Shown here: piece after piece, positions 1 to 64,000 of the stretch
Layout of the letters: each line of letters opens with the position of its first letter
Position numbering within the stretch: the first letter of the stretch is position 1
Origin: an uncultured cyanobacterium
GTDB taxonomy: Bacteria; Cyanobacteriota; Cyanobacteriia; Pseudanabaenales; Pseudanabaenaceae
NCBI GenBank assembly: GCA_963703315.1
Contig: OY969811.1
Span: 352,001-416,000 of the forward strand
Direction: 5' to 3'
Length of the DNA stretch: 64,000 bases
Notes under the pieces: generated by a model
Told to the model about the DNA's origin: nothing
The model's database searches: none
The model's input: only the letters and a program-made list of their open reading frames with translations
Position numbers and translations under genes: made by a program

Positions 1-96
1 GCGATTTCAGGTGTGCGATCGACTCCTTTTAACTTTCTGCCCAAATGCCAATCAGAGGTATGTATTAAACGCATGATTCAATATTAAGTAGCATTG

Positions 97-1017
97 TCAT
101 AATTCATTACCGTAATAAATCCTCACTCCCCACATTACGACTAAGAGAATTAGTAGCACAATATCGCGGGGAAGTAATTTGAGAGGATTCCAGATCACAA
201 GGTGAGTATTCGGACTAGTGAAGCCGCGTACTTGCATGGCACTAGCGGTTTGCTCAGCACGAATGAAAAGATTATCGATTAAGCGCTCTGCTAGAATTAG
301 CCAAATCTGCGTAGTACGTTTGAATCCCAGTCTTTTCCAATTAATCGAACGAGTACGCATGGCTCTACCGAGGTTCTGGACTTCTTCTAAAACTAGAGGA
401 ACAAAACGGAGAGCAAGAGTCAAGGTGAGAACAATTTCGACAACGGGAATTTTGATTAATTTCAATGGCGCAAATATGGCAGCGATCGCGGCTGTAATTT
501 CTTCAGGAGCCGTAACTAGCAGAAATAAAGTCGGTGCATAGAGATAGGTGAAAATCAATGTACAGACGCGCACACCTAAATCCAGAGATTTGCGTGTAAC
601 CGTGATATTGCCCGCTTTCCAGACCACGTAACTATAGGGAGTTGGTTGAGGAAGTTTGAGCGTTAATGCGGGAGCGATGATGACTTTATCACTAGTACTT
701 ATTTCAGGAATCGGGCGGCGTGGCTGCACAGTAGTATTAAAGCCATCAGGGGAAATCGTGGCGATCGCTAAGGTCATAAAAGCTAATAACAACAAAATCC
801 CCATTTGCTGTTTCCACACCCGCATCGGAATTTTTGAGGCAAGGGTGAGCATAATTAGGAGAACGGCGATCGCAATCCGCCAAGGTTCATTAGCTTGAAT
901 TGGTGACAACAAAATCGTGAGCAGTCCAAACAACTTAATGCGCGGATCAAGTCGATGGAGCCATGTAATTGGCTGCTCAAGGTAAAGTCCGATAGGAAGC
1001 GATCGCAGTATATCCAC
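97..1017 (-). CDS. ECF transporter transmembrane component (EcfT/CbiQ family, Ycf92-like)
   Basis: LHRLDPRIKL N-terminal motif, multiple TM segments, LALRFVP...RAEQTASAMQVRGF Ala-Arg-Gly-type motif. Confidence 0.85.
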   Translation of the reverse strand: MDILRSLPIGLYLEQPITWLHRLDPRIKLFGLLTILLSPIQANEPWRIAIAVLLIMLTLASKIPMRVWKQQMGILLLLAFMTLAIATISPDGFNTTVQPRRPIPEISTSDKVIIAPALTLKLPQPTPYSYVVWKAGNITVTRKSLDLGVRVCTLIFTYLYAPTLFLLVTAPEEITAAIAAIFAPLKLIKIPVVEIVLTLTLALRFVPLVLEEVQNLGRAMRTRSINWKRLGFKRTTQIWLILAERLIDNLFIRAEQTASAMQVRGFTSPNTHLVIWNPLKLLPRDIVLLILLVVMWGVRIYYGNEL

Positions 1018-1094
1018 TATATTCTGATATTTTTCGGGGATTTGGTTCTAGCAATTTACAATATAGCAATTAAGCGCAGCAGCATTTAGTAACT

Positions 1095-2393
1095 ATGCCC
1101 ATCGAATCTGAACAATTATTAGAACTTGCCCTCAAATCTGGCTGTGAAGCGGCGGAAGTCTACGAATCCCGATCCGTTTCCCGACCTGTATTTTTTGAGG
1201 CAAATCGGCTTAAGCAGCTAGAAAGTATTGATTCTGAAGGTGTGGGGTTAAGGATTTGGAAAGATAGCAAAGTGGGCTTAGCGATCGCCTACGGCACTGT
1301 CGAGCCAAAGGACTTGGTGGAACAGGCGATCGCCTTAAGCACCTTAAATGAACCTGAAGAGATTTTATTACGCGACTCGACTGTTGCTGACTATCCCAAA
1401 CTCTATGGTCAGGAAGTTAAGGTTGAGCAAATGATTGATTGGGGAAAATCAGCGATCGCGCAGCTACTAGATCATTATCCTGAAGCAATCTGTGGTGCGG
1501 AATGGGAATGTGGACAGGAGACAATCAGGATTCTCAATAGCAAAGGTTTGGACTGTGGCTATACGGATATTACGGTGGATGGCTCTCTGAGTGCGGAGTT
1601 GACGCGGGGTGATGACTTTCTCAATGTTTGGTATGGGCAGTCAGAACGTGGAAATCTAGATCCTGAGGCGATCGCCAAGAAAGTCTTGCAATATCTCGAC
1701 TGGGCTAAAAAAAATGCTAAATCTCCATCGGGTAAAGTACCAGTAATTTTTACAGGCAAGGCGGCAGATTTGCTCTGGGGAGTCGTGGCGATCGCGATGA
1801 GTGGGCGACAGGTGCAGCAAAAGGCAACACCTTGGCTCGAAAAAATCGGACAGCCTGTAATTTCGGATATTTTCACCGTCAGTCAGCAGCCAGATTTTGG
1901 TGTGTATAGCTTGCCTTTTGATGATGAAGGCACACCGACACAGGCAGTTACTTGGATCGATCGCGGTGTATTGCAAGACTTTTATGGTGATGTGCGGACT
2001 TGCCAAGAGTTAGGGATTACGGCAACAGGCAACGGTTTTCGTGGCGATTTGGGCAACTATCCTAGCCCCGGATTATTTAATCTGGCGATCGCTGCTAGTC
2101 AAACGATTCAAGGCGATATTCTGGAGCTTGCCGCAACTCTCAAGGATGGCTTAATCGTCGATCAAGTTCTCGGTGATGATTCCGATTTATCAGGAGATTT
2201 CTCGATCAATATCGATTTAGGCTACCGTGTCAAAAATGGCAAAATTATCGGGCGGGTCAAGGATACGATGCTGTCAGGAAATATCTATACAGCGCTTAAT
2301 CAGGTGATTGGGGTGGCAAGCGATCGGCAATGGCATGGCTCACTATATGTACCTGCGATGATTGTTGAAGGACTATCGATTACTAGTCGTTAA
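1095..2393 (+). CDS. TldD/PmbA family protein (PmbA/TldE-like)
   Basis: PFDDEG motif, TGNGFR, GDFS...G...KNG...VKDTMLSGN. Confidence 0.85.
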   Translation: MPIESEQLLELALKSGCEAAEVYESRSVSRPVFFEANRLKQLESIDSEGVGLRIWKDSKVGLAIAYGTVEPKDLVEQAIALSTLNEPEEILLRDSTVADYPKLYGQEVKVEQMIDWGKSAIAQLLDHYPEAICGAEWECGQETIRILNSKGLDCGYTDITVDGSLSAELTRGDDFLNVWYGQSERGNLDPEAIAKKVLQYLDWAKKNAKSPSGKVPVIFTGKAADLLWGVVAIAMSGRQVQQKATPWLEKIGQPVISDIFTVSQQPDFGVYSLPFDDEGTPTQAVTWIDRGVLQDFYGDVRTCQELGITATGNGFRGDLGNYPSPGLFNLAIAASQTIQGDILELAATLKDGLIVDQVLGDDSDLSGDFSINIDLGYRVKNGKIIGRVKDTMLSGNIYTALNQVIGVASDRQWHGSLYVPAMIVEGLSITSR

Positions 2394-2455
2394 GTCATGA
2401 GAACGCCGCACATTGCCTGTCTATCTTTTTTGCTGACGATTGCTATAATGGCTAT

Positions 2456-2498
2456 ATGATGATTTTTAAGGCTTCCCAGAAGCCTTAAAAATCATCAT
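2456..2498. repeat. Perfect 20-bp inverted repeat just upstream of tRNA-Arg
   Basis: ATGATGATTTTTAAGGCTTC-cca-GAAGCCTTAAAAATCATCAT. Confidence 0.8.
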
Positions 2499-2507
2499 CA
2501 ATATTTT

Positions 2508-2581
<74 letters not shown>

Positions 2582-2592
2582 TCATCTAGCAA

Positions 2593-2645
2593 TGCAAATA
2601 AAAAAAGGATTGCGAACATTGTTCGCAATCCTTTTTTTATTTGCA
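2593..2645. terminator. Bidirectional intrinsic terminator between tRNA-Arg and petD
   Basis: TGCAAATAAAAAAAGGATTGCGAACA-t-TGTTCGCAATCCTTTTTTTATTTGCA palindrome with A/T tracts on both sides, between convergent genes. Confidence 0.8.
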
Positions 2646-2655
2646 GATGCAAAGT

Positions 2656-3141
2656 TTAGAACAAGCCAAGAGTTAAGGACTTGTCAATAGGTAAGGTGGA
2701 GCCGATACCCAAGTAAAGGGTGAAAGCAGTACCAAATAGGAAGACAGCCATCGCAACAGGGCGACGGAAAGGATTTTGGAACTTGTTGACGTTCTCGATG
2801 AAGGGAATCAAGATTAAACCAACGGGGATCAAGCTTTGGAGCAATACGCCCAAGAGTTTGTTAGGTACAATTCGCAAAATTTGGAATGCAGGGTACAAGA
2901 ACCACTCTGGCAAGATTTCCAAAGGAGTCGCAAAAGGATTAGCAGGTTCGCCAACCAAGGTGGGGTCAAGTACTGCCAAACCAGTGATCAAAGCGATCGT
3001 GCCAAAAATTACCACAGGGAACATATACAACAGGTCATTTGGCCAAGCTGGTTCGCCATAGTAGTTGTGACCCATATTCTTTTCCAGCTTTGCACGTAAA
3101 ACTGGATCATTCAAATCAGGAAACTTTTCAATCTTTGCCAT
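2656..3141 (-). CDS. petD: Cytochrome b6/f complex subunit IV
   Basis: [17 protein letters not shown] and TPLEILPEW signatures. Confidence 0.98.
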
Positions 3142-3245
3142 GTTATTTCTCTATTTATTGACAGATTTTCTAAAATTATCTAATACGAAAATCTTAAACT
3201 GGTTTTCCAGATAAGAAACCTTACAAAAAGCTTTGCAATCAATTC

Positions 3246-3893
3246 TTATAAGGGACCAGAAATACCTTGTTTGCGGATCATCAAGAAATGAGCCAGCATG
3301 AATACTGCAATCAACCAAGGCAATACAAAGGTATGCAAGCTGTAGAAACGGGTCAGGGTTGCTTGACCAACGCTTTGACCACCACGTAGTAGTTCAACTA
3401 GGGTTCCACCAACAACAGGAATTGCTTCAGGTACGCCAGATACAATCTTTACCGCCCAGTAGCCAACTTGATCCCAAGGTAAGGAGTAACCAGTTACGCC
3501 GAAGGTAACGGTGATCACTGCCAAGATTACGCCAGTAACCCAAGTCAATTCGCGGGGTTTTTTGAAACCGCCAGTCAAGTACACACGGAAAACGTGCAAG
3601 ATCATCATTAAGACCATCATACTTGCCGACCAACGGTGGATCGAGCGAATCAACCAACCGAAGTTAACATCGGTCATGATGTAGCGCACAGATTCAAATG
3701 CTTCTGTTACCGATGGTTTGTAATAAAAGGTCATCGCGAAACCTGTCGCGAACTGAATCAGGAAGCAGGTGAGGGTGATGCCGCCTAGACAGTAGAAAAT
3801 ATTGACGTGAGGAGGAACGTACTTACTTGTAATGTCCTCAGCGATCGCCCCGACTTCAAGGCGATCGTTAAACCAATCGTAAACTTTACTCAT
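3246..3893 (-). CDS. petB: Cytochrome b6
   Basis: 215 aa, [38 protein letters not shown]. Confidence 0.98.
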
Positions 3894-4022
3894 GTAATTG
3901 AAAAACCCAAGATTGCTGAACTAGTTAACAATTTTTTGATAGCTGTAACTTATTTTAATACTTATGATCAGGTGTAGGCAAACCTAAAGAAGGTTTTTAA
4001 CAAGTTTCACTAAATATATAGA

Positions 4023-4055
4023 AAGATATAGCAAGATATAGCAAGATATAGCAAG
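4023..4055. repeat. Tandem 10-nt repeat (AAGATATAGC)x3 in the divergent petB / M23 intergenic region
   Basis: aagatatagc aagatatagc aagatatagc aag. Confidence 0.8.
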
Positions 4056-4077
4056 TTTTCTTGCCTTATTACCCTGC

Positions 4078-4752
4078 ATGAAAATACATTTGCGTCTCAG
4101 ATTAGCAGTTTTTGTGATTTCTCTGTCCTGTCCTTGCTTAGCTCCTGTATTGTCTCAAGTTTGCTCCAAGGAATATTCTCATCCAAACTTGGAAAATCAT
4201 GACGAAGAATATTCGCCGACCCAGCGTGTTGCTGCTGTTCGTAGCGATCGCTCTTTAACCTTGCCTTGGGCTTTACCCACAGAATTTACTGCAATCGATC
4301 CATTTGTAGGTAAGGACTATCAACTAGCGGCGCATGAAGGAATTGACTTTATTCACGGTAACCAGTTAGTTACGCAAGTATCGGTGCGATCGGTATCAGA
4401 TGGCAGAGTGGTGTATGTTCGTCGTGATTGTCCGCAATCAAATTTATTTGAACCCAACAGTTTGCACCGTGACTGTGGTGGTGATTGGGGAAACCATATT
4501 GTGATTCGGCATCCTAATGGACTATTCACCCGTTATGCACACCTTTATCCTGATAGCATTCAAGTAAAAGTTGGGCAGAAAATCACTCGTGGTCAAGAGC
4601 TTGGCAAAATGGGAAATTCAGGACGGAGTGATATCAGACATTTACATTTTGAGTTAGGTGTTGCCATTAAGATTAATCCCTGTGCGCCAGCGCAATCTTT
4701 TCACTATGTTTACAATCCAGCTACTTATTTACAATGGGACAATATCCAATAG
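4078..4752 (+). CDS. M23 family metallopeptidase, probably secreted
   Basis: HEGID, GNHIVIRH, YAHL, G.MGNSGRS...HLHFE motifs; N-terminal hydrophobic segment. Confidence 0.9.
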   Translation: MKIHLRLRLAVFVISLSCPCLAPVLSQVCSKEYSHPNLENHDEEYSPTQRVAAVRSDRSLTLPWALPTEFTAIDPFVGKDYQLAAHEGIDFIHGNQLVTQVSVRSVSDGRVVYVRRDCPQSNLFEPNSLHRDCGGDWGNHIVIRHPNGLFTRYAHLYPDSIQVKVGQKITRGQELGKMGNSGRSDIRHLHFELGVAIKINPCAPAQSFHYVYNPATYLQWDNIQ

Positions 4753-4812
4753 AGAATGACGGCGCGAAGCGCCGCCATTCTCTGTACGTGCAACCTAGCA
4801 AAATTTAAATGT

Positions 4813-5400
4813 ATGAATGATTTAACTGATAAATCCCTTGAGAAGGAAAGCGATCGCGATCGCCAAGATGCTAACAGCGTTGATATTCGCGAGATGAATA
4901 TTGATGACATTGCACCAATTTTTCATTTAGGCGAACAATTATTTACCAGCGACTTGTATCCTTACCTCTATCGCACATGGGACGAGTGGGAGGTGATCGG
5001 GATGTATAACACTGATTCTGAATATTGCTTAGTTGCCGAAATCGATGATCAGCTTGCAGGATTTATTCTCGGCACAATCATCAATAAAGCTTCATGGAAA
5101 TATGGCTATATCACTTGGCTAGGTGTCAATCCCAATTTTCAAAGGCGGGGCGTAGCCGATCGCCTAGTCGATAAGATCATCGAACGGATGATTGAAGACA
5201 ATGTGCGCCTAATGCTTGTTGATACTGATCCTGCTAATACTCCTGCCATTAATTTCTTTAACCGCAAAGGTTTCGGCAATGCTAGAGAACACGTATTTTT
5301 GTCATTAAATCTCGCTAAGCATGAGTATTACGGCAGATTGATTAATTACGAACGCGATAAAGCCGAGCGCAACCGTCCGCGATCGCGCCGCCGAACTTAA
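4813..5400 (+). CDS. GNAT family N-acetyltransferase
   Basis: V.P.FQRRGVA motif A, N.PAINFFNRKGF; start moved to ATG 4813 because the upstream in-frame part is a palindromic repeat. Confidence 0.85.
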   Translation: MNDLTDKSLEKESDRDRQDANSVDIREMNIDDIAPIFHLGEQLFTSDLYPYLYRTWDEWEVIGMYNTDSEYCLVAEIDDQLAGFILGTIINKASWKYGYITWLGVNPNFQRRGVADRLVDKIIERMIEDNVRLMLVDTDPANTPAINFFNRKGFGNAREHVFLSLNLAKHEYYGRLINYERDKAERNRPRSRRRT

Positions 5401-5617
5401 ATTTAATTTTGCTTAAAGTTTGTTTAGGAGATCAATCCGCCTTAGACAGGATTGATGGTGGAAAGAACTAGGCGATCACTTTGCTTTGAAAGTAACTGGA
5501 TATTTATACGGCAGTTGCAGATGAGTTATCAGTTAGCCTAATGAGATTTTTAGGTATAGCGTAGCTTGAGTTAAATTGCAAACAATAGAATTTAGAGAGC
5601 CATGAGTGAAGTTAAAT

Positions 5618-6220
5618 ATGCATCCAGAAGATACAGCCGCTCGATATGATCGTATTGCCCAATGGTGGCAAACTCAGCATCAAGATTCGCTTTATGGTGT
5701 TGCCCAATTGGAGCGAGCGATCAAATATACTCCTAAGAATCATTTAGCTATTGATATAGGGTGTGGAAGCAGTGGGCGTTTTTTTAAAGTTCTAAGCGAA
5801 CATGGATTTCAGGCGGAAGGACTTGATATTTCTGTGGAAATGATTAACTTAGCTAAAAAACTGCATCCAAATGTCACATTCTATAGGGAAGACATTTCTG
5901 CTTGGAATCCGCCCAAATCTTATAGCTTGATTGTTGCTTGGGACAGCACGTTTCATCTACCGTTAGATATGCAGGAAGAGGTCGTAAAAAAACTATGCGA
6001 TGCTCTTGAAGGTGATGGCGTGCTAATGTTCACCTGTGGGGGTGGGTATAAGCATAGTGAAGTTTCTGGAGCATTTCAAGGTCAGAAATTTGAGTACAGT
6101 ACGCTGGGTGTAAATGCTTTTCTAAAGATTCTGAATGATCATAATTGTACGTGTCTTCACCTTGAATATGATCAATATCCTGAGAATCACGTTTACATCA
6201 TTGCTCAAAAACACGATTGA
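5618..6220 (+). CDS. Class I SAM-dependent methyltransferase
   Basis: IDIGCGSSG motif I, GLDIS..MI motif II. Confidence 0.85.
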   Translation: MHPEDTAARYDRIAQWWQTQHQDSLYGVAQLERAIKYTPKNHLAIDIGCGSSGRFFKVLSEHGFQAEGLDISVEMINLAKKLHPNVTFYREDISAWNPPKSYSLIVAWDSTFHLPLDMQEEVVKKLCDALEGDGVLMFTCGGGYKHSEVSGAFQGQKFEYSTLGVNAFLKILNDHNCTCLHLEYDQYPENHVYIIAQKHD

Positions 6221-6235
6221 TCGCTGTAACGGAAG

Positions 6236-6334
6236 TGCGATCGCTGGTTCGTCTGGATTGTAATAAACCGCCATATTCACACCGAAGTACCAATCATCGC
6301 GATCTGCCCAAATATCAGCTAACAAACTCAGTAT
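6236..6334 (-). pseudogene. Internal fragment of a Uma2-family endonuclease gene
   Basis: Translates ILSLLADIWADRDDWYFGVNMAVYYNPDEPAIA, resembling cyanobacterial Uma2 (W.DR.DWFFGV.M.IYY...PAIVPD); similarity stops at a HIP1 site. Confidence 0.6.
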
Positions 6335-7243
6335 TCAATCTTGGTCAGGCTTCTGGCTTGATACATTTTTAGCGATATCGATAAATTGCTGCAAAATGAG
6401 TGAAGAATTCTCTTGTCGCCAAGCGATAGCTAATGGATTGGCGATCGCCTTCTCTCGAATAGGGCGATAAGTAACTCCTTCTCGTCGAAGATTCTGCACG
6501 CTGGATGGCAAAATACTGATACCCATTTCGCCTGCAACTAGCCCCAAAATCGTGACCATAAAGATCGCTTCTTGAGCCATCTTAGGAACAAATCCTGCTT
6601 GAGCACATAAAGCGTAAATTTGCTCTGATAAACCAAACACAACTGGACGGAGAGGCATAATAAACTCTTCCTCCGCTAAATCAGTCAGCGAAATTGTGGA
6701 TTGGATTGTTAGCGGATGGTGTTTGGGTAAAACAACCACCAAAGTCTCTTCTGAGAGAAGTGTCACTTCTAGATCATTAGCTTCAATCAGGGCAGGAGTT
6801 CGATAGGCAAAAATGATGTCGGTCTGGTGATCGTGCAATCCCTGAATTTGGGAACCACTACTGGCTTCTCGTAAAATCAGATTTGCTGATGGATAGTGTT
6901 GCCGAAAAGTCCGCAGAATATTGGGTAAGACACCATTAGCCATTGAGCTAGTAAAGCCTATTGTCAAATGATCTAATTCCCCTTGGTGAATGCGTTGTGT
7001 TTTGCGTATCGCCTGTTTTAAGTTTGCTAGAGTCGAACGCGCTTCTTCTAAAAATGCTTGTCCTGCCACCGTTAGCTGGATCGGGCGCTTGTCTCGATTG
7101 AATAGCTCAACGCCTAATTCCTTTTCTAGATCTCGAATTTGCTGACTCAATGGCGGCTGGGCGATCTGTAACCTTTCTGCGGCACGGCTAAAGTTTAGCT
7201 CATCGGCAACCGCAACGAAGTAACGAAGATGACGAAGTTCCAT
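6335..7243 (-). CDS. LysR family transcriptional regulator
   Basis: MELRHLRYFVAVA..LNFSRAAERLQIAQPPLSQQIRDLE HTH; divergent from aspartoacylase. Confidence 0.95.
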   Translation of the reverse strand: MELRHLRYFVAVADELNFSRAAERLQIAQPPLSQQIRDLEKELGVELFNRDKRPIQLTVAGQAFLEEARSTLANLKQAIRKTQRIHQGELDHLTIGFTSSMANGVLPNILRTFRQHYPSANLILREASSGSQIQGLHDHQTDIIFAYRTPALIEANDLEVTLLSEETLVVVLPKHHPLTIQSTISLTDLAEEEFIMPLRPVVFGLSEQIYALCAQAGFVPKMAQEAIFMVTILGLVAGEMGISILPSSVQNLRREGVTYRPIREKAIANPLAIAWRQENSSLILQQFIDIAKNVSSQKPDQD

Positions 7244-7346
7244 ATCAGTACTACTATACCTAAAATTAGATAATAGTATACTCAGTATAGGCTGTACATA
7301 TATTAATGGTTACCCTATAGTGAGCATGACGGGTACGCAGATTTGA

Positions 7347-8273
7347 ATGTCCTATGTTTCTAAGGAAGGTTTTGCTAGTATGGTAAGTCCAATTCGACGA
7401 GTTGTGATTGTTGGTGGAACTCATGGGAACGAATTGACAGGGATTTACTTGGTCAAGAAGTTTCAGCAATACCCACATTTGTTACATCGAGAAAGTCTTG
7501 AATGCATCACTTTATTAGCTAATCCCAAAGCGATCGCAGCCAATCGACGTTATATTGCTCGTGATTTGAATCGTTGTTTTGCCAATGAAGATTTGGCTAA
7601 TCCAGCGTTAAAAAGCTATGAAGACAGACGTGCTAAAAAAATTGCTGCCCAACTGGGACCAAAATCTCAGCCCCACGCTGACGTGATTATTGATCTTCAC
7701 AGCACAACTGCGAATATGGGCTTGACCGTTTTACCATCCAGTAAAAATCCATTGAATTTGCGATTAGCAGCCTATCTGAGCACACTAAATCCATTGGTTC
7801 GTGTTTGTTGTGGAGTGCAGTGCAATCAAGACTCTCCAGTGTTGCGATCTCTCTCCCCTCTGGGCTGCACTCTTGAAGTTGGTGCGATCGCCCAAGGTGT
7901 ACTCAATGCTGATTATTTGCAGCAAACAGAACAATTAGTTCATGCCATTTTGGATTATCTCGATGCCCTGAATCAGGGAGAAATTTTGTCTGTGCCATCG
8001 AGTTTAGATGTGTACCAGATGATTTCATCCGTGGACTATCCCAGAGATTTATCGGGTGAACTGCAAGCCATCATTCATCCTCAACTTCAGAATAAAGACT
8101 ATGAACCTTTATCCTATGGTGAACCGATGTTTATCAAATTTACAGGAGAATCAATTTCTTACCAAGGAGAAGACACTGTTTACCCCGTATTTATTAATGA
8201 GGCAGCGTATTACGAGCAAAAAATCGCAATGACGTTGACCTACAAACAACAGTTGAGTTTAGAAACAGTGTAG
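7347..8273 (+). CDS. Aspartoacylase (AstE/AspA family)
   Basis: GGTHGNE, RDLNRCF, DLHSTTANMG, INEAAYYE motifs. Confidence 0.92.
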   Translation: MSYVSKEGFASMVSPIRRVVIVGGTHGNELTGIYLVKKFQQYPHLLHRESLECITLLANPKAIAANRRYIARDLNRCFANEDLANPALKSYEDRRAKKIAAQLGPKSQPHADVIIDLHSTTANMGLTVLPSSKNPLNLRLAAYLSTLNPLVRVCCGVQCNQDSPVLRSLSPLGCTLEVGAIAQGVLNADYLQQTEQLVHAILDYLDALNQGEILSVPSSLDVYQMISSVDYPRDLSGELQAIIHPQLQNKDYEPLSYGEPMFIKFTGESISYQGEDTVYPVFINEAAYYEQKIAMTLTYKQQLSLETV

Positions 8274-8321
8274 CGATAATCCACCAACTCTTCGCGGGAA
8301 AAAACTATGATGAACCAGAAA

Positions 8322-8419
8322 GGCACTGGTCAGGTAATGAGGGATGGGTGCTGAAACACGCATTTTATGCCAACGAAAAAGGTGCAAATATGTCGATCAC
8401 GCTTTAACTGTCCAGTGCC
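8322..8419. mobile_element. Putative MITE/IS remnant (98 bp) with 16-bp terminal inverted repeats
   Basis: GGCACTGGTCAGGTAA ... TTAACTGTCCAGTGCC (14/16 complementary); no ORF and no clear target duplication. Confidence 0.4.
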
Positions 8420-8447
8420 GATTTGTCTGAGGCTTGTTATTAATGGG

Positions 8448-9389
8448 TTAGGTCAAAACTGCAAAATGATTTAAGGCAGTCTGGCAGTCAGATTTAATCT
8501 GTTCCTTGAGGGCATCCAGTGATGCAAATTTTTGTTCGGGGCGAATAAATTTGACGAGATCTACATTTAGTTCTTGATCATATAGATCATCTTGCCAATC
8601 AAATAGATGCACTTCCACCGATCGCCGATCGCCATTAACTGTTGGTCTTAAGCCAATGTTCATCACCCCAAATAGGGGTTTAGGGCTAGAGCTAATATTT
8701 ACCTGTACAGCATAAACGCCATCACGGGGCAGACATTTTTGAACTGGTAGATCGAGATTTGCTGTCGGGAAGCCGATGGTGCGTCCTAACTGCTTGCCTT
8801 GGACGACTTTGCCTACCAGATTATAAGGACGACCGAGCAGAGCATTAGCGAGATCGACTTCACCCTTAGCTAAAGCTGCCCGAATATTTGAGCTACTGAT
8901 CCGAATCGGGGAGGGATCTTTGAGGAGCATGGTTTGTTCAGTAATTACCGTCAGGCGATCGCCCCAAATTTTCTGTAGGTCAGTAATGTTGCCTTGACGT
9001 TTCTGCCCGAAGTGAAAATCACAGCCAACACTGATTAACTCCACTTGGAGGGAGTCAATTAAAATTTTCTGAATAAATTCAGCAGCCGTAAGTTTGGCGA
9101 GATTCGCGTCAAAGGGTAGTAAAACTAACTGCTCGACACCAATAGATTCTAGCAAGGCTACTTTTTCGTCAAAGGGAGCAAGTAGCGATCGCGATTGTTT
9201 GCTAAAAAATTCTTGAGGATGGGGCGAAAACGAAACAACGGTACTCGTTAAATGTTGATAATTACTACCTAATGCATTAGGCAAAATCGGCGCAATCACA
9301 TGGCGATGTCCTATATGCACGCCATCAAAGTTACCGAGGGCGATCGCTGTCGGGCGGGAAATTTGGGTTGGGTCAAATATTACTCTCAC
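8448..9389 (-). CDS. ribF: Bifunctional riboflavin kinase / FAD synthetase
   Basis: GNFDGVHIGH, ISSSNIR, GRTIGFPTANL, EVHL, FIRPEQKF. Confidence 0.97.
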   Translation of the reverse strand: MRVIFDPTQISRPTAIALGNFDGVHIGHRHVIAPILPNALGSNYQHLTSTVVSFSPHPQEFFSKQSRSLLAPFDEKVALLESIGVEQLVLLPFDANLAKLTAAEFIQKILIDSLQVELISVGCDFHFGQKRQGNITDLQKIWGDRLTVITEQTMLLKDPSPIRISSSNIRAALAKGEVDLANALLGRPYNLVGKVVQGKQLGRTIGFPTANLDLPVQKCLPRDGVYAVQVNISSSPKPLFGVMNIGLRPTVNGDRRSVEVHLFDWQDDLYDQELNVDLVKFIRPEQKFASLDALKEQIKSDCQTALNHFAVLT

Positions 9390-9586
9390 GCTTAATATTT
9401 TGACACAATTCTGTGATGTGATCTCAGAGCTAATTTTGAGTTTAGGCTCACCCTAGTTTAAAATCCAGAAAAGAGTGGCGGCGCTGTGCGCCGCCACTCT
9501 TTTGTTATATAGAGCTATAAGTTCAAAATTTAGCTTTTGTCATGACATTCTGGTATGTTTGAGATCCCGCCGTTAGCTTACTATCC

Positions 9587-11359
9587 ATGACCGTTAGAGA
9601 AACATTTCGCCGCACCAAAATTGTCGCTACTATTGGTCCCGCAACCAGTAGCCCTGATATGATTCGCCAGCTTATTGAAGCAGGTGCAACAACTTTTCGT
9701 CTGAACTTTTCGCATGGAACCCATGCAGATCACCATCGCAGCATCTGTAATATTCGCCAAGTATCTAGTGAACTAAATCAACCCGTTGGCATTTTACAAG
9801 ATTTACAAGGTCCAAAAATTCGCCTCGGTGTATTTAAAGATGGTCCCATTACCTTAGACAAAGGTGATAAATTTACCCTGACTAGCCGCCAAGTGGCAGG
9901 GACATCAGAAATTAGCTGCATTACTTATGAAACCCTTGCGGAAGAAGTGCCTATTGGCGCGGTCATCATGCTGGATGACGGCAAGGTAGAAATGGTCGTC
10001 GAAGATGTGAATGCAGAATTAGGCGATCTTTATTGTCGTGTGGTTATTGGTGGCACATTATCGAATAACAAAGGTGTCAATTTTCCAAATGTCCACTTAT
10101 CTGTCAGTGCCATGACTGATAAGGATCGTGAAGACTTGCGCTTTGGTTTGTCGGAAGGTGTGGATTGGGTAGCGTTGAGTTTTGTTTGTACACCTGAAGA
10201 TGTACTTGAAGTTAAAGATTTAATTGCTGCCTCAGGGCGTAAAGCTAGCGTCGTTGCCAAAATCGAGAAGCATGAAGCGATCGCCAATATGGAAGCGATT
10301 CTCTCGGTATGTGATGGCGTAATGGTGGCGCGTGGTGATTTGGGTGTAGAAATCCCTGCGGAAGATGTCCCGATCGCCCAAAAGCAATTAATTAAAACTG
10401 CTAATCGTCTTGGTATTCCCGTCATTACGGCAACCCAAATGCTCGATAGCATGGTGAATAATCCCCGTGCGACTCGCGCCGAAATTTCCGATGTAGCCAA
10501 CGCGATCATTGATGGTACTGATGCCGTCATGCTTTCTAATGAAACTGCGGTCGGTAAATATCCAATCTTGGCAGTAGAAACGATGGCAAGAATTGCCGTT
10601 CGCATCGAAAGAGAGCAGGATCTCCAAATGCAACCCCTTGAAAGTATGGGACGTGCAGTTCCTAATGCGATCAGTCAGGCGGTTGGTAGTATTGCGATGC
10701 AACTAAATGCTGCTGCGATCGTGACATTGACCAAAACAGGTTCCACCGCCCGAAACGTTAGCAAATTCCGTCCTCCAATTCCGATTTTGGCAGTTACCCC
10801 TAATGTCCAAGTCGCACGGCGCTTGCAAATGGTTTGGGGTGTACAGCCTCTAGTTCTGATTTCCTTACCATCCGCGAGACAAAACTTTGAAGCAGCACTT
10901 AACCTCGCTCAAGAAATGAAGCTATTAAGTGCAGGCGATCTCGTAGTTATGTCAGCAGGTACATTGCAAGATGTGGCAGGCTCTACAGATTTGATCAAAG
11001 TTGAATTTGTCTCATCGGTCGTTGGTAAAGGCTTAAGCATTGGTTCTGGCATGGTGCATGGTCGGGCAAGGGTTGCATTCCACCATCTTGATGTGCGCGA
11101 TTTTAATGAGGGTGAAATCTTGGTAATCGATCACACCGATGCTGACTATATCGAAGTAATTCGCAAAGCATCGGCTGTCATTACTGAAGAATCTAGCCTT
11201 GATTCCCATGCTGTTGTGATTGGGCGCAGGTTAGGCATCCCAATTCTGGTTGGGGTTAAAAATGCCACAGGTTTTATCCGTGATGGTGAACCACTGAGTG
11301 TTAACTTCAGCAAGGGCATGATCTACTCTGGTTCGCGATCGGACGATCTGACGTTTTAG
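9587..11359 (+). CDS. pyk: Pyruvate kinase with C-terminal PEP-utilising domain
   Basis: RRTKIVATIGPA, RLNFSHG, MVARGDLGVE, ATQMLDSM; C-terminal SHA.V..R.LGIP domain. Confidence 0.97.
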   Translation: MTVRETFRRTKIVATIGPATSSPDMIRQLIEAGATTFRLNFSHGTHADHHRSICNIRQVSSELNQPVGILQDLQGPKIRLGVFKDGPITLDKGDKFTLTSRQVAGTSEISCITYETLAEEVPIGAVIMLDDGKVEMVVEDVNAELGDLYCRVVIGGTLSNNKGVNFPNVHLSVSAMTDKDREDLRFGLSEGVDWVALSFVCTPEDVLEVKDLIAASGRKASVVAKIEKHEAIANMEAILSVCDGVMVARGDLGVEIPAEDVPIAQKQLIKTANRLGIPVITATQMLDSMVNNPRATRAEISDVANAIIDGTDAVMLSNETAVGKYPILAVETMARIAVRIEREQDLQMQPLESMGRAVPNAISQAVGSIAMQLNAAAIVTLTKTGSTARNVSKFRPPIPILAVTPNVQVARRLQMVWGVQPLVLISLPSARQNFEAALNLAQEMKLLSAGDLVVMSAGTLQDVAGSTDLIKVEFVSSVVGKGLSIGSGMVHGRARVAFHHLDVRDFNEGEILVIDHTDADYIEVIRKASAVITEESSLDSHAVVIGRRLGIPILVGVKNATGFIRDGEPLSVNFSKGMIYSGSRSDDLTF

Positions 11360-11407
11360 TTATATTGGATAGAGTGCGTTGCTCTATCCACATTTTTTGA
11401 GTTAATC

Positions 11408-12562
11408 ATGGAAAATTTTGCTTTTTACAATCCCGTCAAAATTCTTTTCGGCAAAGGTCAAATTGCGAGTATTGCCCAAGAAATTCCTACGGGTGCAAAG
11501 GTTCTGGTCACCTATGGTGGCGGTAGCATCAAAAGCAATGGTGTATATGAGCAGGTAAAGACCGCTTTAGCAGGTCATACCTTTCTCGAATTCGGTGGCA
11601 TTGAACCCAATCCCCATCTAGAAACCTTGCTTAAGGCAGTGGAACTCATCCGTTCTGAAGGAATTGATTTCTTGTTAGCGGTAGGTGGTGGTTCTGTGCT
11701 TGATGGCACAAAATTTATTGCCGCAGCAGTTAATTTTGAGGGTGATCCTTGGGATATTTTGGCAAAACAAGCTCCTGTAAAAACAGCCCTTCCCTTGGGT
11801 ACGGTTTTAACTTTGCCTGCCACTGGTTCAGAAATGAATACCAATTCAGTGGTGACAAAATGGGAAACTCAGGAGAAATTATTTTTTGCTAGTCCCTTAG
11901 TATTTCCTAAATTCTCAGTACTCGATCCTGAAACTACTTACTCTCTACCACCGAGACAAATTGGCAATGGTATTGTCGATGCCTTTACCCATGTTGTCGA
12001 GCAGTATTTGACTTATCCTGTCAATGCACCATTACAAGACCGTTGGGCAGAGTCCATTCTCCAAACCTTGATCGAAGAAGGACCTAAAACCTTAGCTAAT
12101 CCTCATGATTATGAGTCACGGGCAAATGTGGTCTGGGCTGCAACTTTGGCACTGAATGGACTGATCGGTGCAGGTGTGCCGCAGGACTGGACAACCCACA
12201 TGATCGGACATGAGTTAACAGCACTGCATGGTCTTGATCATGCTCAAACTCTAGCGGTGGTTTTGCCAAATACTCTGACAGTAACGCGCGATCGCAAACG
12301 TGAAAAGCTCTTGCAATATGCGTCAAGGGTTTGGGGGCTAGTCGATGGTACTGAAGAATCACGTATTGATCAAGCAATTCAGAAAACCCGCGACTTTTTT
12401 GAATCCGTCGGTGTGCGTACGAAGCTCTCCGATTACGGTGTGGGCTTAGATGTAATTCCGTTAATCACCGATCGCTTTGAGAAACGTGGTTTTGTGGCTC
12501 TAGGCGAACATCAAGATGTCACGCCTAAGGTTGTGGAACAAATTTTAGCGCTTTGCGCTTAA
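11408..12562 (+). CDS. Iron-containing alcohol dehydrogenase (YqhD/butanol dehydrogenase-like)
   Basis: GGGSVLDGTK, TLPATGSEMN, HMIGHELTALHGLDHA. Confidence 0.92.
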   Translation: MENFAFYNPVKILFGKGQIASIAQEIPTGAKVLVTYGGGSIKSNGVYEQVKTALAGHTFLEFGGIEPNPHLETLLKAVELIRSEGIDFLLAVGGGSVLDGTKFIAAAVNFEGDPWDILAKQAPVKTALPLGTVLTLPATGSEMNTNSVVTKWETQEKLFFASPLVFPKFSVLDPETTYSLPPRQIGNGIVDAFTHVVEQYLTYPVNAPLQDRWAESILQTLIEEGPKTLANPHDYESRANVVWAATLALNGLIGAGVPQDWTTHMIGHELTALHGLDHAQTLAVVLPNTLTVTRDRKREKLLQYASRVWGLVDGTEESRIDQAIQKTRDFFESVGVRTKLSDYGVGLDVIPLITDRFEKRGFVALGEHQDVTPKVVEQILALCA

Positions 12563-12613
12563 CTCCTAAAAGTGCTGCAAAGCAGCACTTTTATTTATTT
12601 AATGTTGACGTAT

Positions 12614-13081
12614 ATGACCCAAAAACTACTATTTGTTTGTTTAGGAAATATTTGCCGATCGCCTGCTGCGGAAAATATCATGAATCATTTGATTGCACGA
12701 GAAGGACTAACAGAGCAATTTAGCTGTGATTCCGCAGGTACAGGTGGCTGGCACGTGGGCGCACCACCTGATCGCCGTATGCGAGCCGCCGCTAAAGAAC
12801 GTGGGTTAGATTTTATTGGTTCCGCCAGACAATTTGAGGCGATCGACTTACGCGAGTTTGATTTAATTCTGGCAATGGATAAAGATAATTACCGCAATAT
12901 TCTCGCTCTTGATCCGCAAGGTAAATTTAGGGACAAAGTAAAAATGATGTGTGATTATTGCCAAACACATAGTGATAAAGAAGTTCCTGATCCTTACTAT
13001 GGTGGTGCAGATGGTTTTAACTATGTCATTGATCTACTATTCGATGCCTGTAGTGGACTTCTCAAATCCCTCAAACCTTAA
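12614..13081 (+). CDS. Low molecular weight protein-tyrosine phosphatase
   Basis: FVCLGNICRSP P-loop, VPDPYYG. Confidence 0.95.
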   Translation: MTQKLLFVCLGNICRSPAAENIMNHLIAREGLTEQFSCDSAGTGGWHVGAPPDRRMRAAAKERGLDFIGSARQFEAIDLREFDLILAMDKDNYRNILALDPQGKFRDKVKMMCDYCQTHSDKEVPDPYYGGADGFNYVIDLLFDACSGLLKSLKP

Positions 13082-13102
13082 ACTAAACTTCGGTACAGAG
13101 AA

Positions 13103-13999
13103 ATGACAGAAACAAAAGCATTGAAATACGCCTACTATTCTGGCTGCGTTGCCAAAGGTGCTTGCAAAGAACTTCACGCATCGACCACTGCGATCGCCCA
13201 AGCCTTAGGTATTGAATTAGTGGAATTAACTAAGGCAACCTGTTGCGGCTCAGGGACATTCAAAGAGACCGATGAGCTAATGGAAGATGTCGTCAATGCT
13301 CGTAATATTTCTCTTGCCGAAGAATTAAATCTCACTGTGATGACGCAATGTAGCACATGTCAGGGTGTACTTGGACGTGTCAATGATAAGCTCAAAAGTT
13401 CAGAAACTAGTCGCAAAGATGAAGTCAATGCCCTGCTTAATACTCAAGGTCATAATTTTCAAGGTTCGACCGAAGTATTGCATTTACTTTGGATTCTCAT
13501 TCGTGACTATGGTTTAGAAAATATTGCTGCTAAAGTCACTCGTTCTCTCGCAAATCTCAAATGTGCTTCCTTTTATGGATGTTATTTATTGCGATCGCAA
13601 ACTGTTACCCGCTTTGACGATCCTTATAAACCCGAATCCCTAGAAAATATTTTTCGTACTGTCGGCGCAACTCCTGTCTATTATGAAGGGCGTGTCCAGT
13701 GCTGTGGCTGGCCAATTTCCAGTTATGCGCCCAAAGAATCTTTCTCAATGGCAGGAAGACACCTCAGTGCCGCGATCGCCGCAGGTGCTGATTGTATCGT
13801 CACTCCATGCCCTCTCTGTCACTTAAACCTCGATTCCCGTCAGCCTGAAGTCGAGAAGGTAATTGGTCAAAAACTTGGCATTCCGATTTTGCACTTACCA
13901 CAGTTGATTGGCTTAGCGATCGGTATCGATCCTAAAGTTCTGGGCTTAGATCGCCACATCGTTTCCACAAGCTCAATTTTGCAAAAAATCACCAAGTAA
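13103..13999 (+). CDS. HdrB-like CCG-domain protein (cyanobacterial succinate dehydrogenase anchor type)
   Basis: Two CCG domains: YYSGC..TCCG..CSTC and FYGC..QCCG..CPLC. Confidence 0.85.
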   Translation: MTETKALKYAYYSGCVAKGACKELHASTTAIAQALGIELVELTKATCCGSGTFKETDELMEDVVNARNISLAEELNLTVMTQCSTCQGVLGRVNDKLKSSETSRKDEVNALLNTQGHNFQGSTEVLHLLWILIRDYGLENIAAKVTRSLANLKCASFYGCYLLRSQTVTRFDDPYKPESLENIFRTVGATPVYYEGRVQCCGWPISSYAPKESFSMAGRHLSAAIAAGADCIVTPCPLCHLNLDSRQPEVEKVIGQKLGIPILHLPQLIGLAIGIDPKVLGLDRHIVSTSSILQKITK

Positions 14000-14034
14000 A
14001 AAGGCGTTGCACATATTCATAATGACAATCAAAA

Positions 14035-14138
14035 TAAGTAGATAGGCATAAGTAAACTTAAAACCTAGAAGCTTGTACCGCCCGCTACGCGGGCGGTACA
14101 AGCTCTGGTTTTGGGTTTTAACTATGCTGAGCTACTTA
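14035..14138. mobile_element. MITE-like element (TAAGTAG...CTACTTA termini) with internal hairpin
   Basis: Imperfect TIRs; internal GCTTGTACCGCCCGC-ta-CGCGGGCGGTACAAGC hairpin; related 104-bp copy at 17682-17785. Confidence 0.65.
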
Positions 14139-14157
14139 GTCAAGCAAGTTAAGACAT

Positions 14158-14210
14158 AAAACCCAAAAGAGAGTTGCGGCGCTTCGCGCCGCAACTCTCT
14201 TTTGGGTTTT
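14158..14210. repeat. Dispersed palindromic repeat family with mini-hairpin cores (representative copy)
   Basis: AAAACCCAAAAGAGAGTTGCGGCGC-ttc-GCGCCGCAACTCTCTTTTGGGTTTT; relatives near 4751, 9469, 14499, 17589, 19667, 38778, 40912, 41740, 41789, 42383, 44983, 50607, 51859, 53519, 61379, 63400. Confidence 0.9.
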
Positions 14211-14334
14211 GGGTTTGTCCTAACATAACTGACTAAAGCTATAACATTATGTGCAACGCCGCTTTCAAAAAATTGCATCAAAAATATTTGACAAACTGTA
14301 CCATCATCGTTGTAAGATATAAATCCTGAAGTCA

Positions 14335-14418
14335 GGGCGAATGGCGGAATTGGTAGACGCATCAGACTCAAAATCTGACGACAGCGATGTCATGAGAGTT
14401 CGATTCTCTCTTTGCCCA
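14335..14418 (+). tRNA. trnL: tRNA-Leu (anticodon CAA)
   Basis: GGGCGAA/TTTGCCC acceptor, TGGCGGAATTGGTAGACGC D-arm, TCAGA-CTCAAAA-TCTGA anticodon arm, long variable arm, GTTCGAT T-loop. Confidence 0.95.
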
Positions 14419-14543
14419 TAACAAAAAACTCAATAAGTAACAAGTACTTCTAAGTATCAAAGTTGCTTTTCTATAGCACTTTGCAAGCAAGGTACAGAGG
14501 ATTGTTTCCCCGCCGAAGGCGGGGAAACAATCCCATACTTCAT

Positions 14544-17500
14544 TTACGAATCGTAAGCTTCTATGGGTAGGCAAGAGCAAACAAAATTGCGATCGCCAAA
14601 AGCATTATCAATGCGTCCCACACTTGCCCAGAATTTATGCTCCTTGAGCCAAGGTGCAGGATAGGCGGCTTGATGGCGGCTATAGGCGTGTGACCAATCA
14701 TCGGCTAATAAGGTTTCAGCAGTATGCGGTGCATTTTTAAGCGGATTATCCAGCTTGTCGAGATCACCAGAGGCGATCGCATTTACCTCTTGCTTAATGG
14801 CGATCATCGCATCACAGAAGCGATCGAGTTCCGCTTTCGATTCACTTTCCGTTGGCTCGATCATCATCGTTCCCGCCACTGGCCAAGAAACCGTCGGCGC
14901 ATGGAAGCCATAGTCCATCAAGCGCTTGGCAATATCATCCACCTCGATTCCTGCAATATTCTTACAATCATGGAGGTCAATAATACATTCATGGGCAACT
15001 AAGCCATTTTTGCCTGTATAGAGAATTGGATAGTGGGTTGCAAGACGTTGAGCCATATAGTTAGCATTGAGAATCGCTACTTCTGTCGCCAGTTTCAAAC
15101 CTTTCGCTCCCATCAAAGCAATATATACCCAAGAGATCGTGAGAATACTCGCACTACCCCAGGGAGCCGCCGAAATTGTATTTGGTTCTACAACTTCTGC
15201 AAAAGGATGATTTGGTAAAAATGGAACTAATTGGGGAGCGACACAAATTGGTCCCATCCCTGGTCCACCACCACCGTGAGGAATGCAAAAAGTCTTATGC
15301 AGGTTCAAATGACAGACATCCGCACCGATATCTCCCGGACGACAGAGACCGACTTGAGCATTCATATTCGCGCCATCCATATATACTTGTCCACCGTAAT
15401 AGTGAACGATATCGCAAATATCCTTAATCGATTCCTCAAATACGCCATGAGTAGAAGGATAAGTCACCATCAAGGCGGCGAGTTCATGCTGATGTTTTTC
15501 GGCTTTTGCCTTGAGGTCAGCAACATCAATATTGCCTTCGCGATCGCAATTTACAGTAACCACCTTCATCCCTGCCATGACAGCACTCGCAGGGTTTGTA
15601 CCATGCGCTGAGGTGGGAATTAGGCAAATATGGCGATTGGTTTGACCACGATGTTGATGGTAGGCGCGAATTGTGAGTAAACCTGCATATTCACCCTGAG
15701 ATCCTGCATTCGGCTGAAGTGATACACCTGCAAAACCCGTAATTTCCGCAAGCCAAGTTTCCAATTGTTGAAATAGAATTTGATAGCCTTGGGTTTGCTC
15801 CAATGGCACAAAGGGATGAATATTCCCAAATTCTGCCCATGTCACAGGAAGCATCTCAGAAGTAGCATTGAGCTTCATCGTACAGGAACCAAGGGGAATC
15901 ATCGATGTAGTCAGCGATAAATCTTTCGATTGGAGACGATAGATATAGCGTAATAATTCTGATTCGGAATGATAGGAATTGAATGTAGGATGGGTGAGGT
16001 AAGGAGAATTACGAATTAGGGAATTGGGAATTACGAATTCCTGACTCGTAATTCGTAATTCGTAATTCGTAATTTCTAATTGTTCTTCAGCAAATATAGA
16101 AATGAGATCAAGCAAATCCTGTTTAGAGACGGTTTCATCGAGACTGATGGCGATCGCATTATCTGCTAAATACCGTAGATTAATTTGTTTGGCGGCGGCT
16201 CTAGTTTTAATTTCATCGCTAGAGATTCCCTTTAGCTCAATGCGAATTGTATCGAAGAAAGCTTGATGCGTAACTGTATGACCAAGATCGGCGATCGCTT
16301 GGGCAAGGCTTGCAGTTAAAAGATTGACACGCTGAGCAATCCGTTTTAATCCTTCAGCACCGTGATAAACCGCATACATACTCGCCATAATTGCCAGCAG
16401 TACCTGAGCCGTACAAATATTGCTAGTTGCCTTATCGCGGCGAATATGTTGCTCGCGGGTTTGCAATGCGAGACGTAACGCAGGACGACCATGTACATCT
16501 TTAGAAACTCCCACTAAGCGTCCCGGCATTTGTCGTTTGTAAGCTTCCTTAGTTGCCATGTAAGCAGCGTGAGGACCACCATAACCAAAGGGAACGCCAA
16601 ATCTCTGGGCGCTACCGATTGCAATATCTGCACCCAATTCCGCAGGAGATTTAATCAATGTGAGTGCTAATAAATCAGCAGCAACGATCGCTAAACCACC
16701 CTGAGCATGAATTTGCGAAATAACCTCTGTGTAGTCATAGATTGCGCCATCGCTAGCAGGATATTGCAATAAAGCGCCAAAGTAATTCTTATCAAATACC
16801 ACTTGATCATGCTTGGCAATCACTACTTCAATCCCCAAGGGAATTGCACGGGTTTTGACAACAGCGATCGTTTGGGGATGACAATCGCTGGATACAAAGA
16901 ACTTATTCCCCTTATTCTTAGCGATTCCCGCCGCCATTGTCATCGCTTCCGCCGCCGCCGTTCCTTCATCTAAAAGGGAAGCATTAGCAATCTCTAAACC
17001 TGTCAAATCGATAATCATAGTTTGGAAATTGAGCAGAGCCTCCAAACGACCTTGAGCAATTTCGGCTTGATAAGGTGTGTACTGCGTATACCACCCCGGA
17101 TTTTCTAAAATATTGCGTTGAATAATCGGTGGTGTGATGCAGTTGTAATAGCCTGTACCGATATACGATCGCCAAACTTGGTTTTTCGAGGCGATCGCCT
17201 TTAATTCTTGTAACAGTTCATATTCCCCGCGTGCTTCCCCTAGTTGCAATGGCTGCTTAATTCTGATCGCCGCAGGCACGGTCTTATCAATCATTTCATC
17301 AAGAGAGTCGCAGCCGATCGCCATTAACATCTGCTGAATTTCTGAAGAGCTTGCACCGATATGACGACGAACAAAGCTATCGGTTGGTGCAAACGCATCG
17401 TCACTGAGGCAATCTGCTAGATAGTCATCATGTTCGGTATTAGTTGAAAAGACTGGAACCCCCAATTCTTTTATTTCTGTGGTTTCTGTAATCGAAGAAT

Positions 17501-17576
17501 CTTGGGTTGTCACGGTAAGCGAAGGTTCCAACATAGATTTTGTAACTTGTGTATATATAGCTGTCGCCATTTGCAT
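14544..17576 (-). CDS. gcvP: Glycine dehydrogenase (glycine cleavage P protein)
   Basis: [37 protein letters not shown] lysine; exact start uncertain. Confidence 0.97.
16006..16074. repeat. Heptamer tandem repeats (CGTAATT / AATTACG, STRR-like) in frame inside gcvP
   Basis: ctcgtaattcgtaattcgtaattcgtaatt plus inverted aattacgaatt copies; encodes ITNYELRIT...[10 protein letters not shown]. Confidence 0.8.
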
Positions 17577-17681
17577 TAGGACAAATCAAAAACTCAGAAG
17601 TGAGTGGCGGCACTTCGCGCCGCCACTCACTTCTAGTTTTGTATCTTGCATCTATGCTATTACAAAATTATTACAAAGTGT

Positions 17682-17785
17682 TAAGTAGCTGGACATAATT
17701 AAAAACCAGAGCAACAACCTGTGGCACACGCTGCGCGTGCGCCACAGGTTGTTGGGTTTTATATTTAATTGCGCCCAGCTACTTA
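17682..17785. mobile_element. MITE-like element, same family as 14035-14138
   Basis: TAAGTAGCTGGACATAATTAAA ... TTTAATTGCGCCCAGCTACTTA TIRs, internal CAACAACCTGTGGC...GCCACAGGTTGTTG hairpin. Confidence 0.7.
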
Positions 17786-17952
17786 CGCATATCTAAAAAA
17801 GGAGCGACAACACAAAGCTATCTTTTTAAGTTTGACGATCTGATGATGAGCCTAATAGCAATATTATTCATCGAAAATAATCTTGCTTAAAACTTTGTAA
17901 AGTTTAGTACAATGCTTAATATTCCTCTTGGTAAGTATTTAGACTTATTGAC

Positions 17953-19665
17953 ATGACACTAGACCAATTCCCTTGGCTTACCGCGATCGTCCTGCTGCCC
18001 CTCGTAGCTTCGTTACTAATCCCCATATTGCCAGACAAAGAAGGCAAAACTGTGCGTTGGTATGCATTAGGTGTAGGCATCGCTGATTTTATTTTGATGT
18101 GCTATGCCTTTTGGAAGAACTACGATCCGAGCAGTGCAACGTTTCAACTCACGGAAAAGTACAATTGGATACCCCAACTAGGTCTGAGTTGGTCGGTTTC
18201 AGTTGATGGAATATCTGCTCCTTTAGTGATATTGGCAGGACTAGTAACTACGCTGTCAATATTTGCCGCATGGCAAGTCAATATTAAACCCCGCTTATTT
18301 TATTTTCTACTGTTAATCCTTTACTCCGCTCAGATTGGTGTATTTGTTGCCCAAGATCTGCTGATGTTCTTCATCATGTGGGAAGTGGAATTAATTCCTG
18401 TATATCTGCTCGTTTCGATTTGGGGTGGTCAAAAACGTCAATATGCTGCGACTAAGTTTTTGCTTTATACCGCCGCCGCTTCAATTTTTATTCTGGTAGC
18501 AGGGCTAGCGATGGCTCTCTATGGCAATAACCTTACCTTTGACATTGCGGAGCTAGCACTTAAGGAGTTTCCCCTTGCCTTAGAGCTTCCACTATATGCA
18601 GGTTTGTTAATTGCTTTTGGGGTGAAACTAGCTATTTTCCCATTACATACTTGGTTGCCTGATGCTCACGGTGAAGCATCTTCCCCTGTATCAATGATCT
18701 TGGCAGGTGTCTTGTTAAAAATGGGTGGTTATGGCTTAATTCGTCTAAATATGGGATTACTTGACCAAGCTCATGTTTATTTTGCGCCGATTCTGGCTAC
18801 GTTAGGGGTGATCAATATTGTCTATGGTGCAGTAAATTCTTTTGCTCAAACCAACATGAAGCGCCGCCTTGCTTTCTCATCGGTCTCACACATGGGATTT
18901 GTGTTGATCGGGCTAGCATCCTTTACCGATTTGGGTATTAGCGGGGCAATGCTGCAAATGATTTCACACGGGTTGATTGCTTCAGTGTTGTTCTTCCTTG
19001 CTGGTGTTACTTACGATCGCACCCATACGATGTTATTGAACGAGATGGGTTATATCGGAAAAGTCATGCCAAAGGTGTTTGCTCTGTTCACTGTGGGCGC
19101 ATTAGCATCGCTCGCCTTGCCCGGAATGAGTGGTTTTGCTAGTGAAATCTCGATCTTTATGGGTATCACTACTAGCGATGTTTATAGTTCGACTTTCCGT
19201 ACTGTGACGGTTTTCCTAGCTGCTATTGGGGTCATTCTCACGCCGATTTATCTACTTTCCATGTTGCGTCAGATTTTCTACGCCTGTGAGGGCAATCCTG
19301 TTTGTGACATTAATCCTTCCTGCGATTTGTCTGACATTACCCTTAAGTCTCAAGGTAATCAGGATGTGGTTTGTTTTGGTACAAGCTGTGCTTTACCGAT
19401 TGACTCTGATTTTAGTGATGCCCAGCCTCGCGAAATTTTTATCGCCCTCTGTTTTATCGTTCCCATCATTGCGATCGGTGCTTATCCTAAACTTGCCACC
19501 AATTTTTATGATGCGACGACAGTGGCAATTAATTCGCAAATGCGTCTTGCCCATGAACAGGTTGCTTTGACTAAGAATGCTGGAGCGGAAATAGTTGCTC
19601 AGCAATCTGCTTTTCCTGTACTTTCTGAGGCTACTCCCTTGTCAACCAAAAAACACGCATTGTGA
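17953..19665 (+). CDS. ndhD: NAD(P)H-quinone oxidoreductase subunit 4 (NdhD, probably the NdhD2 type)
   Basis: [43 protein letters not shown]; Cys-rich C-terminal insert. Confidence 0.93.
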
Positions 19666-19745
19666 ATTGAATAATTAGGCGTGCGCGACTTCGCCGCGCA
19701 CGCCTAATTATTCATGGAGTAAAGCAAATTTGGTTTTAGCGATTA

Positions 19746-19845
19746 ATACCAATTCACGAAAGTGTGACCACACTTTTGTGAATTAAAAACCAAACCTAGT
19801 AAGGGTTCTCAAAACTAAAAATGGCGTAGCCATTTTTAGTTTTGG
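19746..19845. repeat. Composite two-hairpin repeat; inverted second copy at about 61262-61366
   Basis: AATTCAC..AAAGTGTG..CACACTTTTGTGAATT + linker + AAAACTAAAAATGGC-gta-GCCATTTTTAGTTTT; the WYL stop codon lies inside it. Confidence 0.8.
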
Positions 19846-20996
19846 TATAAATAAAGGTCGGCAAGTCTTTGGGCTGCTTGAGCTTGCTGATTTGCCAAAC
19901 TTTTAGGAGCAAGAACGATCGCATTATCCATAAAGCGATTGACCCAGCGACTAAATTCACTTAGCGATCGCTCTGGTAGCGAAATACTGTAATCGATATA
20001 ATCAGGCTTCCCTCTTCGATCAATCAATTGAGAAATATGTCTTTTTTCTCCCTCTTCGATAAAGGCAATTACAGGTGCGAAAAAACGTATCTTAACTTGA
20101 ATATATTCTAGAGTTCCTGCAAGCTCTCTAACTTGGTCAGATGGTTCACCGAGAAACAAACCCCAACCTTTTTTAAACAGATTCATTGCCACAGTTAAAC
20201 TTGTTTTTTGGAGATCCGTTCCTCTAGGCTGATTAACGAATTGGATCTGGTCAGTGAAGCGATCGATCCGTTCGATTTCTAAATGACCATTATCGACGTA
20301 CTCATAGAGCAAATACCAAGCAATATCGTGATAAATCAATTGCAATGGGAAGACTTGTAAATATCCGATTTTATGGCTATAGGGATCGGTATAACGATAG
20401 ATGGTGATTGCTTGCCCGATCGCGATCGCTTCTTCAACTTGATCTAAACAATGATAAAGGTTGTAGCGATTTTTCTTGATATCTAGCATTTCATCAAGGT
20501 CAGTGTAGATAATCGCTCGATCTATTTGCGATCGCACGGGATAGAGATAGTCTGTGGATTCTAATATTTGTTTGCCGCGCAGTTTCTTTTCGAGTTCTTG
20601 GTAAATACGGATCGCTTGTGGCGATCGCTGATATTTTGCCATAGATGCTAGGGCGTTGAGCGCTACTTGCAAGTCTTTAAATGACATCACTCCTGTTCCT
20701 AAGAAGTAGCCCCAACGATAAATTCGCTTTTCTAAAAGACCATATTTACGGAGTGTAACTAAGTCTTTGCGAAGGGTGGGAATGGAATATTTAGTTAAGG
20801 AAATATTGTATTGTTGGGCAACTTCATAAACTTTTGCTTGAACGGCTTCTAGGGATTCATGGGCAGATTGGGAGTTATTGCCGATGCGATCTGGGCAGCC
20901 GATGCCAGGGTAATGAATGAAAGTGGCGATGAGGAGAAGGAGTCGCTCAAAGGCTTGGCGATCGCTGTAGGGATGTAAGTTACTAGTCTTCGGCAT
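19836..20996 (-). CDS. WYL domain transcriptional regulator, divergent from the cmr operon
   Basis: N-terminal FERLLLLIA / wHTH-like TLRKDL..LR.YG, PLQLIYHDIAWYL...RIDR WYL domain, C-terminal WCX-like region. Confidence 0.9.
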   Translation of the reverse strand: MPKTSNLHPYSDRQAFERLLLLIATFIHYPGIGCPDRIGNNSQSAHESLEAVQAKVYEVAQQYNISLTKYSIPTLRKDLVTLRKYGLLEKRIYRWGYFLGTGVMSFKDLQVALNALASMAKYQRSPQAIRIYQELEKKLRGKQILESTDYLYPVRSQIDRAIIYTDLDEMLDIKKNRYNLYHCLDQVEEAIAIGQAITIYRYTDPYSHKIGYLQVFPLQLIYHDIAWYLLYEYVDNGHLEIERIDRFTDQIQFVNQPRGTDLQKTSLTVAMNLFKKGWGLFLGEPSDQVRELAGTLEYIQVKIRFFAPVIAFIEEGEKRHISQLIDRRGKPDYIDYSISLPERSLSEFSRWVNRFMDNAIVLAPKSLANQQAQAAQRLADLYLYQN

Positions 20997-21003
20997 AGTG
21001 ATA

Positions 21004-21019
21004 TGTCAAGTAAATGACA
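21004..21019. promoter_or_regulatory. Candidate operator palindrome in the WYL/cmr divergent promoter
   Basis: TGTCA-agtaaa-TGACA 7 nt upstream of the WYL start, in a very AT-rich 180-bp intergenic region. Confidence 0.35.
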
Positions 21020-21179
21020 ATATTTATTAAAAATTATAATTAGCCGTGAATTTATTTTTATTAATATATTTTGAGCCATATATATAAATTGCAAAAATAT
21101 TCTCATAAACTGGCTATAGTGATAAATATCTGATAAATTGCTTTTATAAATGTGTTTGGGAGGTAAAGCGATCGCGGTC

Positions 21180-22751
21180 ATGGATGTACTAACACAAGAA
21201 AAATCCCAAACGAGTGAATCTGAGAGTGGGAAATATACGGTGATTACTTTTGCTCCTGTGCAAGGCTTTATCGAGAAGTCCCGTAAGTTGCGCGATCTCT
21301 ATGGTGCATCGCAAATTCTCTCGTACTTAAGTTGGAAGATCGTTTGTGCGGCTAACAGTAAAAACTGTGAAGTGATTTCACCTGCGATCGCAATCGATAA
21401 TGCCTCTGAGATGGCTAATGTTGATATTGTGCAGGGTATGCCCAATCGAATTTTGATATTGGGTGATTTCTCGCATAACGATGCTCAGAAAGCTTTAACA
21501 GAAGGCTGGAAAGAAATTGTGACGGCTTGCCGTAGTTGGCTGAGAGATAATTTGCAAATTGATGATGAGGGCTGGTTTAACTCTTGGACAAGATGGCAAA
21601 TTCACGCTTGGGAAGTGTTTTGGGGTAGTGGTCAAAGTATTGAGTTTGCAATGCGCGATTTGGAAACTCGGAAGTTGCGGCGGGCTTGGACTGTTCCGAA
21701 TTGGAATGGTGAAAGTTCGAGTTTGTCGGGGCATGATGCGATCGCACATCCAAGTATGGATAATTTAGGAACGAATGAAGTAGAAATCAAAAAGTTTTAC
21801 AAGAGGCTTGCCGAAGTTCTCGATCCTTCTGGTGATGAGAACGATCGCGCTTATATCAATGAAAATGAGCGATTGAGTATTCCTGAATTAATCAAAAGAT
21901 TGGTTACTTATGAGGCGATCGCTAAAAAAATCCATCGCGATCTTTACGCGCCGACTTTTCGAGAAGTGCTTCGCAAAGATGACAAATCTGGTGCGACCTA
22001 TTGGACTGGTTGGTTTATGGGTGACGGCGATAAGGTTGGCGATCACCTCAAGAGGCTTACAGATAATGCTAGCGTCACTCAATTTAGCCAGTCTCTGAGA
22101 GCTTGGGGTAAGCAATTTCAAACAGATTTTGATAAAAAAGGTCGTGTAGTTTATGCGGGAGGAGATGATTTTCTCGGTGTGATGTATGGGGACAAACAGA
22201 CTCCTAAATTAGATAGCCGTGAAGTAATTGAATGGTTGCTGAATTTGCGTCATAGTTGGGAAAAAGGAAACCTTGGGATTACGCTCAGTGTGGGTTTTGT
22301 GTGGGCGGGGCATAGTGTACCGCAGCGTGATGTGTTGCAGCATTGCCGCGAGGCTGAGAAGTTAGCTAAGAATTTAGGGCGCGATCGCGTGACGATTCGG
22401 GTTCTGTTTAACAATGGGCAGTTTGTGCAGTGGACTACGCCTTGGAAATATTTGGAATGGTTAGCAGATTATCGCGATCGCAATGACAATACTGGCAAAG
22501 ATGCGAATTGGAGCCATGTATATACCGATCTGGCACAGCTCAAAGCTCGTCATGCGATTCCACCTGCTACTGCTGAAACAGCTAATGATGTGATCGCGCT
22601 TGAGTTGTTTGGGTTGTATTTCGGCAAAGATAAGCAGGAAACGCTCTCTCAACAACGTGGAAAAATTACAGGATCTGAAGATTCCAAATCAATGATTGAA
22701 TGGATTGACGGCATGATTAAAGTGGGGTGGCAGTTATGTTCAAATTCCTAA
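21180..22751 (+). CDS. cas10: Type III-B Cas10/Cmr2 lacking the HD nuclease domain
   Basis: Starts directly with ITFAPVQGFIEKSRKLRDLYGAS; Palm motifs MGDGDKVG and YAGGDD; only about 523 aa. Confidence 0.93.
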   Translation: MDVLTQEKSQTSESESGKYTVITFAPVQGFIEKSRKLRDLYGASQILSYLSWKIVCAANSKNCEVISPAIAIDNASEMANVDIVQGMPNRILILGDFSHNDAQKALTEGWKEIVTACRSWLRDNLQIDDEGWFNSWTRWQIHAWEVFWGSGQSIEFAMRDLETRKLRRAWTVPNWNGESSSLSGHDAIAHPSMDNLGTNEVEIKKFYKRLAEVLDPSGDENDRAYINENERLSIPELIKRLVTYEAIAKKIHRDLYAPTFREVLRKDDKSGATYWTGWFMGDGDKVGDHLKRLTDNASVTQFSQSLRAWGKQFQTDFDKKGRVVYAGGDDFLGVMYGDKQTPKLDSREVIEWLLNLRHSWEKGNLGITLSVGFVWAGHSVPQRDVLQHCREAEKLAKNLGRDRVTIRVLFNNGQFVQWTTPWKYLEWLADYRDRNDNTGKDANWSHVYTDLAQLKARHAIPPATAETANDVIALELFGLYFGKDKQETLSQQRGKITGSEDSKSMIEWIDGMIKVGWQLCSNS

Positions 22752-23803
22752 TTGTGATACGTCCTTTGGGATTGCTTTATGGCAGCGCTGGCGCATTTCT
22801 GTCTCCTGAAAACTTAGTTGGACGCTCTGGCGCAAAATTTCCACCTGATGCGGGAACGCTTTCGGGATTGATTTTGGCGACAAATCAAGAGCAGAAGTTT
22901 ACCGAGCATCAAGAGCTAAAAACTAATCTGGCTGTAGCTGGTGCTTTTTGGGCAGAGTCAGATCATCCTGAAAACTTTTTTGTGCCAATTCCTCGATCGC
23001 GCATTGTCGGCGAGAAGAATAAGGATTTTGATGAATGGGCGCTAATCAATCACAAATGGGAGCGTCAACATCCCGATCTCGATCCTGAATATCAATGGCA
23101 GAGTATCAACTCTTGGCACAAGCAAACCCCACAGCTAAAGCGTCCTGAAAAAGGCAAGTGGAATGATGTTGGTAAAACTCCTTGGGAATTTATGCCGATT
23201 TTGCATCCCTATCTCAAAGATGATGAGAAACACGTCCGCGATCGCGATGGATTGTTTTTAGAGAATGCTGTGCAGATGCGTGAAGATAGCTGTTTGGTGT
23301 ATCTCTCGACGCATAAATTGCCTGATGGTTGGTATCGCTTTGGTGGAGAAAATCACATTGTGGAAATCACTAGTCAAGCAATTACAGAGCATAGTTCGAT
23401 CTGCAAGTTACTGAAGCAGAAAATTGGGCGGAGTTTTGCGCTGATTACGCCTGCGGTATGGGGAAGCAATAATCTATCAACTCGCTATCCTAACGATGTG
23501 CGCTTTAGCAACAAGCGTCCTGAGATGCTGACCGATCGCCCTGAGCCTTGGCGTTATCGTGTGGGTAAGGGTGAGGCGCAAAACAAACGCGCCAGTAAGT
23601 TGAGCATTGGTCGCTATGCTGTGCCTGCGGGAACTGTCTATGTGGTCAAACATCCCCTCGATCTCACTTGGTGGGACTTCCCGCCTGAGTGGTTTGCGTC
23701 GGGTGAGGGGCTACCGTTGCGGCAGTTTGGTTGTGGGTTGTGCTTACCTGTGGAAATCAAAATCGAGCCTAAAGTTGAGCCTAAAGCTGACCAAAAAAAT
23801 TAA
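22736..23803 (+). CDS. cmr3: Type III-B Cmr3 (Cas5 group)
   Basis: LLYGSAG.FLSPENLVGRSG..FPP, RFGGENH, ALITPAVWG, YAVPAGTVY; position after cmr2. Confidence 0.88.
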   Translation: MFKFLIVIRPLGLLYGSAGAFLSPENLVGRSGAKFPPDAGTLSGLILATNQEQKFTEHQELKTNLAVAGAFWAESDHPENFFVPIPRSRIVGEKNKDFDEWALINHKWERQHPDLDPEYQWQSINSWHKQTPQLKRPEKGKWNDVGKTPWEFMPILHPYLKDDEKHVRDRDGLFLENAVQMREDSCLVYLSTHKLPDGWYRFGGENHIVEITSQAITEHSSICKLLKQKIGRSFALITPAVWGSNNLSTRYPNDVRFSNKRPEMLTDRPEPWRYRVGKGEAQNKRASKLSIGRYAVPAGTVYVVKHPLDLTWWDFPPEWFASGEGLPLRQFGCGLCLPVEIKIEPKVEPKADQKN

Positions 23804-23821
23804 ACAAAAAGGAGAGGATTA

Positions 23822-24652
23822 ATGTACAAAAAAGCCTATGGAATTATTGAAACCCTTGCGCCTTTGCATGTTGGAGCTGCCGCAGGTGAGGAGTCTGGTA
23901 ATCTCAATTTGATTTTTCGCGATCAATTTACGCAGACGGGGATTATCGCAGGGAGTTCGATTCGCGGACGCTTTCGGGCAGATATGCGCGAGACGGAAAA
24001 GGGTTTAGAGAATACATGGTACGGACATGAATCTGTGGAGGGTAGACCTGATGGTGGGACTACGGAAGCGATCGTCAAATTTGAATATGCTTCGCTGGTT
24101 TGGTTGCCTGTATTTTGTCCAGGACAGCCTGTCGTTTGGATTAGTTGCCCAAGATTGCTTAAGCGATACAAACTGATTACTGGTTGCGATGCGCCTATTC
24201 CCAAACCTTACACGGCGGCGAAAACTCTGCGGGGTCGTCAAATTAGCGATCGCGGTACTGCTAAACAAATCCTATTTTTCAACCTTGGATTTATGGAAAT
24301 CGAGCAGCAAATCGAAGCTGAAGCAATGCAGAAATGGATTCCTACTGGTGCAGATCTGGCGGTTGAGAGTTTAGTGGTGGTTGGCGATAACGATATTGCG
24401 ATGTTGCATGACATGGCTTTGTATCGCCAGAGTCGCATCAAGATGATGGACGACATGAAAAAGGTAGATGGAGGAGCATTTTTTAATGTGGAGGCTTTGC
24501 CAGAGGGAAGCGTTTTAATATTTCCGATCGCTTTGAAGCAATCGGGCTGGAAACCTTTTGTTAATGGTGATTCGCAGGATATGTATTTTGGTGGTTTGGA
24601 GTCGGTTGGCTTTGGTCGTTGTAATGTCACACTTGCAGGAGAGTATCAGTAA
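23822..24652 (+). CDS. cmr4: Type III-B Cmr4 (Cas7 group RAMP)
   Basis: LAPLHVGA, GSSIRGRFR, FNVEALPEG, Gly-rich FGGLESVGFG. Confidence 0.93.
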   Translation: MYKKAYGIIETLAPLHVGAAAGEESGNLNLIFRDQFTQTGIIAGSSIRGRFRADMRETEKGLENTWYGHESVEGRPDGGTTEAIVKFEYASLVWLPVFCPGQPVVWISCPRLLKRYKLITGCDAPIPKPYTAAKTLRGRQISDRGTAKQILFFNLGFMEIEQQIEAEAMQKWIPTGADLAVESLVVVGDNDIAMLHDMALYRQSRIKMMDDMKKVDGGAFFNVEALPEGSVLIFPIALKQSGWKPFVNGDSQDMYFGGLESVGFGRCNVTLAGEYQ

Positions 24653-25056
24653 TGGCTTGGAAAACCTATGATTTGGATCGCATTGCTCAGAAGTTAGTTT
24701 TAGATGCGAAAGAACGCGATAAAGATTCTTTGGGACAAGCGTTTAAGATGCGTGTAGCTGTAGCTTATGGCTTGGAGCGCTTCTGGGGTGAGCATTTGCG
24801 CTTGCAAGGTAAGAAAGCAGATGAGCATAAAGCTAAGTATTGGAAAGAGACTTGGGATCAGCTTGTAGCAGTAATGCTAAAAGCTGGGGTAAAAATCCCC
24901 AACGATCCTGTGCAATCAGACAATGAGAAAGCTGTAAGGTCTATGGCAGAGAAACTTTGGGAAATAGACATCCAAGATCAACGGGTGGCGATCGCTGTGC
25001 TAACGCAGCTTTGTGACTGTCTGGTTTGGTGGACTCAGCGCTATAAGAAAAAATAG
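24652..25056 (+). CDS. cmr5: Type III-B small subunit Cmr5 (Cas11)
   Basis: 134-aa helical protein overlapping the cmr4 stop; AYGLERFWGE and LTQLCDCLVWWTQRYK. Confidence 0.75.
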   Translation: MAWKTYDLDRIAQKLVLDAKERDKDSLGQAFKMRVAVAYGLERFWGEHLRLQGKKADEHKAKYWKETWDQLVAVMLKAGVKIPNDPVQSDNEKAVRSMAEKLWEIDIQDQRVAIAVLTQLCDCLVWWTQRYKKK

Positions 25057-25074
25057 TTTTTAGGGACTAAAAAG

Positions 25075-26784
25075 ATGTCAAATATTCCCGATGCTTATAG
25101 AAAAGTGCCGATGATGTTTCAGGCGCAAACGAATGGGCGCTGTCAATTGCAACGTCTCGATCCAGATCGTAAAAAGGATGGCGATTCGCAAGATGCTGAG
25201 ATCTGGTGTGAGGAGTGGACAAGTGAAACTTATCCTGTTGCGCCGATATTTGAGGAGCCAGTCAAAAAGCGAGAATATACGATTAGTTGGCGATTTGTGA
25301 CAAATTCGGGTCAGGATGATGGCGTGATTCGTCCTGTCATTGGTGCGTCTGGCTATCCCTTTTACCCCGGTTCGAGTATGAAGGGAGCTTTTCGTCAGGC
25401 TTGCAATCGGTTATTTAGCGATCGCCTTGGTAAATATTGCGGACAGGAGATTTCTAAGGGAGATTTCTCCCCAGGGATTTTGCGCTTTCATGGTGGTTAT
25501 CCTGTAGATAGCAGTTGGACTGATGGGTTAGTTGATCTCATTCATCCACAGCAAAAGTTACAGGTAATGAATAGTGAAAAAGAAGGAGCCAAAATCCAAA
25601 TTTCACTCTATCAACCCACAATTCAATTTGGGATTTCGGCTTCGGAGGAGCTTGATGAATCTGAGTGGGAGGAGATCTGGCAGATTTGGGAAGCGGCGCT
25701 GGGGCGTGGGATTGGTTGTCGGGTTTCCGCAGGTTATGGTCATCGCGATCAATTAAAGGGTGAGTTGTTGTATCCGCCGCATCTGTTGAAAGGGCAAGGA
25801 ATGGCATCTAAGCGCTTAGATGAATCTGGCGAGTTTCGTCCCAATATTTTTCGGGCGGCGATTCGTGGTCATGCGTTACGGATTTTTGGTGGTTTGACGG
25901 ATGCAGAGACAGCAAAGCGAGAAGTCGAGAGAATTTTTGGCGGTGTTTCAGGGCATGGTGTATGGGGCTTATTGATGATGAACTTTGTGACAACTAGCCT
26001 TGATGAGCAAATGTTTGGCAATGAACCTAGCTATCAAGTAGAAGGAGAACTAGGCTGGTTACTATCACAAGATCTTTCAGAAGAACGTAAAACTGCTTTA
26101 AAAAATCTAATCCTACATCTAAATCAATTTGCCATGATCTTTGGTGGTTTTGGTAAATCATGGCGCAGAGCCGATCATCGGTTATTTTATGAGAAATATT
26201 ATAGGCAGCATAATAAAAAATATCTGATCGGCTGTCATTGGGAATGGGAAGGTGAATTTCGCCGTGATGTTAAGGTTTATAACCTCAGTCATATTTCTGC
26301 TTTTTTAAATCAGTTGCAAAATGTAGCTAAAATCTGGCTAAAACTACAAGGCGTAAAGATTGGAACAAGCTATGCAGATGATTGGCGAGAATCATGGCAC
26401 GTTGACAATGTGCAGGTTTGGGGCAGGCGTGCAGATGATGATTTAGATTCTGAAGCTATTTATTGGTTACATGGAGATTATCAAGATGCAGATAAAAGGA
26501 TGCGTATTCCTGCATTATCTATTAAGCAATCATCTGTTACAGGAGGGCAAATTGGGCAACGACAAATACAGATCGGGCGACTGTGGCATCGAATGTATCC
26601 TTTAAAAAAGCAAGTTCGAGATCCTAATGATTCAACAAAATGGCTTGTAAAAGATACTAATCAATATATTGAACTATTGACAATTTTCCCTGATAAATCT
26701 GACAAATGCTTAGATTTTCTCGATTTCTTGGCTGATGATAGTCCGTTTGAACAGCTATGGGGAAAGCCTTGGGAAATAGAATAG
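25075..26784 (+). CDS. Cmr6-Cmr1 fusion RAMP protein (type III-B variant)
   Basis: Two RAMP modules: PGSSMKGAFR...GIGCRVSAGYG (Cmr6-like) and FRPNIFRAAIRG...FGGFGKSWRR (Cmr1-like). Confidence 0.8.
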   Translation: MSNIPDAYRKVPMMFQAQTNGRCQLQRLDPDRKKDGDSQDAEIWCEEWTSETYPVAPIFEEPVKKREYTISWRFVTNSGQDDGVIRPVIGASGYPFYPGSSMKGAFRQACNRLFSDRLGKYCGQEISKGDFSPGILRFHGGYPVDSSWTDGLVDLIHPQQKLQVMNSEKEGAKIQISLYQPTIQFGISASEELDESEWEEIWQIWEAALGRGIGCRVSAGYGHRDQLKGELLYPPHLLKGQGMASKRLDESGEFRPNIFRAAIRGHALRIFGGLTDAETAKREVERIFGGVSGHGVWGLLMMNFVTTSLDEQMFGNEPSYQVEGELGWLLSQDLSEERKTALKNLILHLNQFAMIFGGFGKSWRRADHRLFYEKYYRQHNKKYLIGCHWEWEGEFRRDVKVYNLSHISAFLNQLQNVAKIWLKLQGVKIGTSYADDWRESWHVDNVQVWGRRADDDLDSEAIYWLHGDYQDADKRMRIPALSIKQSSVTGGQIGQRQIQIGRLWHRMYPLKKQVRDPNDSTKWLVKDTNQYIELLTIFPDKSDKCLDFLDFLADDSPFEQLWGKPWEIE

Positions 26785-26794
26785 TTGATGAAGA

Positions 26795-26826
26795 TGATGG
26801 GTTACGCTGTCGCTAACCCATCCTAC
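26795..26826 (-). repeat. GTAG-type REP palindrome
   Basis: Reverse complement CGTAGGATGGGTTAGCG-aca-GCGTAACCCATC; same family as the inverted pair at 45710-45843. Confidence 0.7.
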
Positions 26827-26862
26827 GGTTGATTCACTATAGAGAAAGAAGACTATAAAACT

Positions 26863-27468
26863 ATGGCTTACAGTGATTTTACGGTTGAACAAATTATAGA
26901 TAAGTTCTCTCTCGATTTTGTTGAGCAGGACTTGTTTGCATCTTCAAAAAGTACGATTCAGGCTAGTAGTTGGTTATTGGAAACCCTTGCGAAGGGTAAG
27001 AAATTTGCGCTCACGACTAGCAGCGAAAAGGCAAAATCTGAGTTTATTATTGCGCCAATTTTGTTGGAAGTAGAGGCGCATTTTTCGACACAGTTGGCTA
27101 TTTATTCGGGCAAAAACCTTGATAGCGATCGCGAGGCGGGACTGGTAGGAGAATGTGATTTTATTCTTGGTAAGGGTACGACTTCAACTTTTATTAGCAC
27201 GCCAATTATGACGATCGTTGAGGCTAAGCGCGATAACTTGGAGAATGGGTTAGGGCAATGTGCTGCTCAAATGTATGGGGCAATTCGCTATAACCAAAAG
27301 CATGGTGAAACCTTGGATAAGGTCTATGGATGTGTGACGACGGGCAATTTATGGCAGTTTTTGAAGTTAGAAAATAAGTTGCTGACTCTTGATAGTAATG
27401 TTTTCTATCTCAATGAGCTTGATCGGATTTTGAGTTGTTTTAGTACGATCATCACTGAGTTTCTGTAG
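26863..27468 (+). CDS. PD-(D/E)xK restriction-endonuclease-like protein inside the cas operon
   Basis: SEKAKSE, GECDF...IVEAK...GQCAAQM, YGCVTTG..WQF. Confidence 0.65.
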   Translation: MAYSDFTVEQIIDKFSLDFVEQDLFASSKSTIQASSWLLETLAKGKKFALTTSSEKAKSEFIIAPILLEVEAHFSTQLAIYSGKNLDSDREAGLVGECDFILGKGTTSTFISTPIMTIVEAKRDNLENGLGQCAAQMYGAIRYNQKHGETLDKVYGCVTTGNLWQFLKLENKLLTLDSNVFYLNELDRILSCFSTIITEFL

Positions 27469-27499
27469 TCTTTTTTGTAAATCTTGGAGCTTAATCAAG

Positions 27500-28894
27500 A
27501 TGTCTGTAGTTTGGATTGTGACGACGGGTAATAGTGATGTCAAGCTGACAGATGATACTGGCTCGACACATTTGCTAGATAAAAAAGGTGAGCAGTTATA
27601 TTACTGTGGATTTTCTGCATCAGACGATAGTGATGATAGTGATGTCACACTGTTTACTTTGCCTGCAAGGGTAATGGGAATTAGCTATGGTGATGCAATT
27701 GGAACACATTGGGATCGTTTGACTTTTCCTTTGTTGGATGGATTTTGTCAGGAATTTAAGACTGAGAAAAGGAATAAGCCCGATCGCATTATTGTTTTGC
27801 TGACCGATCAGGAGGCGATTTTTGATGATTACAGTCGAGGTGATGCTGCTTGTCCTTATTGGCAGGATACATATACGCTTCAGCCAATTTTGAAGCATTA
27901 TTTTTCGCAAGTGTTTGGTGAAAAATTTGCTAATGAAAAGATTGAATTTTCGGTTTTGAAGCCGCAACAGGGGGCGGATGGGTTAGATGATTGGGATGCG
28001 ACATTGACGCTAGTAAAGGCGGAGTTGGCGAGGTGGGAAGAAAATAAGTGGATTTCTAAGAGCGATCGCGTGATTGTTAGTCATCAGGCGGGGACTCCTG
28101 CAATTTCTTCGGCAGTACAGTTAACTTGTTTGATTCGCTTTGGTAAAAAGGTGGAATTTCTGGTTAGCAGTGAGTTAGATCCAGATAGGACTAAGTTTTT
28201 AAAGGGTTCGTCCTATTTTGAGACGTTGCAATTTAAGAAGTTAGAGGATTTGCTAGCAAGGGATGATTATGCTGGGGTTGCTAGTGTTGTGGACAGTCTG
28301 GGTTTAGAAGATTCTGTGCTGAAGGTGAAGTTGGATCATTTACTCGAACTGGCGAAGTTGTGGAATGCAGCTAAGTTTGATGAGTTTGCTAACAGGATGG
28401 AATTGGTGACCTCTAGTCGAGTTAGGGAATGGTGGTGGAAGGGCTATGAGATGGCTTATCTGGCTGTGGTGAGGATGAAAAATGGTGATCCAACTGAGGC
28501 GCTTTTTCATAGTGTGAGAGCGATCGAGGGGTTGATTTGTGAATGGGCGATTCATAAAGAAAGGCGATCGGATTTGTATGGAAAGAGTTTGTATGATTTG
28601 TTCAAATTAAGAAACCCTGAGTCTAATAGTCTGCCGATTAAGGTTGTTTGGTCAAAGTTAGCTTCTGTCAGAAATAAGCTATTCCATACTTTGCGAGGTA
28701 TTTCGGCTGAGGAGGTTTGGGATGCTTGGGATGAAAACTCAAAATCTGACTGGGAAAATAGAATGTTTACTTGTCTTAATTTTGTAACTAGGAATGATAG
28801 ATCTCAAGAGTTTAAATCTCTGAAAGATGCTAGTTTGATGTCACAGGTGCATAAGGATTTGGAGGAAGTGATTAAGGCGATCGCTTCTTATTAG
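27500..28894 (+). CDS. Putative CARF-HEPN (Csm6/Csx1-like) type III effector
   Basis: N-terminal Rossmann-like WIVTTGNSD, LLTDQ and SHQAGTPAIS; C-terminal EALFHSVRAIEG and RNKLFH (RxxxxH); last gene before the array. Confidence 0.7.
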   Translation: MSVVWIVTTGNSDVKLTDDTGSTHLLDKKGEQLYYCGFSASDDSDDSDVTLFTLPARVMGISYGDAIGTHWDRLTFPLLDGFCQEFKTEKRNKPDRIIVLLTDQEAIFDDYSRGDAACPYWQDTYTLQPILKHYFSQVFGEKFANEKIEFSVLKPQQGADGLDDWDATLTLVKAELARWEENKWISKSDRVIVSHQAGTPAISSAVQLTCLIRFGKKVEFLVSSELDPDRTKFLKGSSYFETLQFKKLEDLLARDDYAGVASVVDSLGLEDSVLKVKLDHLLELAKLWNAAKFDEFANRMELVTSSRVREWWWKGYEMAYLAVVRMKNGDPTEALFHSVRAIEGLICEWAIHKERRSDLYGKSLYDLFKLRNPESNSLPIKVVWSKLASVRNKLFHTLRGISAEEVWDAWDENSKSDWENRMFTCLNFVTRNDRSQEFKSLKDASLMSQVHKDLEEVIKAIASY

Positions 28895-28930
28895 CTGATG
28901 AGTTATTGTCAGTTTTGGCTATCAAAATTA

Positions 28931-31900
28931 GTTTCCTACTCTATAGGGGACGCGATCAATTGGAAACAATGGTTGGTAAGTAGACTGTGTGATAGTAGAC
29001 AATCTCCTATACGCTAGGAGATGCGATCAATTGGAAACGCAAAGGTAAAGGTTGCTAATGTTGCGGGTGCTGATCTCCTACTCGCTAGGGGACGCGATCA
29101 ATTGGAAACCCAACTTTAAACACTTGGACATTTTCCAATGTAGCGATTCTCCTACTCGCTAGGGGACGCGATCAATTGGAAACCAGATGACATCATCTGA
29201 ACCAAATCTTCATCAAAGAACTTATCTCCTACTCGCTGGGGGACGCGATCGATTGGAAACATAAAAGCAAGGGCAGCAGCAATCAAAGCAGGCATATTTG
29301 TTCTCCTACTCGCTAGGGGACGCGATCAATTGGAAACCACTGTTTAGGCTGCCTAGCATCACATACACCTCGTTTTCCCTACTCGTTAGGGGACGCGATC
29401 AATTGGAAACGTAAATTCTTCCAACGTTTGACCGAACTTGTCGTCAATCCCCTACTCGCTAGGGGATGCGATCGATTGGAAACCTAATCTCACGATGCTC
29501 TACCGCTTCAAATAAGCAGTTTTCCCCTACTCGCTAGGGGACGCGATCAATTGGAAACCCCTGCGATTGATGGATAGTCAGCGCGAAAGCATATCGCATC
29601 CCCTACTCGCTAGGGGACGCGATCAATTGAAAACTCAATAATCAAAGTCTTTTAGTGATGAGTGAGATTGTTCCCCTACTTGCTAGGGGACGCGATCGAT
29701 TGGAAACGACATGTAATCATGTCCTGCTTTATACTTTTTATGATCTCCTACTCGCTAGGGGACGCGATCGATTGGAAAAACGGCTATACATTGCTCTGCA
29801 TGGTTCATGATAGGAATCTCCTACTCGCTAGGGGGCGCGATCGATTGGAAACTACCATAATGGCTTGGCTCCGTATTTGTGTGTCATTTCCCCTACTCGC
29901 TAGGGGATGCGATCAATTGGAAATGCTCCTCACTTCTGATGTTCCCAGACGTAAAACCAATCTCCTACTCGCTAGGGGACGCGATCAATTGGAAACAGCC
30001 ACGCTAGGGAATCTGGTTTTGTTGTGCCTTTTGGTCTCTCCTACTCGCTAGGGGTCGCGATCAATTGGAAACCCGCCTATTACTCGACGAATAACATTTG
30101 TCGCAACAAAAAAGTTCCCTACACGCTAGGGAACGCGATCAATTGGAAACACGTAGCCCTGTATGATGTTTGTGATTACTGGGTCATTAATCCCCTACTC
30201 GCTAGGGGATGCGATCGATTGGAAACTGACAACGCTTAATCGCTTGGTATGTCTGCTCAAAACTATTCTCCTACTTGTAAGGGGACGTGATCAATTGGAA
30301 ACTGAAACCAAGTGAGAGTGATGCTTTATGATGGTTTGTCTCCTACTCGCTAGGGGATGCGATCGATTGGAAACTGATGAGCTACCCGATCTTGGCTGTA
30401 AAAATCACCCTTCTCCTACTCGCTAGGAGACGAGATCGATTGGAAATGTCAGGTACTTGCCCGAGGAAGTCACCTTACCCTTGTCTCCTACTCGCGAGGG
30501 GACGCGATCGATTGGAAATGTCCAACAGAGAAAAGTAAAGTAAAGTTCGGATACATCTCCTACTCGTTAGGGGACGCGATCGATTGGAAATTGAACTTCA
30601 ACCATGTCGCACTCAACCCAAGCGCAAACCGATTTGTCTCCTACTCGCTAGGGGACGCGATCGATTGGAAACATCTCACCGTGCTTGCGACACCATTCCG
30701 AGAGTTGATCCCCTACTCGCTAGGGGACGCGATCGATTGGAAACAACTGAGCTTTTAGAAATACAATGTCGTTGATCGATATTCTCCTACTCGCTAGGGG
30801 ATGCGATCGATTGGAAACTGAGGATTATATCTTTCTTCAGTATCAGTTTCTTCAATCTCCTACTCGCTAGGGGATGCGATCGATTGGAAACCGATCAACC
30901 GCGATCGCCTCCTGAGTCCGACGGGCTTCTCCTACTCGTTAGGGGACGCGATCGATTGGAAACACTTTGCTGTATAGGGAATAGGTGAGAAAGCTGTAAA
31001 TCCCCTACTCGCTAGGGGACGCGATCAATTGGAAACGCATACTTGTCTAGGATCGGTGGGATGTATTTCCAAGTCTCCTACTCGCTAGGGGACGCGATCG
31101 ATTGGAAACGCATGACGGCTTTACGATTCGATAAAGTCTTTTCGTTCTCCTACTCGCTAGGGGACGCGATCGATTGGAAACGTTTTTATAATGTCTGAAT
31201 GTCTATGAGTCATTTTTTATCCCCTACTCGCTAGGGGACGAGATCGATTGGAAACCCCGCAAAGTTAATCCACTGAAATCACTCAATTTTGTTTCCTACT
31301 CGTTAGGGGACGCGATCGATTGGAAACCCTTTGGTTGTGAAAACTGCATTTCGTGACGTGGTCTCCCCTACTCGCTAGGGGACGCGATCGATTGGAAACC
31401 GATCTAGCCATGATTGTTTGATCACAAACTCGCAAATCTCCTACACGCTAGGGGACGCGATCGATTGGAAACACCCATTGGAGCAGCGCTTTAAATGTGT
31501 CGAGATCTTTCTCCTACTCGCTAGGGGACGCGATCGATTGGAAACTGTTCAGCCTTGTAAGCCCAAGCAGTAAGCTTGTTTCTCCTACTTGCTAGGGGAC
31601 GTGATCAATTGGAAACTACTTAGTTTCAAGCGCCTTGCCTGTGCGGGTGATTTTTCTCCTACTCGCTAGGGGACGCGATCGATTGGAAACGGTGGATTTG
31701 AGTAACGTAATAATAGAATAGTTTCCAACTTAGTCTCCTACTCGCTAGGGGACGCGATCGATTGGAAACTTGATCTCGATAATACGGTCGATCCCGTCAA
31801 TAGAAGTCTCCTACTCGTTAGGGGACGCGATCGATTGGAAACCCCTCGGCATCAAGGGTACTGAATCCGTAGACATCACTCTCCTACTCGCTAGGGGACG

Positions 31901-33073
31901 CGATCGATTGGAAACTTTGCTTGAGTTGTAGCGGTCAAATAATCGGTATTATCCCCTACTCGCTAGGGGACGCGATCGATTGGAAACCCGTCTCTCCCAG
32001 CGCGAATGCAGTCATTGACTTCTGGTAATCCCCTACTCGCTAGGGGACGCGATCGATTGAAAACCATGATTTCACCTGTAGTTTTTTAATTTCTTTCTCT
32101 TCTCCTACTTGCTAGGGGACGCGATCAATTGGAAACTCCTGACGGGTATCGTTTTGAAGCTTCCACAACCATAATCTCCTACTCGCTAGGGGACGTGATC
32201 GATTGGAAACGGTAAATTGCGGTGTAAACCGATAGAGAGAAATGTCATCCCCTACTCGCTAGGGGACGCGATCGATTGAAAACCATGATTTCACCTGTAG
32301 TTTTTTAATTTCTTTCTCTTCTCCTACTTGCTAGGGGACGCGATCAATTGGAAACAATGTGTACAAAACCATGTTTTCACCATTACCTAATTCCCTACAC
32401 GCTAGGGGGTGCGATCAATTGGAAACACTAGAACGATTGGATCGGATGTGCCAATTATTAATCTCCTACTCGTTAGGGGACGCGATCGATTGGAAACATC
32501 CATGTCCATGCTTCTTGAGTCTGGAAATTATCCTCTCCTACTCGCTAGGGGATGCGATCGATTGGAAACTTCGCAATATCCTTAATGGGGTTCGTTGCCT
32601 CTGTAGTGGTCTCCTACTCGCTAGGGGACGCGATCGATTGAAAACCACTTCACTGGATAAAGTTGCGATCGCGTTGGTTATTTCTCCTACTCGCTAGGGG
32701 ATGCGATCGATTGGAAACTGCAACTTCATGACATCAGGATCGTATTGCTGATCTCCCCTACTCGCTAGGGGACGCGATCAATTGAAAACTGACAACGCTT
32801 AATCGCTTGGTATGTTTGCTCAAAACTATTCTCCTACTCGCTAGGGGACGCGATCGATTGGAAACATAGGAGTATCAACTACAGGAGTATCAACTACAGG
32901 AGTTCCCTACTCGTTAGGGGGCGCGATCGATTGGAAACATATCGGAAACACTCGTAAAAACCATGTATCCTTGCTCTCCTACTCGCTAGGGGACGCGATC
33001 GCTTGGAAACATCTCAAGCCATTGCTCAACTTCTTTATTTTCGTTAAAATACTCCTACTCGCTAGGCGATCGC
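28931..33073 (+). CRISPR. CRISPR array, about 56 full repeats plus 1 truncated, about 56 spacers of roughly 34-45 nt
   Basis: Consensus TCTCCTACTCGCTAGGGGACGCGATCGATTGGAAAC (36 nt); hairpin YCCTA-5nt-TAGGG; + orientation from the 3' GAAAC, G:U pairing valid only on +, and a downstream terminator; counted by eye. Confidence 0.98.
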
Positions 33074-33114
33074 TACTTATCAACCTTAAATTCAATCATA
33101 GATTAAAAACTAAA

Positions 33115-33531
33115 ATGCCAGCAAGAGATATCTATCACGATCAATGTAAAAACGCTCTAATTGCAGATGGTTGGACGATTACTCACGATCCCTTGTCGTT
33201 GAAAATTGGGAAGAAGGATATGTTTGTGGATATAGGTGCGGAGAAGTTTTTGGCGGCAGAAAAACATGGGCAGAAAGTGGCGATTGAGATCAAGAGTTTT
33301 GTGGGCAATTCAGAACTTGAAGACCTCAAAAATGCAATCGGTCAGTATGTTTTATATCAAAATGTTTTAGAATTGACTGAGCCAGATCGTAAGCTGTATC
33401 TGGGAGTACGTGAGCCTGTGTTTCATGAGTTGTTTGAAGAACCGATTGGTAAACTTTTGTTAGATAAAGGTATTGTCAATCTTCTTGTTTTTAATTCTGA
33501 ACGTGAGGTGGTAGTGAAGTGGATAAATTAG
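33115..33531 (+). CDS. xisH: XisH family protein
   Basis: MPARDIYH..KNALIADGWTITHDPL, IEIKSF, AIGQY; the longer ORF start lies inside the array. Confidence 0.92.
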   Translation: MPARDIYHDQCKNALIADGWTITHDPLSLKIGKKDMFVDIGAEKFLAAEKHGQKVAIEIKSFVGNSELEDLKNAIGQYVLYQNVLELTEPDRKLYLGVREPVFHELFEEPIGKLLLDKGIVNLLVFNSEREVVVKWIN

Positions 33532-33857
33532 TGGATTATCGGCAGATTATTTGTGATGTTTTGAGTCAATATTTGGATATTGATTATGCGAATGTTGATG
33601 CGAAGAATAAGGCTGCGTTTGATCGGGAGACCGATCAGTACATGATTGTTTCGGTCGGCTGGGATCGCGATAAGCGGCGGGTACATGGCTGCCTTGTCCA
33701 TGTGGAAATTATGGATGGGTTGGTGTGGGTGCAGAGGGATGGTACGGAATATGGTGTGACTAATGATTTGGTCGAAGCTGGTATTCCTAAATCAGATATT
33801 GTGTTAGGGTTTCATCAGCCTGACGTGAGGCAATATACAGGTTTTGCAGTGGCTTAA
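33519..33857 (+). CDS. xisI: XisI family protein
   Basis: WVQRDGTEYGV..DLVEAGIPKSDIVLGF, overlapping xisH. Confidence 0.92.
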   Translation: MDKLVDYRQIICDVLSQYLDIDYANVDAKNKAAFDRETDQYMIVSVGWDRDKRRVHGCLVHVEIMDGLVWVQRDGTEYGVTNDLVEAGIPKSDIVLGFHQPDVRQYTGFAVA

Positions 33858-33863
33858 GTATGT

Positions 33864-33954
33864 ATCCCCTGCTCACTAGGGAACGCGATCGCCTCAAAAA
33901 AAGCAGCCCGTCAAACAGGCTGCTTTTTTGTTTGCTTACTCACTCGAACAGGCG
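33864..33954 (+). repeat. Decayed CRISPR repeat ending in HIP1, plus terminator module (copy 1)
   Basis: ATCCCCTGCTCACTAGGGAACGCGATCGC then AAAAAAAGCAGCC...GGCTGCTTTTTT then TTACTCACTCGAACAGGCG. Confidence 0.8.
33896..33929 (+). terminator. Intrinsic terminator
   Basis: AAGCAGCC-cgtcaaaca-GGCTGCTT followed by a T tract. Confidence 0.75.
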
Positions 33955-34024
33955 GATGAGCTATCATTATGATCAGCAATTACGAATTTAGATCTTACTT
34001 CTTAATTTTGAGAGACAAGTAATT

Positions 34025-34684
34025 ATGGTTGCAATAGTTGAGAAAGAAAAGACTTTAAACCAGAGCATTATTCTGAATGGATGGAAAACAGCAACTTGGG
34101 AAGACTTTTTGGAAATATCTCAAGCAAAAAACAACGATAAGGCGAAATTTTACTATTTTCAAGGGAGTTACTACAGCGAAATGGGAGTTGGAGCAGATCA
34201 TGCTTTTGATAATGATTTGATTGGTTTTTTAGTAAACCTTTACTGCATGATGTGCAAAATTCCTATCAAAGGCTATACAAACTGTAGTTATCGCAAAATG
34301 GGAATACGCGAATGTCAGCCAGATATTTCTTATTATGTTGGCGATCGCACTCAGAACGCACCTCAAAGTAGCGCGATCGTCGATCTTGATGAGAGTTTAC
34401 CCCCTGATATTGTGATTGAGATTGCCGATACCTCCTTGGGCTACGATCTCGGCGCAAAGCGCTTGCTATACGAAGAAGTGCGCGTCGGTGAATATTGGGT
34501 AATCGATGTCCAGAATATGAAAATCACCGCGTTCCGTATTTTGCAGGGTTTAGGAAGCGAAAGGGTTACAGAATCCTCTGTATTAGGAGGATTACAATTG
34601 AGTTTATTAGAGGAAGCTTTGCAACGTAGCCGTGAAATAGATAATTCCCAAATTGGTTCTTGGTTTATGGATCAGTTAGGTTAG
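34025..34684 (+). CDS. Uma2 family endonuclease (DUF820)
   Basis: QPDISYY, PPDIVIEIA.TS..YDLG.KR.LY...EYWVID. Confidence 0.9.
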   Translation: MVAIVEKEKTLNQSIILNGWKTATWEDFLEISQAKNNDKAKFYYFQGSYYSEMGVGADHAFDNDLIGFLVNLYCMMCKIPIKGYTNCSYRKMGIRECQPDISYYVGDRTQNAPQSSAIVDLDESLPPDIVIEIADTSLGYDLGAKRLLYEEVRVGEYWVIDVQNMKITAFRILQGLGSERVTESSVLGGLQLSLLEEALQRSREIDNSQIGSWFMDQLG

Positions 34685-34694
34685 AGAGATGGAT

Positions 34695-34813
34695 TTTCCC
34701 TGATTGCTATTAATTTGTTGCGCCTAATTGCTAGGGAACGCGATCGCCTCATAAAAAAGCATTCCATCAAACAGGCTGCTTTTTTGTTGATTGATTACTC
34801 ACTCGAACAGGCG
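34695..34813 (+). repeat. Decayed CRISPR repeat ending in HIP1, plus terminator module (copy 2)
   Basis: TTCCCTGATTGCTA [24-nt insert ending ATTGCTA] GGGAACGCGATCGC-CTCATAAAAAAGC...CAAACAGGCTGCTTTTTTG...TTACTCACTCGAACAGGCG. Confidence 0.75.
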
Positions 34814-34875
34814 ATCGGCTGAAAAGTACCATCCAAAATCTCTGATAAAATATAGCTGATGATCGCGGTAGGCAA

Positions 34876-35019
34876 ACTGCAAATGATGACGGTCTGACTA
34901 CTTTGAAAGATTTAGATGTTTCTGATTATCTCGGTCTAACTGGCTTGGGACTAGCGATCGCCCAAGAATTTAGCTTCTGGGCTACGGCTGTTTATTATGA
35001 TGTATCAGGAGAGGATTGA
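34876..35019 (+). pseudogene. 3' remnant of a second Cmr5-like small-subunit gene
   Basis: Translates ANDDGLTTLKDLDVSDYLGLTGLGLAIAQEFSFWATAVYYDVSGED*; in-frame stop upstream and no start; family assignment from memory. Confidence 0.55.
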
Positions 35020-35021
35020 TT

Positions 35022-35264
35022 ATGAAATTAGAGCGAATTACTTGCAACCCTAAGATTATGAATGGACAACCCTGCATTCGTAATATGAGGCTAACTGTAC
35101 GGCGTGTTCTTGAAGTTTTGGCGATCTATCCCGATCGCTTAGAGTTAAGGCAGGAGTTTCCTGAGTTAGAAGATGAAGATATTCGGCAAGCTTTACTTTT
35201 TACTTCTAGCTATTTGGCTGACAAAATTATCGAGTTGCGTATAAGTGATGAAACTGCTGCTTGA
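35022..35264 (+). CDS. DUF433 protein (putative antitoxin)
   Basis: RITCNPKIMNGQPCIRNMRLTV...EFPELEDEDIRQAL. Confidence 0.9.
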   Translation: MKLERITCNPKIMNGQPCIRNMRLTVRRVLEVLAIYPDRLELRQEFPELEDEDIRQALLFTSSYLADKIIELRISDETAA

Positions 35265-35616
35265 TCAGGGTTTGCCGCGTTCTGCTGCAATGTTATTGCG
35301 AGAATGTGGGTATGAGTCGTTTCATGTGGCAGATTTAGGGTTATCGGCATCGGCAGATGAAGAGATTCTAAACTGGGCGAGTCAAGAAAATTTTACTGTG
35401 GTTACGCTTGATGCTGATTTTCATGCTCTATTAGCTTTGTCAGCAGCAGATAAACCTTCTGTGATTCGGATTCGGATTGAAGGTTTGAAGGCTATACCTC
35501 TGCTGAAAATACTACAAACTGTAATCAAAAATTGTGAGACAGAAATTTTGTCTGGTGTAGCAATTACTGTAGATTCCAATCGTATTCGCGTTCGCAATTT
35601 ACCATTGTTGCCATAG
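35248..35616 (+). CDS. DUF5615 PIN-like protein (putative toxin)
   Basis: MKLLLDQGLP, ADEEIL.WA, VVTLDADF; overlaps the DUF433 gene. Confidence 0.88.
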   Translation: MKLLLDQGLPRSAAMLLRECGYESFHVADLGLSASADEEILNWASQENFTVVTLDADFHALLALSAADKPSVIRIRIEGLKAIPLLKILQTVIKNCETEILSGVAITVDSNRIRVRNLPLLP

Positions 35617-35651
35617 TTATTTGATAAATGTGTATCAGGAGATGATTAATT

Positions 35652-36293
35652 ATGAGCGTTACTGTTCCGATCAAATCGATTGATCTACGACATGGTAGTG
35701 CGATCGCCATACATTCCCTGAGTTGGCGCGATTGTGAAGACATCCTGAATGAATTAGGTGAAGATCGCCATACTCGCATTGCATACTACCAAGGCACTTT
35801 AGAAATTATGTCTCCATTAGCAAGGCATGAGCGCCCCCATCGCCTCGCGGGTTATATTGTGACCACAATTTTAGACGCGCAAGGGAGAGATTGGGAAGAT
35901 TTTGGCTCAACTACCTTTTATCGAAAAGGAAGTGCTGGTGTGGAACCTGATACTTGTCTCTATGTGACTAATTCAGCTTTAGTGCGTGATTGTCAAGAGC
36001 GTATCGATGTCGATATTTATCCGCCACCTGACTTGGCGATTGAGTCGGATGTCACTTCTAAGACTTTGTTATCTGCTTACGAAGCGATCGCCGTGCCTGA
36101 AGTTTGGATTTATCGTAATGATAGCTTGAAGATATTTTTACTAACCGATGGACATTATCTAGAGTCAGAGAATAGTCTGCTTTTTCCAGATATACCAATC
36201 AAGACGCTGATTCCACAGCTTGTAAATCAAGCGATCGCGATCGGAACAAGCGCCATGTTAAGAGAGTTTCGCAAATCTCTAATAGGAGTATGA
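35652..36293 (+). CDS. Uma2 family endonuclease
   Basis: LEIMSP...HE, GVEPDTCLY, PPPDLAIESD, VPEVWIY. Confidence 0.9.
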   Translation: MSVTVPIKSIDLRHGSAIAIHSLSWRDCEDILNELGEDRHTRIAYYQGTLEIMSPLARHERPHRLAGYIVTTILDAQGRDWEDFGSTTFYRKGSAGVEPDTCLYVTNSALVRDCQERIDVDIYPPPDLAIESDVTSKTLLSAYEAIAVPEVWIYRNDSLKIFLLTDGHYLESENSLLFPDIPIKTLIPQLVNQAIAIGTSAMLREFRKSLIGV

Positions 36294-36296
36294 AAA

Positions 36297-36878
36297 ATGA
36301 CCACAGTGATTCAAGCGCCAGTGATAGAGACAGTTACAGCGCAGCAAATGACATTGGCGGAATTTTTAGCAAGCTCTGAGTCGGATCAGAATTATGAATT
36401 TATCGATGGTCAAGCGGTGAAAAAAATGTCTCCAAAGAGATTTCATGCTGCCCTTCAGGGTGTTTTGTATCGGTACTTGGGTGATTTGTTTGAGGGTAAA
36501 GGTTATGTTTATCCTGAATGGGGGATAGTGCTAACACGCAACGATCAAGATTGGTGTCCCGTGCCTGACTTGACCTATATTTCGATAGAACGATTGCCTA
36601 GTGATGTCGGTAATGAAATCTGTCCAGTACCGCCTGAGTTAGTAATTGAGATTATGTCAGAAGGACAGACTTTTAAGGAATTTGTGGCGAAGGCAGGTGA
36701 TTATTTGAAGGCTGGGATATTGCGAGTATGGGTTATCGATCCGATGAGAAGATCTTTGACAGTGTTCTATCCCGATCGCCCACCTGAAACTTATCAAGGC
36801 GATCGCCTATTAACCGATGAGTTATTCCCAGATTTGGCAGTGACATCAGAGCAGTTTTTTGTAAAAGCAGGAATTTAA
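36297..36878 (+). CDS. Uma2 family endonuclease
   Basis: YEFIDG, PVPDLTY, PPELVIEIMS, YLKAG..RVWVIDP. Confidence 0.9.
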   Translation: MTTVIQAPVIETVTAQQMTLAEFLASSESDQNYEFIDGQAVKKMSPKRFHAALQGVLYRYLGDLFEGKGYVYPEWGIVLTRNDQDWCPVPDLTYISIERLPSDVGNEICPVPPELVIEIMSEGQTFKEFVAKAGDYLKAGILRVWVIDPMRRSLTVFYPDRPPETYQGDRLLTDELFPDLAVTSEQFFVKAGI

Positions 36879-36897
36879 AAATTAGAGACAAGTAATT

Positions 36898-37172
36898 ATG
36901 GTTGCAATAGTTGAGAAAGAAAAAGTTTTAAGTCAAAGCTTTATTCCAAACGGATAGACAACAGCAACTTGGGAAGACTTTTTAGAAATATCTCAAACAA
37001 CAAGCAACGATAAAGCGAAGTTCTATTATTATCAAGGGCAATACTACAGCGAGAATTTTTTAAGTGCAGAACATGGAGCGAACCATTACCTAACAAGTTT
37101 TTTAGTAAACCTTTACTGCATGATGCTCAAAATTCCTCTTAGATGTCCAGCACATGAAAATCACCGCGTTCC
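36898..37172 (+). pseudogene. Degraded duplicate of the Uma2 gene at 34025
   Basis: Same upstream AGAGACAAGTAATTATGGTTGCAATAGTTGAGAAAG; TGG->TAG stop at codon 20; internal deletion joining to GATGTCCAG..ATGAAAATCACCGCGTTCC. Confidence 0.85.
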
Positions 37173-37261
37173 TTTTGCTCTTTTGCTTAACAAAGCAGGA
37201 CAAAGCACTGTAAGATAACAACTACACATCGGGGCATCCCATCTATGCCTGACTTTTTGCC

Positions 37262-38023
37262 ATGACGATCGCCATGACACGCAATGACGACTTAACTATC
37301 TTAGATCTTGAAGCATCTCCTCTCAGTCCATTGGATTTGCCGCCCGAAGAGGAAATGCCTCTTCCCGATCCTGATGAAATGTTAGCTCTTCTTAACTCAG
37401 AGACCATACTAGAGAGAATGCAAGCCGCTAGAGCTTTTTGTGAATTAGAGGATGAGCGAGCCATCCCCCGCTTAATTGACCTGTTGCAAGATGAATGTCC
37501 TCTGGTGCGGGTCAGCGCTGCTTATGCCTTGGGACGCAATAAAAGTGAACAGGCGATCGCCCCATTAATTAGTCAGCTTAGCCAAGATTGGAATGGCTAT
37601 GTGCGGAAGGGGATCGTCTGGGCATTAGGAACCTGTCGTGCTACCTTGGGTCTAAGACCATTAATTTCTGCTCTCAAATATGACATTACGGCAGTGCGGC
37701 TATGGGCAGCAAGTGCATTGGGACAGTTAGGGGATCTCGAAGCGATCGCGCCTTTAGTTGATGCTTTAACCGACGATCCGATGTCCGCAGTGCGGGGTAA
37801 CTGTGCATGGTCACTGGGTAAGCTGATCGTCCAGAAGCGTCGCGAATTTGATACTCAAGATGAGGTTTATCATGACGCAGTGGATGCGCTGATTAATGCC
37901 CTGAGTGATGATGACTTGAGTGTACAGACTGATGCTAGAAATGCCTTGCGGAAGCTCGGTGATCCGCGTGGGTTAAAAGTATTGGATCGGATTGAAATGG
38001 ATCAAGGCTATTGTGAGTTTTGA
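37262..38023 (+). CDS. HEAT-repeat (PBS lyase HEAT-like) protein
   Basis: Repeated LVRVSAAYALG / YVRKGIVWALG / AVRLWAASALG units. Confidence 0.88.
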   Translation: MTIAMTRNDDLTILDLEASPLSPLDLPPEEEMPLPDPDEMLALLNSETILERMQAARAFCELEDERAIPRLIDLLQDECPLVRVSAAYALGRNKSEQAIAPLISQLSQDWNGYVRKGIVWALGTCRATLGLRPLISALKYDITAVRLWAASALGQLGDLEAIAPLVDALTDDPMSAVRGNCAWSLGKLIVQKRREFDTQDEVYHDAVDALINALSDDDLSVQTDARNALRKLGDPRGLKVLDRIEMDQGYCEF

Positions 38024-38034
38024 AAAATTGAGTT

Positions 38035-39633
38035 TTGAAAAATATAGTAAGTAACACAACAGGCAAAGTTTTTATTGTCGGCGCAGGAATTGGCGGCGTA
38101 GAATTCTTGACTGTTCGGGCTAGGGATTTGATTAGTACGGCTGAGGTAATTATTAGTGATGCGCTAGTCGATCGCAGTTTATTGGATTTGGCAGTACCTA
38201 CCGCCGATCTGATCATTGCTGGTAAACGGGGCGGACAGGAGAGCATTAAGCAAGCTGAAATCAATCAAATGCTGGTGGAGAAATGCTTACAGGGTAAGCA
38301 GGTGGTACGGCTCAAAAGCGGTGATCCTTGGATTTTTGGGCGATCGCTACCTGAGATATCCGCATTGCAAGCCGCCGATTGTGCATGGGAAGTAATTGCG
38401 GGAGTTTCCAGTGCGATCGCTGCGCCGATGTTGGCGGGTATACCACTTACGGAAGTAGATACAAGTTCTTGCTTTGCGGTGATGACAGGACATGATTTGA
38501 GTCGATTACCTTGGGAGGCGATCGCCAAAATTCCTACCTTAGTAATTTTGATGGGAACGAATAATCTGGGGGAATTGCTAGCAAAACTGAGTGATGGCAA
38601 ATCTGCGGATACAAATATTGCGATCGTGCGTTGGTGTGGACGACCTGAGCAACAGGTTTGGACAGGGACTGTGACGGATATTTCTGGAAAATTGCCCGCA
38701 GGATCGCTCTCACCATCGGTGATTATAGTGGGTGAAGTTGTCAAGTTTCATGGGCAGTTGAGTCAGGACTTGAATTTGAAGGTTGTTGCTCCGCCGAAGG
38801 CGGAGCAACAACCTTCTGTACTTCAAGAACAGGAACACTTACCATTGCAAGGCAGAACGATTTTAGTGACAAGGGCGGCGGGTCAGGCTAGCCAATTTAC
38901 AGATTTACTGATTAGTCAAGGAGCCTCAGTGATTGAGATGCCCACTTTAGCGATCGTGCCGCCGACTAGTTGGGAAATGCTTGATCAGGCGATCGCCCAG
39001 ATCTCTAATTATGATTGGCTAATTTTGACCTCTGCTAATGCCGTTGAGAGCTTTTTTGGACGCTTACGAGCATCAGGTCAAGACAGCCGTGCTTTACATT
39101 CCCTCAAAATCGCCGTAGTTGGGCGCAAGACTGCCGAAGTTCTTTCAAATTACGGAATTACGCCTGATTTAGTGCCAAATGACTTCATTGCTGATGCTTT
39201 AGTTGATGCTTTTCTGGCTATTCCCGATCATGTTTTAACTGGCAAAAGAATGTTATTTCCGCGAGTGCAGTCGGGGGGACGCGAGATTTTAGTGGAGCAG
39301 TTGCAACAACAGGGCGCAATTGTAGACGCGATTCCTGCCTACGAATCAGGCTGTCCTGAAGCGATCGATCCTGTCGCACTTGCAGCAATCCAAAATCAAA
39401 GACTAGATGCGATCGCCTTTGCTAGCTCCAAAACCGTGAAGCACTTTTGTCAATTACTGGATCAGATTGCTCCTAGACAAACTTGGCAGTCATGGATCAC
39501 CTCGGTGCAAATTGCTTCGATTGGTCCCCAGACCTCTAAAACTTGCCATGATTTGCTAGGACGAGTTGACTGTGAAGCGGTGGAATATACCCTAGAGGGT
39601 CTGGCTGAGGCGATCGGCAAAATCATTTTGTAG
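38035..39633 (+). CDS. Uroporphyrinogen-III C-methyltransferase / synthase fusion (CobA-HemD)
   Basis: VGAG.G, VVRLKSGDP.IFGR; C-terminal ILVTRA, LTSANAV, FASSKTV, SIGPQT. Confidence 0.92.
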   Translation: MKNIVSNTTGKVFIVGAGIGGVEFLTVRARDLISTAEVIISDALVDRSLLDLAVPTADLIIAGKRGGQESIKQAEINQMLVEKCLQGKQVVRLKSGDPWIFGRSLPEISALQAADCAWEVIAGVSSAIAAPMLAGIPLTEVDTSSCFAVMTGHDLSRLPWEAIAKIPTLVILMGTNNLGELLAKLSDGKSADTNIAIVRWCGRPEQQVWTGTVTDISGKLPAGSLSPSVIIVGEVVKFHGQLSQDLNLKVVAPPKAEQQPSVLQEQEHLPLQGRTILVTRAAGQASQFTDLLISQGASVIEMPTLAIVPPTSWEMLDQAIAQISNYDWLILTSANAVESFFGRLRASGQDSRALHSLKIAVVGRKTAEVLSNYGITPDLVPNDFIADALVDAFLAIPDHVLTGKRMLFPRVQSGGREILVEQLQQQGAIVDAIPAYESGCPEAIDPVALAAIQNQRLDAIAFASSKTVKHFCQLLDQIAPRQTWQSWITSVQIASIGPQTSKTCHDLLGRVDCEAVEYTLEGLAEAIGKIIL

Positions 39634-39819
39634 AGTTGCGCTGCAACTCTAGAGCTATAGCTCTTGGATGTCTAAAGATTACAAAAACAAGCAAATTCTG
39701 ACATTTACTAGTTTTTTTCATACAATAGATGAATAGGCTAAATAAGCACTTCTAAAATCGACACCACTTTTTTGTGAGATTAATTAGCTTAGTAGCACTT
39801 TTTATTGAGGCTGAATTGT

Positions 39820-40911
39820 ATGGAACTTGTTGCGTATCTTCACGGTGAAATGCTATGCGAACGCTTACAGCACGGAGAATCTATTGATCAGGTTTTAGAT
39901 TGCCAACTGCTTGAGGCGATCGCGAAGTCTTCCCATCATGCTAAGTCTGTGGCTTGCGTGGGACTAGCGGCGGGAATGATCGCCATTAATACGACCCCGA
40001 TCGCAGCTTTTGCCTACAGCCCTGATGTTGCTAATGTGCAGCAGCTATTAGCTAAACGCGGCTTTAACCCTGGGGCGATCGATGGCGTAAAAGGTACGGC
40101 AACCAAGGAAGCAATTATTGCCGCCCAAACATTTTATAAGCTAACTGCTGATGGTGTCGCTGGCGCACAAACTATAGCCGCTTTGGAAAATGATGGCTAC
40201 AGCGATGCAACTCAAACCATACCAACTAGCCCTAATTCATCGTCATCGGAAGCCGTAAAAAATGTACAGCAGTTGTTAAGCGCTCGTGGTTTTTATAGCG
40301 GCGCGATCGATGGTGTCAAAGGTCCCGCAACCACTGAAGCGATCATTGCCGCCCAAACATTTTATAAATTAACTGCGGATGGTGTAGCAGGAGCTCAAAC
40401 CATTGCTGCGTTGAGTGGTGATGGCTATGTTGGATCTAATGCTTCGTCCCCAGCCATATCAATTCTTCCTACATCATCGGATGCCGTCAAAAATTTGCAG
40501 CAATTACTCAGCGATCGCGGCTTTTACGGTGGGGCGATCGATGGTATCAAGGGACCGATGACCCAAGAAGCCGTGATTTTGGCTCAGAAAACCTATGGCT
40601 TAATTCCTGATGGTGTGGCGGGATCTTTGACAATTGCTGCCCTAGAAGCAGATAAGGCAGTCGGCAGTAATGTTGGCAATAATGTCGTGGCAATTAGTTA
40701 TAAGGAAAAAGCTAGCTCTACAACTGCAACCGTTGATAATGACCTCAAAAAAGTACAGGCACTTTTAAGTGAACTAAGTTTTTATGATGGCGCGATCGAT
40801 GGTGTTCAAGGTTCAAAAACCACTGAAGCAATCAAAAAAGCCCAGACTTTTTATAGCTTGCCCGTCACTGGTGTGCTTGATGCCCAGACTTTAGCTGCCC
40901 TGAAGTCCTAG
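39820..40911 (+). CDS. Peptidoglycan-binding repeat protein (four PG_binding_1-like domains)
   Basis: Four V..VQ.LL..RGF..GAIDG..G..T.EA...AQ..Y.L..DG units. Confidence 0.88.
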   Translation: MELVAYLHGEMLCERLQHGESIDQVLDCQLLEAIAKSSHHAKSVACVGLAAGMIAINTTPIAAFAYSPDVANVQQLLAKRGFNPGAIDGVKGTATKEAIIAAQTFYKLTADGVAGAQTIAALENDGYSDATQTIPTSPNSSSSEAVKNVQQLLSARGFYSGAIDGVKGPATTEAIIAAQTFYKLTADGVAGAQTIAALSGDGYVGSNASSPAISILPTSSDAVKNLQQLLSDRGFYGGAIDGIKGPMTQEAVILAQKTYGLIPDGVAGSLTIAALEADKAVGSNVGNNVVAISYKEKASSTTATVDNDLKKVQALLSELSFYDGAIDGVQGSKTTEAIKKAQTFYSLPVTGVLDAQTLAALKS

Positions 40912-40960
40912 ACTAGAAGGGGTGTGGCTTTGCGCCGCCCTTTCTAGTAGCAAGTAATCT

Positions 40961-41740
40961 ATGAACGCTGTAATTGATCTTGATATTCCCAAAATGGCGA
41001 TCGCCCTCGGTATGGTGGCGATCGCCATTAGTTTCTCGGTCTGGCAAAAATTAGCGATCGCCAAGAATTTAATCATTGCCACATTTCGCAGCATCATTCA
41101 GCTAATCGTGGTGGGATTTTTACTGGATGCCGTATTTGAAATCAAACAGCCTGTAGTAATCCTATTCATTATTTTATTAATGAGCCTCATGGCAGCCCGT
41201 GAAGCCAAAAACCGTGTCCGTGAAAAAGTGCCTTATGTGCTGCCGATTATGTGGATATCGGTTATTGTCGGCACATTGGCTATTCTCGCCTACACCACAT
41301 TTTTAGTCGTGCAACCTGATACTTGGTATGCACCGCAATATTTGATTCCCCTCGCAGGGATGATTTTAGGTAATTCGATGAATGGCGCAGCGATCGCCGC
41401 CGAGAGATTTACACAGGATTTAGTCAAGCGATCGCGGGAAATCGAGACCCATTTATGTTTGGGCGCAACACCACAACAGGCGATCGCCAATTACCAATCT
41501 GAGGCAATTAGAGCCGCAATGATTCCCACAATTAACGTGATGATGGTCGCGGGTGTTGTTTCATTACCGGGGATGATGACGGGACAGATTTTAGGTGGGG
41601 TATCACCATTATTAGCCGTACGCTATCAACTAGTCATTTTATTTGCTGTCACCACAGCCAACCTAATCACCGCTTTAATATTGACTAATCTCGTGAGCCG
41701 TCAGTTTTTTACGCCTGCCCAACAACTTCGCCTTCCCTAG
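40961..41740 (+). CDS. Iron export ABC permease, FetB/YbbM (UPF0014) family
   Basis: R..IQL..VG, IPLAGMILGNSM, VSLPGMMTGQILGG.SP..AVRYQ. Confidence 0.9.
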   Translation: MNAVIDLDIPKMAIALGMVAIAISFSVWQKLAIAKNLIIATFRSIIQLIVVGFLLDAVFEIKQPVVILFIILLMSLMAAREAKNRVREKVPYVLPIMWISVIVGTLAILAYTTFLVVQPDTWYAPQYLIPLAGMILGNSMNGAAIAAERFTQDLVKRSREIETHLCLGATPQQAIANYQSEAIRAAMIPTINVMMVAGVVSLPGMMTGQILGGVSPLLAVRYQLVILFAVTTANLITALILTNLVSRQFFTPAQQLRLP

Positions 41741-41857
41741 GATTGTTTTCTCGCCGAAGGCGAGCAAGCAATTCCATAATATAGACATAAAACCCAAAAG
41801 AGAGTTGCGGCGCGTAGCGCCGCAACTCTCTTTTGGGTTTTGGTACAGCTATATTGT

Positions 41858-42304
41858 TTAGATTCCTAACTGTCGTCTAGCTTCAAACAATCCCAGAGCT
41901 GCACTCACAGACAAATTGAGACTACGAACTTTAGTATTTTCCATAGGAATATAGACCGCAGGATGATTACTCAGAACTTCTGCTGGTAAACCACTAGATT
42001 CACTGCCAAATAAAAGCCAATCGTGATCTTGAAATTGAAATTCGCGAAAATGCTTTGCGCCGCGAGCGCTAAAACAAACCCATCGCCCGCCTTTAGATGC
42101 TTCACGTAAAGATTCGATATTTGGATGCACAGTCACGTTTACATAGTCCCAATAATCTATGCCTGCGCGTTTGAGTTGGCGATCGCTAATTTCAAAGCCC
42201 AGAGGCTCAACTAAATGCAAATGTGTATTCGTAGCGGCACAGGTACGAGCGATATTGCCAGTATTAGGCGGAATTTCAGGATAGATAAGAGCGACTTGCA
42301 GCAT
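41858..42304 (-). CDS. trmL: tRNA (cytidine34-2'-O)-methyltransferase
   Basis: PEIPPNTGNIARTC, KRAGIDYW, FGSESSGLP, RSLNLS. Confidence 0.95.
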   Translation of the reverse strand: MLQVALIYPEIPPNTGNIARTCAATNTHLHLVEPLGFEISDRQLKRAGIDYWDYVNVTVHPNIESLREASKGGRWVCFSARGAKHFREFQFQDHDWLLFGSESSGLPAEVLSNHPAVYIPMENTKVRSLNLSVSAALGLFEARRQLGI

Positions 42305-42427
42305 TGACTATAGCTATATTTAAAGACTGTGTTATTAGCACAGTCTTTAAATATAGCGCTTTTCAAGCAAGCGATGTATAGAGGATTATTTCCCCGCCGA
42401 AGGCGGGGAAATAATTACGAAAATTTA

Positions 42428-42823
42428 TTAACGCTTGGTGCGTTTTTCAATATCTTCAAGAGTTTGTAAGACAAGGCGCTTAGCTTGTAGTTTCCAACCC
42501 CATTTCTGAACAGCGATCGCTACACCCGTACCAATAACAGTGGCAATGAAATCTACTGGTTGTTCCATCGATATACCCAGCAATAACCCTAGCCCTGCAA
42601 TCCCCCAAAAAGGTAAAGATACGGACTGGCGATTTTTTTCTACCATTTGACTAATATTATCGGTCGGCATCGTGGCGATTAGCTCAGCTTTTGCTTGCTT
42701 TTGTTCTGATGCACTGAGGGATAAGCCAAACTTTTGGCGCAATTTTTCAATTTTACGGGCGGTGGTGCTGTACTGCACTAACTCATCTTCCGCCATAAGA
42801 ATTAGACGCTCTAACTTTGCCAT
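42428..42823 (-). CDS. Conserved hypothetical membrane protein
   Basis: Clean ORF directly downstream of hemH; two TM segments (LPFWGIAGLGLLLG). Confidence 0.75.
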   Translation of the reverse strand: MAKLERLILMAEDELVQYSTTARKIEKLRQKFGLSLSASEQKQAKAELIATMPTDNISQMVEKNRQSVSLPFWGIAGLGLLLGISMEQPVDFIATVIGTGVAIAVQKWGWKLQAKRLVLQTLEDIEKRTKR

Positions 42824-42842
42824 TGGTCAATTTGGATTAATT

Positions 42843-43994
42843 TTATTGAAAGATTTGTCCTCGTCCTAGCCACAGTTCTAATAGCAAAATTAGAAACCCT
42901 AGCATGGCGAAGCGTCCATTCCACACTTCGGCAGATTGGGTCATACCCCACTCCCAACGCTCTTGAGGATAGAGCTTCGTATTCTTTTGCGGTTGGATCG
43001 TTTCCGCAAAAGTAATGGGGCGATCGCTTACAGCTTTATTCACCACATCGGCTAGGGCTTGAATAAAGGTAGGGTCAGTATCGGGGGCAGGAACTCTGGC
43101 AAAGGTTTCAATACCAGCGTGTTCCGCGATCTCACGATATTCCATATCGATTTCTTCGAGGGTTTCGATATGCTCAGATACAAAGCTAATTGGCACTACG
43201 ACTAATTCTTTCACACCCTGTGCCGCTAGTTCTTCGATCGCCACATCGGTATAGGGCTGCAACCACTCAACAGGTCCCACACGACTTTGATAGGCGAGTT
43301 TGTAAGGATTAGGACGATTGAGCTTTTGCATGATTAACGCCGCACAAGCTTCGATTTCCTTCTGATAGGGATCGCCTGCTTCTTCGATATAGCTCACAGG
43401 CACACCATGAGCGCTGAAAAATATATAGGCTTCGCTAGGATTTTTAACTTGATCGAGCTTATTAGCGATTAGGTTTGCCATTGATTGCAAGTAGGCAGCA
43501 TTGTCATACCAAGAAGGGACAACGGTATATTTGATTTTTTGTAAGTCAGGATCGGTTTTCCAAATGCGATCTAGTAAGCGAAAGCTAGAACCTGTGGTAC
43601 TAATCGAAAACTGGGGATATAGAGGCAAAATTACCAATTCTTCAATTTTGTCCCGTTTGATTTGGGCGATCGCCTCTTCAGTGAAAGGATGCCAGTAGCG
43701 CATTCCTAAATAAACATGAGCATCATGACCATTTTGTTGAAGCTGCGATCGCAGAGCTTGTCCTTGAGCTTCAGTAATACGTCTGAGTGGTGAGCCACCA
43801 CCAATTTTTTTGTAATTTTCTTGAGATTTTTTGGCGCGAAGAGTTGAAATCAACCAAGCTAGGGGCGCTTGCAGCAATGGTGAGGGTAAGCGAATAATTT
43901 CTGGGTCAGAAAATAAGTTATACAAAAATGGGCGGACATCTTCTATTTTGTCGGGTCCACCGAGGTTGAGCAGTAAAACTCCTAATCGCCCCAT
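42843..43994 (-). CDS. hemH: Ferrochelatase with C-terminal CAB domain
   Basis: [49 protein letters not shown] motif. Confidence 0.97.
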
Positions 43995-44186
43995 ATCAAT
44001 CGCTATGTCCTTGTATCATTGGATGAGTCTCACTAATTATAGCTACCGTCAGGAGCGTTACGCAGTTTTAGGCGAATAAACTTAGAACTTACGCAAACAA
44101 ACCAAGAACTCAAGTTCTGGGCTGCGAAGCTAAAGTCAGCTAAAGCAGACTAAGAAACGTCCTCTGATTAACTCGTTTCAACAGGT

Positions 44187-44963
44187 TTAAGCTTTCAGCC
44201 CGTAATTTATTACAGGGCTATTGCTTGTTTGTAACCATGCGATCGCCTGTTGAATACTAGTTACTTTGTCACCTTCAGGCATCTGCGGACGCTGCACCAT
44301 AATGATCGGAATCCCCAGTTCCCTTGCGGCGACGATCTTGGCATAGGTCGCATCACCGCCACTATTCTTACTGACGATCGCTTGAATTTGGTATTCTCGC
44401 AATAATTGCCGTTCTTGTTCTAAATTAAAAGGTCCGCGATCAAGCAGTAATTGACTATTGGACAGTGTCAGATCAGGCGGATCGATGGAACGGATGAGAT
44501 ACCAAGTGTCTGGATAACTATGCGATCGCTGCAAAAATGGCTCTAGTTGTTGTCGTCCTGATGTGATAAATACGCGCTTTACTGATTCAGGAATTGCTTC
44601 GGCGGCAGCTTCCACAGTTTCGACTTCAATCCAATGATCGCCAGCTACTTTTTCCCATTGCGGACGTACAAGCATGAGGTGCGGGATGTTCACAATTTTG
44701 GCAGCGATCGCCCCATTGATCGTAATTTGCCCCGCACAGGGATGGGTCACATCGATTAACAAATCAATACTATTTGCTCGTAAATAATTTGCCAATCCTT
44801 CCGCACCGCCAAAACCACCGATGCGAACTTGTCCAACGAGGGCGGCTGGCTTTTTAGTGCGCCCTGCGAGGGAACTAATCACTTCGATTTCGGGAATAGT
44901 GGCAAGCTTGGCAGCAAGTTTTACCGCATCTCCAGTACCACCTAAAATGAGAATTTTTTTCAT
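44187..44963 (-). CDS. cobK: Precorrin-6A / cobalt-precorrin-6A reductase
   Basis: ILILGGT, SLAGRT, GGFGG..GL, D.THP.A, KNSGG..TYAK. Confidence 0.93.
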   Translation of the reverse strand: MKKILILGGTGDAVKLAAKLATIPEIEVISSLAGRTKKPAALVGQVRIGGFGGAEGLANYLRANSIDLLIDVTHPCAGQITINGAIAAKIVNIPHLMLVRPQWEKVAGDHWIEVETVEAAAEAIPESVKRVFITSGRQQLEPFLQRSHSYPDTWYLIRSIDPPDLTLSNSQLLLDRGPFNLEQERQLLREYQIQAIVSKNSGGDATYAKIVAARELGIPIIMVQRPQMPEGDKVTSIQQAIAWLQTSNSPVINYGLKA

Positions 44964-45032
44964 GATGGATAATATCAAGAACCGATTGTTTGTGGTGCGG
45001 CGTAGCCGTGCCATAAACAATCTGCTTCTTTA

Positions 45033-45365
45033 CTAAACGTCTTGGTCTGATGCATCTAAAAGTCCTAACCTCAATAGTTTTTTCGCTAAAACATACGCAT
45101 CTTGCTTACTACCATCTTTACGAATGCCGAGGGCAACAACTAGAACTGTTACTTGAGCTTGTTCAATTTTATAGATGATGCGATATCTTTGCCCAACTGC
45201 TCGCACACTATAGTAACCATCTAATTCGCCTAGTAATGGTTTTCCCTGCATCTCAGGTGATTCGCTGAGTTTATCAATGCGATCGCTAATTTTTTGACGG
45301 ATACGGCGATCGCTGATGTCTTGCAACAACTGGAAAGCTGTGGGTTGAATGACAATCCGATACAT
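45033..45365 (-). CDS. RelE/ParE family toxin
   Basis: GKPL.GELDGYYSVR...RYRIIY...V.LG.R; TGATG coupling with the antitoxin. Confidence 0.9.
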   Translation of the reverse strand: MYRIVIQPTAFQLLQDISDRRIRQKISDRIDKLSESPEMQGKPLLGELDGYYSVRAVGQRYRIIYKIEQAQVTVLVVALGIRKDGSKQDAYVLAKKLLRLGLLDASDQDV

Positions 45366-45634
45366 CACAGATTCAAGTCTCGTTTAGCAGATTCCCAATC
45401 TATTCCTTGCTCTGCTTTTGCCTCTGCAATTCCCTGACGCAAGTTAGTCATGAGATTCGCATCACCTAAAATGTCTAAGGTTTCGAGGATGGACTCGTAA
45501 TGTTGCCATGTCATCACCGCTAAGACAGGTTTACCTCTACGGGTAATGGCAAGGGTATTGCCATCTTGAGCCAACTTTTCAGGTAGAGAGGTTAGCTCAT
45601 GCCTTGCCTCGGTAATGGGAATGTTAGATAGCAT
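45365..45634 (-). CDS. Phd/YefM family antitoxin
   Basis: IPITEAR, ITRRGKPVLAVM, YESILETLDIL. Confidence 0.9.
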   Translation of the reverse strand: MLSNIPITEARHELTSLPEKLAQDGNTLAITRRGKPVLAVMTWQHYESILETLDILGDANLMTNLRQGIAEAKAEQGIDWESAKRDLNL

Positions 45635-45651
45635 GATTTTGAGAATTTGTC

Positions 45652-45669
45652 TGTACATTTAAGTGTACA
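45652..45669. promoter_or_regulatory. Probable TA autoregulatory operator, two TGTACA palindromes 12 bp apart
   Basis: TGTACA-tttaag-TGTACA 17 nt upstream of the antitoxin start; matches the yefM-yoeB operator architecture as I recall it. Confidence 0.65.
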
Positions 45670-45709
45670 ACTAATTTCATTAAAACCCAAGAAGTTAGTT
45701 TGCTGTAGC

Positions 45710-45843
45710 TGTAGGATGTGTTAGCGATAGCGTAACGCATCATTTGCGGTCATTGAGTTCGTTACTAATCCGATGAACCCCAAGAAGTTCGCGGCTCATT
45801 TGTGGTTATTGAGTGCGTTACGCTGACGCTAACACACCCTACG
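45710..45843. repeat. REPIN-like inverted pair of GTAG-type REPs
   Basis: GTAGGATGTGTTAGCG..CGTAACGCA ... TGCGTTACG..CGCTAACACACCCTAC, with an internal CATTTG.GGT.ATTGAGT duplication. Confidence 0.65.
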
Positions 45844-45918
45844 ATAGCTATAGCTATAAATGTCTTGAAGCGTGATATTTTAACTTGAGATGCCTAAGAT
45901 ATACCACACTTAAAAATC

Positions 45919-47685
45919 ATGCTGCTTGAAGTTGAAAATTTGACTGTCCGTTATGGCGATGCAGAGCCTGCGGTCGATCGCGTTACTTTTCATTTACAAG
46001 CAGGTGAAGCCCTTGGATTAATTGGTGAAAGCGGTTGTGGTAAATCGACAATTGGGCGATCGCTGATTAAACTACTGCCCCAATATGCCAGTACAGAAGG
46101 GACGATTTGCGTCGATGGTGAAGCGATCGCTGAGAAAAAAGATGGCAGATGGCGCGGCGAAAAAGTTGGCTTAATTTTTCAAGATCCGATGACGCGGCTC
46201 GATCCCTTGATGAGTATCGAAGCTCATGGTTTAGAAGTACTGGCTTCCCATTACCCCAAAATCTCGGCACATTCGGCAAAGCAAAGAGTATCTGAAGCCC
46301 TGCGATCAGTTCGCATCGACCCATCACGCGCTAAGCAATATCCCCATGAATTTAGCGGCGGGATGCGTCAAAGGGTAGCGATCGCTCTATCCCTATTGCT
46401 CAATCCTGTCCTATTAATTGCCGATGAGCCAACTACGAGCCTTGATGTCACCGTTGCTACTGATATCCTCAAAGAGCTAACTGTACTTCGCAAAACCCGC
46501 TCTATGGGATTATTGCTAGTTACCCATGACCTCGGCATGGTTGCTGAATATTGCGATCGCATTGCAGTCATGTATAACGGGGCGATCGTGGAAACAGGAA
46601 CCGTTGCCGATATTTTCCAGTCACCGCAACATCCCTATACCCAAAGCCTATTGGCTTCTGTATTGCACTTTAATCCTGAAAGTTTAGTACCTAGCCAAAA
46701 TATTACAGAAGTTCCAGATCAAGAAATTCCAGATCAAGAAATTCCAGAAACTATCTCACAGGAAACTTCTTCAGAAAATCAAACAGAAAATCCAGAACTT
46801 GAGAATATCTCAGATTCTCCCACTCAAGATGCTGTAATCACAGAGGTAATTATTCCTAAGCAAGCAAAACCTAGAGTAATTCTGTATGTAAATCAGCTTA
46901 GAAAGCATTATGTTACTGGCGGAAATCCGATCAGTCGCTTGATTGATCCTGCGATCGGACTGGTTAAAGCCGTCGATAATATTGATTTAGAAATATTTTC
47001 AGGAGAGATTTTTGGCATTATTGGTGAAAGTGGCTCTGGCAAAAGTACGACAGGTCGAGCAATTTTGCAATTGATTAAACCCGATCGCGGTTCCGTGCGA
47101 TTTAATAGTGTGGAACTCACTCAACTCAAAGGTGAAAAATTGCGCCAAATGCGATCGCAGATGCAAATGATCTTTCAAGATCCTCGCGCTTGTTTCAGTC
47201 CCTACATGAGTGTATTTCGTAGCGTTGCCGATCCCTTATTAATTCACAAACTTGTCCCTAATCTAGAAGCTGCTAGGGAAAAAGTTGAAGCAATTCTCGA
47301 AAAAGTAGGACTGAGTTCGGAATTATCAGAACGCTATCCTTCTGATTTATCAGGTGGTCAGTTGCAACGGGTGGCGATCGCCCGCGCCTTGATTACCAAT
47401 CCTAAATTTGTGATTTGCGATGAGCCAGTGAGTATGCTTGACGCTTCGATTCAGAGCCAAGTTTTGCAACTAATGCGCGACCTCAAAGAAGAATTTAAAC
47501 TGACTTATATATTTATTACCCATGACCTAGCTGTTGCCCAATTTTTCTGCGATCGCATTGCGGTGATGCGTAACGGTAAAATCGTAGAGCAGGGCAGTAC
47601 TAACGACGTGTTGACTAATCCACAGGATGAATACACCAAGTCTCTAATCACTTCGATTCCACGTATTCCACATATAAACAGCTAA
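45919..47685 (+). CDS. Dual-domain ABC ATPase (dipeptide/oligopeptide/nickel family)
   Basis: Two GESG.GKST Walker A motifs, FSGGMRQR / LSGGQLQR, HPYT; acidic low-complexity linker. Confidence 0.93.
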   Translation: MLLEVENLTVRYGDAEPAVDRVTFHLQAGEALGLIGESGCGKSTIGRSLIKLLPQYASTEGTICVDGEAIAEKKDGRWRGEKVGLIFQDPMTRLDPLMSIEAHGLEVLASHYPKISAHSAKQRVSEALRSVRIDPSRAKQYPHEFSGGMRQRVAIALSLLLNPVLLIADEPTTSLDVTVATDILKELTVLRKTRSMGLLLVTHDLGMVAEYCDRIAVMYNGAIVETGTVADIFQSPQHPYTQSLLASVLHFNPESLVPSQNITEVPDQEIPDQEIPETISQETSSENQTENPELENISDSPTQDAVITEVIIPKQAKPRVILYVNQLRKHYVTGGNPISRLIDPAIGLVKAVDNIDLEIFSGEIFGIIGESGSGKSTTGRAILQLIKPDRGSVRFNSVELTQLKGEKLRQMRSQMQMIFQDPRACFSPYMSVFRSVADPLLIHKLVPNLEAAREKVEAILEKVGLSSELSERYPSDLSGGQLQRVAIARALITNPKFVICDEPVSMLDASIQSQVLQLMRDLKEEFKLTYIFITHDLAVAQFFCDRIAVMRNGKIVEQGSTNDVLTNPQDEYTKSLITSIPRIPHINS

Positions 47686-47759
47686 ACCAAATAATTTTAA
47701 AAAGCCTTGCAAAGCTTTGAAAAAATTATTTGATTATTATTCATTTGCAACCCGCGACA

Positions 47760-49115
47760 ATGCCCGATTTCCCCGCACAAGAATTTCTTAATTCGCATTT
47801 TCTCAATCCCGATCGCTCTAACCTTGAAGATCTCCGCAAGTTGGGCTATGCATTTGTGGATTTGATCGTTGATTCCGTTCTTGATACGCAAAATCAACCC
47901 TTTGTTCAAGATGATTCTTCTTTCTCAATTAATATTCCTGAACAGGGGAGCGAACTTTTAGAACTATTAGCAGAAGTGCGATCGCAGATTTTGCCACGTA
48001 CTGTGAATTTCCAAAATCCTCGCTACATGGGACACATGGATAGCGTACCTGCGGCAATTACGATCTGGGCAGATGCTCTAGTTTCGGCAATTAATAATAA
48101 TATGCTCAGTTATGAACTAGCTCCCATATTTACACAAATGGAAGCGCAACTGATGCAATGGTTTGGCAATCTATTTGGTATGGGAACCGATTGTTTTGGA
48201 ACCCTCACCGCAGGAGGTAGCCTCGCCAATATTTCGGCACTATTACTAGCGAGAAACTGGAAACAACCTCAGAGCAAAACTATTGGGAACTCTACTAATC
48301 TAGTTGCCTTTGTTTCCGATGCTGCCCATACTTCCTTTGAGAAGGCGATGAATGTGATCGGTGTGGGCAAAGAGAACTTAGTCCGCGTAGCCACCAATGC
48401 GCGGGGCGAAATCATGATCGAAGAATTAGAACTAGAGATTCAAAAATCGATTAGACAAGGTAAACAGCCTTTTTTTGTGGCAGCGATCGCAGGTACAACG
48501 GTGACAGGGGCAGTGGATGCGATTCATTCAGTGGGTGAAATTGCCAAGCGCTACGACTGTTGGTTTCACATTGACGCTGCCTACGGTGGAGCAGGTATTT
48601 TTACACCGAAATTACAACCGCTATTTCAGGGCTGTGAGCTTGCCGACTCCATGACCTTTAACCCGCAAAAATGGCTATGGGTAGCGCGAACCTGTGCCAT
48701 GCTGCTAGTCAAGGATAAACAGCATCTCGTCGATGGCTTTGATGGCGAACTTCCCTATATGGATGATCAAACTCTCAACTTTGGTAATCTGAACTTACAA
48801 GGAACCAGACGTACTGATAGCCTCAAACTATGGATGGCACTCAAGGCAATGGGAATTTCTGGTTGTCGCTATCTAGTCGAGCGATCGCTGGATCTATCCA
48901 ATAATCTGCGGCAATGGGTAGAGGACTCCACCGACCTAGAACTTATCTGTGAGCCAACTCTCAATATTATCTGTCTCAAATCGAATAATCCGCACCTGAG
49001 TAGTATGGAATTGCGCCAACAATGGATCGATGATGGCAAACTATGGCTGTCATTACCACTTTGGAAAGGCGATCGCATTCTCAAAGCCGTCGTTTTACAT
49101 CCCTATGCAGGTTAG
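47760..49115 (+). CDS. Group II PLP-dependent decarboxylase
   Basis: GGSLAN, AHTSFEKA, AGTTVTGAVD, HIDAAYGG, NPQKW. Confidence 0.9.
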   Translation: MPDFPAQEFLNSHFLNPDRSNLEDLRKLGYAFVDLIVDSVLDTQNQPFVQDDSSFSINIPEQGSELLELLAEVRSQILPRTVNFQNPRYMGHMDSVPAAITIWADALVSAINNNMLSYELAPIFTQMEAQLMQWFGNLFGMGTDCFGTLTAGGSLANISALLLARNWKQPQSKTIGNSTNLVAFVSDAAHTSFEKAMNVIGVGKENLVRVATNARGEIMIEELELEIQKSIRQGKQPFFVAAIAGTTVTGAVDAIHSVGEIAKRYDCWFHIDAAYGGAGIFTPKLQPLFQGCELADSMTFNPQKWLWVARTCAMLLVKDKQHLVDGFDGELPYMDDQTLNFGNLNLQGTRRTDSLKLWMALKAMGISGCRYLVERSLDLSNNLRQWVEDSTDLELICEPTLNIICLKSNNPHLSSMELRQQWIDDGKLWLSLPLWKGDRILKAVVLHPYAG

Positions 49116-49253
49116 TTTTGCGCTTGAGTTGGATATAAATAGCATTAGTAAGCTAATAAATCGCCATAATCGACCGTTATAATTTACAGTTATGAGTTGT
49201 AGCAGTGCTTTTCGCTACTTTATTCACAAATAGTTCCTAAGCCGAGATGTCTC

Positions 49254-49706
49254 ATGCTTTGCCCGTTTTGTCAGCATACCGATAGCCGTGTTCTAGAATC
49301 TCGTTCGGCAGAGGCGGGCTGTAGTATTCGACGCAGGCGCGAATGTCTTAGTTGTCAACGTCGCTTTACGACGTATGAACGGATTGAGTTTGTGCCAATT
49401 ACAGTTTTAAAGCGAGATGGTGCTAGCGAGTCCTTCGATCGCTCTAAACTTTTGCGCGGCATGATTCGCGCCTGCGAAAAAACTGAGGTGACGCAAACAA
49501 TCCTCGAATCGATCATTGACGAAATCGAAGCACAACTACAAGTACGCGATCGCCATCAAGTCTCTAGCGTCGAGATTGGCGAGCTGGTTTTACAATATTT
49601 ACAAGATGTCAGTGAGGTTGCCTATGTGCGATTTGCCTCTGTATATCGAAAATTTCGAGGGGTTCGGGACTTTGCCGAAGCTTTAAACCACTTTGCAGCA
49701 AATTAA
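49254..49706 (+). CDS. nrdR: Transcriptional repressor NrdR
   Basis: CPFC..SRVLESR..IRRRREC..C..RFTTYE zinc ribbon plus ATP cone, [10 protein letters not shown]. Confidence 0.97.
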
Positions 49707-49925
49707 TGTCAAATTTGTTACTGGGGATTATAAAAGCAAATTGGAGGGGAAATATTGCTCCCCTTATAGATTCTGGGCTTTGCAGCTACTTCTAGCTAAA
49801 GCATGAAAAACGACAGGTGACAAAAATTTGTAAAGAAAAGTTGAAATTTTTTATAGACCCTAGCTATAATAACTATGTTTTGTAATCCCGATCGCATTTC
49901 AGGGTCTAAATTAGGAGGTATTGAT

Positions 49926-50234
49926 TTGGCAAGGAGACGTAAGCGCAAAAGTAGACGTCGCCAAGAAGGGCGCAAAATCCTAGAACATATTCCTCAATTT
50001 AGTATCGATAGCGGCGAAGACAAGCCTGTGACGGCTGCACGTAAGTACATTCATACACATGGCATTCTTCCTCCAGCACTGTTGCTCGTAAGACGTAACG
50101 AGCATACAACAGATCGATACTTCTGGGCAGAAAAAGGACTGTTCGGAGCACAGTATGTTGAAGAAAATCACTTCTTGTTCCCTAGTCTGAAGCCACCCGA
50201 AGAAAGAGAAGTTGCCCTTGCTGGGTGTCGATAG
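49926..50234 (+). CDS. Small basic conserved cyanobacterial protein (ARRRKRKSRRR N-terminus; family uncertain)
   Basis: AGGAGG RBS 7 nt before TTG; KPVTAARKYI, RNEHTTDRYFWAEKGLFGAQY. Confidence 0.7.
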   Translation: MARRRKRKSRRRQEGRKILEHIPQFSIDSGEDKPVTAARKYIHTHGILPPALLLVRRNEHTTDRYFWAEKGLFGAQYVEENHFLFPSLKPPEEREVALAGCR

Positions 50235-50836
50235 GCTTTTATCAATTTATTAAAGCAATCCGAGACTTCAAATTTTTCATCTGCATAACTTTTCAGCACT
50301 TTACATATAAAACGTAGACACCTATCTCTATCAAATATTGATGCTTATCGTGTCAACGATAAAAAATCTAGGTTTATTTGTAAATTGCTGTAAAAGTAGG
50401 TATAAAGAGTGAATATATTTGATTTGTTTTTATATCAAATGTATTCAAATTTTTTATGGTTATTTAATTAAATGATCAATGGGGATTTCTTAATAGTATA
50501 GATACTAGCTGTTAAGCTTTTTTATAACATCTTCCAGAAGTGACATTTCGCTTCTGGATTTTTATTTTGATAGCTATAACAAAAAAGAGTTAGCTAGTAC
50601 AAGCCAAAACCCAAGAAGCGAGTTGCGGCGCGAAGCGCCGCAACTCGCTTCTTGGGTTCATGTCCTAAGCAAAACTTGCTTTGCGATATTGCTAAGTAAA
50701 AAACAGAAAGCAGCAGTGTTTTGCACTGCTGCTTTCTGTTTTTTACTTATTAAAAAGAGCGAACTAGATGTCGCTCTTTTTAATAAGTAATTAAATTTTT
50801 CATGTCAAGCATAGAAGGAAATCACAAAAACGATCA

Positions 50837-51049
50837 TTAAGCGTTTACAACTTCATTGCTGTGATTTTTTTTCCAACCTCTAGGTAATTTCAGATCATCA
50901 GGATCAACGTAATGGCAGGCATAGTCATCTAAGCAGATCAATGCCCAACCGTTGCCGTCGATATTGACTAACTTATAAGAAGCTTCCAAGACGAAAAAGC
51001 CTTTGTGGTTGCGGGTATCGGGCTTTACTCTGACGTTATCTAAGATCAT
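50837..51049 (-). CDS. Small hypothetical protein
   Basis: AAGGA RBS upstream of ATG; protein-like 70-aa ORF in an AT-rich region. Confidence 0.6.
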   Translation of the reverse strand: MILDNVRVKPDTRNHKGFFVLEASYKLVNIDGNGWALICLDDYACHYVDPDDLKLPRGWKKNHSNEVVNA

Positions 51050-51294
51050 TTTATTAACTTCCTTTTAAATAAAAAACTGACAACTAGCTGCAAATAAGAA
51101 ATCAGCAGCTTGATTGATTTATATTTAGGTAGCCTAGCACTCTTGACAAAAATCCTGTGTTAAGTTTTTCTGACAAAATTGTATTAGCTATGAAGTTCTG
51201 TGATGTTAGATAAAGTTATTTATTAAATCTAGTCAGTTTCAATTCATAAATGTTGACAAAAGCTAGAAATTAATAAGAGTTAATTAAATTGATT

Positions 51295-51717
51295 TTAGTT
51301 TAGTAACCAATCTCTAACCTTTTCAAGGGCTTTCCAGTCAGGACGACGACGTAAACCTTCTTCAAAATTCTCAACAATTTCTGGCTTAATATCTTTCAAA
51401 ATCATGAGCCAATTTTGAGCAGCTTCCACCTGTTCGCGCACACCTTTTTGGGATAACTCTAAGAGGGCGATCGCTAGATTAATCCGACCTTGAGGATCTT
51501 CAGGGGCAATTTTTACTGCTTTTTGGGCGGCTTTGACAGCAAGTTTGGCATTGTTGTCTAGCAAATATAACCAAGATAAACAGATCCAACCGCTAGCAAC
51601 TTTGGGTTGGCGATCGCATATTTTTTCAAACACAGGAATTAAGGTCGCCGCAGATTCACCTTGTTTGTAGCGTTCTAAACCTTGAGTGAATAAATCTTCT
51701 ACAATTTCTGTACTCAT
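51295..51717 (-). CDS. TPR-like conserved hypothetical protein
   Basis: W.CLSWLYLL...A.KAVK..P.DPQ.RINLA helical repeat. Confidence 0.75.
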   Translation of the reverse strand: MSTEIVEDLFTQGLERYKQGESAATLIPVFEKICDRQPKVASGWICLSWLYLLDNNAKLAVKAAQKAVKIAPEDPQGRINLAIALLELSQKGVREQVEAAQNWLMILKDIKPEIVENFEEGLRRRPDWKALEKVRDWLLN

Positions 51718-52024
51718 CGAGCGAATCAAAACTCCAAAGCCGTGTTTTTTGCCTTAGTGATATTAGCATAAAGTTGGCTCACAACTAATTTATATTGCCG
51801 TAAATGCGTTATTGAGAGTTTGCTTTAGCTTACAGAGCTTTACGCTGACTTGAAACCAAGAGAAATTTTTGAAAGCGCGGCTTTGCCGCGCTTTCAAAAA
51901 TTTCTCTGCACTACTTTAAGTCTCAATAGGCTGTAATGCTGATCGAATTTGGGCAAGATAATCACTAAGAAGTAACAAAATAAGTCTTTGTAATGAAAAA
52001 TCAGGTTCAGAGAAAACGAGGGTT

Positions 52025-53521
52025 ATGAGAGTGAGTCGCGATCGCAAATCAGCTAGCAATCCTAATAAAAATCCTAATCGACCTAGTGAATACGTTACGC
52101 AACATCTTGATAAGCGTGATATTCGGGCAGGTAACCAGATCAATCAATGGAATATGGTCGAGGTTAACTGGCTGCGATCGCTGTTATTAGTTATGAGCGA
52201 TATTTTGGGATTAGGGATCGCTTGGAAAGTCTCACTTAATCTTAATCAAGTTTTTTCGCCTTTACCACCAGAACTTAATTGGGGAGAATTTTTAGGATTA
52301 ACAGGTTTATTTTGGGCTTTTGCGGCAGTATTGATCACCAATTTTGCTTATCACAGATTTTATCGAGGTGAATCGCAATGGCGGAACTATGTCAAGCAAG
52401 CTCAAGTAATTAGCAGTGTTTACCTGTCGTCTTTGGTGGTTTGTTATTTCTACGATCCTAAAGTTGATGCGCCGCGATCGCTATTTTTCCCAGCTTGGAT
52501 TGGTAGTGTCGTCATGATTATTGGTTTACGCTTGCTATTGACTCTGATATTCGATCAGTTTTTGCTCGCTAGAAACCACACACCCGTATTTATCATTGCT
52601 CCCAGCGATCGCCTCTCCTATCTTGCAAATATTATCGAAAAACGGACGGGATATATAGTTGTCGGTGTTCTTGCTTCCTCACTGGCTAATACTTCTCACT
52701 TAATGCAATCAATCATCAACTCTGGAGCAAAAGAAGTAATCGCTGAAGGGCTTCCCGAAACTCAACTTGCTTCGCAATTATATTGGCAACTGCGAAATGC
52801 GGGAATTGGTTTAAGGTTAGTGCCATCTAGTTTGATGCTGCTCCATCGGCGCGGGAATCCAGAGATTTTTGCATCAATGCCCATGATTCGGATTGAGTCA
52901 TCGCTACTGGCAAATTGGGAATATATATTTAAACGTTGCTTAGACTGGAGCACAGCGTTGATTGGATTGATTGTGCTAGCACCTGTATTTATCGCGATCG
53001 CGATCGCTATAAAAATCAGTTCTAAAGGTAGTATTTTTTATACCCAAGATCGCATTGGCTTACATGGACAATCTTTCCGTATGTGGAAGTTTCGGAGTAT
53101 GTTTATGGATGCAGAGCGTCGTCAGGCAGAACTCGAACATCTCAACAAAACTACGGATGGAGTCATGTTCAAAATCGAGCGCGATCCTCGGATTATTCCC
53201 ATCGGTAACTTTTTGCGCTGTACTAGTCTGGATGAACTTCCCCAATTATTCAATGTTTTGCTTGGTCAAATGAGTCTTGTCGGTCCTCGACCTTTGCCAA
53301 TTCGAGATGTGGCAAAATTTACTAATTGGCATCATACCCGTCATGTAGTGATGCCAGGAATTACGGGATTATGGCAAATTTCTGGGCGATCGGATTTAGA
53401 TACTATTGATGATGTTGCCAAATTAGATTTGTTTTACATAGATCGCTGGTCATTAAATTTTGATTTAGAAATTTTGATTGAAACTATACGACTGGTTGTC
53501 TTTGGAAAAGGAGCCTACTAA
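52025..53521 (+). CDS. Polyprenyl-phosphate sugar transferase (WcaJ/WbaP family)
   Basis: KFRSM, DPR, SLDELPQLFNV..G.MSLVGPRP, PGITGLWQ. Confidence 0.93.
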   Translation: MRVSRDRKSASNPNKNPNRPSEYVTQHLDKRDIRAGNQINQWNMVEVNWLRSLLLVMSDILGLGIAWKVSLNLNQVFSPLPPELNWGEFLGLTGLFWAFAAVLITNFAYHRFYRGESQWRNYVKQAQVISSVYLSSLVVCYFYDPKVDAPRSLFFPAWIGSVVMIIGLRLLLTLIFDQFLLARNHTPVFIIAPSDRLSYLANIIEKRTGYIVVGVLASSLANTSHLMQSIINSGAKEVIAEGLPETQLASQLYWQLRNAGIGLRLVPSSLMLLHRRGNPEIFASMPMIRIESSLLANWEYIFKRCLDWSTALIGLIVLAPVFIAIAIAIKISSKGSIFYTQDRIGLHGQSFRMWKFRSMFMDAERRQAELEHLNKTTDGVMFKIERDPRIIPIGNFLRCTSLDELPQLFNVLLGQMSLVGPRPLPIRDVAKFTNWHHTRHVVMPGITGLWQISGRSDLDTIDDVAKLDLFYIDRWSLNFDLEILIETIRLVVFGKGAY

Positions 53522-53574
53522 ACCCAAAAAAGCTCTGCGGCGCTTTGCGCCGCAGAGCTTTTTTGGGTTTTATT

Positions 53575-54462
53575 TTATCTTCTTCTCGGACGACGAGCCG
53601 ATCGCTTAACTGGTGGTTCATCTTCGTAAGGCTTTTCGTAAGTATTTCCATAAGACTTAGGGCGATCGCCAAAATCATCACCATAATCATTTTTGTCCCA
53701 ATCATCAAAACCATCAACATCACCTTTATAAGCATTTCTGGGCGGATCTAAAGGCTCAGTGTATGGATCAGTGTAACTATCTTGATAAGAGCGATCAAAT
53801 TCACTTTCTTGATCAAAATTAAAGTCTTGAGGTGGACGGGACTTTGTACGGGGGCGGCGCTTAGGTTTGGGACGGGGGGCGCTATATTCATCTTCATATA
53901 AATCACGCTCTTGCCGACTTTGATAAATCTTGGTGGCTTGTTGTCCAGCCTGATTAAAAAGTTTGCCTAATTTTTCATCGATCGCAAAGCCTTTACGGGT
54001 TTGAATAGAAATAGTGCTACTAATGCGATCGTGGAAGGCTTGACGTTTTTCGTTATCGACGATCGCAAAGGCAGCATCGGCAACAAAGGGAATCCATGCA
54101 AAGACAATTAAGGTTGACGTGACGGTTTTAATCAGAAAAATGGAGCAGATAAAGACAAATATTTCCCGCTTCATAAATGCGCCGAGTCCAGCCGTTTTGC
54201 CATACTCTGCATCAATCACCCGAATGCTGATCAGCCATCTCCCAAAGCTCTGTCCCTGTGCGCGGGCGGCAATAAATACGCGAAAGACAAACCATGTCGA
54301 GATAAATATAAACAGATGCAGAGGATTAGCTGGGTCAATCGATAATATTGAGACGGTTAATTCGGAAATAAACCAACAACTTAAAAAGTCTACGATGAGC
54401 GCTCCGAGGCGTTGATTGACCGTAGCAAGGGGATAGCGGCTGTAAGCTGGCTCGAAGTCCAT
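53575..54462 (-). CDS. RDD family protein with disordered C-terminal tail
   Basis: RLGALIVD, GQSFGRWL...RV, RQAFHD. Confidence 0.85.
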   Translation of the reverse strand: MDFEPAYSRYPLATVNQRLGALIVDFLSCWFISELTVSILSIDPANPLHLFIFISTWFVFRVFIAARAQGQSFGRWLISIRVIDAEYGKTAGLGAFMKREIFVFICSIFLIKTVTSTLIVFAWIPFVADAAFAIVDNEKRQAFHDRISSTISIQTRKGFAIDEKLGKLFNQAGQQATKIYQSRQERDLYEDEYSAPRPKPKRRPRTKSRPPQDFNFDQESEFDRSYQDSYTDPYTEPLDPPRNAYKGDVDGFDDWDKNDYGDDFGDRPKSYGNTYEKPYEDEPPVKRSARRPRRR

Positions 54463-54577
54463 TATGGTTGCTTGTGTGATTGCTTGATTCGTGATGAAGG
54501 CACAGAGTTATATTCTATACTGCGAAGTATGGAGGCAAATCAAGCGATCGCGCCTATCTACAAGGAGCAAAATCAAA

Positions 54578-55051
54578 ATGACAGAGGCTATAACTCGTAA
54601 ATCTCTCAATGCCTCTCTATATGAGTCAGACTTTTTGCTATGGACTGAAGAAACCGTAGCTAAGCTCAAGGCTAGAGATTTTGACCATGTGGACTTTGAA
54701 AATTTGATAGAGGAGATCGAATCATTGGGGCGTTCTGAAAAAAAGGAGGTTAGAAATCGGCTCAAAACTTTGCTAGAACATCTAATCAAGAGGATCTATA
54801 TTGATATGCCTCAAGAGTTCAATGGATGGGAACGCACTATTAGAGAGCAACGTGCTGAAATTAGGGTCGAACTCAAGGATATGCCAAGCCTAAAAAGGTT
54901 TTGGGATGAGTTATTTGATGTGGCTTGGGGACTTGCCTTGCTCAAAGTAAAGGATGAGTATGAGAAAAAAGGCGATCACATCCCTGAGCAATGGCAGTTT
55001 GACCGTGACATTGAGGCAATGTTGAGTGTTAAGTTTTGGGAAAATAAATAA
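54578..55051 (+). CDS. DUF29 family protein
   Basis: LYESDFLLW...DFENLIEEIESLGRSE...LLEHL.K...W..TI.EQR. Confidence 0.9.
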   Translation: MTEAITRKSLNASLYESDFLLWTEETVAKLKARDFDHVDFENLIEEIESLGRSEKKEVRNRLKTLLEHLIKRIYIDMPQEFNGWERTIREQRAEIRVELKDMPSLKRFWDELFDVAWGLALLKVKDEYEKKGDHIPEQWQFDRDIEAMLSVKFWENK

Positions 55052-55158
55052 AACCTAAATCAGTTAGGTAGATTGGTATACAAACAAAGTAAAAATGTCT
55101 GCTTTAAGAATGTTGAATGTTTGTTTACATTAGCTCTGTTAATATACAGCTATGTTAT

Positions 55159-55959
55159 TTAAATATCTTCATAAATCAAAGGAGAGATATTATCCATTGA
55201 TAGTTGCATAAGATTCGTTAGGATTTTACCTTCAAACAGAATTGATCTCCCATAGCTAAGTATTTCTGATCTGTACTGCTTTTTATCGATGTTTACATCA
55301 TTTTCATTTTTGATCTTACTATTTCTTTTGTCAATTGAACGATTGATTGCATATATCCTCATAAAAGTATTTACAACTAACTGCTTAGGATGATTTGTTT
55401 TTGACTCTGAAAGAATCAATCCACCAGTTTTTTCTGATTCATTATTTATATACCTATGTCCAATATAGAAGTCATATTTCATCTTATCCCAAAAATCTGT
55501 TTTTAAAGGCATTAAGAGCTCCATAGGATTTGATGTTTGATAGTAATCTTGAAAATTTATCTCTTCTATCTTCAACAGGGATATATTCTCATTTAAAATT
55601 AACAAATTATGCATAAGCTCTTCCCATATAGAAAACATTATTGCTTTTTCCTTAGCTTCTTTTTCTTGCTTTTTTAATCTCGTAACAACATACTGACCAA
55701 GAATGAAAGTACATAGAGGTATCAAGGTTTTAATTATCTCTGAAGTCCCTTTTGCAAGTATATAAGAACCAAGTCTAGAAGCTATAAAAGGAGATGAAAT
55801 CAACAAAAAAGAATCTATAAAAACCCCTTTTTTGTCTATTTTTTTATAGTGATCAATAATGCTTTTAATCCAGCCTTGCTTATAAACTATCCATAATACT
55901 GAAGCTAATAAGCCTAAAAATGCAGGCATGATATTTTGATTAAAAATATAATGAATCAT
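55159..55959 (-). CDS. Hypothetical membrane protein, AT-rich (probably acquired)
   Basis: 266-aa ORF with 2-3 N-terminal TM segments; visibly low GC and no HIP1 site seen. Confidence 0.6.
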   Translation of the reverse strand: MIHYIFNQNIMPAFLGLLASVLWIVYKQGWIKSIIDHYKKIDKKGVFIDSFLLISSPFIASRLGSYILAKGTSEIIKTLIPLCTFILGQYVVTRLKKQEKEAKEKAIMFSIWEELMHNLLILNENISLLKIEEINFQDYYQTSNPMELLMPLKTDFWDKMKYDFYIGHRYINNESEKTGGLILSESKTNHPKQLVVNTFMRIYAINRSIDKRNSKIKNENDVNIDKKQYRSEILSYGRSILFEGKILTNLMQLSMDNISPLIYEDI

Positions 55960-56291
55960 AAATATATTAGGTGGTTATAAGGTTGCACTTGAATATTTTT
56001 TAAGTATTCAGGTTAAGTATGTAAAACCATGTGATCTGTATTTATAACTCTCAAAAGAGTTTTTGAAAGTTGACTATGAATATATATCAATAAGGTTTTT
56101 TTATAATATAAATTTGCTGTGGTTTATTAGGATCACAAAGTAATTGTAGTAAAAAACTATTTTTTAATAAGGCTGTGACTAGATTTAAAGTACCTGTAAT
56201 TTCTTGATTTTTATTGATCTCTATTTCTAAAGTAGTCATTTTTACTTTTCTTAACCTCAGTTTAGTTATAGCTTAACAAAGCTCAAATTCC

Positions 56292-57020
56292 ATGAATAAT
56301 CAGCAACAATTGGCGATCGCCATAGGCAACACCAGAATCAAGGCAGTTGTGTTTGGTAGCGATCGCCAAATTCTTGAGGAATATGCCTATACCCATGATC
56401 AATTACCGATTTTAGAAGCGCAGCTTGCGGATCGAGATTTTGCAGACATTGCGATCGCCTCAGTTGTGCCTGAGCTAATCACTATCTGGCATGATTTACC
56501 ACAAACGCAAATTTTGAAAACTAGCGATGTCCCTTTGCGAGACTTGTACGCAACGATGGGATGCGATCGCGCTTTAGCGGCTTTTGGGGCAGGGGAAATC
56601 TATGGCTATCCAGTTTTGGTGATTGATGCGGGGACAGCGATTACTTTAACGGGAATTGATGCGGATAAGGCTTTAGTTGGTGGGGCAATTGTGGCAGGAT
56701 TGCAATCGCAATTTGCTTGTTTGTATCAAAACACGGCAGCTTTACCCAATCTAGAAATTCCTGAGACTTTGCCAGAGCGATGGGGCAAGGATACAACTAG
56801 CTCGATTCAAGCAGGAATTACTCACATATTATTAGCGGGTTTGCAAGCTTATATAAATGATTGGCGATCGCAATTTGCCGATAGCAAGGTGATTATTACT
56901 GGAGGAGATGGAGAACATTTAGTGAAATGGGGACTACAAGTAGATATAATTGATAAGAATCTAATTTTTTGGGGATTATGGCATTGTCGTGAGTTTCAAT
57001 CCAAAGCTTTGTCGCAATGA
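56292..57020 (+). CDS. coaX: Type III pantothenate kinase
   Basis: IGNTRIK, ASVVP, MGCDR, VIDAGTAIT, TGGDG. Confidence 0.92.
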   Translation: MNNQQQLAIAIGNTRIKAVVFGSDRQILEEYAYTHDQLPILEAQLADRDFADIAIASVVPELITIWHDLPQTQILKTSDVPLRDLYATMGCDRALAAFGAGEIYGYPVLVIDAGTAITLTGIDADKALVGGAIVAGLQSQFACLYQNTAALPNLEIPETLPERWGKDTTSSIQAGITHILLAGLQAYINDWRSQFADSKVIITGGDGEHLVKWGLQVDIIDKNLIFWGLWHCREFQSKALSQ

Positions 57021-58416
57021 AAGCGAAGTCGAAAGTAAATTAATTGTCCAGTATCTTTTGCCTACGCTTGGTTATGATGCGAGTAAATGGCATCAGGAAG
57101 TTGCTTTAGGTAGTATTCGCTTAGATTTTTTAGCCCTGACTTCTCAGGTTTTTCCCAGCATTACCGATTCAGCGCCCAAGATTGGTGTGGTGATGGAAGC
57201 TAAGCATCCAAAGCACAATCTTAATTCCCATGTGCGGCGATTGAGTTATTATTTAACGCGCTTACGGGTTGTCTATGGTGTATTAACCAATGGTAAAGAT
57301 TTTCGGATTTATGAGCTTGTAGGCGATCGAGTCAAGCTAAATTTTCAATGTCAAGGTGCAGAAATTACCGACAAAATCGAAAAAATCAAGGATATTATTG
57401 GCAGAGACAAATTAGCTGGGATTAAATCTTCAACTGCTGAGGCTGTCGATAAATCTAGTCCACCACTTAGTTCGCTAGTTAATATTACATCGCCACAATC
57501 TCCACAAGTTTCTATTTCTATTCCCAATCCCAATCTCAATTCCAACATAAGAACTATGAAAACGATCGCAATCTATCACAACAAAGGCGGCGTTGGTAAA
57601 ACCACGACTACTATTAATCTCGCTGCCGCCATTAGTCGTAAAGGTTTGAAAGTTCTCATTATTGATCTCGACAGTCAGGCAAATACTACCTATGCCGCAG
57701 GGCTAATGAAGTTTGAGACTGAAGAAGAAGACACGCTCAAAGATAGCAATATTTACAATGTTGTCTTCTATCCCAAATCCAACTATATCCCTGAAATTGC
57801 CCTCAAGAGTACCTTTACTTATCCACCAGTGGATGTCATTCCCGCGCATATCAATCTGATTTGGCAAGAAGCAAGATTGGTTGATAAAGATAGTTCTAAA
57901 ACGCATCTAGTCAAGAAATTAGAAATGGTTAAAGATGACTATGATGTGGTGCTGATCGACACGCCACCATCGCTCAATCTCTATGCCAAAATCGCGCTAA
58001 TTGCCTGTGATTATTTGATCATTCCCTCTGACCTCAAACCCTTTGCTAATGAAGGTTTACGCAATGTCAAAAACTTTGTCGAAGAAATAGATGAGTTTCG
58101 CTCTTTTATCAATAAACCTGCGATCGAGGTTTTAGGCGTATTACCTTCTAAGATTTTGACTAATGCCAATTACATTAAGTCAACTCTACCCAAACAGGAG
58201 AAAGTAGTCGAAGAGCGCTATGGGTTTCCTGTACTCGAAACTAGAATTTTTCAGCGTGAAGATTTATCGCGGGCAATTGATAATTTCATATTTGAAGGCG
58301 ATCGCCAAATTCCTGATCCCAAATCTATTTTTGACTTTAAGCCCGACTCGATGTCTGCTGCTGAGTTTGAGGAATTAGCTAATGAAGTTCTTGAAAAAAT
58401 AGGATTAAGTGCATGA
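56989..58416 (+). CDS. HsdR-N-like PD-(D/E)xK domain fused to a ParA/Soj ATPase
   Basis: NESEVESKLI..LL..LGY, RLDF...MEAK, YGVLTNG; then NKGGVGKTT, DLDSQAN, IDTPPS. Confidence 0.85.
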   Translation: MSFNPKLCRNESEVESKLIVQYLLPTLGYDASKWHQEVALGSIRLDFLALTSQVFPSITDSAPKIGVVMEAKHPKHNLNSHVRRLSYYLTRLRVVYGVLTNGKDFRIYELVGDRVKLNFQCQGAEITDKIEKIKDIIGRDKLAGIKSSTAEAVDKSSPPLSSLVNITSPQSPQVSISIPNPNLNSNIRTMKTIAIYHNKGGVGKTTTTINLAAAISRKGLKVLIIDLDSQANTTYAAGLMKFETEEEDTLKDSNIYNVVFYPKSNYIPEIALKSTFTYPPVDVIPAHINLIWQEARLVDKDSSKTHLVKKLEMVKDDYDVVLIDTPPSLNLYAKIALIACDYLIIPSDLKPFANEGLRNVKNFVEEIDEFRSFINKPAIEVLGVLPSKILTNANYIKSTLPKQEKVVEERYGFPVLETRIFQREDLSRAIDNFIFEGDRQIPDPKSIFDFKPDSMSAAEFEELANEVLEKIGLSA

Positions 58417-59348
58417 GTCTATTAACTTCTTCCATTGATCTAGATACAATCACTCCACCAAGTGCAGTACCTAGTTCTCAATTTCCAGTACATCAAGTTG
58501 AGAACCTTGCTAATTTATTTTTAAAAGTTGGCGATACAGTTAGCCCAATCCTTTTACGCAAAGTTTCACCGATCGCTTTTGAAGTTTTAGAAGGTCATTT
58601 TGAATATTACGCAGCAATTAAAGCGCAGGAAATTGATGAGCAATTCACGGCGATTCGTGCATATATTGTGCCACCTGAATTAGAAACCACAATTTTGGAA
58701 CAGTATCAATTTTTGCGATCGCCTTCTGCATCAACACCTATTCCCAATCCTCCGCAAGTGACTAATGTATCTCCAGATTTAGATAAGATCGAAGAGGCGA
58801 TCGCTAATCGATTAGAGCAAAAATTAACTGCGGCGATCGAGAAAACCATTGAAGAACGTATCAGTGCGAGTTTGCAAGTAATTGTGGGGCAAGTTACCAA
58901 GCAACTAGATGCTCATTTAACCGATTTCCGTCAGTCTCTATCCCTTGTTCCCATTCACCAAATCCTTGAAGTTAAAAATCAACCTAATCAATCAATTCTA
59001 GAGGTAGTACCTGAAAAAGCTACTAAAACTGTTAAAACTCAAACGACTTCTAAAGCTGCACCTAAAGCCACAGCTAAACCTAAGACTGAGCGCGTCAAAA
59101 CTACAGCTAAAGATAAAAGTATTGATAATAATGATCCTAAAATCTCACAGGTGCTTAACGACTTTAATACCCTGAGTGTTGCGGATCTAGAGAGTAAATT
59201 GAAACAATCAGCGAAAGGGAATACCAAATTTGCCCGACCAATTCATGAGCAGCGATCGCAACAACTATTTACCTCGATTGATGATGTAGTGGCAAGAGTT
59301 GAGAAACTAGGTGAGGCAACGATCAAGAAGATCATCGCAGCTTGGTAG
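58413..59348 (+). CDS. ParB-like N-terminal domain protein with C-terminal HhH-like domain
   Basis: PILLR....FEVLEGHFEYYAA ParB/Srx-like segment; coiled coil; FTSIDDV..RV..LG..TI.KI; ATGA overlap with the parA-like gene. Confidence 0.65.
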   Translation: MSLLTSSIDLDTITPPSAVPSSQFPVHQVENLANLFLKVGDTVSPILLRKVSPIAFEVLEGHFEYYAAIKAQEIDEQFTAIRAYIVPPELETTILEQYQFLRSPSASTPIPNPPQVTNVSPDLDKIEEAIANRLEQKLTAAIEKTIEERISASLQVIVGQVTKQLDAHLTDFRQSLSLVPIHQILEVKNQPNQSILEVVPEKATKTVKTQTTSKAAPKATAKPKTERVKTTAKDKSIDNNDPKISQVLNDFNTLSVADLESKLKQSAKGNTKFARPIHEQRSQQLFTSIDDVVARVEKLGEATIKKIIAAW

Positions 59349-59533
59349 CAGATTGAGGCTGATTAGATTTTTTGGCAATGAATATAGATATAGTTAGCTA
59401 TATTCACACAATCGATTGTCCTAAAAAAATAACTAGTCTATGAGTATTTTTACTTATCGATATGGACAAATTTGTGTAAAATTATTAAGACTTTGTAAAA
59501 AAGCAACTTTATATACTAAAAACTTAAAATCTT

Positions 59534-60736
59534 ATGGCAAAAAAGAATCTCGCAAGCTTGACCTCTGCTGACTTAGCAGGCAAGAAAGTATTAGTCAGAG
59601 TCGATTTCAACGTTCCTCAAGACGAAACTGGCAAAATTACCGACGATACCCGTATTCGTGCCGCATTACCAACCATTAATTACCTCAGTGATGCAGGCGC
59701 TCGCGTCATCCTCACCAGTCACTTTGGCAGACCCAAAGGCGTAACCGAAAGTCTCCGTCTCAATCCTGTTGCAGTACGTTTATCTGAATTGCTTGGTAAG
59801 CCTGTAGTTAAGACCGATGATTGTATTGGTGATGCTGTTGCTGCACAAGTCAATGCGCTTAACAATGGCGATGTCGCTTTGCTAGAAAACGTGCGTTTCT
59901 ATCCTGAAGAAGAAAAGAACGATCCTGAATTTGCGAAGAAATTGGCTTCCTTGGCTGATATCTATGTAAATGATGCATTTGGTACTGCTCACCGCGCCCA
60001 TGCTTCGACTGAAGGCGTAACCAAGTACATCAGCACCTCCGTGGCAGGTTTCTTGCTCGACAAAGAATTGCAATACCTCAGTGGTGCGATCGACAATCCG
60101 CAGCGTCCTCTCGCGGCGATCGTTGGTGGTTCTAAGGTTTCCAGCAAGATCGGTGTCATCGAAACCCTGCTTGATAAGGTTGATGTATTGCTGATCGGCG
60201 GCGGGATGATCTTCACTTTCTACAAGGCGCGTGGCTTAAGTGTTGGTAAGTCCCTCGTGGAAGAAGACAAGTTGGAATTGGCTCGTGCTTTGGAAGTGAA
60301 GGCTAAAGAACGTGGCGTAAAGTTGTTACTACCTACCGATGTAGTGGTTGCGGATAACTTCAAACCTGATGCTAATGCTCAAACTGTCAGCATTGAAAAT
60401 ATTCCTGATGGTTGGATGGGCTTGGATATTGGTCCTGACTCCGTGAAGGTATTCCAAGATGCGCTTGCTGATTGCAAGTCCGTAATCTGGAATGGTCCTA
60501 TGGGTGTATTTGAATTTGATAAGTTTGCCGTTGGTACTGAGGCGATCGCCCATACCCTCGCTGGCTTGACCGAAAAAGGCACAATCACGATCATCGGCGG
60601 TGGTGACTCCGTAGCTGCCGTTGAGAAGGTTGGCGTTGCTGAAAAGATGAGCCACATCTCCACTGGTGGTGGTGCAAGCTTAGAATTGCTCGAAGGCAAA
60701 ATCCTCCCCGGTATTGCCGCTTTGAATGAAGCATAA
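59534..60736 (+). CDS. pgk: Phosphoglycerate kinase
   Basis: [43 protein letters not shown]. Confidence 0.98.
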
Positions 60737-60737
60737 G

Positions 60738-60772
60738 AAATAAAAAGGGTCGCTAAGCGACCCTTTTTATTT
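60738..60772. terminator. Bidirectional terminator between pgk and DUF29
   Basis: AAAAAGGGTCGC-taa-GCGACCCTTTTT between convergent genes. Confidence 0.8.
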
Positions 60773-61225
60773 AACCCAAAAATCAACATTTAACATTGAG
60801 TCAATATCTCGCTCAAACTGCCATGTATCAGGAAATTGATAGCCTTTTCTGGCGTACTCGCCCCTAACATCCTTTAAGGCATATTTCCAAGCGGAATCAA
60901 AAAACTCATCCCAAAATCTTTTAAGACTAGGCATATCATCAAGCTCAACCTCAATGTCAGTCCGTTGGGTTCTGATCGTATTTTCCCATCCCTCAAAGCA
61001 GTCAGGCATATTGACATACATTCGTTTGAGTAGATGGGTAAGTAACACCCGCAAGCGATTTCTGACTTCCTTTTTCTGAGATATGCCCAAGCTCTCGATC
61101 TCCTCTATCAAGTTTTCAAGATCCACATGATCAAAATCCTTAGCCTTGAGTTTGGCTATGGTGTCTTGAGTCCATAGGAAAAAATCGGACTCATATAGAG
61201 ATTTACGAGCAATAGCCTGTGTCAT
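60767..61225 (-). CDS. DUF29 family protein (close paralog of 54578-55051)
   Basis: LYESDFFLW...DLENLIEEIESLG...DMPSLKRFWDE...WQF.RDI..ML.V.FW. Confidence 0.9.
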   Translation of the reverse strand: MTQAIARKSLYESDFFLWTQDTIAKLKAKDFDHVDLENLIEEIESLGISQKKEVRNRLRVLLTHLLKRMYVNMPDCFEGWENTIRTQRTDIEVELDDMPSLKRFWDEFFDSAWKYALKDVRGEYARKGYQFPDTWQFERDIDSMLNVDFWVK

Positions 61226-61422
61226 TTTTATCTCCTAATGATGCCTACAGCACTTTGCGCTTAAACCAAAACTAAAAATGGCGTAGCCATTTTTAGTTTT
61301 AAAAACCCTTACTGGGTTTAATACCAATTCACAAAAGTGTGACAACACTTTTGTGAATTGGTATTAAACCTATAATCAATAAATCATTGGTGGTTCGGCT
61401 TTGCCGAACCACCAATGATTTA

Positions 61423-62241
61423 TTAACGGAAATTATCAGGATTAAGTCTTCTACCGCCGCCAGTGAAACCACTATTGCTCAAGCTAGCACCAGTACCACC
61501 ATCACTAGGATCAAGGAATGGCTTTAAGTAAAGGTTGCCACCACGCATATTAGAAGGTGTAGTAGCTGTAGAACGACTTGGTGATAACACGGAGTTAAGC
61601 ACACCATTGATACCTGAGAGATCAATGCCTAAACCGAGATCACTACTGATGTTACCTAAAGTGCGATCGCGTCCGCGATAGGTACTCACTGCCGTAGTTG
61701 TTTGACCACTATCAGCAGTCGCGAGATTTCCAAAGACCTTATCGCGAGTGGCGATCGGATCTTGCCCATTAGGAACCGTTAGCACAATTCGACAAGTAGA
61801 GTTTTTGTCAGTCGTTGCACAAATAACGTTGTAGCCATTTTCAGTACTGGTTCGCATTTCTACTAAACCATCAGGACGATAGGACTCTAAGCGACGGCTG
61901 ATTTCATTACAACGGCGTTCAGGTGACCAACCATCACCCATCGTACTAGGAGCAGCCCAAGGGAAATATTTCTGAGGTTGGCTCTTAGGTTGATAGACGA
62001 CGATGTATTGACCTTCACGCACCTGACAGCTAAAGCGAGCTGTTTTATTGTCCGTAGGGTTTGCCGCTTTATCGTTGGGATTTTCAGAAGGAAGTGTTGA
62101 AGGATTGGACGTAGGGTTTGTTTCAACAGGGATGACCTGAGCAATGCTGGGCATTGCTACTAGAGGTAGAGTAAGGGCGATCGCTACCGACAAGTAGCCA
62201 ATACGTCGAAATTTGGATAATCGATCAGGTTGGTAATTCAT
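61423..62241 (-). CDS. COP23 domain protein (secreted)
   Basis: Signal peptide, RFSC, GWSPERRC.EIS.R, NGYNVIC. Confidence 0.8.
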   Translation of the reverse strand: MNYQPDRLSKFRRIGYLSVAIALTLPLVAMPSIAQVIPVETNPTSNPSTLPSENPNDKAANPTDNKTARFSCQVREGQYIVVYQPKSQPQKYFPWAAPSTMGDGWSPERRCNEISRRLESYRPDGLVEMRTSTENGYNVICATTDKNSTCRIVLTVPNGQDPIATRDKVFGNLATADSGQTTTAVSTYRGRDRTLGNISSDLGLGIDLSGINGVLNSVLSPSRSTATTPSNMRGGNLYLKPFLDPSDGGTGASLSNSGFTGGGRRLNPDNFR

Positions 62242-62434
62242 AGAATTGGTGGGTGTGTAAGGAGTTGTGAAGGCAATGAATCAGAAATCCCCCCTAAATA
62301 TTTTGGTTGATCTTGAGATCTGTTACAGCATTGTGTCCACAAAAGATTTTATGGACAGACTATTGTTTGACCTACGATGTAGCTAACCACATCTTAATGA
62401 CATTAGTTTTAACCAAGATGTTCCCAAAATATTT

Positions 62435-63253
62435 TTAGTCAATTTCACTTTCTTCGGGATCTGCCCCTCTTGGTAACGGCTCTCGCAAAATTACAGTATT
62501 TTGTAGCTTACCAATACCCTCAATTTCTATATAAATGCGATCGCCTTCTTGAATTGGTCCTACGCCTTCTGGTGTACCTGTGAGGATCACATCCCCTGGT
62601 AATAAAGTCATGATCTGACTAATGTAGGAAACGATGTAGTCGGGAGAAAATACCATTTCATCAATTGGTGCGGACTGGCAGGGCTTTTTGACATCATTGA
62701 TAAAGGTTTGGAGTACGGCTGTGGGACTAATTTCTCTGACAATCCAAGGTCCCAAAGGACAGAAAGTATCAAATCCCTTACCCCTTGTCCATTGGCTATC
62801 ACTTCTTTGAATATCTCTAGCGGTAACATCGTTGGCGATCGTATAGCCCCAAATTGCAGCGATCGCTTGATTAGGAGTAAGGTTAAAAGCTTTTGCGCCA
62901 ATCACTAGAGCTAGCTCTCCCTCATACTCGACGCGCTTCGATTGCGGTGGCAAAGCAATCTTATCGTCAGGAGAAATAATGGTGGTGGTGGGTTTTAAGA
63001 ATATGATTGGCTCCTTCGGTACTTCTCCGCCCATCTCGGCGGCATGAGCCGAATAGTTTTTGCCAACAGCAACAATCTTGCTTGGTTCACAAGGAGCTAA
63101 AAGCTGATAGGTCTCTGGTGCAAGTAATTCACCATTTGGCTCCCCTCCCAGCCAAGGCGCTGTATTGAGTACCTTTACGGATTGATTTAACTCCAACAGA
63201 CCGTAATAAACTTCCCCTTGGAAAGTTTTTACGCGAACATAACGATCCGCCAT
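62435..63253 (-). CDS. Fumarylacetoacetate hydrolase family protein
   Basis: VGKNY..H, FLKP, YEGELA, NDVTARD, KGFDTFCPLGP, GDVILTGTP. Confidence 0.92.
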   Translation of the reverse strand: MADRYVRVKTFQGEVYYGLLELNQSVKVLNTAPWLGGEPNGELLAPETYQLLAPCEPSKIVAVGKNYSAHAAEMGGEVPKEPIIFLKPTTTIISPDDKIALPPQSKRVEYEGELALVIGAKAFNLTPNQAIAAIWGYTIANDVTARDIQRSDSQWTRGKGFDTFCPLGPWIVREISPTAVLQTFINDVKKPCQSAPIDEMVFSPDYIVSYISQIMTLLPGDVILTGTPEGVGPIQEGDRIYIEIEGIGKLQNTVILREPLPRGADPEESEID

Positions 63254-63521
63254 AGCATCTTGTGTGTATCTAAATATTTTAAGAGGGGCAACCTAGCAGA
63301 ATTGATTATATAGCAATCGCCAGTATAAACCTAGTTCACCAAAGAGAGTGGCGGTGCATTGCACCTCCTTTCTCTTTAAGGTTTTAATTGTGCCGCATAC
63401 AAAACCAAAAGACGAGTTGCGGTGCTTTGCACCGCAACTCGTCTTTTGGTTTTGTATCCTAAAAAGACTGGCGACAGCTATAGTTAATTTACAGAAATAT
63501 TGGTTCAGGAATTGTGTAGTG

Positions 63522-64000
63522 GTGACTCGGCAACAAATCGGGGTGATTGGTGGTGGGCAACTGGCTTGGATGATGGCGATCGCTGCCAAACGTCTTGGGC
63601 TAAAGCTGGCAGTACAGGCAGCAGTTCCTGATGAATCAGCAGTGCCTTTTGCCGATCGCGTGATTTATGGCAAGGTTGCTGATGCTACTGCCACAGCTAA
63701 GCTCGCTGAGTATTGCCAAGTAATTACCTTTGAGAATGAATTTGTTGATTTAGTTGCTTTGCAAGAATTGCTTAGTCAGGCGGGCGATCGCGGTTTATTG
63801 TTTTTACCAAAGTTAGAAACCTTAGCAATATCCGTCGATAAACTCAATCAGCGTCAACATTTTCGCGATCATCACATTCCCACACCCGAATTTTATAAGG
63901 TCGATACAGACACAGAACTTGTAGCGGCGGCGGAACGCTTGGGTTATCCTCTAGTACTCAAAGCCAGAAGGCATGGCTATGACGGCAAAGGAACTTGGGT
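63522..64000 (+). CDS. purK: N5-carboxyaminoimidazole ribonucleotide synthase (partial, runs off the window)
   Basis: IGVIGGGQLAWMM, VITFENEF, LKARRHGYDGKG; absent from the ORF track because there is no stop. Confidence 0.93.
   Translation, partial: MTRQQIGVIGGGQLAWMMAIAAKRLGLKLAVQAAVPDESAVPFADRVIYGKVADATATAKLAEYCQVITFENEFVDLVALQELLSQAGDRGLLFLPKLETLAISVDKLNQRQHFRDHHIPTPEFYKVDTDTELVAAAERLGYPLVLKARRHGYDGKGTW

Follow-up and report, generated by a model that had tools for sequence, protein, structure and literature searches.

Gene cassettes between CRISPR repeats in Pseudanabaena: a shuffled array trailer and the HIP1 octamer as a likely favoured joint

Integron cassettes are small accessory genes, in many cases without a promoter, that vary in order and each have a repeated site behind them. 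In CRISPR arrays, Kupczok et al. (2015; PMC4524480) described inserts of at least 100 nt between repeats and considered lateral spacer transfer by recombination, which they reported to be a minor force in the arrays of four other species; and in Streptococcus pyogenes a prophage is reported to integrate into CRISPR repeats, with spacers moved or deleted (10.1101/2020.10.09.333658). Among cyanobacteria, Synechocystis CRISPR1, of Type I-D and studied for methylation, is described as having a 1-nt deviation from HIP1 in every repeat (PMC6604393), and the repeat of the Synechocystis III-Bv system, which lacks Cas6, is described as having a 5' hairpin and a single-stranded 3' part (PMC12464536, PMC6546367). 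HIP1 has itself been reported to raise integration efficiency (10.1101/2024.09.10.611283), an effect on integration being described also in PMC13756078, and Elhai (2015; PMC4390886) cites evidence for site-specific recombination at HIP1 and proposes a methylation-directed repair that creates and keeps it. Our literature search, mainly of openly accessible papers, returned no account of repeat-bounded gene cassettes in cyanobacterial arrays. Here we analyse an array whose 3' side consists of genes and decayed repeats, and compare it with the arrays of its relatives.

The CRISPR-Cas locus

The window (the whole stretch of DNA analysed, 64,000 nt) belongs to a complete genome of 4.57 Mb in one contig, with the CRISPR locus at 0.38 Mb; named database records that contain the array repeat are nearly all from Pseudanabaena. 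The features up to and including the array are the following, in window coordinates:

21150-26784, + strand: type III-B cmr operon with cas10/cmr2, cmr3, cmr4, a 134-aa gene at the cmr5 position and a 569-aa RAMP gene (ORFs, Pfam, NCBIfam)
27500-28894, + strand: CARF-HEPN (Csx1-like) gene, ending 37 nt 5' of the first repeat, with no leader (PADLOC)
28877-28931, + strand: HIP1 at the CARF gene end, followed by a Uma2 3'-end remnant (sequence identity; intact arrangement in relative G002)
28932-33010, + strand: CRISPR array of 56 full 36-nt repeats, heterogeneous, with a near-HIP1 octamer at repeat positions 21-28

The operon is likely the III-Bv variant: it is a cmr module without cas6 by Pfam and NCBIfam, with zero matches genome-wide to the one Cas6 family searched, and the 569-aa RAMP gene fits the Cmr1-Cmr6 fusion of III-Bv by size only. 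The array repeat forms a hairpin on its 5' side and leaves its 3' part open, a fold that resembles that of the Synechocystis III-Bv repeat; we take the array to be read on the + strand. Its commonest repeat form makes up only 20% of the repeats, and positions 21-28 are one or two bases off HIP1 in 55 of the 56 and a perfect HIP1 in the other one; the density of HIP1 in this genome is 1.8 per kb.

On the 5' side of the array, comparison of the HIP1 at the CARF gene end with the Uma2 gene's own HIP1 gave identity at 26/32 positions after the octamer and 13/30 before it, and G002 has kept both the CARF and the Uma2 gene. By this pattern of identity, 28877-28931 is likely the scar of an old HIP1-to-HIP1 deletion. 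The leader and cas1-cas2 are likewise missing from this side in the source genome, in which a profile search found zero matches to cas1 or cas2 anywhere; in four relatives (G002, G045, G051 and G014) cas1-cas2 adjoin the array.

The trailer and its decayed repeats

Beyond the last full repeat lies a trailer of genes and repeat remnants:

33052-33073, + strand: truncated last repeat (33052-33065) fused to a perfect HIP1 (33066-33073)
33115-33857, + strand: xisH-xisI cassette, with xisH at 33115-33531 and xisI at 33519-33857 (Pfam)
33865-33954, + strand: unit 1, with a left decayed repeat that includes HIP1 (33865-33900), a hairpin (33897-33930) and a right decayed repeat (33932-33954)
34025-34684, + strand: Uma2 cassette 'U-a', a putative PD-(D/E)XK nuclease (Pfam)
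34720-34826, + strand: unit 2, with a left decayed repeat that includes HIP1 (34720-34755), a hairpin (34753-34786) and a right decayed repeat (34791-34826)
35016-35616, + strand: DUF433 and DUF5615 (PIN-like) pair, inserted in the leader of the next Uma2 gene (Pfam)
35652-36878, + strand: two further Uma2 cassette genes, 'U-d' and 'U-b', members of the shared trailer pool (Pfam)
36875-37172, + strand: second U-a copy, internally deleted (direct repeats D7, D11 and D18)

The last repeat truncated at HIP1, xisH-xisI, the decayed repeats, the hairpins and the Uma2 gene had been picked out in an earlier note on this DNA, and all are present in the sequence. The truncated last repeat sits one spacer past the last full repeat and was recognised by eye and by this position; it ranks only 14,756 in an ungapped test because 5 nt are missing before its HIP1. 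The orphan repeats at 33865 and 34720, which reach a perfect HIP1 at 33892 and 34747 respectively, rank second and third among the 16,462 oriented HIP1 sites of the genome, the first being an array repeat at 32975. This scoring used repeat positions 1-20 only and left out the octamer, so the two stand above background without HIP1 and are true CRISPR repeats, as had been supposed. The note had further counted three repeats broken at HIP1. The HIP1 ends are there, but the two orphans, with hairpin and tail, match at 90% over 83 nt, both being copies of a single conserved unit; there are hence two kinds of junction, and we reject three independent breaks.

From its sequence, the unit is a repeat, a spacer and a repeat, the spacer being a putative two-way terminator-like hairpin. 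Alignment of unit copies places the tail as a second decayed repeat in register with the array, with a left-to-right period of 67-72 nt in 21 of the 24 copies that could be measured, compared to an array period of 71-81, and the right decayed repeats score at p values of 2e-4 to 1.3e-2 against HIP1 sites with the octamer unused. The right repeat of unit 1 is cut inside its own HIP1. In several relatives the right repeat retains 7 of the 8 tag bases, so that the tag has decayed there rather than being cut away, contrary to the earlier view that it was lost exactly at HIP1. HIP1 is the best-preserved portion of the decayed repeats: it is perfect in 18/29 left and 22/29 right ones, versus 3/917 repeats in arrays. 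Folding supports the hairpin (z -3.95); a promoter and terminator scan gave nothing above shuffles and did not list it, and Rfam had no matching family in 28800-35200. The spacer, self-complementary, has no other long match in the same genome that could be the target of a CreTA or crRNA-like mini-array.

One to three copies of the unit occur in each of 20 of the 47 other genomes of the genus, and it is found also in four metagenome contigs. A genome-wide mobile repeat was rejected, there being no third copy in the source genome, and so was an assembly artefact, given the single-contig genome and the presence of the unit in the 20 other genomes and four contigs.

As to the genes, the xisI stop codon lies 7 nt before the next repeat, and copies of xisH-xisI with 95% identity are confined to the G051 and G058 trailers. 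In these two, an intact terminator unit and ~60 nt ending in HIP1, which are deleted in the source genome, precede xisH-xisI; in G023 a PIN pair takes the place of xisH-xisI after the same ~60 nt and HIP1. U-a matches the candidate defence models PDC-S17 and PDC-S03, and neither repeat nor HIP1 was found at the ends of the DUF433-DUF5615 pair. The second U-a copy is 80% identical over 254 nt and trailers are rich in remnants of deleted genes, so duplication and loss contribute to their make-up. Matches to Uma2 total 75 in the genome, three at the CRISPR locus and 72 elsewhere.

Cassettes in the trailers and arrays of relatives

Trailers across the genus draw on a pool of four Uma2 genes, xisH-xisI, DUF4440, YiaAB, the PIN pair and unnamed small genes. 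The 21 trailers compared have 21 different gene strings, and seven gene pairs occur in both orders, in counts that compare species rather than strains and, the genomes being kin, overstate independence. In at least one genome each, most pool genes abut a repeat or a remnant at their end. What comes after U-a is, in G048 and G005, a full repeat complete with tag and, in the source genome, the terminator unit; the gene keeps its own repeat variant whether the next repeat is full or decayed. A 100-aa gene is flanked by full repeats in a mid-array position in G049 and stands directly next to the unit in G047; of 71 family genomes, these two are the only ones with close copies of it. The idea that genes act here as giant spacers or cassettes is borne out by this, with an order that varies in every relative and the same genes found in arrays or before repeats elsewhere. 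The array of G013 and that of G058 have each collapsed entirely onto the left repeat of the unit.

The pool genes are closer between genomes than expected from a core gene: xisH, xisI and U-a share 95% identity with their copies in genomes in which the control core gene reaches 83%, and over 285 pairs the mean identities are 89.2% for pool genes and 84.7% for the control, a contrast drawn with one control gene, at window 42843-43994, which we take to be hemH. The CRISPR island as a whole seems to move in one piece. Four ordinary spacers are common to different species, each singly, with the neighbouring spacers unshared.

We then have the arrays themselves. Reading 23 genomes with at least two repeats, and counting inserts above 200 nt, we found 14 distinct non-IS inserts of 244-3843 nt inside the arrays of 10 of the 23 genomes and of one metagenome contig; a fifteenth is presumably an IS-like element. 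Full repeats stand on both sides of nine of the 14, and most of these inserts join at repeat ends, not at HIP1; HIP1 lies near an end in three. The longest ORF runs in the array sense in 11 of the 14 (one-sided binomial ~0.03, by hand, with the sense judged by eye for three) and antisense in three; one insert is 3.8 kb long. Several inserts have leaders of 22-54 nt, in two the stop codon is 0-2 nt from the repeat, and several of the encoded proteins start with apparent signal peptides (by eye). For 12 insert proteins scanned, Pfam gave a name to one (DUF1993) and PHROGs no match. A 933-nt two-gene insert in G023 has a counterpart, with 85% identity over 916 nt, in a G005 array of 156 repeats; these repeats are of another family, which lacks a HIP1-like site, and in both arrays the insert begins at a repeat end. 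No source DNA outside arrays was found for the inserts searched, the sole likeness being a 74% homologue, in the source genome, of one broken insert gene; plasmids gave no match to the 933-nt insert, and the array repeat was matched exactly in none of the viral contigs.

Genes lying between repeats, their variable order, the same unit before full or decayed repeats, sharing across species and the lack of an integrase at the locus are read directly from these sequences.

A passive origin would have the defence island attract mobile Uma2, Xis and toxin-antitoxin genes, with tandem duplication and deletion stranding repeats between them and decayed repeats drifting to a perfect HIP1 through a genome-wide mutational process that makes HIP1. 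Consistent with it, the G014 cas operon contains xisI and three of the pool's Uma2 genes with no repeats between, Uma2 matches are scattered genome-wide (the 75 above), many gene remnants lie in trailers, and HIP1 is frequent (1.8 times per kb); moreover, terminal repeats mutate more in general (PMC12839519), and the proposed methylation-directed repair would both make and keep HIP1 (Elhai, 2015; PMC4390886). Intact genes placed exactly between perfect repeats in mid-array are nonetheless unexplained by it, as are the stop codons abutting repeats, the sense bias and the presence of one insert in two repeat families, and we consider this origin unlikely.

The short leaders of several inserts, and the two stop codons next to a repeat, could stem instead from capture of RNA, in which RT-Cas1 writes processed transcripts into arrays to give promoterless ORFs with short leaders, as an account of the origin step only. 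RT-Cas1 fusions do occur in the genus (G041 and G044; Pfam), beside repeats that resemble those of the second family. The cas1 genes adjoining the array family studied here encode ~330 aa, however, too few to accommodate an RT domain; one insert extends to 3.8 kb and three run antisense; and selection for expression explains the same insert shape. We regard RNA capture as very improbable. An origin of this kind is compatible with later shuffling.

HIP1 joints, the favoured explanation and known systems

Cassette breakpoints at HIP1 had been predicted for relatives, and several swaps and deletions do end exactly there: xisH-xisI and the PIN pair are swapped exactly at a second HIP1 (G058 versus G023), and in the junctions reused most often the octamer is the exact point where homology begins or finishes (107 of 443 pairwise junctions, which are not independent). 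The left joins of the unit, 32 distinct ones in 43 copies, comprise 13 that keep the repeat from within its first 8 positions and 19 that are truncated, six of the latter starting at positions 19-23, the HIP1 edge, in excess of the 8.8% given by a uniform null (p=0.0045; p=0.05 with a narrower range). Together with the scar at the CARF gene end, the evidence cited for site-specific recombination (PMC4390886) and the reported integration efficiency (10.1101/2024.09.10.611283), these joins favour the mechanism put forward in the earlier note, a HIP1-specific capture in which a host activity recombines HIP1 sites and joins HIP1-flanked genes into the near-HIP1 site of the repeat. Distinct intergenic breakpoint sites, by contrast, are not enriched at HIP1 (7/110 versus 4.2% expected, p=0.18; 13/234 versus 5.7% in a looser run on fragmented, noisy alignments), and the full repeats flanking inserts, most of them joined at repeat ends, imply repeat duplication and not a split repeat. 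The same insert, moreover, occurs within a HIP1-free repeat family, some joins, in G043, G059 and G015, remove HIP1 itself, and homology may begin at HIP1 simply as the best-kept part of the repeat. As a mechanism of capture HIP1 is not supported and, in our view, quite unlikely, whereas as a joint it is likely favoured but not required.

The explanation that we hold to be probable is that the trailer is a decayed continuation of the array in which genes replace spacers, and that gene-plus-repeat units are shuffled by recombination between repeats, for which HIP1 would be a favoured site. First capture would have been of rare oversize spacers, taken up by Cas1-Cas2 in relatives that still have it. 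Gene-plus-repeat units would then be copied, deleted and swapped among strains by host recombination between repeats, later movement being by homologous or microhomology recombination, with donor DNA probably entering through natural transformation (ComEC is encoded in the genome). Tandem duplication with random loss could also yield both gene orders, and many junctions are simple deletions that lie at gene ends, away from repeats. No recombination event was observed and no source DNA was found for the in-array inserts searched, so that gene capture by Cas1 is only proposed. Two full bounding repeats, as in Cas1-Cas2 acquisition, flank nine of the 14 inserts of relatives but not the trailer genes of the window, and the cas1-cas2 genes and leader that go with acquisition are absent from the source genome.

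Retention of sense-oriented genes would follow from expression, because the array promoter would express genes upstream of the first terminator. Among the trailer genes here, only xisH-xisI could plausibly be expressed from the array transcript, judging from the deletion of the terminator unit in front of it; a terminator hairpin precedes the remaining trailer genes. Array-driven expression is plausible, too, for the in-array inserts. A more far-reaching reading, which we offer tentatively and consider possible rather than probable, is that Pseudanabaena arrays work as an integrase-free integron: Cas1-Cas2 would write entire genes into the gaps between repeats, the array promoter and repeat processing would express them, and recombination at repeats or HIP1 would trade cassettes during natural transformation, across species and repeat families, to give a selected pool of defence and secreted-protein cassettes.

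CRISPR repeats likely serve as joints for whole-gene cassettes genus-wide, and not in a one-off accident. As a compact natural system, the arrays lend themselves to testing whether gene-sized DNA is captured by Cas1-Cas2 in nature and whether recombination is directed by HIP1, a motif with a function that has been unclear for three decades; with the repeat of the working array one base off HIP1 and the decayed copies matching it, a direct one-base experiment presents itself in a genome that encodes ComEC.

Compared to described systems, the long spacers of Kupczok et al. (PMC4524480) are reported as few and mostly transposon-like, whereas here 14 of the 15 inserts are non-IS, most carry small ORFs that are intact, they recur from species to species, and the trailer that they make up is shuffled. 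The S. pyogenes prophage (10.1101/2020.10.09.333658) shares with our case the use of a CRISPR repeat as integration site, but involves a phage with an integration cycle as described there, whereas here the units are of 0.2-4 kb and encode no integrase. Synechocystis CRISPR1 likewise has a near-HIP1 site in its repeat, but its description (PMC6604393) includes no gene cassettes. CRISPR3 of Synechocystis 6803, of type III-Bv (PMC12464536, PMC6546367), resembles the present locus in its cmr module without cas6, large RAMP gene and repeat fold, but differs in that the source genome here is without cas1-cas2 and leader, and in that the array continues into gene cassettes. The trailer is like an integron in the stop codon near the site, the candidate defence cargo and the variable content and order of the cassettes (21/21 strings differ, between species), but has sites that match the CRISPR repeat, where integrons have attC, terminators that interrupt the string, and no integron integrase: no tyrosine recombinase is found at the locus, the only PF00589 matches of the genome being at 1.75 Mb and 4.37 Mb. 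Altogether, the system works like an integron but is set apart from integrons by the lack of an integrase, and hence is classed with gene-bearing CRISPR arrays.

Start and predicted transcription of the array

Two features of the window are considered here:
27500-28894 (+), CARF-HEPN (Csx1-like) gene
28932-33010 (+), array of 56 full 36-nt CRISPR repeats

The array has no leader (28894-28931) and begins 37 nt past the CARF gene, and about ten relatives share this layout of a leaderless array directly 3' of a CARF gene. Because a leader is lacking and the gene lies so close, we predict that the array would be transcribed as part of the cas operon transcript.

Spacer duplications and repeat uniformity

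Spacers are duplicated in the array (30227-30266 and 32790-32829; 32029-32136 and 32248-32355), with one pair separated by 35 units, and these duplications show past internal rearrangement. Substitutions within its repeats are most often G to A at position 27, or C to T at positions 12 and 20; the one at position 27 would fit deamination at the methylated core. Leaderless arrays are mostly mixed, the commonest repeat form making up 15-38% in seven genomes and 62-87% in three; arrays adjoining cas1-cas2 are uniform (98-100% in G002, G045 and G014; 50% in G051).

Family repeats elsewhere in the source genome

Outside the window, the source genome (G000:C1) carries two further elements:
3917538-3917081 (-), lone repeat of the array's family
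1050584-1050474 (-), mini-array of two diverged repeats and one spacer

Both are preceded by promoter-like sequence. From the lone repeat one enters a 138-aa gene, the first in a series of predicted secreted or lipoprotein genes. The homologue of this 138-aa gene in the relative G006 lies where the array ends (75% over 441 nt, including the repeat end). The mini-array could be a regulatory crRNA-like element. An A/T-rich short hairpin repeat of about 45 nt also occurs at dozens of sites across the source genome and in the G006 trailer, the region that follows the array.

Inserts and other arrays in relatives

In G051, a 3.8-kb insert antisense to the array (L128:2855-6697) lies between two full repeats, carries ABC-transporter-like genes and has a HIP1 18 nt inside its start; it is either a genuine insertion or an assembly join. 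Also in this genome (L071, oriented 6638-7621), the xisH of the xisH-xisI cassette is interrupted by a transposase-like gene. RT-Cas1 fusions are found at L179 and L180 (G041 and G044), adjoining arrays of a repeat family other than that of the window array.
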